Shown: positions 1 through 47,710 of the stretch, one piece after another
Layout: every line of letters starts with the position of its first letter
Numbering within the stretch: the stretch's first letter is position 1
From: Bacteroidales bacterium
Lineage (GTDB): Bacteria > Bacteroidota > Bacteroidia > Bacteroidales > WRLA01
NCBI GenBank assembly: GCA_028710155.1
Contig: JAQUSR010000001.1
Location: forward strand, 1 to 47,710
Length of the DNA stretch: 47,710 nt
Direction of reading: 5' to 3'
The notes under the pieces: generated by a model
Told to the model about the DNA's origin: nothing
The model's input: only the letters and a program-made list of their open reading frames with translations
Database searches by the model: none
Translations under genes and position numbers: made by a program

Positions 1-197
1 AAAGAGATTTGTGTAATTTTGCTCCGTTAAAAAAGTAGATGAAATTTTTGATGATTTTGAAGGCAAAATTTTTTCTATTTTTATGATTGATAAATATTTA
101 TAGATATAAATTCTTTTAATAAAAGAGAATAAAAAGATGTTTTTTTATCAAAAAAAATGAAAAAAATGCACCTTTTTAATGTGTAAAAAAATAAAAA

Positions 198-2510
198 ATG
201 ATAATAAATTACAAGCGTATGAAAGAAAAAAGACTTATCAAAAAGCTATGCATGGTTGCATTGATTTGCTTAGGCATAGCAACGTCTGCACAAGGGCAAG
301 ATTTTTTGCCTTTTGTTAATGATAACTATGCAGGTATAACAGGTGTCTATCTTAATCCTGCATCTATAGCCAATTCGCGTTATCGCGTAGATGTAACATT
401 GTTCGGCGCATCGGTCAATCGTTACAATAATTTTCTGTCTGTTGATAGAAAATATTTAAGAAACTATTATTTAAATCCTAATGGTAGTTTTGAAGCTATA
501 GATGGAACCACAACTACATGGAAAGATGTAGATGCCAGAAAAGAAGGTTTTTTGAAAGAACGTTTAAATGGCGTAGATAAATGGTTGAATGAAGGTGTTC
601 AACTTCAAGCTTTGAATTTTATGGTCTCCATCAATCCTAAATGGGCAGTCGGTTTTACAGCTCGCGGTCGTCAAAATGTTAGCATTAACAACGTTTCTGA
701 AGTTTTTGCTCATTCAGCCTTCAACGATATGAAAGTTTATGACTATTGGTATGGTAATTCGGGCGACCGTTATTATAATACAAATATGAGCATCAACATT
801 CACAGATGGGCCGAATACGGTTTGACCGGTGCCGGAGTTCTTTGGCAAAACGATGAACATATGATTAAAGGTGGTGTTACCCTTAAATTATTACAAGGTT
901 TAGGTGCCCTTTACATCAATTCGAAAATGACAGGAATTGAGATTTATGATGATCAAAATGTTGGATTCTATAACGAAGAAGGTACGGGTACCTCTTTTGG
1001 TTATGGAACCTCCGGAGATATGAGTAAACTTTCATTAAATACTGCTTCCAAAAGTATGGGATTCGGTTTCGATCTCGGCTTTATTTATGAATGGCGTCCC
1101 AATTATAGAGAATATCTCTATGATATGGATGGACAAACAGATTTAGAACGTAAAGACCTCAATAAATACAAATTGCGTATCGGTGTCTCTTTAACCGATG
1201 TTGGAAGTTTGAAATATGTAAAAGGTAATGGAAGCCAAGATTTTAATTTGAACGGATCTCAAAATATTTCTTCTATTAGCGATAATTTTAATATTTTCAC
1301 CAATGCTTTCATTAAAATAGACCAAATTGATCAATTTACTGAAGGTGTCAACCAAATTGCTGATAGCACTTTTGGCGATTCAGAATACAGAATGCGTCTT
1401 CCTATGAGTTTATCAATGCAATTTGATTATAACATTTGGGATCATTTTTATGTAAACTTAACACCGTATTTTGCATTAAGACAAATCAATAATACCAATA
1501 TTAAAACTCATGGTTATACCATTGTCAGTTTAACTCCACGCTACGAAAGAAAATGGTGGGGCGTTTCTCTCCCGTTACAATATAACCAATTAGTATCTTA
1601 TAAATTTGCAGTAGGCTTAGGTTTACGTTTAGGTCCGGTTTGGGTTGGTACTGGTGATATTGTTAATACCTTTATTAAGAAAAACACTATGGGCTCCGAT
1701 TTCCATTGTGCATTAAAAGTACCTATCTTATATGGTCCACCGCAAGATCGTGATGGTGATAAAGTTTCTGACAAGAAAGACGAATGTATCGACGAACCGG
1801 GTCCATGGGAAAGAATGGGCTGCCCATTACAAGATCGTGATGGTGATGGTATTGTGGATGACGAAGACGAATGTCCGGATGTTCCAGGCGTTCCTGAATT
1901 CAACGGTTGTCCTGATACTGACGGCGATGGTATTCCCGATCATTTGGATGATTGCCCCGATGTATTCGGTTTAGCAGAATACAAAGGCTGTCCTGATACT
2001 GATGGCGATGGTATTCCCGACAATATGGATGATTGTCCTGACGTATTCGGTTTAGCAGAGTTTAAAGGCTGTCCGGATTCTGATGGTGATGGTATTCCTG
2101 ATAATTTGGATGATTGTCCGTTAGAACAAGGTCCTAAAGAAAATAATGGTTGTCCGGTGGTTATTCCTGTTGATTTTGCTTACTTAATTCAATTTGAAGT
2201 ATACAAATCAGATATTAAAGCTGAATCATTTGAACACTTAGATAAATTAGTTCAAATCATGAACGATAATCCGGATTACAATGTGAAAGTCGATGGTTAT
2301 ACGGATGTTTCCGGTGGCGATCATATTAACATACCTTTGTCGCAAAAAAGAGCCGACGCTGTTAAAGACTACTTAGTGAAAAAAGGTATTTCTGCCGACA
2401 GAATCGAAGCAAAAGGTCATGGATCTGCTAATCCGATTGCTCCAAACGATACGCCTGAAAACAGAAATCTTAACAGACGTACTGAAATTAACTTGATTCA
2501 AACTCGTTAA
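198..2510 (+). CDS. OmpA-family outer-membrane protein with thrombospondin type-3 (TSP3) calcium-binding repeats and a C-terminal OmpA peptidoglycan-binding domain
   Basis: 770-aa ORF. Signal-peptide-like KKLCMVALICLGIATSAQG; the ATG at 219 is an equally plausible start. Repeated DxDxDG(I/V)xD motifs (DRDGDKVSD, DRDGDGIVDDED, DTDGDGIPD x2, DSDGDGIPD). C-terminal OmpA-like signature (VDGYTD...SQKRADAVKDYL...NRRTEI). Confidence 0.85.
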   Translation: MIINYKRMKEKRLIKKLCMVALICLGIATSAQGQDFLPFVNDNYAGITGVYLNPASIANSRYRVDVTLFGASVNRYNNFLSVDRKYLRNYYLNPNGSFEAIDGTTTTWKDVDARKEGFLKERLNGVDKWLNEGVQLQALNFMVSINPKWAVGFTARGRQNVSINNVSEVFAHSAFNDMKVYDYWYGNSGDRYYNTNMSINIHRWAEYGLTGAGVLWQNDEHMIKGGVTLKLLQGLGALYINSKMTGIEIYDDQNVGFYNEEGTGTSFGYGTSGDMSKLSLNTASKSMGFGFDLGFIYEWRPNYREYLYDMDGQTDLERKDLNKYKLRIGVSLTDVGSLKYVKGNGSQDFNLNGSQNISSISDNFNIFTNAFIKIDQIDQFTEGVNQIADSTFGDSEYRMRLPMSLSMQFDYNIWDHFYVNLTPYFALRQINNTNIKTHGYTIVSLTPRYERKWWGVSLPLQYNQLVSYKFAVGLGLRLGPVWVGTGDIVNTFIKKNTMGSDFHCALKVPILYGPPQDRDGDKVSDKKDECIDEPGPWERMGCPLQDRDGDGIVDDEDECPDVPGVPEFNGCPDTDGDGIPDHLDDCPDVFGLAEYKGCPDTDGDGIPDNMDDCPDVFGLAEFKGCPDSDGDGIPDNLDDCPLEQGPKENNGCPVVIPVDFAYLIQFEVYKSDIKAESFEHLDKLVQIMNDNPDYNVKVDGYTDVSGGDHINIPLSQKRADAVKDYLVKKGISADRIEAKGHGSANPIAPNDTPENRNLNRRTEINLIQTR
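1905..2118 (+). repeat. In-frame tandem 81-nt (27-aa) repeat encoding TSP3 units
   Basis: Unit 1 is 1905-1985 (GCPDTDGDGIPDHLDDCPDVFGLAEYK). Unit 2 is 1986-2066 (GCPDTDGDGIPDNMDDCPDVFGLAEFK). A partial unit 3 starts at 2067 (GCPDSDGDGIPDNLDDCP). Units are near-identical at the DNA level, with mostly synonymous differences. Confidence 0.9.
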
Positions 2511-2524
2511 TCATAGATTAGATT

Positions 2525-2556
2525 AAAAAAGCTGCTCATCGAGCAGCTTTTTTTTT
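2525..2556. terminator. Rho-independent terminator, possibly bidirectional
   Basis: aaaaaaGCTGCTCatcGAGCAGCttttttttt: a 7-bp GC-rich stem (2531-2537 / 2541-2547) flanked by an A-run and a T-run, 15 nt after the OmpA-family stop codon. Confidence 0.65.
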
Positions 2557-2757
2557 GATATATGTTGTCAATTATTACAACAATTCGGTCTTTTTTTAAT
2601 GATTATTAGTAATAAAAATTGTATAAAAGTATTTGGTTTTGGAGCAAATGATCAAATAAAGGCTTTAGAGAGTATCGAAAATCAACAAGAAATTAGTATT
2701 CAACAAAATACAATTGAAACATTATCACAAGATAAAGAAACGATAGATGAATGAAAA

Positions 2758-3867
2758 TTAGAGTAAACTACGTATAGGAATAATCAAATGTTCTTTAAAT
2801 TTTTCCCATCGACTGCGATTTGTCCAATGTTCCATATCGAATGATTCCGATTGTTCTAAGGTTTCATAAATATGCGATTGAAGTTGTTGAATGATTTCTG
2901 ATTGTTGACCGATGGCAACTATTTCGTATTGATGGCGAAAACTTCGATAATCAAAATTTGAGGAGCCGATAGAAAAAATCTTTGAATCAATCATTAACAA
3001 TTTAGCATGTAAATTATTTGGTTTAAATAATCGAATATCTGCACCCATTTCATATAATGGTGCTATGTAACGATCTCGAAGAATATCTACAGCTTTAACA
3101 TCAGAGTGTTTAGGAGTAATGACGACGATTTTGACCCCCCTTGCTATTGCTTTTTCCATAGCAAAACGCAACGAACTACTTGGAAGAAAATAAGGACTTT
3201 CAATGAAAATGTTTTTTTTAGCCTGATTTATCAATTCAATGTATCTTTTTTTGACTAAAGAACGCTTCGTAGATGGAATATCGCGAACAATCTCAAAGTT
3301 TTCGGTGAACAAAGATCCTAATCTGCGTTTTTTTTGCGGCATGATGATGGTCTTTGCTGCAACAAATTGATAATGAATTATTCGTGAAAGTTTTTGAGCA
3401 AAATGAACATCTTTTGAACGTAGCATCAATTCTCGCCAAGCTAAGTTGTAATCAGAAATATTGGCTGAACCGATATAAGAAATTTTGTTATCAATTGTGA
3501 ATATTTTTCGATGATCACGATGATGTGATTTGATGATAACATCCCAATTAAAAGTAATGTGAGCTTTATCCCAAATGCGTAAAAGCCCGCCCGATTCAAC
3601 AAATTCTTTAAAAAAAGTATTGGCGTGTGGTGTCCCCCAACCATCAACTAATATTTTGGTGTGAACTCCTCTTTGAACTGCTTTAGTAATTTGAGCCAGT
3701 ATGCGTTTTGAAAAATGATCATCATGAAATTTGAAAACTTCAATATAGATTGTTTTTTTTGCATTGTCAATATCGGCTAACAATGAATTGTAAAACAACA
3801 TCATATCGTCAAATATCTGATAAGGTTCTTGAATGTTGACCATCATCGAAAAATTTTCGTTGAACAA
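2758..3867 (-). CDS. Phospholipase D-family protein (ClsB-like, two HKD motifs)
   Basis: 369-aa ORF with two HxKxxxxD motifs (HRKIFTID...GSANIS and HAKLLMID...GSSNFD). No obvious N-terminal transmembrane helices. Confidence 0.8.
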   Translation of the reverse strand: MFNENFSMMVNIQEPYQIFDDMMLFYNSLLADIDNAKKTIYIEVFKFHDDHFSKRILAQITKAVQRGVHTKILVDGWGTPHANTFFKEFVESGGLLRIWDKAHITFNWDVIIKSHHRDHRKIFTIDNKISYIGSANISDYNLAWRELMLRSKDVHFAQKLSRIIHYQFVAAKTIIMPQKKRRLGSLFTENFEIVRDIPSTKRSLVKKRYIELINQAKKNIFIESPYFLPSSSLRFAMEKAIARGVKIVVITPKHSDVKAVDILRDRYIAPLYEMGADIRLFKPNNLHAKLLMIDSKIFSIGSSNFDYRSFRHQYEIVAIGQQSEIIQQLQSHIYETLEQSESFDMEHWTNRSRWEKFKEHLIIPIRSLL

Positions 3868-3874
3868 TAAATTC

Positions 3875-5374
3875 CTAATCTTTCAAAAATATGTCCTTTT
3901 TCTCCAAAGGACGTCTCGCTTCTTGCCATTGAAAACCACGCAATTTTTTATATTCTTCTGGAAATTCTTTTTTCGGAAAAGTGGTGGCTTTGGCGTCTTT
4001 TATATATGTAACACTTTCAAATTCATTATCTTTTAATAAAATATAAAGCAAAGACGAAGAGGCTTTATCGATGCCGATTAAACTTTTTTCATCGTCTCGA
4101 ATGTAATACACCGATTCGGCATTTCCAATGGATGTTATTCTTTGTATTTCATTATCTTTGAATAAAGCAATAACAGTTTTTCCTTTAACTTGATTGTAAT
4201 TTTTTAAAGTATCAATGGCGATTACAAAGGCATTGTGATAAAAAATCATGGAATCAATGGTTTGTTTACTGATAAACATATAAATTGAGTCGGAGGTCAT
4301 TTGATTTTTTTCTGACCATAAAATAGGTTTGCTATACATTCGAATGGTAGAATCGGATGCTACATAAATTAAAGAATCACAAGCACCTTGCAAATCTGTA
4401 CGGAAAAATTTTGTGTGATGAAAGGTGGAAATGTATTGAATTTTTTCGGATGTGTCAATTTGAATAAAAAAAGTATCGGCATGAAGAAAGAGTGAATCTT
4501 TTTCATCAACAAAGACGGCTACTGCACTATCTATCACAAAACCAAATCGTTCCGATCTATGGTATTCTGCATAATTTCCTTTGATAGTAATTTGTTCAAC
4601 AGTATCTGTAGCAGAAATATTTCCAAAAGAATAGGCAATTTGTGTCAAATGGTCATAATAAGCACTATCACAATAAGATATTTTTGTGGATTCAGTAGCA
4701 CAAACATTGATATATAAATGTGCGTCGTCAGTTTCTGTATTATACCAACCTTTTTCGCAATAAGAATATCGCTCTTCTCCAATGATTTCTGTTGGACCGA
4801 GAATAGTGGCAATATTAGTTTCTGTATTATATAATAAGGTGTCGGACAGTAAATGATAGGCACTATCCATTAATAAAACATTTTTTTGGAAATGAAACTC
4901 GTTGAAGTCGGAAAAATAAAAACCTATGTCGGAAAAGAGTTGTTTTTCTTCATCGATGATTTTGCCTTTTTTGGGATAATATGCGTAATTATCGTTTCGA
5001 AAATAATCTAACGAATCGGTATAAAGTGTCATTGTGTTATCTTTCAAAACTACTTCGTTTCGGGCATTGGCAATTCGTGTATTACCGTTATAAATTAATC
5101 GTCGGCAAAATAAATGGATGGTATCGTTCATTATAAGATGCACTTTTCCGAAAGCTTCAAGACTATTTTGAGCATTGTAAAAATAAGCGGAATCGCAATA
5201 TAAAAAAGCACTATCGTGTTGAAATATAACATTATCAAGCATCCTTGTGCGACGGGTACTCGACTCATCAATCGCAATATCGGCATTAATAATGTTGATT
5301 TTCTTGGTCTCTTGTGCGTTTAAATAAATGACACTGATTCCCAAATAAATAAGTAAAAAAAATATTTTTTTCAT
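3875..5374 (-). CDS. OstA-like (LptA/LptD N-terminal-like) repeat protein
   Basis: 499-aa ORF with a signal peptide (MKKIFFLLIYLGISVIYLNAQ). Reiterated OstA_2-type pattern: ADIAI...LDNVIFQHDSAFLYCDSAYFY...AFGKVHL..., LIYNGNTRIANARNEVVLKD..., LYTDSLDYFR. Confidence 0.7.
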   Translation of the reverse strand: MKKIFFLLIYLGISVIYLNAQETKKINIINADIAIDESSTRRTRMLDNVIFQHDSAFLYCDSAYFYNAQNSLEAFGKVHLIMNDTIHLFCRRLIYNGNTRIANARNEVVLKDNTMTLYTDSLDYFRNDNYAYYPKKGKIIDEEKQLFSDIGFYFSDFNEFHFQKNVLLMDSAYHLLSDTLLYNTETNIATILGPTEIIGEERYSYCEKGWYNTETDDAHLYINVCATESTKISYCDSAYYDHLTQIAYSFGNISATDTVEQITIKGNYAEYHRSERFGFVIDSAVAVFVDEKDSLFLHADTFFIQIDTSEKIQYISTFHHTKFFRTDLQGACDSLIYVASDSTIRMYSKPILWSEKNQMTSDSIYMFISKQTIDSMIFYHNAFVIAIDTLKNYNQVKGKTVIALFKDNEIQRITSIGNAESVYYIRDDEKSLIGIDKASSSLLYILLKDNEFESVTYIKDAKATTFPKKEFPEEYKKLRGFQWQEARRPLEKKDIFLKD

Positions 5375-5390
5375 TTGATTATTGTCGGTG

Positions 5391-5398
5391 CAAAGGTA
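5391..5398 (-). promoter_or_regulatory. Bacteroidota -7 promoter box (TAnnTTTG)
   Basis: The minus strand reads TACCTTTG, ending 17 nt upstream of the OstA-like ATG (5374). Confidence 0.5.
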
Positions 5399-5470
5399 AC
5401 TTTTTACTTCTTATCGTCAAATAGTCATTTTCGAAGATAGGGAAAGGAAATATTTCTTCTTGAATTTGTG

Positions 5471-5501
5471 CAAAAAAATGACTATCAATTAATTGATAGT
5501 C
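5471..5501 (-). terminator. Rho-independent terminator candidate
   Basis: Perfect 22-bp palindrome gactatcaatt/aattgatagtc (5480-5501). On the minus strand it is followed by a-ttttttt-g. It lies 84 nt downstream of the stop of the 5585-6505 gene. Confidence 0.5.
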
Positions 5502-5584
5502 AAATATTGATGGTTTGTGATTTTTTTTATTACAATTGCACCAATTTTTCGACCGATTAATTAGTGCAAAATGAGAGAATCAAT

Positions 5585-6505
5585 TTAGATGGAAAATTTT
5601 CTTTGAATAATATCGAAAAGGCGTTTATAGGCGGAAGAAGTACTATCCCAATTTTTCTTCGGTTTCGTTTTTTCAACAAAATCCCATGCGTCTAAACCAT
5701 CTTCGAATTGATCTAATTCTTCAATAAATTGATTGTATGAACTGATATTTCCTTTAAACAATTCATTAATAAAAGTAAAACGATCGTTGATTCCGATAGC
5801 TTTTTTTAGATCCAATAATGGTGTTTGGGCAATTTTTGATAAAAGAGTGTGATCTTCGGTTTCGCGAGCCAATTTCTCCACAATTGAATTGTTGTCTTCT
5901 TGAAAGGTCTCTGCTACAATTAACGGTTCTTGAGAAAGTGATGACATCTTAGGAGGTAAAGACGTTTCAATGGGTGTTTCCTCAACAAGGTCAGATTGCA
6001 CTTCATCATGATGTTCAGTTGGTGTTGAATATATTTCTTCGCTTGTTGGTGGCTGATTCCAAATAACATTAGGAATGGATGGTTCAACTTTCGGTTCATC
6101 TATAATAGTTGATTCTTCGCCATGTGAAGGTTCGTCTTGTATTTGTATCGGTGCACTATCTGTGGAATCATCATTATCTGTAGCTGTTTCAGATGAAGAA
6201 GCTTGTGTTTCTTCGTTTGTGGCAACGTTTTCGGTGGGTGTTGCAAGATTTTCGGATGAAGAAACTTGTGATTCTTCGTTTGTGACAACGTTTTCGGTGG
6301 GTGTTGCAATATTTTCAGATGAGGTTTCCGTAGAAGCTAAAAATGTTAAAACGTTTAATTTGTCGTAGGCAATTTTTAGATAATCTTTTACTAAATCAAC
6401 TTCAAGAGTTGAAAATTTTTCTGGATTTTTTACTAAAACATCTATTTGAAGATGCGCAATTTTAAGAATATCAGAGATTTGTAATAAGGTTTGTTGTTGA
6501 TCCAT
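5585..6505 (-). CDS. Hypothetical protein with an acidic S/T/E-rich repeat linker and a conserved-looking C-terminal domain
   Basis: 306-aa ORF. The central low-complexity region contains a 21-aa tandem repeat. The C-terminal segment ([28 protein letters not shown]) looks like a family I have seen in Bacteroidota hypotheticals, but I cannot name it. Confidence 0.5.
6188..6313 (-). repeat. Tandem 63-nt (21-aa) coding repeat, two full copies plus partial flanks
   Basis: Copies begin at 6188, 6251 and 6314 (partial). They encode [21 protein letters not shown] and [21 protein letters not shown] on the minus strand. Confidence 0.85.
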
Positions 6506-6542
6506 TTTTTTTATAACTTGATAAATTTTGTATTAATTATTT

Positions 6543-6550
6543 TACTTTTG
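6543..6550 (+). promoter_or_regulatory. Bacteroidota -7 promoter box candidate for tdk
   Basis: TACTTTTG on the + strand, 52 nt upstream of the ATG at 6602. Confidence 0.4.
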
Positions 6551-6601
6551 TACAATTTTAAAAGTTGGATAAAAGTACAACATTTTGATAATACAAAATT
6601 C

Positions 6602-7192
6602 ATGTTTATAGAAAAAAATATCAACAATTCTGATAAAAAAGGTTTTATTGAAATTATCTGTGGATCAATGTTTTCCGGAAAAACAGAAGAGTTGATTCGG
6701 CGATTAAAACGTGCTAAAATTGCCAAACAACGTGTCGAAATTTTTAAACCGGCAGTAGATATTCGTTACGATGAAAACGATGTGGTCTCGCACGATGAGC
6801 ATAGCATCAAATCAACACCGGTGGCTTCGGCTTCTGAAATTTTGTTTTATTCCGGCGATGCGGATGTTATCGGTATCGACGAAGCCCAATTTTTTGATCA
6901 AGAATTGGTAGATGTTTGCAATAAATTGGCAAATAGTGGAATACGTGTAATTGTTGCCGGCTTGGATATGGATTATTTGGGAAACCCGTTTGGTCCAATT
7001 CCTTCGCTATTGGCTACAGCTGAGTATGTTACCAAAGTTCATGCTATCTGTATGGAATGTGGCGGTTTGGCACAACACTCGTATCGGACTGTTACTGACG
7101 ACAAATTGGTTTTGTTGGGCGAAACCGATCGCTACGAACCTTTGTGCAGAAGTTGTTTTCAGAAAAAAATGAAAAACGAAACCAAAAAATAA
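6602..7192 (+). CDS. tdk: Thymidine kinase
   Basis: P-loop [11 protein letters not shown], the DEAQFF motif and a C-terminal zinc-ribbon pair (C..C...C..C). The ORF-track start at 6491 adds a hydrophobic non-homologous extension that overlaps the divergent gene, so I chose the ATG at 6602 (MFIEKN...). Confidence 0.9.
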
Positions 7193-7238
7193 AATTCGTG
7201 AAGATTATTGTTTAAAATCTACACATTTTGAGCGAAAT

Positions 7239-8567
7239 ATGCAAAATGTCTTAGAAAATTTCTTAAAAAATTATCCGCAAGTAAATGTAAATCAAAACTT
7301 TCTGCTAGCAGTGAGTGGTGGTATGGATTCAACGGTATTGGCGGAGCTTTTTTTTCGGGCTAAATGGCATTTTTCGATGGCCCATTGCAATTTTCATTTA
7401 CGCGGCTCTGATTCCAATCGCGATGAACAATTTGTGCGTCAATTAGCTAAAAAATACAACGTCCCTGTTTTTGTTCAAGAATTTGATACTCTAAATTTTG
7501 CAGAAATGCAAAAAATCGGTATTGAAGAAGCAGCCCGAAAACTTCGCTATGCGTGGTTTGACGAACTTATGAACAATAATCATTTCGATTGGTTGGTGAC
7601 GGCACATCATCAAGACGATTCGATAGAAACTTTTCTGCTTAATTTGCTTCGTGGTACCGGATTGAGCGGTTTACACGGTATTTTGCCGTTGCGAGGTCGG
7701 TTGATTCGCCCGCTTACAACCGTTACACGTCAACAAATTGAACGTTTTGCTAATGACAATCAATTATCACATTGTGAAGATGTTACTAATTCTGATATTC
7801 AATTTACCCGCAACAATATTCGCAGTCGGTTGGTGCCGTTTTTGAAAGAAATTCAACCGCAATTTTCATATTTGATGGGCAATACCATTGAACATTTGCA
7901 AGGCGTTGAAAAGATTTATCAAAAAGCTATTCAACAGATTTGTAATGAAATAGTTACAAAAAAACAAAATTCCATTGAAATTGATATTGAAAAATTGTTG
8001 AAAACCGAATCGCCTTCAACGGTGTTGTTTGAAATTTTGTCTCCGTTTGGATTTAATAGCTCTGTTATCCAATCAATTACAGAATCATTGACAGGGAATT
8101 CCGGAAAAATATTTTATTCTGATAAATTTCAAGCAATAAAAGATCGTACAACGTTAATTGTCAGTAGAATCAGCAATGATGTTTCTTCTGTTTTTTCGAT
8201 TGAAAAAAATCAAAATAGAGTGGATTTTCCTGTTTCATTAACCATTGACATTCAACAAAATGATGATAATTTTATTCTACCGAAATCGAAGGAAATTGCC
8301 TGTTTTGATGCCGATCAACTAAAATTTCCGTTACAACTACGTCATTGGAAACAAGGCGATTTTTTTGTGCCGTTTGGTATGAAAGGTCGCAAAAAGTTGA
8401 GCGATTTTTTTTCGAACAATAAGTTTTCGTTGCTTGATAAACAACAAGTTTGGTTGTTATGTTCGGGCTACGATGTGATTTGGATTGTGGGTTGGCGAAT
8501 GGATAATCGTTATCGTGTAACCACCGAAACGAAACGAGTGCTAAAAATGGAATGTTTGAATAAATAG
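7239..8567 (+). CDS. tilS: tRNA(Ile)-lysidine synthase
   Basis: PP-loop motif SGGMDS near the N-terminus. Length is 442 aa, with a typical TilS C-terminal domain (KKLSDFF...W). Confidence 0.9.
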   Translation: MQNVLENFLKNYPQVNVNQNFLLAVSGGMDSTVLAELFFRAKWHFSMAHCNFHLRGSDSNRDEQFVRQLAKKYNVPVFVQEFDTLNFAEMQKIGIEEAARKLRYAWFDELMNNNHFDWLVTAHHQDDSIETFLLNLLRGTGLSGLHGILPLRGRLIRPLTTVTRQQIERFANDNQLSHCEDVTNSDIQFTRNNIRSRLVPFLKEIQPQFSYLMGNTIEHLQGVEKIYQKAIQQICNEIVTKKQNSIEIDIEKLLKTESPSTVLFEILSPFGFNSSVIQSITESLTGNSGKIFYSDKFQAIKDRTTLIVSRISNDVSSVFSIEKNQNRVDFPVSLTIDIQQNDDNFILPKSKEIACFDADQLKFPLQLRHWKQGDFFVPFGMKGRKKLSDFFSNNKFSLLDKQQVWLLCSGYDVIWIVGWRMDNRYRVTTETKRVLKMECLNK

Positions 8568-8590
8568 TAAAAATTAATACATAATAAGAT

Positions 8591-11419
8591 ATGGCAACCG
8601 AAAAAAAATTGTTTCTGTTAGACGAGATGGCGTTGATTTACAGAGCTTTTTATGCTTTGAACAAAACACCGCGACTGACTTCCTCGGGAGTGAATACCTC
8701 TGCCATTGTTGGATTTTGTAATACATTGTGGTCGATTATAAGCAAAGAAAAACCCACACATTTAGCAGTAGCTTGCGATGCGCACGCACCCACTTTTCGG
8801 CACGAGGAATTTTCAGATTATAAAGCCAATCGGCAAAAAATTCCGGAAGAAATTATCGATTCTTTGCCGTGGGTGGACAGAATTTTGGATGCTATGAACA
8901 TTCAAAAATTGATTTTGCCGGGGTTCGAGGCTGACGATATCATCGGAACCTTTGCCCGTAAAGGAGAAGAAGCCGGCTTTTCGGTGTATATGGTGAGTAT
9001 GGATAAAGATTTGGGACAATTGATAACCAAGAATATATATCTTTATAAACCGGGGCGAACAGGTGATTCTGTGGAAGTTTTGGGCGAAAAAGAAATTTGC
9101 GAAAAATTTAGTGTAGAAAATCCCTTGCAAATCATTGATTTATTGGGACTTTGGGGCGATGCATCCGATAACATTCCGGGCGTTCCGGGCATTGGCGAAA
9201 AAACAGCGAAAGACTTGCTCAAACAGTTTCCTTCTATTGAATCGCTGATCGAAAATGCCGACAAAATCAAAAATCCGCGAATGCAACAAAAAATGAAAGA
9301 TTTTGCCGAACAAGCATTGTTTTCCAAGAAGTTGGCAACCATCATAACCAATGTTCCCATGGCTTTTAATGAAGAAGAGTTGAAGGTAGTTGCCTTTGAT
9401 GAGCCGAAGTTGCGTGCGGTTTTGGAGGAATTGGAATTTAAAAGTTTTGCAACTCGTATTTTCGGAGCTTCAAACAACGTCCCGCCAACTATTGTTCAGT
9501 CACAACCAACTTTTTCCGGACAAGGTGATTTGTTTGGTCAACAAGGTGATTTGTTTGGTCATCAGGGCGATTTGTTTTTGGATGCTCCATCAAGCCGATT
9601 TAAAACGTTGGAACAGGTGCCGCATGTTTATAAGGTGGTTAAAACTAAAAAAGAAGCGGAAGAATTACGAGATATTTTATTGTCGGTCAAAGAGTTTGCT
9701 TTTGATACAGAAACTACCAGCACCGATGCTTATGCCGCTGATTTAGTAGGATTTTCGTTTGCAACGGAAGCCGGTAAAGCGTGGTTTGTTCCTGTTTCTG
9801 AGCTGTATGAAGAGTCGAAAGAGATGGTTCAAATTTTCAAGCAACCGCTTGAATCTAAAACAATTGTAAAGATCGGACAAAATTTAAAATATGATATAGC
9901 TGTGATGCGTTGGTATGGAATTCGTGTTGCCGAACCTTTGTTTGACACCATGATTGCACACTATTTGATTCAGCCGGAATTGCGGCACAATATGGATTCC
10001 ATCGCAGAAAAATTCTTGGAATACAGTCCGATAACGATTGAAACGTTGATAGGCTCAGGACGCAGTCAGTCCAACATGCGGTTAGCGTGGAAAAAATCGC
10101 CGGACAAGGTTGTCGAATATGCGTGTGAAGATGCCGATGTTACATTCCAATTGAAAAACAAGTTGTTACCGGAATTGGAAAAAGCCGATTTGACTCGATT
10201 GTTTTATGAAATAGAAATGCCGTTGGTGCCGGTTTTAACATCGATGGAGTGGGAAGGCGTGAAAATTGATACCGAATCGTTGAAAATATTTTCAGAACAA
10301 CTGACTTTGAATTTGCAAGAACTTGAAAAAGAGATATTTCAGTTAGCCGGAAAATCGTTTAACATTGCTTCTCCGAAACAATTGGGAGCCGTTTTGTTTG
10401 ACGATTTGAAGATTGCCGAGAAGATGAAAAAGACGAAATTAGGACAATATGCCACCGGCGAAGAGGTGTTGCAAAAATTACGTTTCAAACATCCAATCGT
10501 TAACAAAATATTGGATTTCAGAGGTTTATCAAAATTGCGTTCCACCTATACCGATGCGTTGCCATTGTTAATCAATAAACGAGACGGAAGAATACATACA
10601 TCTTACAATCAAACAGTTACATCGACAGGACGATTAAGCTCTACCAATCCTAATTTGCAAAATATTCCGGTAAGAACCGAATTGGGTCGCGAAATCAGGA
10701 AAGCGTTTGTTCCTCGTGATGAATCATTTACATTGATGGCTGCCGATTATTCACAAATAGAACTTAGATTGGTGGCATGTATCAGTCAAGATAAAACAAT
10801 GTTGGAGGATTTTAGAAAACATGCTGATATTCATAGTGCTACAGCATCAAGAATTTATGGAATTCCTTTGTTTGAAGTTACTCGTGAGCAACGCCGTAAC
10901 GCAAAATCTGTGAATTTTGGAATCATTTATGGAATTTCGGCTTTCGGATTGTCTGAAAATATCGGAATTTCGCGTAAAGAGGCTGCCGAAATCATCGAAC
11001 AATATTTTGAAAAATATCCTTCTATCAAACGCTACATGGAAAATCAAATTGCTTTTGCACGCGAACACGGTTATGTGGAAACATTAAAAAATCGCAGACG
11101 TTATCTTCCTGAAATTAACGCTTCTAACGCCAATATTCGGAATTTTGCGGAACGCAATGCCGTGAATGCACCGATTCAAGGTACTGCCGCCGATTTAATC
11201 AAAATTGCCATGATTGATATTTTTCAAGAATTTGAAAAACAACAACTTAAAAGCAAAATGATTTTGCAGGTGCATGACGAATTGGTATTCGATGTTTTTC
11301 AACCCGAAATAGAACAAGTGAAAGCCATTGTTCGTGATAAAATGATGAATGCCATGAAGTTGGATGTTCCTTTGGATGTGGATATTAATGTAGGCAATAA
11401 TTGGCTGGAAGCACATTAA
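8591..11419 (+). CDS. polA: DNA polymerase I
   Basis: 942 aa. It has a 5'-3' exonuclease N-terminus, a 3'-5' exonuclease domain (FDTETT) and Pol A motifs (DYSQIELR, RRNAKSVNFGIIYG, QVHDELVF). Confidence 0.97.
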   Translation: MATEKKLFLLDEMALIYRAFYALNKTPRLTSSGVNTSAIVGFCNTLWSIISKEKPTHLAVACDAHAPTFRHEEFSDYKANRQKIPEEIIDSLPWVDRILDAMNIQKLILPGFEADDIIGTFARKGEEAGFSVYMVSMDKDLGQLITKNIYLYKPGRTGDSVEVLGEKEICEKFSVENPLQIIDLLGLWGDASDNIPGVPGIGEKTAKDLLKQFPSIESLIENADKIKNPRMQQKMKDFAEQALFSKKLATIITNVPMAFNEEELKVVAFDEPKLRAVLEELEFKSFATRIFGASNNVPPTIVQSQPTFSGQGDLFGQQGDLFGHQGDLFLDAPSSRFKTLEQVPHVYKVVKTKKEAEELRDILLSVKEFAFDTETTSTDAYAADLVGFSFATEAGKAWFVPVSELYEESKEMVQIFKQPLESKTIVKIGQNLKYDIAVMRWYGIRVAEPLFDTMIAHYLIQPELRHNMDSIAEKFLEYSPITIETLIGSGRSQSNMRLAWKKSPDKVVEYACEDADVTFQLKNKLLPELEKADLTRLFYEIEMPLVPVLTSMEWEGVKIDTESLKIFSEQLTLNLQELEKEIFQLAGKSFNIASPKQLGAVLFDDLKIAEKMKKTKLGQYATGEEVLQKLRFKHPIVNKILDFRGLSKLRSTYTDALPLLINKRDGRIHTSYNQTVTSTGRLSSTNPNLQNIPVRTELGREIRKAFVPRDESFTLMAADYSQIELRLVACISQDKTMLEDFRKHADIHSATASRIYGIPLFEVTREQRRNAKSVNFGIIYGISAFGLSENIGISRKEAAEIIEQYFEKYPSIKRYMENQIAFAREHGYVETLKNRRRYLPEINASNANIRNFAERNAVNAPIQGTAADLIKIAMIDIFQEFEKQQLKSKMILQVHDELVFDVFQPEIEQVKAIVRDKMMNAMKLDVPLDVDINVGNNWLEAH
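9521..9583 (+). repeat. Tandem 21-nt (7-aa) repeat x3 in the polA inter-domain linker
   Basis: QGDLFGQ (9521-9541), QGDLFGH (9542-9562), QGDLFLD (9563-9583). Confidence 0.85.
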
Positions 11420-11541
11420 TGTATTGCGAGTTTTGTGATGAAAAAATGTTGGAATGAAAACAATATTTTTCTAACAAAATGATGAATTCAAGGTGTAAAA
11501 CATTGAATTTCTAAAAATATAACTACCTATTAATAGATAGC

Positions 11542-12741
11542 ATGAAATTACATATAGCTATTCCTGTGATGCGAGAACGAGCATGGATTCCGCAAACGAT
11601 GGATTGTATTGCACAACAATACGATGCAGGTGATTTTTGCGTATATGTATGTGTTAATCAGCCGGATATTTGGTGGGATGATGTAGAAAAACGTGAAGTT
11701 TGTTTGGATAACGAAGCAACTTTGGAATGGTTACACAACGAAAATCGTTTTCCGTTAGAGATATTGGATTTTTCGTCGAAAGGGCGGGGGATGAGCGAAA
11801 AAAAATCGGGAGTAGGATATGCGAGAAAAGCATTGTTTGACAATATTTTAAACGTTGCATCTTCGAGTGATTTAGTGATGAGTATGGATGCCGACACTAC
11901 TTTTCGAAAAGACTATTTTCATGCAGTTCGACAACAATTTCAATTGTTTCCGGATCATGTAGCTATGGCAACGCCCTATTATCATTCATTGACGGGTAAC
12001 GAAAATATGGATCGGGCAATGTTACGATACGAAGTTTATATGCGACTGTATGCGTTGAATCTCACAAGGATAGGAAGTCCGTACAATTTTACGGCGTTGG
12101 GATCAGCCATTGTAGTTCCGGTAGGAGTGTTGAAGGCGGTCAAAGGTATTACACCGCGCACTGCAGGCGAAGATTTTTATCTGTTACAAAAATTGCGTAA
12201 GTTTGGAAAAATCATTCAAACGTGTTCCGAGAAAGTATATCCTGCAACACGTTTTTCAGATCGAGTAGCATTTGGAACCGGACCGGCTATTTCTAAGAAA
12301 ATGATTGATTTGCAACGATCTTATCCATTATTTACACCGGATTTATTTGATGCAATTCAACAAACCTATCAACAATTTCCGCTACTTTGGGAAAACGATG
12401 TTGCTACACCAATGGACGATTTTTTATTTCGTCAATGGGGAGAACGTTGGTGGATACCGTTGCGAAAAAATTTTAAGACAAAAACACATTTTGTTCGAGC
12501 TTGTTACGAAAAAATTGATGGATTAAGAATTTTGCAATTTTTAAAACAGTCGATTCAAGAAACAGATGACAAGAAAAATTTTTTGAAAAATTGGCAATGC
12601 CTTTTTGATGGAGAAATGTTATCAGTTGATTTTCAAACAGCAACAATAGATGAATTGCAACGAATTAGAAATCGGTTAGTTACATTGGAAGAAAATCTTC
12701 TCCAAAAAAATCATCAAAATAATAATGAAATAAATGAATAA
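11542..12741 (+). CDS. Glycosyltransferase-like protein (GT-A fold, family 2-like)
   Basis: 399-aa ORF. The N-terminal beta-strand start (LHIAIPVM) and a DxD-like MDADT motif point to a GT-A fold. The assignment is tentative. Confidence 0.5.
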   Translation: MKLHIAIPVMRERAWIPQTMDCIAQQYDAGDFCVYVCVNQPDIWWDDVEKREVCLDNEATLEWLHNENRFPLEILDFSSKGRGMSEKKSGVGYARKALFDNILNVASSSDLVMSMDADTTFRKDYFHAVRQQFQLFPDHVAMATPYYHSLTGNENMDRAMLRYEVYMRLYALNLTRIGSPYNFTALGSAIVVPVGVLKAVKGITPRTAGEDFYLLQKLRKFGKIIQTCSEKVYPATRFSDRVAFGTGPAISKKMIDLQRSYPLFTPDLFDAIQQTYQQFPLLWENDVATPMDDFLFRQWGERWWIPLRKNFKTKTHFVRACYEKIDGLRILQFLKQSIQETDDKKNFLKNWQCLFDGEMLSVDFQTATIDELQRIRNRLVTLEENLLQKNHQNNNEINE

Positions 12742-12744
12742 AAA

Positions 12745-13476
12745 ATGATATTAGAAATTTGTGCTAATTCGGTTCAATCAGCAATAAATGCACAAAAAGG
12801 CGGTGCACAACGGATTGAGCTATGTCAAAATTTAAATGAAGGGGGAACAACTCCTTCTTATGCCACGATTGAATATTGTGCTAAACAACTGAAACTCAAA
12901 ACATTTGTTTTAATTCGTCCGAGGATTGGAGATTTTTGCTATTCGGATGTAGAATTTGAAATCATAAAAAAAGATGTAGCAGCTTGTAAAAAAGCGGGAG
13001 TTTCCGGAGTTGTGGTGGGCTTTTTACATCCGGATTTAACCATCGATGTTGAAAAAACAGCAGCTATTGTCAAAGAATCATATCCTATGGAAGTAACGTT
13101 TCATCGGGCTTTTGATATTTGTAAAAATTGGGAACAATCGTTGGAGCAAATTATTGAAGTAGGATGTCATCGTTTGTTGACTTCAGGACAAAAAAAATCT
13201 GCTTTTGAAGGGATGATGATGTTAAAAAATATAGTGCAAAAAGCAAATGGAAGAATACAAGTGATGGCTGGTAGTGGTGTTAATTCGCAAAATGCATTGG
13301 AAATTATTACGAAGTCGGGTGTTCAAGAAATTCATGCTTCTTGCAAAAAAAGAATTTGTCAAATATCAGATTATAAGGAAGATATATATTTAGATCGGTC
13401 CAATTTGATTTATACGGAAACGGATATCAAAGAGGTTGAAAAAATTCTTAAACAATTGAAAAACAATAAATTTTAA
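12745..13476 (+). CDS. cutC: Copper homeostasis protein CutC family
   Basis: N-terminal LEICANSVQSAINAQKGGAQRIELCQNLNEGGTTPS is the classical CutC signature. Length is 243 aa. Confidence 0.85.
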   Translation: MILEICANSVQSAINAQKGGAQRIELCQNLNEGGTTPSYATIEYCAKQLKLKTFVLIRPRIGDFCYSDVEFEIIKKDVAACKKAGVSGVVVGFLHPDLTIDVEKTAAIVKESYPMEVTFHRAFDICKNWEQSLEQIIEVGCHRLLTSGQKKSAFEGMMMLKNIVQKANGRIQVMAGSGVNSQNALEIITKSGVQEIHASCKKRICQISDYKEDIYLDRSNLIYTETDIKEVEKILKQLKNNKF

Positions 13477-13513
13477 ATATTAATAGTTCTTTTACCAACA
13501 ATCAATCAACAAG

Positions 13514-16129
13514 ATGAAAAAAAGATGGAATTTACTAATGGCATTGATTGCCTGCATGTTGCTTATTGCTTGCAACGAAAATCATTTTATCAATGATGCT
13601 GCTTATCGTCAACAGGTAATTAATGATTTTGAACAACGAAAAGAAATGGCTCAAGGACGAGAAAAAGAATTGTTTTCTGTGTTTGATCAGTCGATGACAG
13701 AAGAAGAAAGAGAAGCGTTGGAGTTTCTCTATGCGTATATGCCTTATAGCGATTTGGCTGATTATGATGGTGCGTTTTTTATCAATCAAGTGCGATATTC
13801 TTTCAAAGCTCGTGATTATTTTTCATGGGGCAAAACGATTCCGGAAGATATTTTTCGCCATTTTGTATTGGTTTATCGAGTGAATAATGAAAATCTTGAT
13901 ACAGCAAGAATGGTGATTTTCAATGAGATAAAAGATAGAATCAAAGGAATGTCGATGTATGATGCCGCTTTAGAAGTGAATCATTGGTGTCACGAAAAAG
14001 TAACGTATCGTCCATCGGATGGCAGAACCTCATCATCGTTGGCATCCATCAAAACGGCGTATGGTCGTTGTGGCGAAGAATCGACCTTTACAGTAACGGC
14101 GTTGCGTGCAGTAGGCATTCCTGCTCGTCAATGTTATACACCGCGATGGGCACATACCGATGATAATCACGCATGGGTGGAAGTGTGGGTAGATGGAAAA
14201 TGGTATTTTTTAGGAGCGTGTGAGCCTGATGCTGCGTTAAATATGGGTTGGTTTGCCGTTCCTTCTACACGTTGTATGATGGTTCATTCTAATGCTTTTG
14301 GAAAATATAAAGGAGATGAAGAGGTTAATGAGGCTACCGGTTTATTTTCGCGTGTTAATATGTTACCCAATTATACAAATACTAAAAAAATTGTTATTAA
14401 AGTAACAGATCAAGCAGGTAAAGCCATTCAAAATGCTACGGTGAAATTCAAATTATACAACTATGCCGAATATTATCCCATTGCCACCGGAACCACTGAT
14501 GAACAAGGTATTACTTCGTTAACTACCGGATTTGGCGATTTATTGATTTGGGCGAGTAAAGACGATGTATATGAATATGTTAAAATGGATGTGCGAAAGC
14601 AAGATTCAATGACATTAATTCTTCAAAAAAATGCAGGAAAAGTATATACAGAAATGTTGGAGATGATTCCGCCGACAGCTCAAAAGCATCATGCTGAGGT
14701 AGATCCGCAAAAAATCGCGTTGAATAATCTACGATTACAATATGAAGATTCGTTGCGCAATGCTTATTTAGCTACATTTCCTAAAGAAAATCAAACTAAA
14801 AATATGGTCAATGAAAACTTGACACAAGAACAAATTTGGGATTTTGTCAAAAAAAGTGAAGGAAATTATGCAGAAATCATTAAATTTTTGAACAATAATG
14901 CTCAAAAAAGAGAAGGATTGTATTTGAACGAATTTTTAAGTGCGTTGTCGGAAAAAGATTTACGCGATGTAGAGGCATCAACGTTACAGCAACATTTAAC
15001 GTTGTATGATGGATCAATACCGGAAGATGTTTACCTCAAAGGCATTATGCCGGCTCGTATCGGTTTGGAGATGATTCGTCCGTGGCGCACCTATCTTTCA
15101 GAACAGCTACTTCCGATCTTTGGTGATAGTTTGAATGTTTCAGTTTTGATGAATTGGATCAAAGAAAACATTAAAGTAGATAAAAATGGCAATTATTTCA
15201 ATTGTCCAATTTCGCCGCGTGGTGTGTTTGAATTACGCCTTTCCGATGCTCGATCACGTCAAATCTTTTTTGTCGCTGCTTGTCGTTCATTACAAATTCC
15301 TGCTTATTTAGATAATGCTACTAATCAATTATTTGTCTATGAAAACGATGCTTGGAATATTGTAACATTTGAAGCAGAAAAAATGCAAAATGCTACCGGA
15401 AAATTGATGTTGACTTATGAACAAAACAGCGATGTAAAACCGCAATATTGGATTCATTATACCATTGCAAAGTTTGAAAATGGAGACTTTGTAACATTCG
15501 ACTATGAGAACGATCCGCGTGTTGCCAATTTTCCCGTAACATTGGATTTGGAGACGGGATATTATATGCTTTCTACAGGCAATCGCTATAGTGATGGAAC
15601 CACATTGTCTCAATTGGAATTTTTCAATATCACAGAAGGAGAGGTGGTTACGAAGAGTATTACATTACGTACTTTAATACCTCGCGACGAATTTTACGGA
15701 ACGATGAATATTGATGATACGTTGACGATTGACGGAAAAGAGGTAAAAATATCTGATTGTATCAAAGACAAACAGCTGATACTCTGTTTTATAGATCCAA
15801 ATCGAGAACCCACAAAACACACTTTAAAAGAAATGGGGCAGTTTAAAACACAGTATGAAACATGGGGCGGAAATTTGTTTTTTGTGATTCCTTCGGATAA
15901 AAATAACACACCGTTTGATGCCAAAAAATGGAATCTGCCGAAACAGTCGCAAGTGATTATTGACGAAAATGCAGAATGGATGAATTCAATTTTAAATTCT
16001 ACCAATCAAGAATTTAGAGATAACTATCCGTTAATTTTTATTGTTAATACTGATGGCGGTTTGATATTCAAAACCGAAGGCTATCGTATTGGCACCGGTG
16101 AGTTGATATATAAATCGTTACAAAAATAA
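13514..16129 (+). CDS. Transglutaminase-like domain lipoprotein with a C-terminal thioredoxin-fold-like region
   Basis: Lipoprotein signal (LIACMLLIAC). Transglutaminase core Cys/His/Asp context (GRCGEESTF...NHAWVEVWVDGKWYFLGACEPD). The C-terminal ~120 aa look redoxin-like but lack CxxC. Confidence 0.75.
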   Translation: MKKRWNLLMALIACMLLIACNENHFINDAAYRQQVINDFEQRKEMAQGREKELFSVFDQSMTEEEREALEFLYAYMPYSDLADYDGAFFINQVRYSFKARDYFSWGKTIPEDIFRHFVLVYRVNNENLDTARMVIFNEIKDRIKGMSMYDAALEVNHWCHEKVTYRPSDGRTSSSLASIKTAYGRCGEESTFTVTALRAVGIPARQCYTPRWAHTDDNHAWVEVWVDGKWYFLGACEPDAALNMGWFAVPSTRCMMVHSNAFGKYKGDEEVNEATGLFSRVNMLPNYTNTKKIVIKVTDQAGKAIQNATVKFKLYNYAEYYPIATGTTDEQGITSLTTGFGDLLIWASKDDVYEYVKMDVRKQDSMTLILQKNAGKVYTEMLEMIPPTAQKHHAEVDPQKIALNNLRLQYEDSLRNAYLATFPKENQTKNMVNENLTQEQIWDFVKKSEGNYAEIIKFLNNNAQKREGLYLNEFLSALSEKDLRDVEASTLQQHLTLYDGSIPEDVYLKGIMPARIGLEMIRPWRTYLSEQLLPIFGDSLNVSVLMNWIKENIKVDKNGNYFNCPISPRGVFELRLSDARSRQIFFVAACRSLQIPAYLDNATNQLFVYENDAWNIVTFEAEKMQNATGKLMLTYEQNSDVKPQYWIHYTIAKFENGDFVTFDYENDPRVANFPVTLDLETGYYMLSTGNRYSDGTTLSQLEFFNITEGEVVTKSITLRTLIPRDEFYGTMNIDDTLTIDGKEVKISDCIKDKQLILCFIDPNREPTKHTLKEMGQFKTQYETWGGNLFFVIPSDKNNTPFDAKKWNLPKQSQVIIDENAEWMNSILNSTNQEFRDNYPLIFIVNTDGGLIFKTEGYRIGTGELIYKSLQK

Positions 16130-16140
16130 AAGTATTTTAA

Positions 16141-16179
16141 AAAAAACGCCCGCAAGTCATACGACAAGCGGGCGTTTTT
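16141..16179. terminator. Bidirectional rho-independent terminator between convergent genes
   Basis: aaaaaACGCCCGC...GCGGGCGTtttt: an 8-bp GC-rich stem (16146-16153 / 16168-16175) with an A-run on one side and a T-run on the other. Confidence 0.65.
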
Positions 16180-16196
16180 GTTTATGTCCATCAATC

Positions 16197-16658
<462 letters not shown>

Positions 16659-16707
16659 TTATTTATTTGATAATTAATTAGTTCTTTTAATAAATTTGAT
16701 TCAAAAA

Positions 16708-18516
16708 TTATTTTTCAATTTTTTGAAACGGTTCATATTTTCTGCCGCCGCCTTTGAATCCGGCGTTTTTATAAAATTCGACAAACGTCAAACGCATCGG
16801 GTGAACAAAAGCGCCCAAACCCGAAATGGCAAAGTTGATGGTGTGTCCGAATAATAAAATGAGAATCATTATCAGCTGACTGACTACCGGAATATCGCCA
16901 CTCATTTTCATGGCTAAATCGTTGAAAACCAATCCAAGAATGGATCCGGAAAGTCCCAATGCAAACAAACGGATGTAGGACAAAACATCGCCCAATAAGC
17001 CGGTTGCCATATTGTAGGCATCCCACAAACCCGACCCGATGTTGACCAACGGATCGTAAAATTTCCGAATCGGGCTGTTGAGTATAAAAACCAACAATGC
17101 ACCAATGCCCATCACAATATAAAATGTGGTTCCGATACCTGTCAAGTAGTAGGAAATGCCACCACCTAACAACAAAACAATCCATCCGATGGTAGAAACG
17201 GCTGCTCCAAATCCGTGCAGTTTTGTTAAGTTAATCACTTTTAAAAACATGCCGAACATGATTTGTACAACACCTATCATCAACGAGAAATTAAATGCAG
17301 AAAACCATCCACCATCTTTAAACATGAATCCTTTTAAGCTGTTAACAAACGGAATATCAACATTTAGCAATGGAATTCCAAAGAAAGTTCCGCTGATGGT
17401 TCCCATGATGGTTGTTCCCAATCCGATGAAAAATCCGAACCAAAGTACCGATTTCATCTTAGGCAGTTTCTTAGAAAGCAGCAATGCCAAAACAGCTAAA
17501 ACCATAAACAATCCGTAACCCGCATCGCCCAAACATAAGCCGAAAAACATCACATAGAATGGCGCAAAGAAAGGTGTCAGATCCAATTCCCAATAGGTAG
17601 GAATAGAATACATCTCGCCCAAAAACTCAAAAAGTTGAGCAAAAGCGTTGTTTTTCAACTTAATCGGAGGATCGTCTTTGTCGATTTCAGGTTTTGTGGC
17701 TTCGTAATAAACACTTTGTCCATCAAGCCAAGAAACGATTTTTGCTTCCAAATTTGTTGGAACCCAACCTTCTAACAACAGTAATTTTTCATCTGCTAAC
17801 TTATCGGCAGCATCGCTCACTTTGAAAAAGTCGGCAGCCTCTTTGATTTGTTGTAGATATTTTTCCAAGCCTTGAATGGCATTTTTTGCCACATCGTTCA
17901 ACATTTGCTGTTCTTGAACAATATCATCTTGAATTTGTTGTATCTCTTTTTCAATGTCGGTTTTCGAGAGTTGCGGAAATTGATATTTTTCAGCATCCAC
18001 AGCCACCTCTTTGCCTTTGGGAAGTATGGTCGTAAAATATGTTACACCGGTGAGTTCGTTGATTACAAATGCATTATAATCTTGTTCCCATTGTGGATTA
18101 TATTTTCGTGCCGGAGTAGTGAAAAAACGTACATCCCAATTGTTGGATTGAATTTCTTTCAAAGTCGTTTCCGGAAAACCGCCCCATGGATGATAAACAG
18201 CATCTTCTTTTTGTAAAGAGACTATCTTTTGTTGTTGATTTTCAATATTTTTAAATGTATCTTCCAAAAAATTGAGTAAATCAGATCCTGCTTTGTCGGA
18301 GGCAACAGAATGTGTTGAAGTTGGACGTTTGGAAAGCAATGCAATCATCGCTTTCGTTCGCTTCGACTCTACCAATTTCGCTTTAAGCGTTTCATCTTCA
18401 AAACTTTTCTTTTTAGTATGAACATGAACGACGCCTTGGTCGCGCAAATTTTCCAAAAAATGATGATAATCTCTGTGATAAATCAACATCGAGAGTTTTG
18501 TCATGGGTGTTATCAT
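16708..18516 (-). CDS. ntpI: V-type ATPase subunit I (a-subunit family)
   Basis: 602 aa. It has a soluble coiled N-terminal half and a polytopic C-terminal half with a conserved Arg context (LSYIRLFALGL). Confidence 0.85.
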   Translation of the reverse strand: MITPMTKLSMLIYHRDYHHFLENLRDQGVVHVHTKKKSFEDETLKAKLVESKRTKAMIALLSKRPTSTHSVASDKAGSDLLNFLEDTFKNIENQQQKIVSLQKEDAVYHPWGGFPETTLKEIQSNNWDVRFFTTPARKYNPQWEQDYNAFVINELTGVTYFTTILPKGKEVAVDAEKYQFPQLSKTDIEKEIQQIQDDIVQEQQMLNDVAKNAIQGLEKYLQQIKEAADFFKVSDAADKLADEKLLLLEGWVPTNLEAKIVSWLDGQSVYYEATKPEIDKDDPPIKLKNNAFAQLFEFLGEMYSIPTYWELDLTPFFAPFYVMFFGLCLGDAGYGLFMVLAVLALLLSKKLPKMKSVLWFGFFIGLGTTIMGTISGTFFGIPLLNVDIPFVNSLKGFMFKDGGWFSAFNFSLMIGVVQIMFGMFLKVINLTKLHGFGAAVSTIGWIVLLLGGGISYYLTGIGTTFYIVMGIGALLVFILNSPIRKFYDPLVNIGSGLWDAYNMATGLLGDVLSYIRLFALGLSGSILGLVFNDLAMKMSGDIPVVSQLIMILILLFGHTINFAISGLGAFVHPMRLTFVEFYKNAGFKGGGRKYEPFQKIEK

Positions 18517-19112
18517 GATGCTACCTCCTTCATTTGTCGTATTTTAACAATCTTTTGAGCGGCTTTTGTCAAAGTTTCTTCATCTTCCATCGCACGTTTG
18601 ATTTTGCGAATGGCATCTTCAAATCCCGGAATTTGTACTTTTTCGTACAAGTTTACTTTTTGTGTGGTTTTTTTTCTGGCTTTGCTCAATAACTCCATCT
18701 TACGAACCCAAAATTCGCGTTCTAAAGTTATGTCAATCAACGATTTCATATATTCAACGCCATCCAACATCCAAGCCGGTGCGTTAAAAACGCTGAACGA
18801 TTTGAGTTGATAAGTGGCTCCTTCATAAATAGGAGTATTGACACCGGCAATTTTTTTAACAGAAAATTTAACATCTTCTACTGACAGTAAATCGGGTTGA
18901 AATTCGTTCCACAAACGCAAAATATCGCCCGATTGTAGCAACGTTTGCTCCAATTTATCGTCAAATTCGGCAACTTTTTCTTTCGATCGCTTGACCTCCA
19001 TCCGCAAAGCCGACTCTTTATTTTTGATGGTAGGCAGCGTTCGAACACGAATCTTGAGCTGTTTCTCAAGCTGTTGCAACGAAGTTTTATTATATTGAAA
19101 TTTTATAGCCAT
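18513..19112 (-). CDS. ntpD: V-type ATPase subunit D
   Basis: 199-aa coiled-coil protein (LPTIKNKESALRMEV...). It has a 4-nt overlap with subunit I and sits between B and I. Confidence 0.8.
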   Translation of the reverse strand: MAIKFQYNKTSLQQLEKQLKIRVRTLPTIKNKESALRMEVKRSKEKVAEFDDKLEQTLLQSGDILRLWNEFQPDLLSVEDVKFSVKKIAGVNTPIYEGATYQLKSFSVFNAPAWMLDGVEYMKSLIDITLEREFWVRKMELLSKARKKTTQKVNLYEKVQIPGFEDAIRKIKRAMEDEETLTKAAQKIVKIRQMKEVAS

Positions 19113-19128
19113 ATTTCGGTTGACTCGT

Positions 19129-20442
19129 TTATTGTTTCCAATATTTATCAGTAAACTCTTGTTTAATAGCTACTTCCGATTTATTGAAATATTTTCTGAA
19201 CAACTCCCAAGTTCTATCCAACATTTGATCTACTTTCAAATCTACATCAATGGCTAACAAATCGTTGGAATAGTCTTTGGCGAAGTCGAGCACACGACGG
19301 TCGTAGTCGGTCAAATCGAAACCGTTTTCCAATTTTGTACGAGCGTTGGCTGCATCGGCATACAGACGGATGGCTGCGTTCATCACTTGCGGATGGTCGG
19401 CACGCGTCTTTTTTCCGATGACTAACTGTTTCAAACGCGACAAACTTCTGAACGGGTCAACAATGACTTTGCCGATTTCGGTATCTTTACGTAAAAATAG
19501 CTGACCTTCAGTGATATAACCGGTGTTATCGGGGATAGCGTGGGTTATGTCGCCACCGGAAAGTGTGGTAACGGCAATGATGGTGATGGATCCGCCATTC
19601 GGGAACTGCACAGCTTTTTCGTAAATCTTTGCCAAATCGGAATATAGCGAGCCAGGCATAGAGTCTTTGGATGGAATTTGATCCATACGATTCGACACAA
19701 TACTCAGAGCATCAGCATATAAAGTCATGTCGGTTAACAATACCAACACCTTTTCGTTTTTGTCGACTGCAAAATATTCGGCAGCCGTCAAAGCCATATC
19801 GGGAACGAGCAAACGTTCTACCGGCGGTGCTTCGGTGGTATTGACAAATGAAATGATGTGATCCAAGATTCCGGCATTTTCGAACAAATTCTTGAAATAA
19901 AGATAGTCGTCGTTGGTTAATCCCATACCACCCAATATGATACGATCGGCTTGAGCTTTCAACGCCACGTTTGCCATCACTTGATTATAAGGTTGATCGG
20001 GATCGGCAAAGAAAGGAATCTTCTGACCGGAAACCAACGTGTTGTTTAAGTCGATGCCGGCTATACCGGTGGCAATCAGTTCGGAAGGTTGTTTACGTTG
20101 AACGGGGTTGACAGAAGGTCCGCCGATTTCGCGTTCTTCGCCGTCCACTTCCGGACCGCCGTCGATGGGCTGACCGAAAGCGTTGAAAAAACGTCCGCAC
20201 AACTCATCACTCACCTTTAGCGTAGGCGCTTTGCCCAAGAAGGTAACTTCGGCATTGGTGGGGATGCCTTCCGTGCCTGAAAAGACCTGCAACGTAATTT
20301 CGTCTCCCCAAATTTTGACCACTTGCGCCAAACGACCGTGAATATAAGCCAACTCATCAAAACCGATTCCCGTTGCCTTTAAACTACACGTAGCTTTGGT
20401 GATCTGGCTGATCTTTGTATAAACTTTTTGAAATGCACTCAT
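19129..20442 (-). CDS. ntpB: V-type ATPase subunit B
   Basis: 437 aa. Typical regulatory-subunit sequence (PSVNP..R, GITNDDY, ITEGQLFL). Confidence 0.95.
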   Translation of the reverse strand: MSAFQKVYTKISQITKATCSLKATGIGFDELAYIHGRLAQVVKIWGDEITLQVFSGTEGIPTNAEVTFLGKAPTLKVSDELCGRFFNAFGQPIDGGPEVDGEEREIGGPSVNPVQRKQPSELIATGIAGIDLNNTLVSGQKIPFFADPDQPYNQVMANVALKAQADRIILGGMGLTNDDYLYFKNLFENAGILDHIISFVNTTEAPPVERLLVPDMALTAAEYFAVDKNEKVLVLLTDMTLYADALSIVSNRMDQIPSKDSMPGSLYSDLAKIYEKAVQFPNGGSITIIAVTTLSGGDITHAIPDNTGYITEGQLFLRKDTEIGKVIVDPFRSLSRLKQLVIGKKTRADHPQVMNAAIRLYADAANARTKLENGFDLTDYDRRVLDFAKDYSNDLLAIDVDLKVDQMLDRTWELFRKYFNKSEVAIKQEFTDKYWKQ

Positions 20443-20462
20443 TATATGTAATTTTTTATTTC

Positions 20463-22226
20463 CTATTTTATCATTCTCTCTTCTAACATTGCTGCTGCTT
20501 CTTGCTCAAATTTCTTAAAGTCATCTGATTGATAAACCGTATAATTCATCTGTTTATAGGTGTTAATCAAGCGTTTGAAATAGGGTGCCACCTCTTCAAA
20601 ACTTTCAAAATTGAAAGAGGCACGAGTGATTTTCACCATCTTTTCCAACATATATTTTTGACGTTCCATGGAGGTAGAAGCATCCACTTTATCAAAAGCA
20701 TCTTGTTGCAAAATAATAAAATCGACTAACTCCGATTTCCACAGAATGATATGATAATCAATAGGAACGCTGTCGTCTCCTAAAATGTTAATCTGTTCTT
20801 GCGTCTCTTTTCCGCGAACCAACACGTTGCGGGCTTCGTTGACGATGTTCACCCAATTTTCGTCCAATTTTTCTTTGGCAAATTCGATAAATTCGGGATA
20901 TTCCAAATATTTGGAGTAAGAATCCAAGGTGTCGATAGCGGGATAGCGTTTCGAGTCGGCACGATTTTGCGACAACGCATAGAAACAGCGTGCCGCCTTT
21001 TTAGTAGATTCTGTAACCGGCTCTTTCAAGTTACCGCCGGCGGGCGAAACCGTACCGATAAAGGTAACGGATCCTGTTTTTCCGTTGTTCAGATAGACGA
21101 TGCCGGCACGGGCATAAAATCCGGAAATAATGGCGGATAAATCCATCGGGAAGGCATCTTGCCCCGGAAGTTCTTCCAAACGGTTCGACATTTCGCGCAA
21201 TGCTTGAGCCCAACGTGAAGTGGAGTCAGCCAATAAAAAGACTTTTAATCCCATTGCACGATAATATTCGCCGATGGTCATAGCTGTATAAACTGAGGCT
21301 TCGCGAGCTGCCACCGGCATATTGGAGGTGTTGGCAATGATTGTGGTTCGTTCATACAACTTGCGCCCTGTTCGAGGGTCGTCCAACATCGGAAATTCGG
21401 AGAAAATTTCAACCACTTCGTTGGCACGTTCGCCACAAGCTGCCATGATGATGATGTCGGCATCGGCATATTTTGCCAACGCGTGTTGCAAAACGGTTTT
21501 TCCTGTTCCAAACGGACCCGGAATAAATCCTGTGCCGCCTTCCAAAATGGGGTTCATCGAATCAATAACACGCACGCCGGTTTCCAATTGACGAAATGGA
21601 CGCGGTTTGTCTTTATAGGCTTTGATGGCGAGTTTCACGGGCCAATATTGCATCATGGTTACGGGATGTAATGTGCCGTTGTCGTCTTTCAACTCGGCAA
21701 TGGTATCCAAAATGGTGTAATCGCCTGCACCGACTATCTTTTCGATGGTAAAAACGCCTTCCATTTTAAAAGGAACCATGATTTTATGGTCGAGCCAATT
21801 TTCTTTCACATTGCCCAACCAATCGCCGGCCGTTACGCGATCGCCCGCTTTTGCCAAAGGTGTGAACGACCATTTTTTATTTTCTTCTAAAGCGTGAGTA
21901 TAGCCGCCACGTTTCAAAAAAACACCTTCCATCTTGTCAAGGTCGTTTTGCAAACCGTCGAAGTTTTTGGAGAGTAGTCCCGGGCCCAATTTCACCTCTA
22001 ACATGTGTCCTTCAAATTCCACTTTTGAGTTGGGTTTAAGTCCGCGTGTGCTTTCAAACACTTGAACGTAAGCAATTTCTCCAATTACTTTGATGACTTC
22101 TGCCATCAGCTTTTCGTCGTTTAAAAAAATGTAGCAAATCTCGTTTTGAAACACGGGGCCTTCTACATGCACTAAAACCAAGTTCGAGATAATGCTGACT
22201 ACTTTTCCGGTTGTTTTTTGATTCAT
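20463..22226 (-). CDS. ntpA: V-type ATPase catalytic subunit A
   Basis: 587 aa. Walker A GPFGTGKTV, the non-homologous insert typical of A subunits, and the LPG.DAFP motif. Confidence 0.95.
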   Translation of the reverse strand: MNQKTTGKVVSIISNLVLVHVEGPVFQNEICYIFLNDEKLMAEVIKVIGEIAYVQVFESTRGLKPNSKVEFEGHMLEVKLGPGLLSKNFDGLQNDLDKMEGVFLKRGGYTHALEENKKWSFTPLAKAGDRVTAGDWLGNVKENWLDHKIMVPFKMEGVFTIEKIVGAGDYTILDTIAELKDDNGTLHPVTMMQYWPVKLAIKAYKDKPRPFRQLETGVRVIDSMNPILEGGTGFIPGPFGTGKTVLQHALAKYADADIIIMAACGERANEVVEIFSEFPMLDDPRTGRKLYERTTIIANTSNMPVAAREASVYTAMTIGEYYRAMGLKVFLLADSTSRWAQALREMSNRLEELPGQDAFPMDLSAIISGFYARAGIVYLNNGKTGSVTFIGTVSPAGGNLKEPVTESTKKAARCFYALSQNRADSKRYPAIDTLDSYSKYLEYPEFIEFAKEKLDENWVNIVNEARNVLVRGKETQEQINILGDDSVPIDYHIILWKSELVDFIILQQDAFDKVDASTSMERQKYMLEKMVKITRASFNFESFEEVAPYFKRLINTYKQMNYTVYQSDDFKKFEQEAAAMLEERMIK

Positions 22227-22309
22227 TGTATATGTTTTTTTGTTATAATCTATTTATTCACAATTCCGTTTTGATGTTTTCAAATAGGAAAAAATTGTCA
22301 TTCAGTTTA

Positions 22310-23137
22310 TTACAATTCAAATTCTTTTGAAAATTTAAAATCATCTTTGAAACGGTTCAATAAGGTTTCAAATACTTTTCTTCCTTGTTCGGTGGTCATT
22401 TTGCTCCAACGTTCCAAAATCATCATTTTCAACATAAAAGCAATCACGTTGTCGAAAGTGAAATACTTAAATTCGGTGGCTTCGTCCAAAAATTCCCAAT
22501 ACAGCATATCGATAGCCAACTCTCGTTCAGCCGGATTATCCTTTTCAAACAGCGATAACACCTTTTCAATATAGGGATAATCATCCGAAAGTTCAAAATC
22601 TTTAGCACGTGAAATTTTGAGTTGATGGGCAAAATGAGAAGATCCAATCACCTCTTTTTCAATATCTAAATGGAATTTTCGACAGTTGAGAGCCGTAATC
22701 AGATTTTTGATGTTCACCGAATATTCGGCATAACGTTGCACCAATTTGTTCTTTTGCGAAAGCATATATTCCCAATATTTTTCGCTCAAGTCGGTTTCGG
22801 GCAAACGATTCGATTCAATGTGGTCTTCTTTTTGTAAATCAAGGAGATAGTTTTTCAAATAGGGCGGCAGAAACATGGGGTCGTTCACTTCGTTTTCTAA
22901 TTGCTCTACATCAAATACGGTTGGCAATTCGAGATCGGGTGATTTTTTTTGCAAAATACGCAAAACCTGTGCATTATCGTTGGGAAGGAAAAACAGATTG
23001 ATAACATCCATTTCCTTGTTGGTCAGATAATCACTTAAATAGGATCGAATATCTTGCACTGAAAGAGATAGTTTTTTGTCGTCGGGACTGATTTCCGGTA
23101 AACCGGCAATCAAGCAATAATAATTTCCGCCCACCAT
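22310..23137 (-). CDS. DUF2764-like protein occupying the V-ATPase C/d-subunit position
   Basis: 275-aa ORF between the E and A subunit genes in the same orientation. This position is filled by a DUF2764 family protein in the Bacteroidales V-ATPase operons I recall. Confidence 0.6.
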   Translation of the reverse strand: MVGGNYYCLIAGLPEISPDDKKLSLSVQDIRSYLSDYLTNKEMDVINLFFLPNDNAQVLRILQKKSPDLELPTVFDVEQLENEVNDPMFLPPYLKNYLLDLQKEDHIESNRLPETDLSEKYWEYMLSQKNKLVQRYAEYSVNIKNLITALNCRKFHLDIEKEVIGSSHFAHQLKISRAKDFELSDDYPYIEKVLSLFEKDNPAERELAIDMLYWEFLDEATEFKYFTFDNVIAFMLKMMILERWSKMTTEQGRKVFETLLNRFKDDFKFSKEFEL

Positions 23138-23225
23138 TGAATTTCTGATTTTATTTTTTTTGATTGATGACGTTTGTGATGAAAAAAATCACGATATAAA
23201 AAATGGAAAAATTTTGTACAAATTT

Positions 23226-23882
23226 TTAGTTGAATAGTAGTTTTTTGGAATAATTTCGCAGATAGCCTTCGAAAAATTCATTAAACATCGCTTCCGAGAA
23301 GGTGATGCGATAGCTGCCGTCTTTCGGTTGAATGACAAAACCCTCTTTTTGAGCAGCATCGGCTTTGATAGTCAAGCCTGCGTTGAGCAACTCTTGATGT
23401 TTGGCAGCTAAAAATTGGTCGAATTGCGATTTTTCTTTTTCACTCAAAACCACGGTCAAATCGGGAGCACCGTTTTCAGGATTCCATTTTTTAATGATGG
23501 TTGCCATTAATTCGTTGATAAAAGCTTTATCGTTAAATGCTGTGGCTGTGATGTTTTGAGAAATCTTTTCGGAAATTAAACCGACAATTTGTTGTTTCAG
23601 CGATGCCGTGGCTTGTTTGACGCTCATGCTCATTTCAGCCTCTGTTTTTTGTTTCAGATTGACAGCTTCGGCTTGGGCGTTTTCTACTAAACTTTTGGCT
23701 TGATTTTGTGCATTTTTGATGATGTTTTGTGCTTCATCATTGGCTTTTTGAAGAATTTCTCGGGCATCGTTTTCGGCTTTTTCAATGCCTTCTTGGTAAA
23801 TTTTCTTCGTTAAAATGTCTAATTTGTTATCGTTGTTATCCATATTTTGAATAATATTTTTAAGGTGAATTTTCATTGACAA
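23226..23882 (-). CDS. ntpE: V-type ATPase subunit E
   Basis: The coiled-coil N-terminus is rich in A/Q/E/K (EAQNIIKNAQNQAKSLVENAQAEA) and is followed by a globular C-terminus. An alternative start is the ATG at 23843 (MDNNDNK...). Confidence 0.7.
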   Translation of the reverse strand: MSMKIHLKNIIQNMDNNDNKLDILTKKIYQEGIEKAENDAREILQKANDEAQNIIKNAQNQAKSLVENAQAEAVNLKQKTEAEMSMSVKQATASLKQQIVGLISEKISQNITATAFNDKAFINELMATIIKKWNPENGAPDLTVVLSEKEKSQFDQFLAAKHQELLNAGLTIKADAAQKEGFVIQPKDGSYRITFSEAMFNEFFEGYLRNYSKKLLFN

Positions 23883-23997
23883 TAACGATTGTCAAGTTTT
23901 ATTATTTTTTTTAAATCACAAATCTTTTAATAATCCGAAAAACACTTACTAGTATTGATTTTTTGTCATTTAAACCGTTTCTTTTCAATAATTATGC

Positions 23998-24005
23998 CAA
24001 ATTTA
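23998..24005 (-). promoter_or_regulatory. Candidate -7 box for the V-ATPase operon
   Basis: The minus strand reads TAAATTTG, 116 nt upstream of 23882. It is the only TAnnTTTG match in this intergenic region. Confidence 0.3.
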
Positions 24006-24060
24006 AATTTTTGACCAAAAACGTTTATTAGTACCGATGAATCTTTTTGGAGATAAAAGA

Positions 24061-25545
24061 CTACCATAAATTACTGAATGTCAATCTTATGAATGCTTGA
24101 AACCAAAATTTGTAATCGTTGTATTGATTCCATTGTCGATCAACATTATAATTAACGTTACTATAATAGAATTGTACGCCGGGATCCAGCGAAACCATAT
24201 CGGAAAAAATAAATCGAATGCCGGCGCCCACAAAGCCGCCAAAGCCGACACCGCCTTGTCGTATGTTATAGTAATTTTGATAGTTTTGGTCGTTCATATC
24301 TCGATAGCCGTGATAAATGATGTCGTATTCCAAAGGGGAACTAGCGTTATTTTTATTTTCAATATGAATGTCATTTTTTTTAACAATATTGGTAGTCAAA
24401 TTGACACCGCCTTCCAAATACCAACGAACAAAATCACCGCCATAAAAATCGTGGCAATATCCCACATTAATATAAAACCGATCTTCGATACCGCGAATTT
24501 TGCCTTCCGTATATCTTGGTTCAGCGGCGAAGGGTAGATCTTCATAAATTAAAAACAAATCAGTGGTTTTCAATTGATTATAATTGAATTCCACAAAAAT
24601 ACGGTTCGATTTGTTGAAATTCCATCCGCCATAAAAACCGATGTCGTAGCAAATGTTGTAGCTCATATCCATAGGAAGATTTTCTTCGGTTAACGAATCG
24701 AATTCGTATCCGATGGCTTCTACAATAGCTTGATGATAAATGGGTTGATAAGTATTCATCACAACAACGTTGATGCTATTCGCATTAGCGTCCAAGCCGT
24801 TGTAAAAATTTGCCGTATAATTATTGGGTTTCGACATTCCGGCGTTGATGCCGAGCATTAAACCGTGGCTGCCTTTTTCGCTACTTCTGAGTTTATGTTT
24901 TTGCGATGTAGTGGCTTTTTGAAGTGCTTCAGCTGCTATAGAATCTTTAGGAATTAATGTGGCAGAAATATCAGTTGTTTTGCTAGATGAAACGGCTACA
25001 TTTACAATGTATTCGTTATAGCCTTCGGCAGTCAAACGAACTTCATACGTTCCGGGTTTCAGTCCGGTAACAAATTTTGGAGTTTCGCCATTAGGAAATT
25101 CGTTGATTTGAATGGTTGCTTTTGGTGGTGTGCTCTTGATAAAAATGGTGCCTTTTGGAATAGTTTCTTTTTCCGAAATTTCAAAAAGCTCCATGATATA
25201 TACTTTTCCGGAGGTTAAAACCGGTGTTTTATATAACAATGTTTCGTAGCCCGATTTTTCGATGATCAACGAATTTTCGATAGGAGAGAGGTAGAGCCAT
25301 GTTTCGTTGGATTCCACAAAAGGAACTTGCTCGATGATTCCGGATTCTTTGACCGAAAAAGACAGGTTGCGTAGAGCGGTGCGAACCATAACGATAGCAC
25401 ACATTTGACCCGTTTTATCAAAACGATGATGCGTGAGGGCATCTTCGTTAGCGGCATCCAATTCAAATTTTCGGACTTCAAAACTTTGTGAAAATAAGCT
25501 GAAAATGAATGATATAGAAAGTATAAATGCAACGATTCGTTTCAT
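24061..25545 (-). CDS. PEGA-domain protein with a C-terminal beta-barrel-like region
   Basis: Signal peptide from the ATG at 25545 (MKRIVAFILSISFIFSLFSQ). PEGA-like segment (IKSTPPKATIQINEFPNGETPKFVTGLKPGTYEVRLTAEGY). The C-terminal half is Y/N/G-rich and ends in an aromatic residue (FSNLW). The ORF-track start at 25575 is a TTG that overlaps the promoter box. Confidence 0.6.
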   Translation of the reverse strand: MKRIVAFILSISFIFSLFSQSFEVRKFELDAANEDALTHHRFDKTGQMCAIVMVRTALRNLSFSVKESGIIEQVPFVESNETWLYLSPIENSLIIEKSGYETLLYKTPVLTSGKVYIMELFEISEKETIPKGTIFIKSTPPKATIQINEFPNGETPKFVTGLKPGTYEVRLTAEGYNEYIVNVAVSSSKTTDISATLIPKDSIAAEALQKATTSQKHKLRSSEKGSHGLMLGINAGMSKPNNYTANFYNGLDANANSINVVVMNTYQPIYHQAIVEAIGYEFDSLTEENLPMDMSYNICYDIGFYGGWNFNKSNRIFVEFNYNQLKTTDLFLIYEDLPFAAEPRYTEGKIRGIEDRFYINVGYCHDFYGGDFVRWYLEGGVNLTTNIVKKNDIHIENKNNASSPLEYDIIYHGYRDMNDQNYQNYYNIRQGGVGFGGFVGAGIRFIFSDMVSLDPGVQFYYSNVNYNVDRQWNQYNDYKFWFQAFIRLTFSNLW

Positions 25546-25572
25546 AAAAAAATCATGATTTTTAAAAGGTTG

Positions 25573-25580
25573 CAAAGATA
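25573..25580 (-). promoter_or_regulatory. Bacteroidota -7 promoter box
   Basis: The minus strand reads TATCTTTG, 28 nt upstream of the ATG at 25545. Confidence 0.5.
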
Positions 25581-25648
25581 CAATGATTTACAATAATTGA
25601 CGAATTAAAAAGTCGAAAATAAGGTTAAAAACGATTCATCATTCAACA

Positions 25649-26413
25649 TCATGGATTTGAAGTAAGCTTTATTTTTGGCGGTTCGATTCCTTGCATTTGT
25701 AGTTGCCTACAAATTGCATTAATTGAATGAAATTCAATATTTTTATGATGAACGTTTTCTGGATTTTGAGTGTTTTCGATCACCTTTTCCGATGTCAGAC
25801 TTGAATCGGCAACGATGTTTGTTGAATCATTAATAGTCGTGTTTTGTAACAAGTTTTGAGGCAATCGACCGGCAAACAAAAATCGGGAAGTATAATATTT
25901 GTTTCCATGACAATATTTTTCAATCATAACCCCTCGACTGCAACTGCTGTGCATCATTTCAATATAATTGCTATCCACCGAAACCACCATTGCAACATGT
26001 CCGACACGCGAGCTTTTTGTATTTCTACCTTTAAAAAATAATAGGTCGCCTTTTTTGATGTCGGAAAATTTGATTTTTTCTGTTAACGTAGCTATGGAAG
26101 CCGAAGAGTGCGGCAGGTGAATACCTTCTTGAGCATAAATATGGCTGACAAATCCCGAACAATCCAAAAAATTTCCGTTAGGAAGACGGTATCGATAGGG
26201 TTTACCTAAATATTTTTTTCCAAAATCGATGATAGGTTTGGCTTTGGCAAAAGAAAATTCTGAAAAATTTGAAGATGACGATAAGCTGTCCGTGACTAAC
26301 GTATCGTTGATCAATATGGCTCCTTGAACTATTGTGATTTTTAAAGGGAGTAATAGTAAACAAAATAAAATCAAATGATTTCGCAATTTTGAATGCATTA
26401 TTGAATTTTTCAA
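25649..26413 (-). CDS. NlpC/P60 (C40) family peptidase
   Basis: Catalytic Cys context LDCSGFVSHIY and His context GHVAMVV. An N-terminal signal sequence is present. Confidence 0.8.
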   Translation of the reverse strand: MKNSIMHSKLRNHLILFCLLLLPLKITIVQGAILINDTLVTDSLSSSSNFSEFSFAKAKPIIDFGKKYLGKPYRYRLPNGNFLDCSGFVSHIYAQEGIHLPHSSASIATLTEKIKFSDIKKGDLLFFKGRNTKSSRVGHVAMVVSVDSNYIEMMHSSCSRGVMIEKYCHGNKYYTSRFLFAGRLPQNLLQNTTINDSTNIVADSSLTSEKVIENTQNPENVHHKNIEFHSINAICRQLQMQGIEPPKIKLTSNP

Positions 26414-26507
26414 ATTTCGGGTCTTATAACGTAAAATGGTGTGGTGTATTGTAAATTTGTTTTTCGACCTTCAAAAAACTCGTTCTATGCCGCTTTAACA
26501 GCCGTTT

Positions 26508-27827
26508 TTATTCTTTTGTAAATACAAACTCCCCGCCGCCTTGTTTCAAAATCATCGTCTTCATTGTCGGGTTAAACTCTAAAACAATTCCCGCTCTGTC
26601 AAATTGAAATTTGTCTTTTCCTGTCGCTTCAAGCGGAAAGGATGCTTGTCCGGTTGCTTGCGCTATTAAAGTCTTGTCGTCTTTCGTAACTGTTATTATA
26701 AGAGGAAGTTGTTCGGAAGCATAAACACCCAAATACTTGTCTAAATCTTCTGAACTTACTTCGTAAACTGAGAAATCGGGGATGTCGTACGGCTTGTCGT
26801 AAACGGCACTCAATATCGCAATAGAAATATTGTTGTTCATGTAATTTGTTCCGTTTGATGTTAAAGCATAAGAGATGTCGCCATCAGAAAAATGGGAGAA
26901 TACGGCACTAAAACCGTCAATGCCGCCTGTGTGTCCGTAGCCTATTTTGTCGTAAAACGGAAGTTGAACCAAACCCATTCCATATCTATCTTTAATCGTC
27001 TTCATTAATTCAAGACTTTCTTCCTTCAACAGCTTTCCGGCGAACAAAGCGTCAGCAAATTTGGTCAAATCGATGGGTGTTGAAATGATGGCACCGGCTC
27101 CCAAAGGAATGGAATAATCCGTCTCCGGTTCAACTTGCCAAGTCTCTGAAAATTTGTATGATCTACATTCGTTATTCTTCGGATCGATTTTTCCAAAAAC
27201 ATCAGTGTTTTTCAAACCTATTCGTTTAATAATACGTTCTTGCAAAAGGTCAGAATACGATTTTTTCAATTCTTTTTCGAGAATATAGGTCAGAAGAACA
27301 AAATTGGAGTTGCTATATTCAGCTTTACTATCAGGCATAAAGTCGCTGCCGCCTTTTGCGATAATGGCAACCATTTCCTTCTCCGACTTAGGTTCAGTGC
27401 ACCAAGTCAAATAGTCTTTGTTGTTTGTGAAGTTGTGTATTCCGCTTCTGTGACTTAGCAAGTGTTGAACGGTTATTGTTTCTGCGTTTTTAATAGACGG
27501 AAACCACTTGTCAATCGTTTGATTGAGGTCAATGACCTTCTCTTCAACCGCTTGTAAAATTAAAACAGTCGTGAACGATTTGGAAATAGAACCTATTCTA
27601 TATTTAGAATTTTCGGATGCTTTAATGCCGGATTCAATGTCGGCATAACCGATTGATTTTGTGTAAATGAAGTCTCCGTTTTTTGAAACGGCTACACTTC
27701 CCATAAACTTATTATTTTCTTCGAGCGCATTAAAATAGTTGTCTAATTTGGTTTTGTCAAATGTTTGAGCAAAGCACAATTGGCTCAAAAATACTATCAA
27801 AAATGCAATTAATAATTTACGTATCAT
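26508..27827 (-). CDS. Serine hydrolase, beta-lactamase class C-like / esterase family
   Basis: Signal peptide. SxxK (SISKSF), YxN (YSNSN) and a HTG box (GHTGGIDGF). Confidence 0.85.
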   Translation of the reverse strand: MIRKLLIAFLIVFLSQLCFAQTFDKTKLDNYFNALEENNKFMGSVAVSKNGDFIYTKSIGYADIESGIKASENSKYRIGSISKSFTTVLILQAVEEKVIDLNQTIDKWFPSIKNAETITVQHLLSHRSGIHNFTNNKDYLTWCTEPKSEKEMVAIIAKGGSDFMPDSKAEYSNSNFVLLTYILEKELKKSYSDLLQERIIKRIGLKNTDVFGKIDPKNNECRSYKFSETWQVEPETDYSIPLGAGAIISTPIDLTKFADALFAGKLLKEESLELMKTIKDRYGMGLVQLPFYDKIGYGHTGGIDGFSAVFSHFSDGDISYALTSNGTNYMNNNISIAILSAVYDKPYDIPDFSVYEVSSEDLDKYLGVYASEQLPLIITVTKDDKTLIAQATGQASFPLEATGKDKFQFDRAGIVLEFNPTMKTMILKQGGGEFVFTKE

Positions 27828-27838
27828 TGGGTTATAAA

Positions 27839-28510
27839 TTATTTAGCCCATCTTTTGAGATGCGGGAAATAGGATTGCATCTGTTTGACGGCTTCCTCTT
27901 TTGAAAATTGAGTATGGCTATCTTTATTAAATTCAACAACAAATTGTGCGCAATGGGCAATCATCTCTTCCATGGTGCAATCTTGTGTAAAGGCACCTTT
28001 TTGGTAACAATAATGGCAATAATCCTGATTAGCCGAACCATCTTCATTCGTTCCTAACAAGTCATCGGTCGGCATCGGCATTCCGCAACTCTGACAAAAG
28101 CGATTAACATATTTACCATCTTTAACAAAGATGGCATCAATCCATAAAACTTCAGATACGGGAGTGAATTTTAAGACGCAATATTCCGGATCGTTTACGC
28201 CACCGGGGAAGTGAGGCAACATCCAATCACTCCACAAAGAGCGTTTGACCTCTTCATCTGTAACAATTTCTATATTGCCGGTAAAAACGACACTATCTTC
28301 ACCGCTAACGATGGAGATGCCGGCTTTTGGGTTTGCTCTAAAATGAGCGGTTTTGGCTGAGCTGTTGCCGGTGGATACATAAATGACATTACCTTCGTTT
28401 TTTAATTTTACTAAGGCTACCGGTCGCGGGAAACCGTTTTCATCAATGGAAGCTACGGTAACAATCTGAGCATCTGCGACAATCTGTGCCGCTTTTTCTT
28501 TAATATTCAT
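27839..28510 (-). CDS. Pyridoxamine 5'-phosphate oxidase-family (FMN-binding split barrel) protein fused to a C-terminal zinc-ribbon domain
   Basis: The N-terminal ~130 aa are PNPOx-like (VTVASIDENGFPRPVAL...). The C-terminal part has CQSCGMPM...CHYCY cysteine pairs. Confidence 0.65.
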   Translation of the reverse strand: MNIKEKAAQIVADAQIVTVASIDENGFPRPVALVKLKNEGNVIYVSTGNSSAKTAHFRANPKAGISIVSGEDSVVFTGNIEIVTDEEVKRSLWSDWMLPHFPGGVNDPEYCVLKFTPVSEVLWIDAIFVKDGKYVNRFCQSCGMPMPTDDLLGTNEDGSANQDYCHYCYQKGAFTQDCTMEEMIAHCAQFVVEFNKDSHTQFSKEEAVKQMQSYFPHLKRWAK

Positions 28511-28544
28511 TTTGGGTTATTTTTAAGGTTGTTAATCTATCAAT

Positions 28545-28979
28545 CTATTTTACTCTAATTCTAAACAAGCATTTATCTGCTCCATTGATGACTGTATCAA
28601 TCATTTCAACATCGAAGGTTTTTTCAGAATAGAGCTCTTCGAGAACGAAAAAAATACTTTGTCGCGAACACTCGCAATGCGTTGCTGATTGAGCAAATCC
28701 GCTGTGCATCAATGGACAGAAACATTTTGGATAACCAAATTCATAACAACGCCCTTTTTCTATGACGTTTTGAAAAGAATATTCATTATCAAACTGACTT
28801 GAAAAAAATTGATCCAAATCACCGCCACAAATTTCGTTTCGTTGTCGTAATATTGGTAATACGGTGTCTTTCACACAGTTAATAGCACACGAAAGATAGA
28901 TTGCAGCACATTGACTTTCAGGAAGTTTTGAGATTCCTTCTTCCAAAGTTCGGAAATATGATTTTTCTATTTCGTTCAT
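28545..28979 (-). CDS. Hypothetical cysteine-rich protein
   Basis: 144-aa ORF with 11 Cys, including CFCP and CEC clusters. Its own TAnnTTTG box lies 14 nt upstream. I could not name a family. Confidence 0.5.
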   Translation of the reverse strand: MNEIEKSYFRTLEEGISKLPESQCAAIYLSCAINCVKDTVLPILRQRNEICGGDLDQFFSSQFDNEYSFQNVIEKGRCYEFGYPKCFCPLMHSGFAQSATHCECSRQSIFFVLEELYSEKTFDVEMIDTVINGADKCLFRIRVK

Positions 28980-28992
28980 TTTGTTTTTTTGG

Positions 28993-29000
28993 CAAAGGTA
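28993..29000 (-). promoter_or_regulatory. Bacteroidota -7 promoter box
   Basis: The minus strand reads TACCTTTG, 14 nt upstream of the ATG at 28979. Confidence 0.5.
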
Positions 29001-29216
29001 TTGATTTTTTTGAACGATCGTCCAATTTTTCTTTTCCTCAAGTGATTTGAAACCTTTAAAAAAATGCTACCTTTGCAAGTGTTAAACGGGGAAAAAAACA
29101 GTATGGTTTTTTGAGCGTAGTTCTTCATCTTTTACTTGAAATATTTTTGGTAAAAATTGTTGAAACAGCTATTTGCAAAAACATTTAATGTGAGGGTTGA
29201 ATAGTCATTAACTTAA

Positions 29217-29224
29217 TATCTTTG
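29217..29224 (+). promoter_or_regulatory. Bacteroidota -7 promoter box
   Basis: TATCTTTG on the + strand, 9 nt upstream of the ATG at 29233. Confidence 0.45.
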
Positions 29225-29232
29225 TATCAATT

Positions 29233-30465
29233 ATGGATAAAAAATCGTTGGCAATACAAGCCGAAAATCACCTTAGGGTGTTATGTTCAGAAATCGGTGA
29301 ACGCAGAGTAGGAAGCGAATCGAACCGTAAAGCGACTACCTATTTGGAACAACAACTTAAAAAATTTGGATGGACAACAGAAACGACTTGCTTGTCAGTC
29401 ATCGACTGGAAAACAGACGGCGCGACGCTTTCTTGCGGCGATCATCAATTGGAAGTCTATTCATCGCAATACGCTTTAGGCTGTTCTGTGAAGGGTGAAT
29501 TGATCGCTATCAGCACTGTAGAACAACTTGAAAATACTGATATTCAAGGAAAAATCGTTCTCTTGTATGGCGAAATTGCCTCTCAGCAAATTGCTCCAAA
29601 ATATTTCCCGTTTTGGAATCCCGAAGAACATCAGCATCTTGTGTCATTATTGGAAAAAGGTAATCCGCTTGCATTGATTTGTGCCACAGAACGTAATGCA
29701 GCTACCGCCGGCGGTGTATATCCGTTTCCGTTATTTGAAGACGGCGATTTCGATATTCCATCCGTCTTTATGAAAGATACAGAAGGAGAGAAGTTGCTCA
29801 AATTTGTCGGAAAAACAGTCGAATTAATATCGAAGGCAACACGCATTCCGGAGACGGCTTTCAATGTTGTTGCGCGTGATAAAAATCATATTTCAAAGAA
29901 ACGTATTGTAATCTCTGCCCATATCGATACGAAAATCGGAACTACCGGTGCAATCGACAACGGAACCGGTGTTGCAGTTCTGCTGTTGTTGGCAGAATTA
30001 TTGAAAGACAGCCCCTCGAAACCATCTGTGGAATTGGTGTTTTTCAACGGAGAAGACTACTACAGTGCCCCCGGGCAATCAAAATACATTGAGCAAAATT
30101 TTGGAAAGTTTGAAGATATCCTTTTGAATATCAACATCGATGGTGTCGGATACAAAGATGGTCTTTCATGTTTTTCGCCGCTTGAATTGTCGGATGAGAT
30201 CATGAGTGCTCTTAGCCAAGTTCTTCATAATTCACCGCAGTTGATAGAAGGTCTTCCATGGTATCAGGGAGATCATAGTGTGTTTTTGCAACAAGGTTGT
30301 CAGGCAATAGCAGTAAGTTCGCAATGGCTGATAGAAAATATGGAAAATCAAGAGGTTACGCATACTGAAAAAGACAATCTATGTATCGTCAACTACGACA
30401 GGGTAGCGGAAAGTGCGATTGGAATTGCCGAGGTTGTAGCATTGATAAAGAACGACACTTTGTAG
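29233..30465 (+). CDS. M28-family metallopeptidase (aminopeptidase-like)
   Basis: Zinc-ligand contexts SAHIDT, GAIDNGTGVAVLLLLAE and FFNGEDY; HT near the C-terminus. Confidence 0.8.
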   Translation: MDKKSLAIQAENHLRVLCSEIGERRVGSESNRKATTYLEQQLKKFGWTTETTCLSVIDWKTDGATLSCGDHQLEVYSSQYALGCSVKGELIAISTVEQLENTDIQGKIVLLYGEIASQQIAPKYFPFWNPEEHQHLVSLLEKGNPLALICATERNAATAGGVYPFPLFEDGDFDIPSVFMKDTEGEKLLKFVGKTVELISKATRIPETAFNVVARDKNHISKKRIVISAHIDTKIGTTGAIDNGTGVAVLLLLAELLKDSPSKPSVELVFFNGEDYYSAPGQSKYIEQNFGKFEDILLNINIDGVGYKDGLSCFSPLELSDEIMSALSQVLHNSPQLIEGLPWYQGDHSVFLQQGCQAIAVSSQWLIENMENQEVTHTEKDNLCIVNYDRVAESAIGIAEVVALIKNDTL

Positions 30466-30523
30466 CATAAAAATAAAATGTAAAAAAAATAGCTCATTGA
30501 CAAAAGTTGTCATAATAAAGAAA

Positions 30524-30531
30524 TAATTTTG
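30524..30531 (+). promoter_or_regulatory. Bacteroidota -7 promoter box upstream of the DUF4007-like remnant and the cassette
   Basis: TAATTTTG on the + strand, 8 nt before the ATG at 30539. No other TAnnTTTG lies between here and the cassette start at 30760. Confidence 0.4.
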
Positions 30532-30538
30532 CCAAAAA

Positions 30539-30747
30539 ATGGAACAAGATAAAGCAATAAATATACATTTTCTGAGTACGAATCATTCCAATGTAAGTCC
30601 ATCGGCTGAAAAAAGGATATGATTTTTATGTCACAAAACAAAGATTTTAATGAGCCGGATTCGGTTGTGAATTTAGGTGTGGGCAAAAATATGGTTTCGT
30701 CTATTCGCTTTTGGATAAAAGCCTTTGGACATAGCAATAATAATTAA
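30539..30747 (+). pseudogene. Degraded, truncated 5' fragment of a DUF4007-like gene
   Basis: Pieces in three frames read MEQDKAINI / FSEYESFQCKS / RLKKGYDF / SQNKDFNEPDSVVNLGVGKNMVSSIRFWIKAFG, then a stop at 30745-30747. This matches my recollection of the DUF4007 N-terminus (FSGHESFxCR..WLKKGYDF....LGVGKNMVxSIRFWxKAFG). A full-length protein would be about 300 aa. Confidence 0.4.
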
Positions 30748-30759
30748 AACAATTATGAT

Positions 30760-31884
30760 ATGCCAATAAAAGATTTACACGCAAAACCATTTGACGATGG
30801 TACAATAACAAAGTTGGAAATTTTTGAAAATTATGCAAAAGAATGGATTCCGACCTTTGTTATGAGTGATTATTATAGAGAGGTTTGGATTTTTGATTTT
30901 TTTGCAGGCACAGGATACGATATTAAAGGTGTTGCAGGTAGTCCAATACGTATTTTGAAACAAATAAAAGGACAAGTCGGGAATATTTTCAAAACACAAA
31001 CGAAAGTAAATATTTGTTTTAATGAATTAGACAAAGATAAGTTTAATTCATTAAAACAATCTTGTATCGATTTTATTATTAATGATGCTGAATTAGAGCG
31101 GTTACAAAAAAACAATTTTTTGAAAATTAATTATAAAAATGAAGATGTGGCCAAATTATTTCCAATTTCATTACAAACTATAAAACAATATCCTTCATTA
31201 GTTTATTTAGACCAAAATGGAATTAAATTTTTGTCAAACTCATATTTTTTAGCACTTGCAGAAACGAAAGAAACTGATTTTCTCTATTTTCTATCTTCAT
31301 CATACATAAATCATTACGGAAAAACAGTAGCATTTAAATCCACCATAAATATTGATGTTGATAGGGCAAGGCAAAATCCATATAAATATTTTCACAGAAA
31401 TGTATTAGAACAAGTTAGAGAATGGTTGCCAAAAGATTCTAAATGTGTTTTGTACCCATTTACGATTAAAAAGGGAGCGAATATCTATGGAATAATTTTT
31501 GGTGCTTCTCACCCTCTTGCCGTAAATAAATTTCTTACAACTGCTTGGAATCAAAACTCAATTAATGGAGAGGCAAATTTTGATATTGATGATGACGAAC
31601 AAAAATTACAACCGTTATTATTCGAAGATATGAAATTGCTAACAAAGAAAGAAAGTTTTAAACAAAAACTGATAGAAAAAATTCTAAACGGCAATTTAAA
31701 AAACAACAAAGATGTTTTTGATTTTACTCTACAACAAGGACACATTGCAGAACATGCAGCAGAAGCTGTAAAAGAATTGAAAAAGAAAGGGAAAATACTA
31801 TATGATGAAAAATCTCCGTTAATTAATTATGATAATGTGTATAAAAAGAAAAAAATCATTGAATATAATGTGGTTATAAAATGA
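30760..31884 (+). CDS. tcmP: Three-Cys-motif partner protein TcmP-like (Rossmann/methyltransferase-fold)
   Basis: 374 aa. N-terminal H..K...KLEIFENYAKEW pattern. SAM-motif-I-like DFFAGTG (30895-30915). FNELDKDKFNSL and LVYLDQNG (D at 31210) segments. It sits immediately upstream of, and 4-nt overlapping, a DUF5131 gene, which is the defining context of TIGR04474 as I recall it. Confidence 0.7.
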   Translation: MPIKDLHAKPFDDGTITKLEIFENYAKEWIPTFVMSDYYREVWIFDFFAGTGYDIKGVAGSPIRILKQIKGQVGNIFKTQTKVNICFNELDKDKFNSLKQSCIDFIINDAELERLQKNNFLKINYKNEDVAKLFPISLQTIKQYPSLVYLDQNGIKFLSNSYFLALAETKETDFLYFLSSSYINHYGKTVAFKSTINIDVDRARQNPYKYFHRNVLEQVREWLPKDSKCVLYPFTIKKGANIYGIIFGASHPLAVNKFLTTAWNQNSINGEANFDIDDDEQKLQPLLFEDMKLLTKKESFKQKLIEKILNGNLKNNKDVFDFTLQQGHIAEHAAEAVKELKKKGKILYDEKSPLINYDNVYKKKKIIEYNVVIK

Positions 31885-32612
31885 AAACAACAAAAATAGA
31901 ATGGACAGATAAAACCTGGAATCCAGTTACAGGATGTTCAAAGATTTCAGCAGGTTGCGTAAATTGCTATGCAGAAGTTATGGCTCGCCGCCTTCAAGCC
32001 ATGAGACAAAGTAAGTATAAAAATGGATTTGGATTGACACTGCACGAAGATGTGTTATCAAAACCAGTACATTGGAAAACACCACATACAATTTTTGTAT
32101 GTTCAATGAGTGATTTATTTCATGAAGATGTTCCTTTTGATTTCATTGATAAAGTGATAAAAACTATAGAATTAACACCACAGCATAGGTATCAATTATT
32201 GACTAAGAGGGCAGAAAGAATGGCCGAGTATTTCCAAACCCGAAAAATTCCAAAAAATGTATGGTTGGGAGTTACAGTAGAAATACAAAAATCGAAAAAT
32301 AGAATTGATATTCTTAGGAAATTGGCGGCTCCTATACGGTTTTTATCTTGTGAGCCTTTATTAGAAAATTTAGACAAATTAGATTTGACAAATATCGATT
32401 GGGTTATAGTTGGAGGAGAGAGTGGTATCTCTGCCCGTCCAATGAAATCCGAATGGGCAATGTCTATTCAAGAACAAGCAGAAAAGCAAGGTTCTGCCTT
32501 TTTCTTCAAACAATGGGGCACTTGGGGAAGTGATGGAATAAAAAGAGATAAACACAAAAACGGTAAACTCTTAAACGGTAAAGTGTGTCAACAAATGCCA
32601 CAAAGAAATTAA
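31881..32612 (+). CDS. DUF5131 / phage Gp37-Gp68 family three-Cys-motif protein
   Basis: The N-terminus IEWTDKTWNPVTGCSKISAGCVNCYAE gives C19-x6-C26-x2-C29. Other family hallmarks: FVCSMSDLFHEDVP, QLLTKR, WLGVTVE, LSCEPLL, DWVIVGGESG..ARPM, FFFKQWG. Confidence 0.85.
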   Translation: MKTTKIEWTDKTWNPVTGCSKISAGCVNCYAEVMARRLQAMRQSKYKNGFGLTLHEDVLSKPVHWKTPHTIFVCSMSDLFHEDVPFDFIDKVIKTIELTPQHRYQLLTKRAERMAEYFQTRKIPKNVWLGVTVEIQKSKNRIDILRKLAAPIRFLSCEPLLENLDKLDLTNIDWVIVGGESGISARPMKSEWAMSIQEQAEKQGSAFFFKQWGTWGSDGIKRDKHKNGKLLNGKVCQQMPQRN

Positions 32613-32635
32613 TTCTCATACAGAACAAAGGAGTT

Positions 32636-33706
32636 ATGACTCTACCATCCGACAATAAATTAGACATTCGCCCGCTTTCGCAAATCTATAATAATACAGT
32701 TACAACTTACAAATATTATTGGTTTGTGTCTATTCTTGATATTGTGTCGAAAGAAGGGCGGCGGCGTATTTCGTTTTGGGAAATAATTGTCGGGATGGTA
32801 GCCGAAGCGTGGTATCCGATACATTATTTCCGTTTATCGTATGGAAAATCCGACTCTTTATACGAGCAAATTATTGAACTACAACACAAATTAAATATTC
32901 CTATTGATGCTCAAAAAACGGATATTAAAAAGAGGATAATAAACAATCTTGAAAATTCTCAAATCAAAAGTCTTTTGCGTGTTTTTATATTAAATGTTCC
33001 TTATCGTTTTTTATCGCCTTGGATTCATTTTACAACAAATGCAGATGTTTCCATTCAATCAAAAACGTTTGCAAATAACTGTCTGTATGCCATTGATGGA
33101 GAGTATATTGACGTGAATTCATCGTGGCAGCAATATTTAACAGATCATTACGCCATACTACGCGATTTTACCTTTTGGAACTTGACTATTTTTCTGCAAA
33201 AACGTAATCCAAATGTGCCAGATATTCCGTCAAAATTGATAAAACCAATTCAACGTAATTCTCTTACCAAACAACACCATTTTTGGGATGCTTATATTGA
33301 TATTGTTGGATCAATAAAATGTATATACACAGGGAAAACGTTGCATAAAAATGAGTACGACTTAGACCATTTTATTCCTTGGAGTTATGTCTGCCACAAT
33401 TTACTTTGGAATTTATTACCAGCCGATTCGAGTATAAATTCGTCAAAAAGTAATAATTTACCGTCATTGGATGACTATCTGCGCCCTTTTGCACAAATGC
33501 ACCATAATGCGCTGAAAGAACTTTATCCACGCAATCCGAGTAACAAACTTTTAGAAGATTATCTGGTCTTGGACGATTCTATTTCTGAATTAGTGGGCTA
33601 TTCCGATGAAGATTTTTTTCGCATATATCAAAAAACCTTTTCTCCAATGACGCAAATTGCCGCAAATATGGGTTTCTCATATTGGCAAAATCCGCTTGTA
33701 AAATGA
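32636..33706 (+). CDS. HNH endonuclease-domain protein with an unassigned ~230-aa N-terminal domain
   Basis: C-terminal HNH core YDLDHFIPWSYVCHNLLWNLLPADSSINSSKSNNLP (DH at 33365-33370). The N-terminal region contains YKYYWFVSILDIV. I used the ATG at 32636. The ORF-track GTG at 32585 would overlap the upstream gene by 28 nt. Confidence 0.8.
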   Translation: MTLPSDNKLDIRPLSQIYNNTVTTYKYYWFVSILDIVSKEGRRRISFWEIIVGMVAEAWYPIHYFRLSYGKSDSLYEQIIELQHKLNIPIDAQKTDIKKRIINNLENSQIKSLLRVFILNVPYRFLSPWIHFTTNADVSIQSKTFANNCLYAIDGEYIDVNSSWQQYLTDHYAILRDFTFWNLTIFLQKRNPNVPDIPSKLIKPIQRNSLTKQHHFWDAYIDIVGSIKCIYTGKTLHKNEYDLDHFIPWSYVCHNLLWNLLPADSSINSSKSNNLPSLDDYLRPFAQMHHNALKELYPRNPSNKLLEDYLVLDDSISELVGYSDEDFFRIYQKTFSPMTQIAANMGFSYWQNPLVK

Positions 33707-34557
33707 AGAAAATTAAAAATAATTCGCATTTGACAGCTATTGCGCGCGAATCATTATCATTTCCAACACGCTGGTTAAAAGGCAAAAATCTTTTGTGCAG
33801 CGAAATTTTGGATTTTGGATGTGGTTTTGGTTTTGATACAGACGAACTTCAAAATCAAGGTTATAATATTATCGGTTACGACAATTATTATCGCCCTGAT
33901 TATCCCGATAAACGATTTGATACAATAGTATGCAATTATGTACTAAACGTTTTAGAACCAGAAGAACAAGTAGAGGTTTTAATGTCTGTTTCAGAACTTT
34001 TGAAACCAACAGGAACGGCATATTTTGCTGTGCGGCGTGATTTGAAAACAGAGGGATTTCGCACGCATTACGTTCATAAACAACCAACTTACCAGTGCAA
34101 TGTGATTTTGCCTTACAAAAGTATCTTTCAAAATGAAAATTGTGAAATATACGAGTATCGGCATTACAATCAAATTGCGCACAACTCCGATTGTCCGTTC
34201 TGTAATTTGGCAAAAGACAAAGAACTGCTTTGCGAAACGGCTACTGCATTTGCTTTTTTCGATGGATTTCCCGTAAGTAAAGGTCATACGCTAATCGTTC
34301 CAAAACGTCACGTAGCAAGTTATTTCGACCTTTCTACACACGAGCAACGAGCCTTGTGGCTGTTGACAAATCGATGCAAAAAAATTCTTGAAAAACGTCA
34401 CAATCCGGACGGTTTCAACGTTGGCATAAACGTTGGCGAATCTGCAGGACAAAGCATTTTTCACGTCCATATTCATATCATTCCGCGCTACAAAGGCGAT
34501 GTTGCCAATCCGCGTGGTGGCGTGCGTTGCGTTATTCCAAATAAACAAAATTATTGA
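33703..34557 (+). CDS. Fusion protein: SAM-dependent methyltransferase (dnd-associated TIGR04096-like) plus HIT-family nucleotide hydrolase/transferase domain
   Basis: The N-terminal half has TAIARESLSFPTR, motif I ILDFGCGFGFD, GYDNYYRPDYP and VCNYVLNVLEPEEQ. The C-terminal half has CPFC, FPVSKGHTLIVPKRH, AGQSIFHVHIHIIPRYKGD (histidine triad at 34462-34476) and a PRGGVRCVIP tail. The ATG at 33703 overlaps the HNH stop (ATGA). Confidence 0.85.
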   Translation: MKKIKNNSHLTAIARESLSFPTRWLKGKNLLCSEILDFGCGFGFDTDELQNQGYNIIGYDNYYRPDYPDKRFDTIVCNYVLNVLEPEEQVEVLMSVSELLKPTGTAYFAVRRDLKTEGFRTHYVHKQPTYQCNVILPYKSIFQNENCEIYEYRHYNQIAHNSDCPFCNLAKDKELLCETATAFAFFDGFPVSKGHTLIVPKRHVASYFDLSTHEQRALWLLTNRCKKILEKRHNPDGFNVGINVGESAGQSIFHVHIHIIPRYKGDVANPRGGVRCVIPNKQNY

Positions 34558-34927
34558 TTTCAACATAAGGCATCCATCTTCGCAATATCTGCAGAAGAAC
34601 CCGATTCTTTGGACTAATTTATTCATGTAAAAATATCAATCTATACCGCTGAAACCCGCTCTTTCAATACTCTTGCGTTCAAGGTTCTAACAGAAATTGT
34701 TACGCTATTTTTCTAACTTCGTCTCACAAAAATCAACAATTTTATAATTCCCTATCTTCGTCAATAAGTCTCTAAAATAAATTAGTTCAATTTTAGAATC
34801 ACTATAAGGAGATTTGTTAGCAACTGATGATTGATACAGAATTGGTTAGCGGTGAATATTTAAGACTAAACTCATTAAACCGCAACAAATTTTACAAAAA
34901 GATGATTGTAGTTTTTATGATTATCAG

Positions 34928-34963
34928 AAAAATTCACGTTTTTTCTAAAAAACGTGAATTTTT
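34928..34963. repeat. Perfect 17-bp inverted repeat with a 2-nt spacer (terminator and/or operator candidate)
   Basis: aaaaattcacgtttttt-ct-aaaaaacgtgaattttt (34928-34944 / 34947-34963). It lies 370 nt after the cassette stop and ends 3 nt before a TAnnTTTG box. Confidence 0.7.
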
Positions 34964-34965
34964 AT

Positions 34966-34973
34966 TAGCTTTG
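34966..34973 (+). promoter_or_regulatory. Bacteroidota -7 promoter box for the short 34990 ORF
   Basis: TAGCTTTG on the + strand, 17 nt upstream of the ATG at 34990. Confidence 0.4.
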
Positions 34974-34989
34974 TCGCAAATATTAAGCG

Positions 34990-35184
34990 ATGAAAATAGC
35001 TGAATTACTAGCAAATACGATAGATAGGATGCCGTCAGATTATGTGTTCACCTATTCCGATTTAAATATAGAGGTGAAGCAAAAAAATACGGTAGTTAAG
35101 GCGTTGAATATGCCGGCAGATACCATCAAAAAAAGCAGAATGAAACTCATTCTGCTTTTTTCAATCGATAAAAACTATTCTTAA
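34990..35184 (+). pseudogene. Possible truncated 5' fragment of an AbiEi/DUF6088-like wHTH antitoxin gene, or a small stand-alone ORF
   Basis: 64-aa ORF. The first ~40 aa (MKIAELLANTIDRMPSDYVFTYSDLNIEVKQKNTVVKALN) resemble the N-terminal pattern I recall for AbiEi_4/DUF6088 proteins. The last ~20 codons run through a terminator hairpin. Confidence 0.25.
35128..35161. terminator. Bidirectional rho-independent terminator
   Basis: aaaaaaaGCAGAATGAaacTCATTCTGCtttttt: a 9-bp stem (35135-35143 / 35147-35155) with an A-run and a T-run, 20 nt from the mmdB stop. Confidence 0.65.
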
Positions 35185-36344
35185 TACAAGAAACTCAATA
35201 AGATACCGGCAGCAACTGCTGATCCGATAACACCGGCAACATTGGGTCCCATGGCGTGCATCAACAGATAGTTGGTTTTATCGTATTCCAAACCAACACT
35301 GTTAGAAACACGAGCACTGTCGGGAACGGCTGATACACCGGAATTTCCAATCAACGGGTTGATTTTGTTTTTCAGGAATAGGTTCATTAATTTCACGAAC
35401 AACACACCTGTTGTGGTAGCAATTACGAAAGAAGCTGCACCTAAAGCAAAAATTCCGATTGATTTATAGGTTAAGAATGAGGTAGCTTGTGTGGAAGCAC
35501 CAACGGTCAAACCAATTAAAATGGTACAAATATCGATGATAGGTCCTGAAGCTGTATTGGCTAAACGTTTTGTTACTCCGCTTTCTTTCAGTAAATTACC
35601 AAAGAACAACATACCCAACAAAGGAAGACCCGTCGGAACGATGAAGCAAGTGAGTAAGATACCCAAAATCGGGAAGGTGATTTTTTCTAATTTCGAAACG
35701 GCGCGCGGTGGTTTCATACGAATCAAACGCTCTTTTTTGGTAGTCAGCAAGCGCATGATAGGCGGTTGAATTACAGGAACTAACGCCATATAAGAATAGG
35801 CAGAAACGGCAACAGCCCCCAACAATTCCGGTGCTAATTTCGAGGAGATAAAAATGGCGGTCGGTCCGTCAGCACCACCAATAATACCGATGGCACCGGC
35901 TTCGGCAGGCGTAAATCCCAACAATAAAGCAGAGATGTAAGCGGCGAATATACCAAATTGGGCAGCAGCACCAATCAAAATCAATTTCGGATTCGACAGC
36001 AACGCCGAGAAGTCGGTCATGGCTCCGATGCCCAAGAAAATCAAAGGCGGATACCAACCGTTTTGAACACCGTGATAAAGAATGTTGAGAACACTACCTT
36101 GTTCATAAATACCTGTTTTTAAACCCGGGAAGAAAGGAATGTTACCTACGATGATACCAAAACCAATGGGAATCAATAACAAAGGTTCATATTCTTTTTT
36201 GATACCGAGAAAGATGAAAAACATCCCCACTAATATCATAATCAAGTGTCCCCAAGTAAAATTACCAAATGCGGTGTATTCAAAAAATTGCCACAATTGT
36301 TCTTTTACGAAGAACAGAAAACCTGATGAACTTAATGTAATCAT
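35181..36344 (-). CDS. mmdB: Sodium ion-translocating decarboxylase beta subunit (methylmalonyl-CoA / oxaloacetate decarboxylase)
   Basis: 387-aa polytopic membrane protein with typical OadB/MmdB segments (GIGAMTDF, IGGADGPTAIF, NLLKESGV, GVSAVP). Confidence 0.9.
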   Translation of the reverse strand: MITLSSSGFLFFVKEQLWQFFEYTAFGNFTWGHLIMILVGMFFIFLGIKKEYEPLLLIPIGFGIIVGNIPFFPGLKTGIYEQGSVLNILYHGVQNGWYPPLIFLGIGAMTDFSALLSNPKLILIGAAAQFGIFAAYISALLLGFTPAEAGAIGIIGGADGPTAIFISSKLAPELLGAVAVSAYSYMALVPVIQPPIMRLLTTKKERLIRMKPPRAVSKLEKITFPILGILLTCFIVPTGLPLLGMLFFGNLLKESGVTKRLANTASGPIIDICTILIGLTVGASTQATSFLTYKSIGIFALGAASFVIATTTGVLFVKLMNLFLKNKINPLIGNSGVSAVPDSARVSNSVGLEYDKTNYLLMHAMGPNVAGVIGSAVAAGILLSFLY

Positions 36345-36353
36345 AACTTCTTA

Positions 36354-36791
36354 TTAATCAATCATTATTAATACATCGCCTTCCATAACGGCATCACCTT
36401 TTCTAACTTTTACGGAGGTAATTGTACCCTCTTTGTCGGAATCAATGTTGTTTTCCATCTTCATAGCTTCCAACAAAAGTAATTTTTGTCCGGCAGTAAC
36501 TTTATCACCCTCTTTAACATAAATGTCTAAGATAGTCCCCGGCAGCGGCGAGTTGATGGCTCCGCCTTTGTTGGTTTTTGCCGATTGAGGGGTAGCATCC
36601 GTTGAAGGAACGGATGAGGCTACCGAACGAACCAATTTTGGTGTTTTGGTGGTCATCGGTTGTCTGATTTCTTGATCTACTTCAACGCTATAAGGTGTTC
36701 CGTTAACCTCAACGTCAATGGTTTGACCTTCAACTTTGTCGATGGAAACGTGATATTTATTTCCATTGATGGTGAAATTATATTCTTTCAT
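36354..36791 (-). CDS. mmdC: Biotin carboxyl carrier protein subunit of the decarboxylase
   Basis: C-terminal biotinyl domain with the EAMKMEN attachment motif. An A/P/T-rich linker precedes it. Confidence 0.9.
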   Translation of the reverse strand: MKEYNFTINGNKYHVSIDKVEGQTIDVEVNGTPYSVEVDQEIRQPMTTKTPKLVRSVASSVPSTDATPQSAKTNKGGAINSPLPGTILDIYVKEGDKVTAGQKLLLLEAMKMENNIDSDKEGTITSVKVRKGDAVMEGDVLIMID

Positions 36792-36814
36792 TATTTTTCT
36801 TGATTTTTTGTTAA

Positions 36815-37819
36815 TTATTTGCGATTTCTAAAATATCCATTCATATTCAATCCTTTAGCACTCCAAGGCGAATAGCGTCTCGAAACATGTTGAATGGTTA
36901 AAACGGTGTTTTCTTGATCGTGCAATTCATCATTATAAAGATAAATGGCAGCGGTAATAGCAGCGTATTCTTCTCCGCTGATGTCTTCCACTTTTTTGAC
37001 AATAGTTGTTGTGTTGGAAGATTCGTTTTTCTTTTCAACATGACGCTTAGCGCGTTTGTTTTGCAAAGAAACCAATGTTTTACCGTAAGTGATAAAGATG
37101 ATAGAAAGCATCAACAGGGTTAAAAACACAACGCCCATAGCAATAATGGTCAAACCGATGCCAAAAGGATCGTGAGATTGAATGGCTTCCGCTTTTTTCG
37201 GTTTTTTGTAGTTAAAAACCGGTGCATTGTCATAATCGGCATTGGCGATTCCTTTTTCTGTGTTGATAACGATGATGTTATAACCTAAGTCGTATTCGCC
37301 GGCGATGTACAACTCTGTGCGTTCTTTACTGTAGCTGAAAGCAGAAGCATTGCCGCGATAGCCTTTTTTAACCACTTGATTGCCGTCTAAATCTAAAACG
37401 GAAAGAAAGCAACTGTCTCTGTTGGAGGCTAAGAAAACGATATGATTTTCATAAATGGCAATACCTTGCGGACGAAAAATCATCGCCAAATCGTGACGTC
37501 CTTCATATTTATCGACCAAAATGCTTTGGGTTGATTTTTCCAAATTCAACGAATCTGTTCCTGATAAATGAACAATGTCAATACGATTTTCAACCATATT
37601 AATAACCGCAAACACTTTATTATCGGCATCGAAAGCAAAATGCTGTTGAATCAAAGGATCGTAAGTATCTTGTCCGTCAAAAACACCTTTGACGAAAAGT
37701 TCTAACGTGGCAGAATCAAAGGAAGTTGTTGTTTGAGCGTTTTTTTGTCCGAAAATCGGATTGGAAAAAACGATCATGCAACAACAAACGATGAAAACTG
37801 ATTTTATTAATCTATTCAT
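36815..37819 (-). CDS. Decarboxylase-operon protein: N-terminal extracytoplasmic domain fused to an OadG/MmdD-like membrane anchor and C-terminal tail
   Basis: Signal peptide, then a ~200-aa soluble domain, one TM helix (GIGLTIIAMGVVFLTLLMLSIIFI) and the tail EEYAAITAAIYLY...SPWSAKG typical of OadG-like subunits. Confidence 0.6.
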   Translation of the reverse strand: MNRLIKSVFIVCCCMIVFSNPIFGQKNAQTTTSFDSATLELFVKGVFDGQDTYDPLIQQHFAFDADNKVFAVINMVENRIDIVHLSGTDSLNLEKSTQSILVDKYEGRHDLAMIFRPQGIAIYENHIVFLASNRDSCFLSVLDLDGNQVVKKGYRGNASAFSYSKERTELYIAGEYDLGYNIIVINTEKGIANADYDNAPVFNYKKPKKAEAIQSHDPFGIGLTIIAMGVVFLTLLMLSIIFITYGKTLVSLQNKRAKRHVEKKNESSNTTTIVKKVEDISGEEYAAITAAIYLYNDELHDQENTVLTIQHVSRRYSPWSAKGLNMNGYFRNRK

Positions 37820-37836
37820 TTTAAACAGTTTAAAAA

Positions 37837-39396
37837 TTACAATGGTAAATTATCATGTTTTTTCGGCGGGTTGGAATCTTTTTTCGTTGCCAAAGCCTGT
37901 AAAGCACGAATGATGCGGAAACGAGTGTTTCTGGGTTCGATCACATCGTCAATGAAACCATATTTTGCAGCGTTGTACGGATTAGCAAATTTGTCGCGAT
38001 ATTCGGCTTCTTTTTCAGCCAAGAATTTGGCGCGTTCATCCGGATCGGCAATATCTTTTGCTTGACGACCGTACAAAATTTCAACGGCACCGCTGCCACC
38101 CATCACGGCGATTTCGGCTGAAGGCCAAGCGTAGTTGATGTCGCCGCGTAATTGTTTACAACTCATCACATCATGAGCACCGCCGTAAGATTTACGCAAA
38201 GTAACCGTAACTTTAGGCACTGTAGCTTCGCCGTAAGCAAAGAGGAATTTAGCTCCATGAATGATAATGCCGCCATATTCTTGACCGGTTCCGGGAAGGA
38301 ATCCTGGAACATCCACCAACGTTACAATAGGAATGTTGAAGGCGTCGCAAAAACGAACAAAACGTGCTCCTTTACGTGAAGCGTTGATATCTAAAACACC
38401 GGCAATATAATTGGGTTGATTAGCTACAATACCCACCGGCATACCGTTGAAATGGGCAAAACCTACCACCAAGTTCGGTGCAAATTTGGCATGAACTTCC
38501 AAAAATTCTGCATCATCGATAATGGCATGAATGACATCTTTGACATCATACGGTTTGTTCGGGTTATCGGGAATGATGGCGTTAAGTGCATCATCTAAAC
38601 GATCGATCGGGTCAGTGCAATCAACACACGGCGGATCTTCCATATTATTAGAAGGTAGATAGGAAATCAATTTGCGAATCAGTTGCATACCTTCTTCTTC
38701 GTTGTCAGCTACAAAATGAGCTACGCCCGATTTAGAAGCATGAACCATGGCACCGCCCAACTTTTCGTCTGTAACTTCTTCTCCGGTAACTGTTTTTACC
38801 ACTTTAGGACCGGTAACGAACATGTAGCTGTTCTCTTTCGACATCATAATGAAGTCGGTTAAAGCCGGTGAATAAACGGCACCGCCGGCACAAGGTCCGA
38901 AAATGGCAGAAATTTGCGGAATGACACCCGAAGCCATAATATTACGTTGGAAAATTTCGGCATAACCGGCCAAACTTTGAACGCCTTCTTGAATACGAGC
39001 ACCGCCCGAATCGTTTAAACCAATAACCGGTGCGCCCACTTTCATGGCTTGATCCATCAGTTTACAGATTTTTTTGGCAAAACTTTCTGACAACGAACCG
39101 CCAAACACGGTGAAATCTTGCGAGAAAACATATACCAAACGACCATCAATGGTACCGTAGCCGGTAACAACGCCGTCCGACATATAGCTTTGTTTTTGCA
39201 TGTCGAAATCGGTGCAGCGATGGGTTACAAACATATCAAACTCTTCAAACGAACCTTCGTCCAACAAAAGAGCGATACGTTCGCGAGCCGTTAATTTACC
39301 TTTGGCGTGTTGCGCTTCGATTCTTTTTTCGCCACCGCCCAATTTGGCTTGAACTCGTTTATCAAGCAAACCTTTAATTTCTTCTTCGAATATCAT
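37837..39396 (-). CDS. mmdA: Methylmalonyl-CoA decarboxylase alpha subunit (acyl-CoA carboxyltransferase)
   Basis: 519 aa. Carboxyltransferase signatures are present ([49 protein letters not shown]). Confidence 0.92.
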
Positions 39397-39413
39397 AGCT
39401 TCTATATTTACAA

Positions 39414-39815
39414 TTATTTACAGCAAAATTCAGTTAAAACGCCCAAAGTTGATTTTGGATGCAGAAAACCGATTTTTAAATTTTCGGCACCTTTACGCGA
39501 TTGTTTATCAATCAGTCTGACTCCATTTTCTTCGGCTTCTTTTAAGGCTTGATCGGTATTTTCCATAGCAAAAGCGATATGATGAACGCCGGGACCTTTT
39601 TTCTCAACAAAACTACCGATAGGACCTTCAGGATCTGTTGATTCCAATAATTCGATTTTTACATCTCCGATTTTAAAAAAGGCGGTTTTCACTTTTTGAT
39701 CGGCAACTTCTTCAACGGCATAGCAGGTTAAACCCATGACGTTTTCCCAATACTTGATAGCTTCTTCCAAATTGGCAACAGCTATTCCAATGTGTTCAAT
39801 GTGAGTTGGTTTCAT
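39414..39815 (-). CDS. mce: Methylmalonyl-CoA epimerase (VOC/glyoxalase fold)
   Basis: 133 aa. Contains HIGIAV...KIELLE...GPGVHHIAF...FLHPK. It is the first gene of the mmd operon. Confidence 0.88.
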
Positions 39816-39883
39816 ATAATTTAATTCTGAATTTTTATAAAAATAATGTAATTAAAAAATGTTCCTCCATTTTAAAGAGGGTG

Positions 39884-39891
39884 CAAAGGTA
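39884..39891 (-). promoter_or_regulatory. Bacteroidota -7 promoter box for the mce-mmd operon
   Basis: The minus strand reads TACCTTTG, 69 nt upstream of the ATG at 39815. Confidence 0.45.
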
Positions 39892-40113
39892 TTTTTTTTC
39901 GCTGTATTTTTTGTGCGTTTTTATAGAAAAAATGATCTTGTATTTCATTGATTATCATAATATAAAAACGCATTTCCTCAAATTCAGTGATTTTCGGAAT
40001 CATTTTGAAACCAAAAAAAGATGGAATTGCCGTGAACAAAAATTGATTTTTTTTAATTTTTTGATCCAAAAATCAAAAAATGTGTGGCGGAAACCACAAG
40101 TAGTTGTTATGTT

Positions 40114-41967
40114 TTAATGTTTATTTTGTTCCAACAATTTCACCACTCTTACACCGGATATCGTTTCTGAATTTTTAACAAATTCTAAAAGAGATTCTTC
40201 TTCCAAAACCACCTTTTTTGCTTCTAGTGAGGCGTGAATTAACCCCATTTGTTGATCGTCTTTTTGATAGGCTACACCTTGAATCTCAATATCTAAGCCC
40301 TTTATTGTTGTTGTAAAAAATAGAAGATCACCGCTTTCAATTTTTTCTATACACGCTTCATCAAATTTTTCTTTGGGAATAAAAAAGTACGAATCTCTAC
40401 TTAATTGGTTTTCGATACTAGAAATATACTCCAAATATTCAGGATGTTTGATGAGTTGCGGAATGTGATCGGCATGAGTTGTGATATACGAAAAATCTTG
40501 CTTATACATTTCACCACCCAATTCGAAAGTAATCTCGTCGATAAAACGTACAATTTCGGCACTGCGGATCCACGAACTGGAATAAAGATGGCGATAAAGA
40601 AAGTTGGAAAACGTTTTTTTGTTGTAGCGCAATTGTTGTACTAAAGAGCAAAAATCTTTAAAGTTTCCATGATCGTATTTAGCCGTCAACATCATTGCTA
40701 AGCTGTTTTCAACAAAACGTAAATGATTGGTTTCGTGTAAATTGATTACAAATCCTTTGGAATTTTGATCAATGCAGGTTTTAACAAAAGGTGTTCCGAT
40801 TTGAGCTTCTGCAATCGTTGTCATCAATTCGTTAATGGATTGACGTTTCGGCTTTTTGAGTAAGTGATAAATAGAATCGTATAAAAATCGGTCTCTTGCA
40901 GTAAAACAGGGTGTCAGCGGTTTCGGTTGCACCAATTTATAAGCATCATAAGGAACATCGGTTCTTTTGATACAAAACGTTGTATCGTTGAAATAAGGTG
41001 TGTATCCATTGAGAATCAAATAATAGAAAGTGAATGTATTGGGTATTTCCAATAAATTTCTCTCTTCGTAATAGCCGTGTGCCTTTTTATAGGGACTGTT
41101 TTTCAAAATTTCCGTAAAATCGATGTATTTCAGTTTTTCAGAATGAGTAACGATGTCGGCTTGTCCTAATAGAGGACCCCCTTCGATGAAAATAGATGCG
41201 GCTTTCAAAACGCCGTCATTGCCGTTTTGTGTTACATAAAAATGTTTGGCTGTCATGCGGTTGAGCATATCAGACCAAATATCATGGTCGCGTTCAAAGA
41301 TGCACGGAGCATTTAAAATAACGTTTTCAAATTGTGGAAAATCGTTTTTGTCATACACGTTATTAATAAGATATTGTGCATATTTTTTAGCAAACAAGTT
41401 TCCTAAACTATTGAACATTAAAGTGCCACGAACATCTTCATTGGTTCTAAGATATTTTGCCACTTGGCTCATCGTTTTTGAGAAATTGGGAATGCAGTAA
41501 ATGACGTTTTCTCGTGATTGCTTGTAGTTGCGGATATATTTTCCTTTCGTTTCGTATGACGGCCATGCAAAAACCAATAAATCAACATCGTAGGCAGCCG
41601 TAAACAATGCACTGTTTTCGATGATTTCATCGATATTGGAGTTGAAACCATGAACGAAACAGAGCAAATTGCGGTCGGTTTTTACTTTTTGCATCATTGT
41701 ATCAAAATGAGGCACCTCTTCAATGTCGTATTTGCCTTGTCGATTGCATTTTGCCACCAAATAGTGCAAAACGGTATCGATGCTGCTCAATCCGGTTTCC
41801 AGAGCATCGTTGTAGTTGTACATGCAAACGACCGCTATATTGCGTTGATTGGTGGTATCGGAATAAGCTTGTGCCATGAGTTTTGATGAAAAACTCGATG
41901 AACAACAAATAATTACAACAATGAATAGCGCTAATAAGTTGAAATAATGCGTCAATAATTTCATCAT
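40114..41967 (-). CDS. Secreted two-domain protein: DUF900-like alpha/beta hydrolase N-terminal domain plus DUF1460 (AmiA-like NlpC/P60 amidase)-like C-terminal domain
   Basis: Signal/TM at the N-terminus. FVHGFNSN...LLVFAWPS...FNSLGN resembles DUF900. The C-terminal QIGTPFV...VINLHETNHLRFVENSLAMM resembles the DUF1460 core. Confidence 0.5.
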   Translation of the reverse strand: MMKLLTHYFNLLALFIVVIICCSSSFSSKLMAQAYSDTTNQRNIAVVCMYNYNDALETGLSSIDTVLHYLVAKCNRQGKYDIEEVPHFDTMMQKVKTDRNLLCFVHGFNSNIDEIIENSALFTAAYDVDLLVFAWPSYETKGKYIRNYKQSRENVIYCIPNFSKTMSQVAKYLRTNEDVRGTLMFNSLGNLFAKKYAQYLINNVYDKNDFPQFENVILNAPCIFERDHDIWSDMLNRMTAKHFYVTQNGNDGVLKAASIFIEGGPLLGQADIVTHSEKLKYIDFTEILKNSPYKKAHGYYEERNLLEIPNTFTFYYLILNGYTPYFNDTTFCIKRTDVPYDAYKLVQPKPLTPCFTARDRFLYDSIYHLLKKPKRQSINELMTTIAEAQIGTPFVKTCIDQNSKGFVINLHETNHLRFVENSLAMMLTAKYDHGNFKDFCSLVQQLRYNKKTFSNFLYRHLYSSSWIRSAEIVRFIDEITFELGGEMYKQDFSYITTHADHIPQLIKHPEYLEYISSIENQLSRDSYFFIPKEKFDEACIEKIESGDLLFFTTTIKGLDIEIQGVAYQKDDQQMGLIHASLEAKKVVLEEESLLEFVKNSETISGVRVVKLLEQNKH

Positions 41968-41996
41968 AACAAAACGGTTTATTTATGAAACAAAAA

Positions 41997-42032
41997 AGTT
42001 GAAAATAACTTTAAAAAAAGAAATTTTCAACT
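41997..42032 (-). terminator. Weak rho-independent terminator candidate after metG
   Basis: 10-bp AT-rich inverted repeat agttgaaaat / attttcaact (41997-42006 / 42023-42032) with a 16-nt loop, followed by a U-run on the minus strand. Confidence 0.35.
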
Positions 42033-42060
42033 TTAATCATATTATTTGTTTATCAATAAT

Positions 42061-44109
42061 TTACTTGATTTCGCTTCCCTCTTTAATTTTTTGTGTCGGC
42101 GAAACGAACACCAATTTTCCATCGGCATCTTCGCCCATCAAAATCATGCCTTGCGATTCGACACCGCGCAAATTTTTGGGTGCCAAATTGAAAACAATAC
42201 TCACTTGTTGTCCGATAATTTGTTCAGGTTCAAAATATTCTGCAATTCCGGAAATCACGGTGCGTTGGTCGATGCCGGTATCTACTTTTAATTGCAACAA
42301 TTTTTTGGCTTTGGGAACTTTTACGGCTTCTAAAATGGTGCCACAACGAATGTCTAACTTTGCAAAATCTTCAAAATCAATCAACTCTTTGGAAGGATTG
42401 GCTTTTACAGCAGCCATTTGATTGGCTTTTTTCGTCTCCAACAATTTGTTGACTTGTTGTTCGATTTCAGCATCTTCAATTTTCACAAACAATAGTTCTG
42501 CTTCGTTGAGTTGATGTCCGGCTTCCAAAAGGTTGGCGCTGCCGGCTTCGTTCCATTTTTTTGAAGAAGTATTTAAAATGTGGTTTAATTTTTTGGCAGT
42601 GAAAGGAATAAACGGTTCGCACACAATGGCTAAATTGGCACAAATTTGTAACGAAATGTTCAACACGGTTTTCACGCGTTCGGGGTCGGTTTTGAAAACT
42701 TTCCACGGTTCGCAATCGGTTAAATATTTGTTACCCAATCGAGCAACGTTCATCATTTCGTTCAATGCTTCACGAAAACGGTAATTTTCGATGCTTTTGG
42801 CAATTTTTTCGGGAAAAGCCGCCAACTCTTTCAAAACAGAGGTATCTATTTCATTGAGTGCGTTTTGTGCAGGAACTTTTCCTTCAAAATATTTGTGGGT
42901 TAAAACTACGGTTCTATTAACTAAGTTGCCAAAAACGGCTAACAACTCGTTGTTGTTGCGGGCTTGAAAATCTTTCCACGTAAAATCGTTGTCTTTTGTT
43001 TCGGGAGCGTTGGCACACAGCGTATAACGCAACACATCTTGTTTTTCGGGAAAGTCCACCAAATATTCGTGCAGCCAAACCGCCCAATTGCGGCTGGTGG
43101 AAATTTTGTCGCCTTCGAGATTCAAAAATTCGTTGGCCGGCACGTTTTCCGGCAAAATGTACGATCCTTCGGTTTTCAACATAGTAGGGAAGATGATGCA
43201 ATGGAAAACGATATTGTCTTTTCCGATAAAATGCACCAATTTGGTGTCGGCATCTTTCCAATAGGGTTTCCAATCTTTGCCGGTTTGTTCTGCCCACTCT
43301 TTCGAGATGGAGATGTAGCCGATGGGCGCATCAAACCACACATACAGCACTTTACCTTCGGCATCGGACAGCGGCACTTTCACGCCCCAATCTAAATCGC
43401 GGGTAACGGCACGCGGTTGCAAGCCTTGGTCTAACCACGATTTGCATTGACCGTAAACGTTGGGTTTCCACTCTTTATGGTCTTCCAAAATCCACTGTTT
43501 CAGCCATGTTTCGTATTGATCTAAGGGAAGAAACCAGTGTTTGGTAGAACGTTTCACCGGAGGATTTCCGCTTAAAGTTGAAATTGGATTGATTAAATCA
43601 GTGGCATTCAACGATGTTCCACAGCTTTCGCATTGGTCGCCATAGGCTTTTTCGTAGTTGCAGTGGGGGCAAGTTCCGGTAATATATCGGTCGGCTAAAA
43701 ATTGTTGCGCCGATTCGTCGTAATATTGTTCAGAGGTTTTTTCGATGAATTTACCTTCGTTATAAAGTTTGGTGAAAAACTCAGAAGAGGTTTTGTGGTG
43801 CATCGGGCTGGAGGTGCGCGAGTAGATGTCGAAAGAGATGCCTAACTCTTGAAACGATTGTTTGATAATGGAGTGATAGCGATCGACAATGGCTTGCGGT
43901 GTGGTGTTTTCTTTGCGAGCTTTGATGGTGATCGGAACACCATGTTCGTCCGAACCGCCGATGAAAAGAACATCGAAACCGATGGAACGCAGATAACGAA
44001 CGTAAATATCTGCCGGAACATAAACGCCGGCTAAATGACCGATGTGAACGGGACCATTGGCATAAGGCAATGCAGTCGTTACAGTGTATCGTTTGGAATT
44101 TTTATCCAT
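42061..44109 (-). CDS. metG: Methionine--tRNA ligase with a C-terminal EMAP/Trbp111-like tRNA-binding domain
   Basis: HIGH-type motif PVHIGH, KMSKS-type KISTS, a zinc knuckle (CPHC...C..C) and a C-terminal OB-fold domain ([14 protein letters not shown]). Confidence 0.97.
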
Positions 44110-44153
44110 ATTATTGATTTACTGATAGATAGTAATAACTATTAATTGGTGTG

Positions 44154-44161
44154 CAAAGATA
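44154..44161 (-). promoter_or_regulatory. Bacteroidota -7 promoter box for metG
   Basis: The minus strand reads TATCTTTG, 45 nt upstream of the ATG at 44109. Confidence 0.45.
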
Positions 44162-44300
44162 GTGTTTTTTGTGGCAAACAAAAGTTTTTGTTGAAAAGAG
44201 AATGCTGCTTTGTTGTGAAACTTTTTTTTGAGAAATAAAGGATTTTTGGAATCAGAAGAATACACAGAAGGTAGAATAATAAGGTAATCGACTGATTAAT

Positions 44301-44332
44301 AAAAAAAGGCTGTCTGAGCAAACAGAACAGCC
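44301..44332 (-). terminator. Rho-independent terminator after gap
   Basis: The minus-strand RNA ggcuguucuguuugcucagacagcc forms an imperfect hairpin (44308-44332), followed by a 7-U run (44301-44307). It lies 23 nt after the gap stop. Confidence 0.6.
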
Positions 44333-44354
44333 TTTTCACGGGTTTTTCAAAAAA

Positions 44355-45386
<1,032 letters not shown>

Positions 45387-45413
45387 TCATTTTCATTGAA
45401 TGAATTGAAGGTG

Positions 45414-45421
45414 CAAAGTTA
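45414..45421 (-). promoter_or_regulatory. Bacteroidota -7 promoter box for gap
   Basis: The minus strand reads TAACTTTG, 55 nt upstream of the ATG at 45359. Confidence 0.45.
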
Positions 45422-45549
45422 GATTATTTTGACAATTGGATGAAAGTTCATCAATTTTATTTTTAATCAAAAATAATGCCAAAAATTTATATAGTATTGA
45501 TTTTTTGTAAATAAGAAATGTTTTGGCGTGATGAAAAAAAGCGGTCAAT

Positions 45550-45578
45550 AAAAAAAGCCGCCCTTTTGCAAGAGCAGC
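45550..45578 (-). terminator. Rho-independent terminator after rnfA
   Basis: The minus-strand RNA gcugcucuu-gcaa-aagggcggc pairs using G-U wobbles and is followed by a 7-U run. It lies 25 nt after the rnfA stop. Confidence 0.5.
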
Positions 45579-45602
45579 TTCGATGTATGATGAAATGGGG
45601 TT

Positions 45603-46175
45603 TTATACTAACCCCGAAAATCCCATAAAAGCCATGGCTAAAAGTCCGGCTGTAATTAAGGCAATAGGTGTTCCTTTCAATCCTTCGGGAATGTCAGAAG
45701 TTTCCATCTGTTCGCGAATACCGGCAAAAAGTACCAAAGCAAAGGTGAAACCGATGGCGGTAGCCGTAGCAAAAACTACGCTTTTCCCTAAATCGTATCC
45801 GTTTTGAATAGTCAACAAGGCGATACCGAGCACAGCACAGTTGGTGGTGATTAAGGGAAGAAAAATTCCCAACGCCTGATAAAGAGCGGGAGCAATTTTT
45901 TTCAAGATAATTTCTACCATTTGCACCAATCCTGCAATGATGAGGATAAACGCCAAAGTACGCAGAAAATCAAGTCCTAATGGACCTAAAATGTAGGTTT
46001 GCACCAACCATGTTACCGTGGTTGCCAACACCATGACAAAAATGACGGCGGCACCCATTCCCAAAGCAGTTTCTACTTTTTTGGAAACGCCCAAAAAGGG
46101 ACAAATTCCTAAAAATTGAGCCAATACGATGTTATTGACAAAGATGGCTGTTATGATGATCAATACATATTCCAT
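45603..46175 (-). CDS. rnfA: Rnf electron-transport complex subunit A
   Basis: 190 aa, 6-TM. The N-terminus FVNNIVLAQFLGICPFLGVS is typical of RnfA/NqrE. Confidence 0.9.
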   Translation of the reverse strand: MEYVLIIITAIFVNNIVLAQFLGICPFLGVSKKVETALGMGAAVIFVMVLATTVTWLVQTYILGPLGLDFLRTLAFILIIAGLVQMVEIILKKIAPALYQALGIFLPLITTNCAVLGIALLTIQNGYDLGKSVVFATATAIGFTFALVLFAGIREQMETSDIPEGLKGTPIALITAGLLAMAFMGFSGLV

Positions 46176-46184
46176 AGCTGATGA

Positions 46185-46769
46185 TTATTTCTTTTTTATT
46201 AATTTTTGAGCAATAGCCATAAGGAATCCGAAGACGATAAAAGCACCCGGTGCCAATACGAAAATCAAAATGCCGTCTCCTTCAGCAAATTTGTAGCCGA
46301 AGATAGATAGTGAACCGAGAATTTCGCGAATGGATCCCATCACCGTCAAAGCGAGGGCAAAACCAAGTCCCATTCCTAATCCATCGACTGTCGATGATAA
46401 AACGTTGTTTTTGTTGGCAAAGGCTTCGGCACGTCCTAAAACGATACAGTTGACCACAATCAACGGGATGAAGATACCTAAACTTTCATGAATATCAGGA
46501 AGATAGGCTTGCATCACCAAATCAATGATCGTTACAAAAGCAGCGATGATGACGATGTATGCCGGAATACGAATGTTGTCGGAGATGAGGTTTTTCAACA
46601 ACGAGATGAAAATATTCGACATCACGAGCACAAACGTTGTGGCTAATCCCATTCCCAATCCGTTGACGGCTGAAGTGGTTACGGCAAGTGTCGGACAAGT
46701 TCCCAACACCAACACCAAAATAGGATTTTCTTTAATTAATCCTTTTGTAAAGTTTTTCCATTGATTCAT
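46185..46769 (-). CDS. rnfE: Rnf electron-transport complex subunit E
   Basis: 194 aa. Contains ENPILVLVLGTCPTLAVT and LIVVNCIVLGRAEAFA, typical of RnfE/NqrD. Confidence 0.9.
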   Translation of the reverse strand: MNQWKNFTKGLIKENPILVLVLGTCPTLAVTTSAVNGLGMGLATTFVLVMSNIFISLLKNLISDNIRIPAYIVIIAAFVTIIDLVMQAYLPDIHESLGIFIPLIVVNCIVLGRAEAFANKNNVLSSTVDGLGMGLGFALALTVMGSIREILGSLSIFGYKFAEGDGILIFVLAPGAFIVFGFLMAIAQKLIKKK

Positions 46770-47353
46770 TGAACACCTCCTTTCTGTGCTTTAAAAGCTT
46801 GATAAGCACGATCTAATGAACGACAATAGGCACGCGATGAAATAGTAGCTGCTGTAATGGCATCTACTTCACCGCCATCTTTTTTAACAGTGAGTTTAAA
46901 AGTATCCGGATTTTTACCCGAAAATTGAGCGGAGAAATCGGATTTTTTATTATCCATTTTTTCGCCTAGACCCGGTGTCTCAGAATGTTTTAAGGTTGCT
47001 GTTTTGATAATGTCGCCGTTAGTATTGAAACCGACCATGATTTTGATTAATCCACTGAAACCGTTTTTATCAAAGGTCTCAACAGCTGTTCCCATCCATT
47101 CGCCGTTTTTATAGCAATCGAAAAAGGTTAAACTATCGGGATCGTTCAAGGCGGCAACGCGATAACTTTCGGATAAGCTATCAAATCCGGGAACCACCTC
47201 TTGAATGGCTTTGTTGATTTTCTCTTTTTGAACTGCCGCAATCGGATCTTTGGTTACATTATACACATATCCCAAAAGCACTCCCATAATTGCGGTAATC
47301 AATCCTAACACAATGATCATGTTAGGTAATGTCGATTTTAATTTTTTAGCCAT
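46766..47353 (-). CDS. rnfG: Rnf electron-transport complex subunit G (FMN-binding)
   Basis: One N-terminal TM helix. The FMN-attachment context VDAITAATISSRA is present. It has a 4-nt overlap with rnfE. Confidence 0.85.
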   Translation of the reverse strand: MAKKLKSTLPNMIIVLGLITAIMGVLLGYVYNVTKDPIAAVQKEKINKAIQEVVPGFDSLSESYRVAALNDPDSLTFFDCYKNGEWMGTAVETFDKNGFSGLIKIMVGFNTNGDIIKTATLKHSETPGLGEKMDNKKSDFSAQFSGKNPDTFKLTVKKDGGEVDAITAATISSRAYCRSLDRAYQAFKAQKGGVQ

Positions 47354-47710
47354 GAATCACCTCCTTTCTTCCAAAACGTTGTGGACGGAATCCTTTGTTA
47401 ATCAACGGAACTAAAGCATTCATAATCAAAATGGCAAACGAAACGCCTTCGGGATAAGCGCCAAAGGTACGAATTAAAATGGTGAGTAACCCGCAACCGC
47501 AGCCGAAAATGAGCATTCCGGGCTTGGTCATCGGCGATGTAACCATGTCGGTTGCCATGAAAATAGCTCCCAACATCATACCACCGGTAAAAATATGGAA
47601 CAAAGGATCGGCATATTTTGTAGGATCAACGATCCACAAAATTCCTGAGAAAATGGATGCCGACAAAATAAACAATATGGGAATATGCAACGTTATTATT
47701 TTTCTAAATA
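47346..47710 (-). CDS. rnfD: Rnf electron-transport complex subunit D (C-terminal part; the gene runs off the window edge)
   Basis: The C-terminal sequence ...TFGAYPEGVSFAILIMNALVPLINKGFRPQRFG is typical of RnfD/NqrB. The reading frame stays open to position 47710. Confidence 0.85.
   Translation of the reverse strand, partial: FRKIITLHIPILFILSASIFSGILWIVDPTKYADPLFHIFTGGMMLGAIFMATDMVTSPMTKPGMLIFGCGCGLLTILIRTFGAYPEGVSFAILIMNALVPLINKGFRPQRFGRKEVIHG

Follow-up and report, generated by a model that had tools for sequence, protein, structure and literature searches.

The cassette examined here is probably what is left of an Ssp-type phosphorothioation (PT) island, now carrying two self-sufficient and mutually independent modules of two genes each: module A, the TcmP/DUF5131 pair (genes 1-2), and module B, an HNH nuclease with a methyltransferase-HIT fusion protein (genes 3-4). 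The Ssp modification genes that stood beside the HNH+HIT pair would have been lost in this genome. No intact Ssp or Pbe gene was found in the window (the whole stretch of 47,710 nt that was analysed), and our literature search found no biochemical or phenotypic work on any of the four families; the mechanisms of both modules, given below, are those that we infer.

Table 1. Features of the cassette and its surroundings (positions in the window).
Feature	Positions	Strand	Evidence and remarks
Promoter-like box TAATTTTG	30524..30531	+	Bacteroidetes -7-type; pattern match; directly 5′ of the sspB remnant
sspB (DUF4007) pseudogene remnant	30536..30747	+	In blastn, 196 nt align at 83% identity with the 5′ end of sspB in L008, where the gene is intact
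Gene 1, TcmP, 374 aa	30760..31884	+	TIGR04474, PF22560, PDC-M30A, fold model
Gene 2, DUF5131 three-Cys protein, 243 aa	31881..32612	+	PF07505, PDC-M30B, phrog_2045
Gene 3, HNH endonuclease, 356 aa from ATG	32636..33706	+	PF13395; alternative GTG start at 32585
Gene 4, methyltransferase-HIT fusion, 284 aa	33703..34557	+	Pfam HIT and Methyltransf_23
Spacer	34558..35180	.	Gene-free, between island and decarboxylase operon; holds a hairpin

An earlier note, made from the sequence alone, had described four tightly packed co-directional genes in a defence island inserted between housekeeping loci, and this holds. ATGA overlaps join genes 1 and 2 (31881-31884) and genes 3 and 4 (33703-33706), 23 nt separate the stop codon of gene 2 (32610-32612) from the ATG of gene 3, and each of the quoted protein motifs is present in the translations. 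The ATG start is favoured for gene 3 because its database homologues are 356 aa long. The insert measures 4.7 kb and lies, as had been described, between an M28 peptidase gene on the 5′ side and a methylmalonyl-CoA/oxaloacetate decarboxylase-type operon on the 3′ side. Decayed defence genes had been placed on both flanks; the upstream one is real (the sspB/DUF4007 remnant), but the downstream ORF (34990-35184) has no family match and lies in a region without similarity in the fetched loci. Beyond a perfect 16-bp hairpin (34928-34963), nothing identifiable was found in the spacer, neither an ORF with a family match nor similarity across the fetched loci. Gene 1 is poorer in GC (27.8%) than genes 2-4 (34.5-38.5%).

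The four genes are probably co-transcribed at this locus, and transcription of the entire cassette may start from the promoter-like box that precedes the sspB remnant. The assertion that no TAnnTTTG box occurs inside the cassette was mistaken, since TAGATTTG is found at 32380-32387 on the + strand. By pattern matching the window has 57 copies of the motif where 62 are expected, which is no enrichment, so that its presence or absence says little either way. In several other loci of the HNH pair the upstream gene is divergent, and the pair must therefore have its own promoter.

Gene neighborhoods separate the two modules. Among 80 species-level loci of the HNH gene, a HIT-domain gene lies directly downstream in all 80, while TcmP/DUF5131 lies upstream in only two. 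From the other side, 57 loci of close DUF5131 relatives of gene 2 with enough downstream DNA were inspected, and the HNH pair follows in one. The four genes had been read as a single system, which these counts do not support. The HNH protein of L068, another four-gene locus, is 93-95% identical to HNH proteins that have no TcmP/DUF5131 beside them; near-identical HNH proteins with and without the TcmP pair imply at least three independent juxtapositions. L008 is the closest relative of the window; the two share 82% DNA identity in genes 2-4, while gene 1 has been swapped for an unalignable TcmP allele.

The pairing of HNH and HIT is thus invariant, and the methyltransferase domain is optional: 9 of the 80 partners are HIT-only. 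It follows that the methyltransferase of gene 4 is not an obligate modifier, and the proposal that genes 1, 2 and 4 form a modification module with the HNH protein as its nuclease is not supported.

Module A is not new. Genes 1 and 2 had been taken for an uncharacterised conserved pair, which agrees with our searches, and the PADLOC catalogue already holds that pair as PDC-M30, a candidate defined by genomic association only. Both genes match its models end to end (component A, E 1.5e-138; component B, E 6e-117) and are adjacent with a 4-nt overlap; they do not differ from it in any respect and are members, whereas genes 3 and 4 fall outside it. The family assignments also hold: gene 1 scores 121.8 bits against TIGR04474 (cut-off 53) in profile search, and gene 2 matches PF07505 over its full length (355.8 bits, 1.5e-106) as well as phrog_2045 (3.5e-94). 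RadicalSAM.org lists DUF5131 among the subgroups of the radical-SAM superfamily (Megacluster-5-2), and the cysteines of gene 2 are arranged C19-x6-C26-x2-C29.

The AlphaFold model of gene 1 (pLDDT 86, pTM 0.86) was compared with known structures by Foldseek, yielding DOT1A, Trm1, METTL16 and KsgA (E 5e-5 to 1e-3, probability 1.0), and by this model the N-terminal part of TcmP has a class-I SAM-methyltransferase fold. Residues 276-351 match PF22560, a C-terminal GMT-type winged helix. TcmP shares with Trm1/DOT1/METTL16-type enzymes this Rossmann fold and motif I (DxFxGxG, conserved among TcmP homologues; DFFAGTG in gene 1), yet its TM-scores against them are only 0.3-0.47, it has no sequence-level match to solved methyltransferases, and its obligate partner is a three-Cys Fe-S-type protein. 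Most homologues carry D-P-[FYW]-G at the motif IV position, which presumably resembles the Trm1 motif; in gene 1 and its subfamily this position reads DQNG instead, so that gene 1 may not methylate.

TIGR04474 was found in 56 of 58 ORFs upstream of DUF5131. DUF5131 proteins share a median pairwise identity of 70.6%, a figure inflated because the sample was picked by similarity to gene 2, compared with 22.7% among TcmP proteins (rho 0.007); gene 2 is 81% identical to its L008 copy. A hypervariable TcmP is thus translationally coupled to a conserved DUF5131 protein. TcmP may serve as an exchangeable target-recognition/SAM-binding subunit, and DUF5131 as the catalytic Fe-S subunit of an enzyme that would modify nucleic acid (DNA or RNA).

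Module B is widespread and has so far no name. The HNH assignment of gene 3 stands (PF13395 HNH_4, 44.9 bits, 1.2e-11). At E<=1e-30 its family numbers about 519 clusters. The protein starts with a conserved domain of about 220 aa, followed by a Cas9-type HNH_4 core (D244-H245...N259...N268), whose catalytic residues are invariant in sets of 25 and 13 homologues; the core is poorly predicted in the structure model. The N-terminal domain gave no structural or sequence match to known families, and direct comparison with a known PT-binding domain and with SspB revealed no similarity.

Gene 4 is the methyltransferase-HIT fusion that had been proposed, with a class-I SAM methyltransferase at residues ~1-150 (ILDFGCGFG; Methyltransf_23, 39.6 bits, 5.5e-10) and a HIT domain at ~160-284 (HVHIHII; PF01230, 84.1 bits, 1.1e-23), the latter matching HIT/Fhit/Ap4A-phosphorylase structures in the PDB down to 4.6e-18. 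Its assignment to TIGR04096, a family of putative methyltransferases associated with PT, is not confirmed: the score of 63.5 bits stays below the cut-off of 150. The match covers the first 95 of 478 profile positions, and the remaining ~380 are missing, with the HIT domain instead. The methyltransferase domain is nevertheless related to the TIGR04096-type core, as seen from this match and from an alignment with the pSYSM TIGR04096 protein (98 aa, 36% identical). Gene 3 is thus translationally coupled to a HIT protein of the nucleotide hydrolase/transferase kind, and the HNH and HIT catalytic motifs of the two genes are intact.

Evidence for the Ssp origin begins at the 5′ edge of the cassette. 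sspB is the DNA-recognition/nickase gene of Ssp-type PT systems; the remnant here, whose translation includes LGVGKNMVSSIRFWIKAFG ahead of a stop, has an in-frame stop codon and breaks off after about 65 codons. The L008 protein is identified as SspB both by PADLOC (4.4e-87) and by Pfam DUF4007, and the gene order there is SspB-SspC'-TcmP-DUF5131-HNH-MT/HIT-PbeA. Ssp or Pbe genes occur within 8 kb of 14 of the 80 HNH loci and of 0 of 79 DUF5131 control loci (p=6.6e-5), though the other 66 HNH loci have none in that range. Ssp genes adjoin the HNH gene in 7 of 11 distant plasmid contexts, and on cyanobacterial plasmids the HNH gene sits inside ssp operons, in the order sspB-sspC-HNH-sspD. Across phyla, the HNH family is thus linked to sspABCD genes by genomic context.

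From this context we infer that gene 3 may read PT. The HNH protein would be a restriction-type effector that began as an auxiliary nuclease in Ssp systems, with an N-terminal domain that reads a state of the DNA and an HNH core that nicks or cuts it, while the HIT partner may control or clean up the reaction at the nucleotide alpha-phosphate, e.g., of adenylylated or thio-nucleotide species.

Two groups of known systems are close to module B. sspB, sspC, sspD-like and pbeA-D-like genes of SspABCD-SspE, SspFGH and PbeABCD systems flank the pair in the 14 loci and the closest relative, but none of the Ssp/Pbe effector models in PADLOC picks up gene 3. PT-dependent restriction endonucleases of Dnd loci, ScoMcrA type, combine wHTH(SBD), SRA and HNH domains (PMC10853773, PMC7461809). 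Like gene 3, these are HNH nucleases with a non-catalytic N-terminal reader region, encoded inside or beside PT modification operons. Unlike them, gene 3 has an N-terminal domain without detectable sequence or fold similarity to SBD/SRA, an HNH of the Cas9-like HNH_4 type and partners of Ssp type (DUF4007/SspC/PAPS reductase) rather than Dnd, and its family in Bacteroidales is obligately paired with a HIT protein.

Some features would fit cooperation of the separable modules at this locus, with TcmP/DUF5131 replacing the lost SspC/SspD as self-marking and the Ssp-derived HNH protein reading or sparing that mark. In L008 the TcmP/DUF5131 pair occupies the exact place that 3′ sspC and sspD hold in relatives, e.g., L081 (SspB-SspC-PAPS-reductase-like-HNH), and each juxtaposition has the same position and orientation, 3-44 nt from the HNH gene. 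We nevertheless think this unlikely. Many genes of other kinds also fill the slot 5′ of the HNH gene (YhcG-type nuclease, Fic, AAA_21/RloB, XRE regulators, primases), there is no modification module close to most HNH pairs, and HNH proteins of 60-85% identity would hardly read two chemically different marks.

Slightly less likely still is that HNH+HIT, rather than being an immune module, serves mobile elements in a selfish or maintenance role, either as an addiction (toxin-antidote) pair or as a homing-type nuclease that promotes recombination at island borders. The pair does lie beside relaxase, primase and integrase genes of small mobilisable elements (L001-L003, L015, L017, L024), variable cargo is always on its downstream side, in several loci it directly borders truncated sspB remnants, and its conservation is very high despite lateral spread to contigs binned to MAGs of Clostridia, Tissierellia, Acholeplasma and Methanobrevibacter. 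Many copies, however, are chromosomal, in islands that contain no mobility genes, the pair is nearly absent from viral contigs (two relatives among 2.9 million), and the deep association of the HNH family with Ssp operons suggests a role in PT-based discrimination.

Least probable is a single translationally coupled four-gene system in which nucleic acid is modified by three of the proteins (TcmP, DUF5131, methyltransferase-HIT) and the fourth, the HNH protein, is the nuclease that discriminates, for which the tight packing speaks, as does the order common to the closest relative (L008-L012), L047 and L068, but 78 of 80 HNH+HIT loci do without TcmP/DUF5131 and 56 of 57 DUF5131 loci without the HNH pair, near-identical HNH proteins are found in both settings, TcmP is exchanged independently of genes 2-4, some partners lack the methyltransferase domain, and PADLOC models PDC-M30 as a two-gene candidate.

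What speaks against two mutually independent modules is that the four genes come together in this order at least three times, with gaps as short as 3-44 nt, and this repetition could mean more than crowding within islands.

We conclude that the cassette consists of two adjacent, separable modules: module A, the TcmP and DUF5131 genes (genes 1 and 2), and module B, an HNH nuclease gene paired with a gene for a methyltransferase-HIT (MT/HIT) fusion (genes 3 and 4). This follows from synteny examined from both the gene 3 and the gene 2 sides. A scan with gene 3, taking one genome per species, yielded 80 loci whose proteins are 57-73% identical to gene 3. A HIT-domain gene is found directly 3′ of the HNH gene in all 80, and DUF5131 directly upstream of it in only two (L047 and L068); seven more metagenomic loci gave the same outcome. 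From the other side, 79 metagenomic loci were collected whose DUF5131 proteins share 68-78% identity with gene 2, and among the 57 with at least 1.2 kb of downstream sequence the HNH pair follows in one, apparently on the same 63,621-bp contig as L068. An earlier note on this DNA had read genes 1-4 as one modification-plus-nuclease system. Its family assignments and defence-island context stand, but the single four-gene system is not supported; genes can be closely packed within a defence island without belonging to a single system, and a tempting over-reading is corrected.

The closest relative (L008-L012, Paludibacteraceae; gene 3 85% identical) has all four genes in the same order. Local cooperation of the two modules in this lineage, with TcmP/DUF5131 taking the place of a lost SspCD of the DNA phosphorothioation (PT)-linked Ssp system, seems quite improbable. 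The HNH protein of L068 is 93-95% identical to those of L074, L071 and L079, all of which are without the TcmP pair, and the closest matches to the L047 HNH protein (82%) are also without it, so that the juxtaposition must have arisen at least three times, with fast turnover. Between the window and the closest relative, genes 2-4 align at 82% DNA identity while gene 1 cannot be aligned, and its TcmP product has little similarity to that of the relative. The island has a GC content of 33% against about 39% in its surroundings; within it, genes 2-4 have 34.5-38.5% and gene 1 only 27.8%. The low GC of gene 1, together with its being the sole unaligned part of the cassette, fits recent allele replacement. 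At several HNH loci the gene preceding the HNH pair is divergent, which means that the pair must have its own promoter.

The window spans a whole contig (47,710 bp) from a Bacteroidales metagenome-assembled genome. The observations of the earlier note were largely borne out: the four forward-strand ORFs, both ATGA overlaps (genes 1 and 2 share 4 nt) and the 23-nt spacing ahead of gene 3 lie exactly as stated, all the motifs it quoted were found in the translations, and the flanking housekeeping loci are, as described, an M28 peptidase gene and a methylmalonyl-CoA/oxaloacetate-decarboxylase-type operon. The ATG start of gene 3 is favoured over the GTG, since its homologues are 356 aa long. The absence of a TAnnTTTG box from the cassette had been offered in support of a single operon; there is one, and the argument is in any case uninformative, since the window has no excess of the motif (57 observed, 62 expected). 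The inverted repeat in gene 1 came from a terminator scan. No RNA family was found in the window with Rfam.

Features of the cassette and its immediate flanks, with positions in the window
Feature	Coordinates	Strand	Description
Promoter-like box	30524-30531		TAATTTTG; precedes the sspB remnant
sspB remnant	30536-30747		truncated sspB (DUF4007) pseudogene with in-frame stop, upstream of gene 1
Gene 1	30760-31884	+	TcmP ORF
Inverted repeat	31014-31059		AT-rich, 19-bp stem, inside the gene 1 coding region
ATGA overlap	31881-31884	+	genes 1 and 2
Gene 2	31881-32612	+	DUF5131 ORF
TAnnTTTG box	32380-32387	+	within the cassette
Gene 3	32636-33706	+	HNH ORF from ATG; alternative GTG start at 32585
ATGA overlap	33703-33706	+	genes 3 and 4
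Gene 4	33703-34557	+	MT/HIT fusion ORF
Downstream stretch	34558-35180		about 620 bp, no identifiable gene
Hairpin	34928-34963		perfect, 16 bp
Small ORF	34990-35184		64 aa, no family match

In module A, the TcmP assignment of gene 1 was confirmed by TIGR04474 (121.8 bits, cut-off 53, profile positions 3-262 of 263), with a GMT-type winged helix at the C-terminus found by HMM search, and the DUF5131 assignment of gene 2 by PF07505 (355.8 bits, 1.5e-106, positions 1-243 of 243), with the three-Cys motif C19-x6-C26-x2-C29 present in the translation. The PADLOC models PDC-M30A (PDLC04568; 1.5e-138) and PDC-M30B (PDLC04569; 6.1e-117) match genes 1 and 2, respectively, end to end, and the two genes are a member of this already catalogued, unstudied two-gene candidate, PDC-M30. 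The literature searched for DUF5131, TcmP, Gp37Gp68, PF22560, PDC-M30 and TIGR04096 gave listings and no functional study, and no experimental report of anti-phage activity of PDC-M30.

ORFs directly upstream of DUF5131 genes match TIGR04474 in 56 of 58 cases. Among 56 of the metagenomic DUF5131 loci (1,540 pairs), the median pairwise identity is 70.6% for DUF5131, a figure inflated by the choice of the sample for similarity to gene 2, versus 22.7% for the TcmP partners, and the two are uncorrelated (rho 0.007). Given the DUF5131 similarity, the divergence of the TcmP partners is still real. A conserved DUF5131 beside a hypervariable TcmP, with no correlation between them, suggests from these comparisons that TcmP alleles may be freely exchanged, as with specificity subunits. 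Near-invariant in TcmP are K18, a DxFxGxG motif and D151/G154; residues 151-154 read D-P-[FYW]-G in 36 of 58 sequences and DQNG in the gene 1 subfamily.

The AlphaFold model of gene 1 is confident (pLDDT 86, pTM 0.86), and Foldseek matched it to the class-I SAM methyltransferases DOT1A, Trm1, METTL16 and KsgA (E 5e-5 to 1e-3, probability 1.0), with modest TM-scores; going by the model, these fold neighbours would fit an RNA as well as a DNA target. By sequence, TcmP matched no solved structure, and a viral structure library returned only generic methyltransferases for it. PHROGs has no family for gene 1 or gene 3, and an exact-sequence look-up of gene 2 gave no match. RadicalSAM.org lists DUF5131 as a radical-SAM subgroup, although its C-x6-C-x2-C motif differs from the canonical CX3CX2C, and gene 2 scores 93.9 bits against TIGR04471 (cut-off 355). 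TcmP/DUF5131 may be a two-subunit enzyme that modifies nucleic acid: DUF5131 would be its catalytic Fe-S subunit, and target recognition and SAM binding would fall to TcmP as the exchangeable one. A conserved Fe-S-type enzyme with a freely swapped, hypervariable methyltransferase-fold partner is a pattern typical of specificity or sensor subunits, and this exchange pattern can guide the first biochemical tests of module A.

Gene 3 was verified as an HNH nuclease by PF13395 (HNH_4; 44.9 bits, cut-off 22). Its homologues are conserved over their whole length, with catalytic D244, H245, N259 and N268 invariant across phyla. The family is very widespread: it comprises about 519 clusters at 50% identity (E<=1e-30), nearly all of 350-380 aa, and occurs in at least 80 Bacteroidales species and on plasmids of other phyla; it is almost absent from viral contigs (two relatives in 2.9 million). 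The first ~220 residues have neither a Pfam domain nor a sequence match in the PDB, Foldseek gave nothing for them below E 0.7, and a profile search of PDB sequences with gene 3 found only Cas9 HNH domains. Assignment of the N-terminus as a ScoMcrA-type sulfur-binding domain was dropped after the PDB sequence search and Foldseek gave no assignment, and kinship with the SspB triple-wHTH was rejected (profile-profile probability 0.2%). ScoMcrA-type PT-dependent enzymes carry a wHTH SBD and/or SRA N-terminal to the HNH, whereas neither was detected in gene 3.

The HIT domain of gene 4 is well supported (PF01230, 84.1 bits, cut-off 21.5; HVHIHII in the translation) and is of the Hint/Fhit/Ap4A-phosphorylase kind, with PDB matches to 4.6e-18. 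HMM search places a class-I methyltransferase domain in fusion with it. Assignment of this part to TIGR04096 failed (63.5 bits against a cut-off of 150, positions 4-95 of 478 only); over 98 aa, its core shares 36% identity with the TIGR04096 protein encoded on Synechocystis pSYSM, and only generic small-molecule-type families match, with no DNA methyltransferase family among them. In nine of the 80 HNH loci (L021, L026, L034, L038, L041, L066, L083, L086 and L092) the HNH gene is directly followed by one for a HIT-only protein (~125-155 aa), which matches gene 4 residues ~161-284 and is without the methyltransferase domain. The HIT domain is thus the obligate partner and the methyltransferase domain optional, and protection against the HNH nuclease by the gene 4 methyltransferase is ruled out as a core restriction-modification logic. 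From general HIT chemistry, and since Hint enzymes desulfurise nucleoside thiophosphates, the substrate of the HIT domain may be an adenylylated or thio-nucleotide intermediate; alternatively, it may be a nucleotide signal. Apart from generic HNH and HIT similarity, no PADLOC defence model, Ssp models included, matches gene 3 or gene 4, and the pair is named in none of the libraries or literature searched, where we found no functional study of HIT+HNH defence.

The HNH pair has a specific link to Ssp phosphorothioation that is undescribed in the searchable literature. Ssp/Pbe-type genes (Pbe, like Ssp, is PT-linked) lie within 8 kb in 14 of 80 HNH loci versus none of 79 DUF5131 loci (Fisher p=6.6e-5), and with only loci of at least 10 kb counted, in 14 of 62 versus none of 22 (p=0.016). 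Plasmids of Cyanobacteria, Cytophagia and Proteobacteria carry full-length gene 3 homologues (28-36% identity), and Ssp genes stand alongside the homologue in seven of 11 distinct plasmid contexts. It adjoins sspA-B-C-D in Hymenobacter (L173) and lies in the operon order sspB-sspC-HNH-sspD on the Geminocystis (L181) and Cyanobacterium HL-69 (L183) plasmids; other companions are sspB, an sspC fragment, sspA and the TIGR04096 methyltransferase (Synechocystis pSYSM), sspC and sspA (Leptolyngbya), DUF4007 (Annamia), and an sspA-like gene with a TIGR04096-type methyltransferase (NIES-970). As a fifth gene of the Ssp operons of L173, L181 and L183, the HNH gene is unnamed in the literature searched. 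A comparative study of PT systems (PMC10853773) describes wHTH(SBD)+SRA+HNH nucleases in the PT-linked Dnd loci; targeted term searches of it gave no mention of the gene 3 family or of a HIT (histidine-triad) partner.

In the window, no intact sspA-D is present, only the truncated sspB remnant, which has 83% DNA identity to the 5′ end of L008 sspB, an intact gene; in L008 the order is SspB, SspC fragment, TcmP, DUF5131, HNH, MT/HIT, PbeA, small ORF, PbeC-like, 190-aa ORF. In L064, L065 and L069, too, short 5′ remnants of sspB lie right against the HNH gene. Transcription of the cassette may now start from the former sspB promoter. Gene 3 probably represents a family of nucleases accessory to Ssp-type systems; in Bacteroidales this family would have acquired a HIT partner, with which it now mostly travels as an independent pair. 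This link is a concrete, testable entry to the roles of HIT enzymes in DNA-based immunity, and although the locus is without the coherence the earlier note proposed, it yields two testable leads.

A wider reading, which we consider unlikely, is that HNH+HIT is an undescribed Ssp-type PT-immunity effector, with TcmP/DUF5131 replacing SspCD as the marker in this and a few other lineages. The dedicated HNH nuclease would then read the state of the DNA backbone, the HIT enzyme would have as its substrate an adenylylated or thio-nucleotide DNA intermediate or a nucleotide signal, and the radical-SAM-type TcmP/DUF5131 modifier would be the marking module working with them. If true, it would give HIT chemistry on DNA its first role in defence.

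Elsewhere the defence and mobility genes around the HNH pair vary from locus to locus: Wadjet-like operons, PLD-helicase pairs, PbeABCD-like genes, Fic, YhcG-type nucleases, AAA_21/RloB, XRE regulators, and relaxase and primase genes. Identification of the PLD-helicase neighbours as TIGR04095 PT-dependent restriction enzymes was not supported. Among the 80 HNH loci the genes that come after the pair on its own strand usually make up a different multi-gene defence system (Wadjet-like, PLD-helicase, Pbe-like, or large helicase/ATPase genes), and the pair looks like the conserved left border of a variable cargo. In another Bacteroidales genome (L085) the pair adjoins the same decarboxylase operon in the opposite relative orientation, a hint of repeated insertion at one site or of an inversion.

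Follow-up and report, generated by a model that had tools for sequence, protein, structure and literature searches.

Does the DUF5131 protein encoded in this stretch of DNA use its three cysteines for radical SAM chemistry, and on what would it act together with TcmP, the methyltransferase-like protein encoded immediately upstream? The pair lies in the first 47,710 nucleotides of contig JAQUSR010000001.1 from a Bacteroidales bacterium (GenBank assembly GCA_028710155.1), referred to here as the window. The original prediction held that the cysteines might ligate a [4Fe-4S] cluster with non-canonical spacing and that the two proteins might work together on a nucleic acid. The genes and motifs concerned are listed below.

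30760 to 31884, plus strand: TcmP (TIGR04474; PADLOC PDC-M30A), 374 aa, with a predicted class I SAM-methyltransferase fold and a C-terminal GMT-like wHTH
31881 to 32612, plus strand: DUF5131 (PF07505) gene, ATG start, 243 aa, encoding a predicted member of the radical SAM superfamily; PADLOC label PDC-M30B/M41B
31935 to 31967, plus strand: codons of C19-x6-C26-x2-C29, predicted to ligate a [4Fe-4S] cluster; invariant Y30 and A31 come next
32103 to 32114, plus strand: S75-M-S-D78, following β-strand 2 of the model (residues 70–75)
32412 to 32426, plus strand: G178-G-E-S-G182, a conserved loop that follows the modelled strand of residues 174–180

The DUF5131 Protein and Its Cysteine Triad

The 243-residue protein matched Pfam PF07505 with an E value of 1.5e-106 (355.8 bits against a gathering threshold of 28.9). 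The match is full-length, residues 3–240 corresponding to profile positions 1–243, and the PADLOC model M30B was matched with an E value of 6.1e-117. Reading the codons off the DNA (TGT at 31935, TGC at 31956 and 31965) bore out the triad C19-x6-C26-x2-C29 that had been proposed for this open reading frame; it begins straight after IEWTDKTWNPVTG.

Conservation was assessed on a set of 150 cluster representatives (clustered at 50% identity), which are 44–66% identical to the query. The original prediction had staked the Fe-S reading on the three cysteines being conserved across a family alignment, and they are: C19 and C26 are each present in 146/146 diverse cluster representatives and C29 in 145/146, far more than chance would give. 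The x6/x2 spacing is kept in 127 of the 129 motif matches. Further acidic and cysteine positions had also been put forward as conserved. Of the acidic ones D78, E158, and E180 stood up, but the cysteines did not, as C74 is Cys in only 54/150 representatives and C157, in LSCEPLL, in only 57/150. The conserved positions comprise S75, M76, D78, F80, H81, S156, E158, P159, G178-G179-E180, and G182. Within the SMSD motif S75 is found in 147/150 and D78 in 150/151 sequences; within the GGESG loop the counts are 147/150 (G178), 144/150 (G179), 147/150 (E180), and 145/150 (G182). All family-invariant residues are found in the window protein. The gene is thus an intact, ordinary copy, with no feature that sets it apart from a family of 37,722 clusters at 50% identity (E ≤ 1e-3) spread over bacteria, archaea, plasmids, and phages. 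A look-up of the exact protein sequence in public assemblies gave no match.

Relationship to Radical SAM Enzymes

SFLD/RadicalSAM.org lists DUF5131 as radical SAM Megacluster-5-2 "with a CX6CX2C motif"; spore photoproduct lyase (SPL; Megacluster-5-3) and the MJ0683-like proteins (Megacluster-5-1) belong to this megacluster too (PMC9477430). The motif in the window is exactly the one given for this subgroup (PF07505, 'phage Gp37/Gp68 family'), whereas the SPL and MJ0683-like groups have CX3CX2C spacing; SPL itself acts on DNA and has no TcmP partner. The Fe-S/radical SAM idea for DUF5131 is already present in curated resources and is not new on its own. In the literature searched we found no functional study of any DUF5131 member; what turned up was the RadicalSAM.org classification and passing mentions.

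A lax Pfam scan (up to E 5) gave no match to PF04055 for the window protein or 49 relatives, and for the latter returned PF07505 and GP88 only. Because there was no direct match, the link to radical SAM enzymes was routed through TIGR04471. This model matched the window protein with an E value of 1e-26 (93.9 bits, below its 355-bit cutoff) and all 49/49 diverse DUF5131 members (best E value 3e-30). One TIGR04471 protein (L013:3474-4142) matches both PF07505 (3e-33) and PF04055 (33.2 bits against a cutoff of 29.5), and its cysteine loop, GCTIGCPYCYA, has CX3CX2C spacing, the canonical radical SAM motif. When the window protein was compared with it by BLASTP (E 6e-28), a 3-residue gap fell exactly between the first and second cysteines, so that C19, C26, and C29 align residue by residue with C18, C22, and C25 of a canonical, PF04055-positive protein.

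Profile comparison with hhalign gave a probability of 99.9% (E 3e-32) for the window DUF5131 against this protein, a radical SAM mobile pair protein A, or pair protein A for short (TIGR04471, e.g., WP_004329299.1 from a Bacteroides eggerthii plasmid). Pair protein A is 31% identical to the window protein and, like it, is mobile, is encoded by one of two adjacent, paired genes, and carries SxxD, TKR, EP, and GxExG after strands, its GTETG corresponding to the GGESG of the window. It differs in having a canonical CX3CX2C motif with an aromatic residue (CPYC), in lacking the N-terminal IEWTD..TWNP block, and in its partner, where a further radical SAM protein (pair B) takes the place of TcmP. The window gene falls outside the TIGR04471 equivalog, scoring below the cutoff and having TcmP, not TIGR04470, as its neighbor. 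Against pair B, a PF04055 protein that we take to resemble the MJ0683-like group, hhalign gave 78% (E 2e-5). It aligned NP..GC..C..CYA, the Cys loop signature NP..GC...C..CYA being common to both proteins, and set SMSD of DUF5131 opposite GSVTD (SVTD). We propose that S75-M-S-D78 is the counterpart of the 'GGE' SAM-binding motif of radical SAM enzymes.

The link of DUF5131 to PF04055 is transitive, through pair protein A, but as judged from these alignments it is strong. In radical SAM enzymes the aromatic residue of CxΦC usually stacks on the adenine of SAM. The corresponding position in DUF5131 is mostly non-aromatic (N 95, H 35, F 6, and Y 3 of 146). The Fe-S/radical SAM reading is therefore partly supported, at sequence level, in that the triad aligns with a canonical CX3CX2C protein, and qualified in that PF04055 is not matched and Φ is mostly Asn or His. 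The alignments support a match of the triad and the invariant Tyr-Ala that follows it to the radical SAM loop, and DUF5131 in our view probably carries the cluster and performs SAM chemistry.

Structural comparison added less. Neither the protein nor a 49-sequence profile had a meaningful sequence match in the PDB, which holds no solved relative. The AlphaFold2 (AF2) model, built from 27 close homologues, has an overall pLDDT of 65.6, with the Cys-loop region (residues 8–54) below 50, and cannot confirm the geometry of a cluster. In this low-confidence model the core (residues 70–212) is an alternating β/α barrel of six β/α repeats. In the suggested comparison with radical SAM TIM barrels, Foldseek returned only weak matches in the PDB to generic TIM barrels (TM 0.25–0.37); SPL (4fhf) ranked 12th (E 0.022, TM 0.36) and lipoyl synthase, also weak, 31st.

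TcmP Is a Near-Obligate but Exchangeable Partner

The stop codon of tcmP overlaps the DUF5131 start in a 4-nt ATGA at 31881–31884, in keeping with the translational coupling that had been claimed. TcmP scored 121.8 bits against NCBIfam TIGR04474 (cutoff 53) and 1.5e-138 against the PADLOC model M30A; its Pfam domain is PF22560. The AF2 model has a pLDDT of 85.1, and the top PDB and viral matches found with Foldseek were all methyltransferases (probability 1.0). In a set of 61 diverse TcmPs, motif I (D46xFxGxG52) is conserved, as is an acidic residue at 88/89, and D151 is invariant; the SAM motif attributed to TcmP is thus present within a SAM-methyltransferase fold. As modeled, TcmP combines a class I SAM-methyltransferase fold with a wHTH. 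Amino-group methyltransferases have a catalytic motif IV such as (D/N/S)PP(Y/F/W). Methyl transfer by the TcmP of the window is uncertain because motif IV, DP(F/Y/W)G in many clades, is DQNG in the window clade and lacks the aromatic residue.

An initial HMM made from close TcmP homologues located the partner in 25/80 loci. After iteration the figure rose to 68, and as a check for drift 10/10 sampled partners among the added matches scored above the TIGR04474 cutoff. TcmP therefore adjoins DUF5131 in 68/80 species genomes (68/73 of those with enough flanking sequence), in three gene orders, and in P0236 the two are fused in a single chain. Pairing is near-obligate. The two halves evolve very differently. 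For DUF5131 pairs that are 70–80% identical, the median identity of the TcmP partners is 25%. Between the window and locus L007, identity is 80% for the DUF5131 proteins and 82% for the downstream DNA, yet the TcmPs cannot be aligned. It is TcmP that changes, by divergence and by cassette exchange, against a conserved DUF5131; such rapid divergence and exchange would fit a specificity or sensor subunit. On S. meliloti pSymA one DUF5131 gene is flanked by two TcmP paralogues. DUF5131 also occurs in ParB_N-HTH_ParB-DUF5131 fusion proteins.

Genomic Context of the Pair

Islands of restriction and phosphorothioation genes harbor the pair, and so do plasmids and the lysogeny modules of prophages. 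The 448 plasmid records and 180 phage records with a match, and the Gordonia prophage described below, belong to this conflict context as well. Its neighbors include Ssp/Pbe, McrBC with Dcm, GmrSD, LlaJI-like, type IIG, and Schlafen/FRG genes. On S. meliloti pSymA it adjoins a PDC-S28-type helicase gene, and TcmP (SMa2243) and Hna (SMa2245) have been placed in the same region of this plasmid in published work. At one locus (L008) a homologous pair is surrounded by housekeeping genes, without defense neighbors. Lytic phages (Che9c gp68, RcapNL) carry solo, longer forms of DUF5131 in their early regions, which suggests that some members of the family are not defense genes.

PDC-M30 and PDC-M41 are PADLOC phage-defense candidates that were nominated through guilt-by-embedding (Payne et al. 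2024 preprint). Both PDC-M30 models (A and B) are matched by the adjacent genes in the window; as the candidate definition expects, the two are neighbors and lie in a defense island, although the Ssp/Pbe genes of that island are decayed here. A search of the literature found no experimental test of PDC-M30 or PDC-M41. Ophion, a radical SAM defense system, was also considered and is unrelated to the pair.

Proposed Mechanism

The explanation that we consider probable as a whole is a mobile TcmP and DUF5131 module in which a radical SAM half works with a targeting partner. DUF5131 would be the conserved catalytic half of this two-protein module (PDC-M30). C19, C26, and C29, in a CX6CX2C motif that amounts to CX3CX2C widened by three residues, would hold a [4Fe-4S] cluster whose fourth iron binds SAM. 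The reduced cluster would cleave SAM to yield a 5'-deoxyadenosyl radical, which would abstract a hydrogen atom from the substrate. TcmP would bind DUF5131, and we infer a TcmP:DUF5131 complex in which TcmP supplies recognition of the target, most likely DNA, and possibly a methylation step. The wHTH, the ParB fusions, and the genomic context make DNA the probable substrate. The module may act in genetic conflict, either as anti-phage or anti-plasmid defense or by marking DNA for self/non-self discrimination; for a defense role of the pair, suggested by its surroundings, we regard the case as evenly balanced.

Known systems offer analogies rather than relatives. Trm5/TYW1 and RlmN/Cfr combine a SAM-using Rossmann-fold enzyme with a radical SAM enzyme on a nucleic acid, a logic that TcmP and DUF5131 may share without sequence membership. 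Dnd, Ssp, and Dpd are, as the window pair may be, mobile modification modules beside restriction genes, again by analogy and not by sequence membership; unlike these, the TcmP-DUF5131 pair has no dedicated nuclease consistently linked to it. More speculatively, and in our view rather doubtfully, the pair could be a self-contained 'radical' counterpart of restriction-modification in which a hypervariable, swappable DNA reader with a methyltransferase fold (TcmP) directs a conserved radical SAM enzyme to particular DNA sites or bases, the radical either installing a new DNA modification or directly damaging foreign DNA. If true, DNA-targeting immunity would gain a new biochemical class, spanning >37,000 sequence clusters. 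DUF5131 is among the biggest radical SAM subgroups without an assigned reaction. The pairing and fusions, the contrast between a conserved enzyme and a swapped partner, and the pSymA paralogues make it a tractable target for new radical DNA chemistry, and its study could possibly also reveal an immunity mechanism.

Alternative Explanations

The same chemistry could serve the mobile element instead of the host. Here TcmP would choose a base, perhaps methylating it, for DUF5131 to elaborate by radical chemistry, and the modified DNA would, for example, be shielded from host restriction. DUF5131 matches in 448 plasmid records and 180 phage records, some of the phage genes lying in early/DNA-metabolism regions beside RecT or a C5 methylase, are consistent with this, as is the frequency with which other DNA methylases adjoin the pair. 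The ParB-domain fusions, an architecture characteristic of DNA methyltransferases in phages and plasmids, point the same way. The pair is also embedded in chromosomal defense islands, however, and in a Gordonia prophage (a temperate phage) it lies between integrase and repressor, that is, in the lysogeny module, a typical site of prophage-expressed defense genes; nor has any modified base been reported. We judge a benefit to the element in place of host defense to be unlikely.

Modification of tRNA or rRNA, in the manner of Trm5 followed by TYW1 (wybutosine) or of RlmN/Cfr, would give the pair a translational or phage-tRNA-directed function. The D-P-(F/Y/W)-G motif IV of many TcmP clades, which we take to be Trm1-like, is compatible with this, and METTL16 and a small-RNA 2'-O-methyltransferase are among the top structural neighbors of TcmP; some phage annotators label DUF5131 'RNA methyltransferase' (H7). 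Its patchy, mobile distribution and hypervariable, swapped partners argue against an RNA target. A DNA target is suggested by the wHTH and ParB-HTH domains and by the constant neighbors of the pair, which are DNA restriction and modification genes. This reading appears very unlikely.

The triad could instead bind metal in a structural role, as Zn or as an Fe-S cluster without catalytic function, in a barrel that has lost SAM chemistry and acts as a non-radical metal-dependent hydrolase or nuclease. Such a protein might well replace the aromatic of CxΦC by Asn or His and lack a direct PF04055 match, and DUF5131 has invariant H81, H102, E134, E158, and E180 after β-strands. Among the weak Foldseek matches, endonuclease IV and other metal-dependent TIM barrels take ranks 17, 19, and 27, but these matches rest on a low-confidence model. 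SxxD, TKR, EP, and GxExG are also kept in pair protein A, which is canonical (CX3CX2C) and PF04055-positive, and three cysteines with an invariant Tyr-Ala are the pattern of the radical SAM loop, in agreement with the curated classification. We give a purely structural site slightly less credence than an RNA target.

Least probable is a role in light-independent DNA repair, in which DUF5131, like SPL, would fix a base lesion by radical hydrogen abstraction: the shared megacluster, the weak match to 4fhf, and one phage record (H27) that names its DUF5131 homologue SPL speak for it, but no SPL family model was matched in the Pfam/NCBIfam results for the window protein or 49 relatives, a repair enzyme has no need of a hypervariable, swappable methyltransferase-like partner, and its concentration in defense islands and mobile elements would be unexpected.

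The Island in the Window

To return to the module of a radical SAM half and a targeting partner, its copy in the window is located in a decayed Ssp/Pbe island, of which the following parts flank the pair.

30536 to 30757, plus strand: SspB (DUF4007) remnant, 5' part only, at the left edge of the decayed defense island
32636 to 33706, plus strand: HNH_4 protein, 356 aa (Pfam HNH_4, 1e-11), 85% identical to the corresponding neighbor of the pair in L007
33703 to 34557, plus strand: methyltransferase-HIT fusion, 284 aa (Pfam HIT, 1e-23, and methyltransferase domains)

The remnant has 83% nucleotide identity to L007 3226-3417, and a 39-aa open reading frame at 30628–30757 has 77% amino acid identity; the L007 counterpart is SspB according to PADLOC (E 5e-87). 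The methyltransferase-HIT fusion is 89% identical to the corresponding neighbor of the pair in L007, and its N terminus matches the phosphorothioation-associated methyltransferase model TIGR04096 at 1.6e-17, below cutoff. The HNH_4 and methyltransferase-HIT proteins were considered as parts of the module and rejected, as they stand beside the pair in only 1/93 loci, and there with Pbe genes. Because the surrounding Ssp/Pbe genes have decayed, the pair is no longer inside an intact system and the window locus is not the best model for study. The pair itself is intact and forms a cloneable unit of 1.85 kb (30760–32612).

The Cysteine Triad of DUF5131 Is Nearly Invariant

The DUF5131 protein encoded in the window matches Pfam PF07505 end to end (E = 1.5e-106). 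Its C-x6-C-x2-C triad, on which the original prediction rested, was read directly from the DNA and starts right behind IEWTDKTWNPVTG. The gene and its upstream partner, TcmP (TIGR04474), are arranged as follows.

30760..31884, + strand: TcmP, 374 aa; TIGR04474 121.8 bits against a cutoff of 53; C-terminal GMT-like wHTH (PF22560)
31881..32612, + strand: DUF5131, ATG start, 243 aa
31935 (TGT), 31956 (TGC) and 31965 (TGC), + strand: codons of C19, C26 and C29

The TGA of TcmP shares ATGA (31881-31884) with the ATG of DUF5131 and, because of this stop/start overlap, the genes are arranged for translational coupling, as had been proposed.

A full HMMER search with the window protein across 1.84 billion cluster representatives returned 37,722 relatives (E ≤ 1e-3), the best 150 of which (44–66% identity to the query) were aligned to judge conservation. 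The triad withstood this check: C19 and C26 are cysteine in 146/146 sequences and C29 in 145/146, and 127 of 129 motif matches keep the x6/x2 spacing. Near-invariant as well are W13-N14-P15 and G18 ahead of the first cysteine, and Y30 and A31 behind the third. The further conserved cysteines that had been expected did not materialize. Residue 74 (32100-32102) is Asn in 82 and Cys in 54 of the 150 relatives, and residue 157 is Cys in 57; conserved in these blocks instead are S75, M76, D78, F80, H81, S156, E158, P159, G178, G179, E180 and G182. Residue 74 sits just before invariant S75, 45 residues beyond the cluster motif, and the catalytic Cys of spore photoproduct lyase (SPL) lies similarly far from its own cluster motif. 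The position between the second and third cysteines (N28, 31962-31964) is Asn (95) or His (35) in 130/146 relatives, whereas the CxΦC position of canonical radical SAM enzymes is usually aromatic; judged from the alignment, this is a real departure from the canonical pattern. The window copy is an intact member with all invariant residues present and shows no departure from its own family.

The Triad Aligns with the Radical SAM Cluster Loop

In RadicalSAM.org, DUF5131 forms an SFLD-derived subgroup, Megacluster-5-2, which is described as having "a CX6CX2C motif" and shares its megacluster with SPL (5-3) and MJ0683-like proteins (5-1) (PMC9477430). The radical SAM reading is thus already catalogued, by a curated classification that is purely bioinformatic, and will not surprise specialists. 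As a prediction, the Fe-S/radical-SAM-like assignment was reasonable but not new, and in part mistaken about the additional cysteines.

No PF04055 match was found for the window protein or 49 diverse relatives in searches up to E = 5. All 49 relatives match NCBIfam TIGR04471, "radical SAM mobile pair protein A" (best E = 3e-30). A tblastn search of plasmids located a genuine TIGR04471 protein in Bacteroides eggerthii that contains ...NIVVGCTIGCPYCYARNN..., a canonical C-x3-C-x2-C, and scores above threshold for both PF07505 (2.8e-33) and PF04055 (33.2 bits against 29.5). BLASTP aligned the window protein with this pair protein A over 207 residues (E = 6e-28), with a 3-residue gap falling exactly between the first and second cysteines, and hhalign of the DUF5131 family profile gave 99.9% probability (E = 3e-32). 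The neighboring pair protein B (PF04055, 2e-17; motif sequence VNPYVGCPHACRYCYA) aligned with the profile at 78% probability (E = 1.9e-5), matching NP..GC..C..CYA and placing SMSD of DUF5131 opposite GSVTD. From the alignments with pair proteins A and B, we infer that the triad is homologous to the radical SAM cluster loop and three residues longer. The post-strand motifs SxxD, TKR, EP and GxExG are also common to DUF5131 and a canonical member. The window protein is not a TIGR04471 equivalog: it scores 93.9 bits against 355, and its partner is different.

On the B. eggerthii plasmid (NZ_CP072228, 2701-5014), the pair A and B genes overlap, a gene for an MBL-fold hydrolase precedes them, and relaxase and recombinase genes lie nearby; this second mobile pair of radical SAM genes is related to DUF5131.

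Searches of PDB sequences found no relatives of DUF5131 among solved structures. An AF2 model built from 27 close homologues was of moderate quality (pLDDT 65.6, with residues 8–54 below 50), and its core is a regular β/α repeat. Foldseek against the PDB returned generic TIM barrels at TM 0.25–0.37, with SPL (4fhf) ranked 12th (E = 0.022) and lipoyl synthase 31st. Such matches agree with a radical SAM core without being diagnostic of one.

TcmP Is a Methyltransferase-Fold Partner

The AF2 model of TcmP was good (pLDDT 85.1, pTM 0.84). Its top Foldseek matches among PDB and viral models were all class I SAM-dependent methyltransferases (probability 1.0), including catechol O-methyltransferase, DOT1A, PsiM and METTL16. 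Across 61 diverse TcmPs few residues are kept: K18, Y25, D46-x-F-x-G-x-G52 (motif I), an acidic residue at 88/89 (motif II), and the invariant D151 within a motif IV-like (L/I)D(P/Q)xG, which reads DP(F/Y/W)G in many clades and DQNG in that of the window.

An iterated TcmP HMM was run on 80 loci from contigs representing one genome per species. TcmP adjoins DUF5131 in 68 of them, equal to 68 of the 73 with enough flank; all 10 late-iteration matches sampled exceed the TIGR04474 cutoff. TcmP is a near-obligate, wHTH-bearing partner of DUF5131. It may precede DUF5131 on the same strand, follow it on that strand, or follow it in convergent orientation, and both domains occur in one chain of 558 aa (P0236). 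Fusions of ParB_N, HTH_ParB and DUF5131 also exist (P0127, P0130; about 515–519 aa). The linkage and fusions support a presumed physical complex and a presumed DNA substrate. Several further long DUF5131 forms (P0178, P0206, P0195, P0204) carry C-terminal extensions that match no family.

DUF5131 Exchanges TcmP Partners

DUF5131 proteins are 50–80% identical between phyla, and their TcmP partners are often unalignable by BLAST. Where two DUF5131 proteins are 70–80% identical, their TcmP partners have a median identity of 25%, and 26% of such pairs give no long alignment. The most clear-cut example is the closest contig to the window, L007, which is 82% identical in DNA over 31886-34553 and 83% over 30536-30729. 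Homology ends at 30729 and restarts 5 nt inside the DUF5131 ORF, at 31886; between them, the TcmP genes (window 30730-31885, L007 3418-5820) are unalignable (BLASTP E = 0.02), and each matches a different PADLOC sub-model. At 27–30%, GC is lower in the window TcmP segment than elsewhere in the region. By this comparison, the difference is a replacement of the TcmP cassette.

On pSymA of S. meliloti 2011 (1246596-1259354), a single DUF5131 gene precedes two distinct TcmP genes, of which the M30A-type lies on the DUF5131 strand and the M41A-type on the opposite strand. The ORFs of this locus are:

5962-6780
6816-8063
8081-9007
9086-11623

An adjoining ORF matches PADLOC PDC-S28, and in a paper on the region SMa2243 is listed as TcmP and SMa2245 as the Hna defence helicase. 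The arrangement suggests that two partners share a single catalytic subunit. The exchange pattern is consistent with a specificity or sensor role for TcmP, with DUF5131 supplying the constant catalytic part.

Genomic Setting and Proposed Function

Both window genes match PADLOC PDC-M30 (A, 1.5e-138; B, 6e-117), a candidate that Payne et al. put forward through "guilt-by-embedding", and the window protein belongs to PF07505/Megacluster-5-2 and to this candidate system. A literature search found no experimental test of PDC-M30, and no paper reporting a [4Fe-4S] cluster or SAM cleavage for DUF5131. Sampled relatives adjoin Schlafen-helicase and FRG genes; McrBC and two Dcm methylases; GmrSD, an SMC-like ATPase and an SLFN/Fic protein; HNH, N6-methylase, Dcm, LlaJI-like genes and Vsr; or a type IIG-like enzyme. 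A prophage-like region is a further setting, and one relative has only housekeeping neighbors. The context overall is one of conflict islands and mobile elements.

We propose that C19, C26 and C29 hold a [4Fe-4S] cluster whose unique iron would bind SAM, reduction of the cluster yielding a 5'-deoxyadenosyl radical. TcmP would dock on DUF5131, pick the DNA target and perhaps methylate it; the radical step would then modify or damage that target, in the service of defence or self/non-self marking. Cluster and SAM chemistry is probable, DNA is the favored substrate by a modest measure, and a defence role is an even proposition; overall, we lean towards the composite. The large family, its dedicated but swappable partner and the defence context make the reaction worth pursuing.

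The strongest rival is that the pair modifies DNA to the advantage of the mobile element carrying it. The family matches 448 plasmid and 180 phage records. In Gordonia phage ThankyouJordi (3980-5847), convergent DUF5131 (gp41) and TcmP (gp42) sit between integrase and immunity repressor; this position, like the presence of the pair in chromosomal defence islands, counts against that rival. Longer solo forms with insertions within the domain occur in the early regions of Che9c (gp68, 386 aa) and RcapNL (360 aa), close to RecT or a C5 methylase and with no TcmP nearby. RNA modification is less likely: RNA methyltransferases such as METTL16 are among the structural matches of TcmP, and the wHTH and ParB-HTH domains point to DNA. 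Also unlikely is a metal-dependent hydrolase that lacks radical chemistry and has a structural Cys site; it would accommodate the metal-dependent TIM barrels among the weak Foldseek matches and the lack of direct PF04055 hits, and the cluster-loop homology speaks against it. SPL-like repair, despite the shared megacluster, is the weakest; the window protein matched no SPL model in Pfam or NCBIfam and is not an SPL.

The Window Holds a Decayed Island

In L007, where the island is intact, the pair is flanked on one side by SspB and a truncated SspC, and on the other by HNH, methyltransferase-HIT, PbeA, a 77-aa ORF and a PbeC-like ATPase. Besides the pair, the window has:

30536-30757: 5' remnant of the phosphorothioation gene SspB (DUF4007), just upstream of TcmP (compare L007 3217-4080)
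32636-33706: HNH_4 protein gene, 3' of the pair
33703-34557: fusion of a class I methyltransferase and a HIT nucleotide hydrolase/transferase domain
34558-35180: stretch of about 0.6 kb in which all ORFs are short (34827-35003 and 34990-35184), with a housekeeping gene beyond

An ORF in the SspB remnant (30628-30757) encodes 39 aa with 77% identity to L007 SspB. The HNH_4 and methyltransferase-HIT genes overlap by 4 nt and are 85–89% identical to the L007 copies. PbeA directly follows methyltransferase-HIT in L007; window 34558-35180 has no DNA or protein similarity to L007 and is probably a deletion scar marking the right edge of the island. By comparison, the window island is a decayed version of that in L007, its Ssp and Pbe parts lost.

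HNH and methyltransferase-HIT were considered as parts of the DUF5131/TcmP module and rejected as mere neighbors, because among 93 loci they lie beside the pair only in L007. The N-terminus of the fusion is related to phosphorothioation-associated TIGR04096, and the fusion seems to be associated with the Pbe genes and not with DUF5131/TcmP.

What the first reader, a model, noticed from the sequence alone, without database searches (positions are those of the whole stretch)
33703..34557. Single polypeptide fusing a dnd-associated-type methyltransferase to a histidine-triad (HIT) domain
Seen: one uninterrupted ORF carries both domains. The N-terminal ~165 aa have TAIARESLSFPTR, ILDFGCGFGFD and CNYVLNVLEPEEQVEVL. 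The C-terminal ~120 aa have a complete HIT core (GHTLIVPKRH, AGQSIFHVHIHIIPR) and a PRGGVRCVIP tail. Established: HIT enzymes form covalent nucleotidyl-histidine intermediates and hydrolyse or transfer NMP groups (Hint, Fhit, GalT, and aprataxin on 5'-adenylated DNA). The TIGR04096-like family is annotated only as a putative methyltransferase associated with DNA phosphorothioation loci. Inference: a covalent fusion implies coupled chemistry. One option is a nucleotide-linked or adenylated intermediate in a modification pathway. Another is removal of abortive adenylates, or nucleotide depletion or signalling during defence. I do not know of a described function for this architecture.
Basis: partly seen in the sequence, partly recalled or inferred. 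Interest (0 to 1): 0.68.

Follow-up and report, generated by a model that had tools for sequence, protein, structure and literature searches.

The report
Methyltransferase–HIT partner of an HNH nuclease
The methyltransferase–HIT fusion is real and widespread, and it is the constant second gene of an undescribed two-gene cassette with an HNH DNA nuclease that sits in anti-phage defence islands, often inside DNA-phosphorothioation (ssp) loci.

Summary
The ORF at 33703-34557 is real: 284 aa, uninterrupted, with a class I SAM methyltransferase core followed by a complete HIT domain. It is not an assembly artefact. It belongs to a family of 3,152 protein clusters, and NCBI already names some members 'bifunctional class I SAM-dependent methyltransferase/HIT family protein'.

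In every Bacteroidales locus examined, and in more divergent lineages, the fusion lies directly downstream of an HNH_4 endonuclease gene with overlapping ends (window 32636-33706). No other neighbour is conserved. The adjacent TcmP-DUF5131 pair is a separate module.

The HIT half belongs to a HIT clade that is repeatedly fused or adjacent to restriction nucleases. Partners include HNH proteins, SauUSI-like type IV enzymes, and the same reader domains that the fusion's HNH partners carry.

The methyltransferase core matches only the core of the phosphorothioation-associated TIGR04096 family. It lacks DNA-methyltransferase motifs.

Thirteen of 44 Bacteroidales loci carry ssp genes or fragments, and the window keeps a dead sspB remnant.

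The best reading is an undescribed nuclease-centred defence cassette, with the MTase-HIT protein as obligatory partner doing phosphate-linked (adenylyl or thio-phosphate) chemistry. The exact chemistry is inferred, not shown.

The parts
33703..34557 (+). MTase-HIT fusion gene (284 aa), the finding itself and second gene of the cassette
   Evidence: ORF and sequence. Pfam Methyltransf_23 plus HIT. Family of 3,152 clusters.
33724..34167 (+). Class I SAM methyltransferase core (aa 8-155). Motif I ILDFGCGFGFD lies at 33805-33837. It includes the HxTAIxRxxLSxP N-terminal motif shared with TIGR04096 proteins.
   Evidence: Invariant D37, G39, G41, G43, D60, V80, N82. 36% identity to aa 192-321 of an ssp-linked TIGR04096-type protein, E 4e-16. 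Nearest solved relatives are small-molecule MTases such as TehB and UbiG.
34159..34191 (+). Inter-domain linker (aa 153-163), the only length-variable segment in the family
   Evidence: Alignment A2 shows indels of 0-12 residues here.
34192..34494 (+). HIT domain (aa 164-264). The histidine triad HVHIHII lies at 34462-34482.
   Evidence: Pfam HIT E 1.1e-23. PDB sequence matches to Hint, Fhit and Ap4A phosphorylase. Foldseek rmsd 1.3-2.8 A to Fhit, bacterial HIT proteins and Rv2613c. H195, H254, H256 and H258 are invariant.
34495..34554 (+). Clade-specific C-terminal tail (aa 265-284, GDVxNPxGGVRxVIPxKQxY)
   Evidence: G272, G273, V274 and R275 are invariant. The tail is also present in stand-alone and nuclease-fused members of the clade. 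It has low pLDDT in the monomer model.
32636..33706 (+). HNH endonuclease partner gene (356 aa from ATG 32636; a longer GTG start at 32585 is possible). Its TGA stop overlaps the fusion's ATG (ATGA).
   Evidence: Pfam HNH_4 E 1.2e-11. Family of 2,302 clusters with a 356-aa called product. Immediately upstream of the fusion in 43 Bacteroidales loci, in 4 of 4 reverse look-ups and in divergent lineages.
32666..33241 (+). N-terminal all-alpha domain of the nuclease (aa 11-202; motifs TYKYYWF and NVPYRFLSPWI), an unannotated putative DNA or modification reader
   Evidence: No Pfam hit. No PDB sequence or fold match. AF2 pLDDT mostly above 85. Homologous to the N-domains of P0165 and P0149, where HIT replaces HNH (E 9e-46 and 1e-27).
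33308..33460 (+). Cas9-type HNH catalytic domain (aa 225-275; YDLDHFIPW...WNLLP...INSSKSNN)
   Evidence: Pfam HNH_4 and weak NCBIfam Cas9 HNH hits. D242, D244, H245, N259, N268 and K271 are invariant.
30760..32612 (+). Neighbouring but separate module: TcmP (30760-31884) plus DUF5131/Gp37-Gp68 (31881-32612), PADLOC candidate system PDC-M30. Apparently co-transcribed with the cassette in this window.
   Evidence: Found with the cassette only in the window and L007.
30562..30729 (+). Degraded sspB remnant (codons ~15-70, with an in-frame stop) at the upstream edge of the island
   Evidence: tblastn with SspB from L041: 63% identity over 56 aa, E 9e-18. No sspC or sspD in the window.

Best explanation
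The ORF is the second gene of a mobile two-gene, nuclease-centred defence (restriction-type) cassette. Gene 1 encodes the DNA-cutting effector: an unannotated N-terminal reader domain followed by a Cas9-type HNH domain. Gene 2, the finding, encodes its obligatory partner. It joins a SAM-dependent methyltransferase core of the phosphorothioation-associated (TIGR04096) type to a catalytically intact Fhit/Hint-type HIT domain. That HIT domain belongs to a clade specialised as an accessory of restriction nucleases.

Shown: the gene pairing, the translational-coupling geometry, intact catalytic residues in all three enzymatic domains, the defence-island and ssp context, and the recurrent HIT-nuclease fusions.

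Inferred: the two proteins act together on DNA. The HIT histidine (H256) attacks a phosphorus that carries a good leaving group on or next to the nuclease's DNA substrate. The methyltransferase acts on the same site.

My most likely concrete version (about 0.3 on its own) is phosphorothioate-linked backbone chemistry. In this version the pair handles thio-phosphate or adenylyl-phosphate species that arise in Ssp/Dnd-type modification. Either this spares self DNA or it makes PT-bearing or PT-lacking DNA a substrate for the HNH nuclease.
For: Pairing:
- The HNH_4 gene is immediately upstream with a 3-4 nt junction in 43 Bacteroidales genome loci plus the window.
- The reverse test from HNH homologs gave 4 of 4 places.
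- Divergent fusions (41-56% identity) also have an upstream HNH_4 gene, 4 of 4.
- No other neighbour recurs in more than 6 loci.

Defence context:
- Flanks include Wadjet-like JetABCD genes (by sequence features; MksE and DUF3584 Pfam hits).
- They also include PDC-M31 and PDC-M30 candidate systems and SspB/C/D plus PbeA/C.
- The island has lower GC (0.27-0.35) than its flanks (0.36-0.45).

HIT clade and nucleases:
- Among the 150 closest representatives, 23 are HIT fused to PLD-helicase. One of these, P0258, matches PADLOC 'type IV methyl-directed restriction enzyme' at 1e-110 and Pfam PLDc_2, ResIII, Helicase_C and DUF3427.
- Five belong to the P0217-type group; P0217 itself is reader-HNH-HIT by Pfam.
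- One is HIT-x-HNH.
- Five carry the same N-domains as the fusion's HNH partners, with HIT in place of HNH.
- A Polaromonas plasmid has a stand-alone HIT directly upstream of an HNH gene.

PT link:
- The MT core matches TIGR04096 (E 1.5e-17).
- It also aligns to a 675-aa member that sits beside sspABCD.
- ssp genes or fragments lie within 8 kb in 13 of 44 loci. With genome-level dnd/ssp prevalence of 6.3% in gut genomes (abstract of bioRxiv 10.1101/2024.06.03.597175, listed), the conservative binomial P is 2e-6.
- The window holds an sspB remnant.
- The fusion is directly followed by sspD in 4 loci.
- Phage phiSASD1 has a PAPS-reductase-like gene followed by a HIT of this clade.
- The nuclease classes fused to this HIT are those reported next to dnd modification genes (PMC10853773).
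- Hint-type HIT enzymes cleave P-S, P-N and mixed-anhydride bonds (PMC8775712).

Catalytic integrity.
Against: - No experiment exists. Defence function is inferred only from context.
- 31 of 44 loci show no ssp genes within 8 kb.
- Only one ssp-linked locus (L037) has sspC and sspD both intact. Most show the cassette replacing ssp genes, and the window has only a dead sspB fragment. The association could therefore reflect turnover at a recombination hot spot rather than cooperation.
- Loci are not phylogenetically independent, so the enrichment P-value is optimistic.
- The two N-domain-HIT proteins examined lie beside C5-cytosine R-M systems, not PT genes.
- Two cyanobacterial fusions have no nuclease partner within 8 kb.
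- HIT active sites normally take a terminal nucleoside 5'-phosphate derivative. Action on DNA is known only for aprataxin-type enzymes.
- The closest stand-alone relatives in genomes sit in a housekeeping APS-reductase locus.
Confidence: 0.55

Rival explanations
1. Classical restriction-modification logic. The small methyltransferase methylates host DNA bases, with sequence recognition supplied in trans by the N-terminal domain of the HNH subunit, as in type I/III systems. The HNH domain cuts unmethylated DNA, and HIT is an auxiliary domain.
For: The nuclease was never found without the MTase-HIT gene, whereas orphan MTase-HIT genes exist. This is the asymmetry typical of R-M systems. The overlapping genes suggest a stoichiometric complex. 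The MTase has no target-recognition domain of its own, so one would have to come from the partner.
Against: The MTase lacks the (D/N/S)PP(Y/F/W) or PC catalytic motifs of DNA amino- and C5-methyltransferases; the motif IV region reads CNYVLNV. Its nearest relatives are small-molecule MTases and TIGR04096, not DNA MTases. Related HNH-HIT systems lack any MTase, so the conserved partner function lies in HIT.
Confidence: 0.15
2. Nucleotide-pool or signal role. The HIT domain degrades or makes a free nucleotide, such as Ap4A, APS, an NAD-derived signal, an NDP-sugar used for phage DNA hypermodification, or dNMPS released from PT-DNA. The MTase modifies the product or a by-product. The nuclease acts in parallel or is regulated by that molecule.
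For: The HIT half is 52-56% identical to stand-alone HITs that sit in a housekeeping APS-reductase locus. It is closest in sequence and structure to Hint, Fhit and Ap4A phosphorylase. PADLOC lists a HIT protein (ThsC) as an accessory of a signalling system, Thoeris (PMC8565338). HINT1 converts dNMPS to dNMP plus H2S. The MTase's nearest solved relatives include TehB-type MTases, which from background knowledge methylate chalcogen compounds.
Against: The repeated covalent fusion of this HIT clade to DNA-reader domains alone (N-domain-HIT proteins) argues that its substrate is at the DNA, not free in the pool. No cyclase, TIR or other signal-generating gene is conserved nearby.
Confidence: 0.15
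3. Anti-repair co-effector. The HIT works like aprataxin in reverse context, removing AMP from 5'-adenylated nicks or from ligase-AMP so that HNH-made breaks cannot be resealed. The MTase caps the exposed phosphate.
For: Reader-domain-plus-HIT architectures parallel aprataxin's HIT plus DNA-binding zinc finger (the aprataxin architecture is from background knowledge). The HIT is fused in cis to nucleases that need no self-protection, namely type IV enzymes.
Against: There is no association with ligase genes and no zinc finger. No evidence exists for phosphate methylation by this MTase family. This reading is purely analogical.
Confidence: 0.1
4. Not a defence system. It is a selfish HNH homing-type element carrying a metabolic cargo gene, or a housekeeping small-molecule enzyme that merely neighbours a nuclease.
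For: The cassette appears in many unrelated chromosomal contexts, sometimes as an isolated two-gene insert between housekeeping genes. It often interrupts ssp genes.
Against: There is no conserved insertion site or boundary sequence. Breakpoints in sspB and sspC vary. Strong purifying selection acts on all catalytic residues of both proteins. The HIT clade is fused to bona fide restriction-enzyme architectures.
Confidence: 0.05

Closest known systems
TIGR04096 'DNA phosphorothioation-associated putative methyltransferase' (uncharacterised)
   Same: Shares the ~130-residue core: the HxTAIxRxxLSxP motif, SAM motif I, and the GYDxxYxP and VLNV(L/I)E stretches. It is 36% identical to aa 192-321 of a member encoded beside sspABCD. 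Both are linked to ssp loci.
   Different: TIGR04096 proteins are 478-675 aa, with large N- and C-terminal regions that are absent here and no HIT domain. The window protein scores 63.5 bits against the family cut-off of 150.
Aprataxin (eukaryotic HIT enzyme that removes 5'-AMP from DNA)
   Same: A Hint/Fhit-type HIT domain working with a DNA-binding module. The clade here is fused to, or paired with, putative DNA-reader domains and nucleases.
   Different: No C2H2 zinc finger or FHA domain. Sequence similarity is generic HIT only. The partner here is a nuclease, not a repair complex. Activity on DNA is untested.
SauUSI-type type IV restriction enzymes (PLD nuclease - SF2 helicase - DUF3427 reader)
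   Same: 23 of the 150 closest HIT representatives are this architecture with the HIT domain added at the N-terminus. One cassette (L091/L093) has such an enzyme as its next gene.
   Different: The window cassette uses an HNH nuclease with a different, unannotated reader domain, and it carries the HIT on a separate MTase-fused polypeptide.
ScoMcrA/SprMcrA-type HNH enzymes and the wHTH+SRA+HNH nucleases of dnd neighbourhoods
   Same: A reader domain plus an HNH domain, found next to PT-modification genes (PMC10853773).
   Different: No detectable sequence or fold similarity of the N-domain to any solved structure, so none to the sulfur-binding domain either. There is no SRA domain. It is paired with the MTase-HIT protein.
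ThsC, the HIT accessory of PADLOC 'Thoeris type II'
   Same: The only defence-linked HIT in the searchable literature. The HIT half hits its model at E 9.6e-13 (PMC8565338). It is also uncharacterised.
   Different: No ThsA or ThsB nearby. The partner here is a nuclease, and a methyltransferase is fused.
NitFhit and other HIT 'Rosetta-stone' fusions
   Same: A HIT domain covalently fused to a second enzyme, implying a shared pathway. 1ems is the top Foldseek hit through its Fhit half.
   Different: The partner enzyme there is a nitrilase, not a methyltransferase. It is eukaryotic and has no nuclease context.

Membership tests
HIT superfamily (Pfam PF01230), Hint/Fhit branch | HxHxHxx histidine triad with the preceding conserved His, and a score above the gathering threshold | tested here: met
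   HVHIHII at aa 254-260 and GHTL H195, invariant in 35 homologs. 84.1 bits against a cut-off of 21.5.
HIT superfamily (Pfam PF01230), Hint/Fhit branch | HIT alpha+beta fold | tested here: met
   The AF2 model (pLDDT ~85-96 over most of the domain core) superposes on Fhit, bacterial HIT proteins and Rv2613c at rmsd 1.3-2.8 A, probability 1.00.
HIT superfamily (Pfam PF01230), Hint/Fhit branch | Nucleotidyl hydrolase or transferase activity through a covalent His-NMP intermediate | not testable with these tools
   Needs an enzyme assay.
Class I SAM-dependent methyltransferases | Motif I (E/D)xGxGxG, an acidic residue after strand 2, a Rossmann-like fold, and a Pfam hit above threshold | tested here: met
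   LDFGCGFG with invariant D37, G39, G41 and G43. D60 is invariant. Methyltransf_23 scores 39.6 bits against a cut-off of 27. The AF2 model has alternating strand and helix.
TIGR04096 dnd-associated putative methyltransferase | Full-length match at or above the curated cut-off (150 bits over a 478-position model) | tested here: not met
   63.5 bits, covering model positions 4-95 only. Pairwise homology to a bona fide member is limited to its aa 192-321.
TIGR04096 dnd-associated putative methyltransferase | Location next to dnd/ssp phosphorothioation genes | tested here: inconclusive
   ssp genes or fragments occur in 13 of 44 loci, and the window has an sspB remnant. Most loci lack them, and most ssp modules next to the cassette are incomplete.
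DNA methyltransferases of R-M systems (N6A/N4C/C5) | Catalytic motif IV, (D/N/S)PP(Y/F/W) or PC(Q), and a target-recognition domain | tested here: not met
   The motif IV region is CNYVLNV. There is no TRD in a 155-aa domain. No DNA MTase appears among the Pfam, NCBIfam or PDB-profile hits.
Aprataxin family | HIT domain followed by a C2H2 zinc finger that binds DNA | tested here: not met
   The C-terminal tail is a 20-residue Gly/Arg-rich motif without Cys or His ligands. There is no aprataxin-specific hit.
Thoeris type II (ThsA, ThsB, ThsC) | A HIT protein encoded with ThsA and ThsB | tested here: not met
   The HIT half hits the ThsC model, but no ThsA or ThsB genes occur in the window or in 45 related loci.
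Type IV (modification-dependent) restriction enzymes | A nuclease domain joined to a modified-DNA reader domain, with no cognate DNA methyltransferase | tested here: inconclusive
   The HNH domain is intact. The N-domain is unannotated with no structural match, so a reader function is inferred only from its swap between HNH and HIT proteins. Relatives of the HIT are fused to bona fide type IV architectures.
Ssp phosphorothioation system (SspABCD plus SspE, SspFGH or PbeABCD) | Co-encoded with intact sspBCD and acting as its restriction partner | tested here: not met
   The window has only an sspB fragment with an in-frame stop, and no sspC or sspD. Of 13 ssp-linked loci, only L037 has sspC and sspD both intact beside the cassette (its sspB is cut by the contig end).

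The most novel reading that the evidence does not exclude
The MTase-HIT protein performs enzymatic chemistry on the DNA phosphate backbone itself. It S-methylates a phosphorothioate sulfur using SAM, which turns the sulfur into a good leaving group. The HIT histidine then attacks that phosphorus. The outcome is either erasure of the PT mark (restoring a normal phosphodiester and releasing methanethiol) or strand breakage at PT sites, in concert with the HNH nuclease. This would be the first PT 'eraser' or PT-directed backbone-cleaving enzyme, and the first HIT enzyme acting on an internal DNA linkage.
Probability: 0.12. Interest if true: 0.9.

Novelty: new variant of a known kind. Interest (0 to 1): 0.66.

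Why it matters
The HNH + MTase-HIT cassette would be a previously unnamed, abundant defence module of gut and rumen Bacteroidales; the two protein families comprise 3,152 and 2,302 clusters. It would also show that a dedicated clade of HIT nucleotide hydrolases is a recurrent accessory of restriction nucleases, including SauUSI-like type IV enzymes. No role for HIT chemistry in restriction has been described. This gives a concrete, testable handle on two open questions. One is what the uncharacterised 'dnd-associated methyltransferase' core does. The other is whether adenylyl- or thio-phosphate intermediates at DNA are processed enzymatically in phosphorothioation-linked immunity.

Tried and rejected
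1. TcmP-DUF5131 as part of the same system. Rejected: it accompanies the cassette only in the window and L007 and matches a separate PADLOC candidate system, PDC-M30.
2. Identifying the nuclease's N-domain. PDB sequence search, Foldseek on the AF2 model and a profile search all gave nothing significant.
3. Substrate class of the MTase from solved relatives. The matches cover essentially only the SAM-binding region, to TehB, UbiG and other small-molecule MTases. Foldseek hits of the whole model were dominated by the HIT half.
4. Discrete mobile-cassette boundaries. There is no conserved sequence upstream of HNH or downstream of the fusion; similarity tracks the neighbouring genes.
5. General adjacency to SauUSI-like enzymes. 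Found in only one distinct element, L091/L093.
6. Parallel between the L044 radical-SAM plus 442-aa pair and the window's DUF5131/TcmP pair. Only weak similarity (E 7e-4 and not significant).
7. Contexts of P0142, P0155 and P0268. The contigs were too short to be informative.
8. Phage and plasmid collections. No full-length fusion was found, only separate HIT or MT-core hits.
9. Literature. No paper combines 'histidine triad' with DUF3427 or 'HIT domain', 'restriction endonuclease' and HNH. For 'HIT family', methyltransferase and 'defense island', only the PADLOC paper appears. The 2024 Dnd reappraisal paper does not discuss HIT or this MTase.
10. Artefact (frameshift or chimera). Rejected on the basis of thousands of full-length homologs.
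Full report
OBSERVATION

The ORF is exactly as described. Pfam places a class I SAM methyltransferase domain at aa 33-111 (Methyltransf_23, E 5.5e-10) and a HIT domain at aa 171-264 (E 1.1e-23). Both are above their gathering thresholds.

The 'dnd-associated' label needs qualifying. The NCBIfam model TIGR04096 matches only through its positions 4-95 of 478, scoring 63.5 bits against a cut-off of 150.

The fusion is not an artefact. A search of 5.8 billion proteins found 3,152 clusters at E <= 1e-5. The best 120 are all full length at 73-85% identity and come mostly from Bacteroidales, Paludibacteraceae, Prevotellaceae and Tenuifilaceae metagenome bins. NCBI names one of them 'bifunctional class I SAM-dependent methyltransferase/HIT family protein'.

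In a 35-sequence alignment the following residues are invariant:
- SAM motif I: D37, G39, G41, G43.
- D60, plus Y79, V80 and N82 (N78 is at least 90% conserved).
- HIT residues H195, H254, H256 and H258.
- A clade-specific tail: G272, G273, V274, R275.

Only the linker (aa 153-163) varies in length.

THE REAL UNIT IS A TWO-GENE CASSETTE

The ATG of the fusion overlaps the TGA of the upstream ORF (ATGA). That ORF (32636-33706; the database product is 356 aa) has an HNH_4 domain (E 1.2e-11). Its closest named relatives are the Cas9 HNH domain, and D242, D244, H245, N259, N268 and K271 are invariant.

A scan of one genome per GTDB species returned 47 loci with the fusion. tblastn and all-against-all ORF clustering gave these results:
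- The HNH gene is immediately upstream in 43 Bacteroidales loci, at 57-72% identity with a 3-4 nt junction.
- No other gene family recurs in more than 6 loci.

The pairing holds under three further tests:
- **Reverse test.** Starting from HNH homologs on long contigs, 4 of 4 places have the fusion gene overlapping downstream.
- **Divergent fusions.** Four fusions at 41-56% identity to the window protein also have an HNH_4-type gene directly upstream. One of them sits as an isolated two-gene insert between housekeeping genes.
- **A different nuclease.** A Sphingobacteriales locus has an HNH_2 nuclease in the same overlapping position, followed by a Schlafen-type helicase.

Only two cyanobacterial loci lack any nuclease within 8 kb.

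The TcmP (30760-31884) and DUF5131 (31881-32612) genes upstream in the window form a separate module, the PADLOC candidate PDC-M30. It accompanies the cassette in only one other locus, L007.

CONTEXT

The flanks are variable and typical of defence islands:
- Wadjet-like JetABCD genes, judged by sequence features and by MksE and DUF3584 Pfam hits.
- AAA-ATPase plus RloB-like pairs and the PDC-M31 candidate system.
- Fic proteins, DUF1016-type nucleases and large helicase-nucleases.
- SspB, SspC and SspD with PbeA and PbeC.

The window island (about 30.4-34.0 kb) has GC 0.27-0.35 against 0.36-0.45 in the flanks. It is bounded by a peptidase gene and the oxaloacetate decarboxylase operon.

Thirteen of 44 Bacteroidales loci carry ssp genes or fragments within 8 kb. 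The window itself keeps an sspB remnant at 30562-30729 (63% identity over 56 codons, in-frame stop, E 9e-18) but has no sspC or sspD. Genome-level dnd/ssp prevalence in gut genomes is 6.3% (abstract of bioRxiv 10.1101/2024.06.03.597175, listed). Against that figure, 13 of 44 is strongly enriched (binomial P 2e-6). The loci are not independent, so the P-value is optimistic.

Only L037 has sspC and sspD both intact beside the cassette. In most ssp-linked loci the cassette sits where ssp genes are missing:
- In L011, L026, L029 and L039, a truncated sspB 5' end abuts the HNH gene.
- In L041, an sspC stub of 74 codons precedes the HNH gene, and sspD follows the fusion.

I found no conserved cassette boundary. 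The ssp link is real as a location. It could mean functional partnership, antagonism, or turnover at a hot spot.

THE HIT HALF BELONGS TO A NUCLEASE-ASSOCIATED HIT CLADE

An exhaustive search of 1.84 billion representatives found relatives of aa ~161-284, tail included, at 46-58% identity in many architectures. My census of the best 150 gave:

| Architecture | Representatives |
|---|---|
| HIT alone | 52 |
| MT+HIT | 25 |
| HIT fused to a PLD-helicase module | 23 |
| P0217-type group (reader and HNH N-terminal to HIT) | 5 |
| HIT with the N-domain type of the L045 nuclease | 3 |
| HIT with the N-domain type of the window nuclease | 2 |
| HIT-x-HNH | 1 |

Several checks support these assignments:
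- P0258 is HIT + PLDc_2 + ResIII + Helicase_C + DUF3427. It matches PADLOC 'type IV methyl-directed restriction enzyme' at 1e-110. This is the SauUSI architecture (PMC6765204) with a HIT added at the N-terminus.
- P0217 is HNH_5 + HIT, and P0268 is HIT + HNH_4.
- Residues 11-202 of the window's HNH partner are homologous to the N-terminal domains of P0165 (40% identity, E 9e-46) and P0149 (E 1e-27), where HIT stands in the place of HNH.
- The L045 partner's N-domain likewise matches P0155 (E 2e-14).
- P0165 and P0149 are both encoded beside C5 DNA methylase restriction loci.
- On a Polaromonas plasmid, a stand-alone HIT of the clade lies immediately upstream of an HNH endonuclease. That HNH domain is homologous to ours (36% identity over 72 residues, E 4e-9), and its N-terminus carries a similar short 'TATYKF' motif, although that stretch does not align significantly.

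The broad evolutionary coupling is therefore HIT with nuclease. The methyltransferase is a lineage-specific addition.

The clade also has housekeeping members. All 31 stand-alone proteobacterial HITs recovered (52-56% identity) are syntenic with APS reductase subunit A, SlyD-like and TPR genes.

By sequence and predicted structure the HIT is an ordinary Hint/Fhit/Ap4A-phosphorylase-type enzyme.

THE METHYLTRANSFERASE HALF

It aligns to aa 192-321 of a 675-aa 'DNA phosphorothioation-associated putative methyltransferase' (36% identity, E 4e-16). That protein is encoded directly beside sspA and opposite sspB-sspC-sspD on a Rhodobacteraceae plasmid, the place where Ssp systems usually carry their restriction gene.

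It lacks the DPPY-type or PC motifs and any target-recognition domain of DNA methyltransferases. Its nearest solved relatives are small-molecule enzymes such as TehB and UbiG, and the matches cover essentially only the SAM-binding part.

THE NUCLEASE'S N-DOMAIN

This domain is confidently predicted as an all-alpha fold. It has no Pfam, PDB-sequence or Foldseek match. A reader role is inferred only from its position and from its exchange between HNH and HIT effectors.

MECHANISM

What is shown:
- An obligatory, translationally coupled gene pair.
- Three catalytically intact domains.
- Defence-island and ssp-locus location.
- Recurrent HIT-nuclease fusion.

What follows from established knowledge: HIT enzymes attack a nucleotide alpha-phosphorus through a histidine and expel good leaving groups. 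Hint-type enzymes cleave P-N, mixed-anhydride, P-F and P-S bonds and convert (d)NMPS to (d)NMP plus H2S (PMC8775712).

What I infer: the HNH protein is the DNA-cutting effector, and MTase-HIT is its partner working on a phosphate-linked adduct at or near the DNA.

The most specific version I favour, at about 0.3, is phosphorothioate-linked chemistry. Its support:
- The TIGR04096-type core.
- The ssp enrichment.
- The direct fusion-sspD adjacency in four loci.
- The PAPS-reductase-like gene followed by a HIT gene in phage phiSASD1.
- The HIT's fusion partners (PLD-SF2 helicase, reader-HNH) are the nuclease classes reported next to dnd modification genes (PMC10853773).

Against it:
- Most loci lack ssp genes, and most neighbouring ssp modules are broken.
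- The N-domain-HIT proteins examined sit next to 5mC systems.

The rivals are an R-M-like methylation of self DNA, a free-nucleotide or signal role, an aprataxin-like anti-repair role, and a non-defence selfish element. Each is set out in its own entry with the result that would refute it.

COMPARISON AND NOVELTY

PADLOC v2 has no model for either protein of the pair beyond generic HNH hits and the ThsC HIT hit. The searchable literature gives no description of a MTase-HIT protein or of HIT domains in restriction enzymes. The only defence-linked HIT there is the uncharacterised ThsC. Subscription-only literature and newer defence catalogues could not be checked.

I classify the finding as a new variant of a known kind: a nuclease-based defence cassette with an undescribed MTase-HIT accessory. 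It is not categorically new, because no new chemistry has been demonstrated.

Noticed in passing
window 30562-30729 (+): Degraded sspB remnant (codons ~15-70, 63% identical to an intact SspB, with an in-frame stop) just upstream of the TcmP gene. No sspC or sspD is present in the window. The island appears to have overwritten an Ssp phosphorothioation locus.
   Followed up: yes
window 30760-32612 (+): A TcmP (three-Cys-motif partner, with a C-terminal GMT-like wHTH) plus DUF5131/Gp37-Gp68 pair. It matches the PADLOC candidate system PDC-M30 very strongly (1.5e-138 and 6e-117). It has the lowest GC in the region (0.27-0.30), overlapping genes, and no published function that I could find.
   Followed up: partly
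L048-L078 (31 proteobacterial loci): Stand-alone ~138-aa HIT proteins, 52-56% identical to the HIT half including its tail. All lie in a conserved block of APS reductase subunit A, a small ORF, a SlyD-like protein, a TPR protein, then HIT, in sulfur- and iron-oxidising Gammaproteobacteria and Gallionellaceae. This suggests an APS-related housekeeping role for the ancestral clade.
   Followed up: partly
L087 (Streptomyces phage phiSASD1, record 20337-21664): A phage PAPS-reductase-like (PP-loop) gene, gp3, is followed 44 nt later by a HIT gene of this clade, gp4 (44% identity over aa 161-284). This may be a phage DNA-modification or counter-defence pair.
   Followed up: no
L089 (Polaromonas naphthalenivorans plasmid pPNAP03, record 46954-48421): A stand-alone HIT is immediately followed by a 340-aa HNH endonuclease whose HNH domain is related to the window's (E 4e-9) and whose N-terminus shows a similar 'TATYKF' motif. 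This is the HIT-HNH pairing without a methyltransferase, in a cultured organism suitable for experiments.
   Followed up: partly
L088 (Rhodobacteraceae plasmid pSC52_2, record 336912-345395): A canonical sspD-sspC-sspB / sspA cluster whose adjacent gene is a 675-aa TIGR04096-type protein. It sits in the position usually held by the Ssp restriction component. Its N-terminal ~190 aa and C-terminal ~350 aa have no Pfam or PADLOC match.
   Followed up: partly
L079 and L081: N-domain-HIT proteins (P0165, P0149) sit beside C5 DNA methylase loci. One locus also has HATPase_c_3, Z1 and DUF4420 genes. The other has an NgoPII-type restriction enzyme.
   Followed up: no
L028: A 5.6-kb contig carrying the Bacteroidales-type cassette (74% identity) is binned in a Methanobrevibacter MAG. 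This is most likely binning contamination rather than an archaeal occurrence.
   Followed up: no
window 34928-34963 (+): A 16-bp inverted repeat with a 4-nt loop (AAAAATTCACGTTTTT TCTA AAAAACGTGAATTTTT), found by the terminator scan. It lies in the 620-nt gene-poor gap between the fusion gene and the convergent oxaloacetate decarboxylase operon. It may be a bidirectional terminator or an island boundary.
   Followed up: no
L044 5680-7915 (Calothrix): The orphan cyanobacterial fusion is preceded by a radical-SAM protein with weak DUF5131-like similarity (E 7e-4 to the window's DUF5131) and a 442-aa weakly methyltransferase-like protein. The resemblance to the window's TcmP-DUF5131 pair is too weak to call.
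   Followed up: yes
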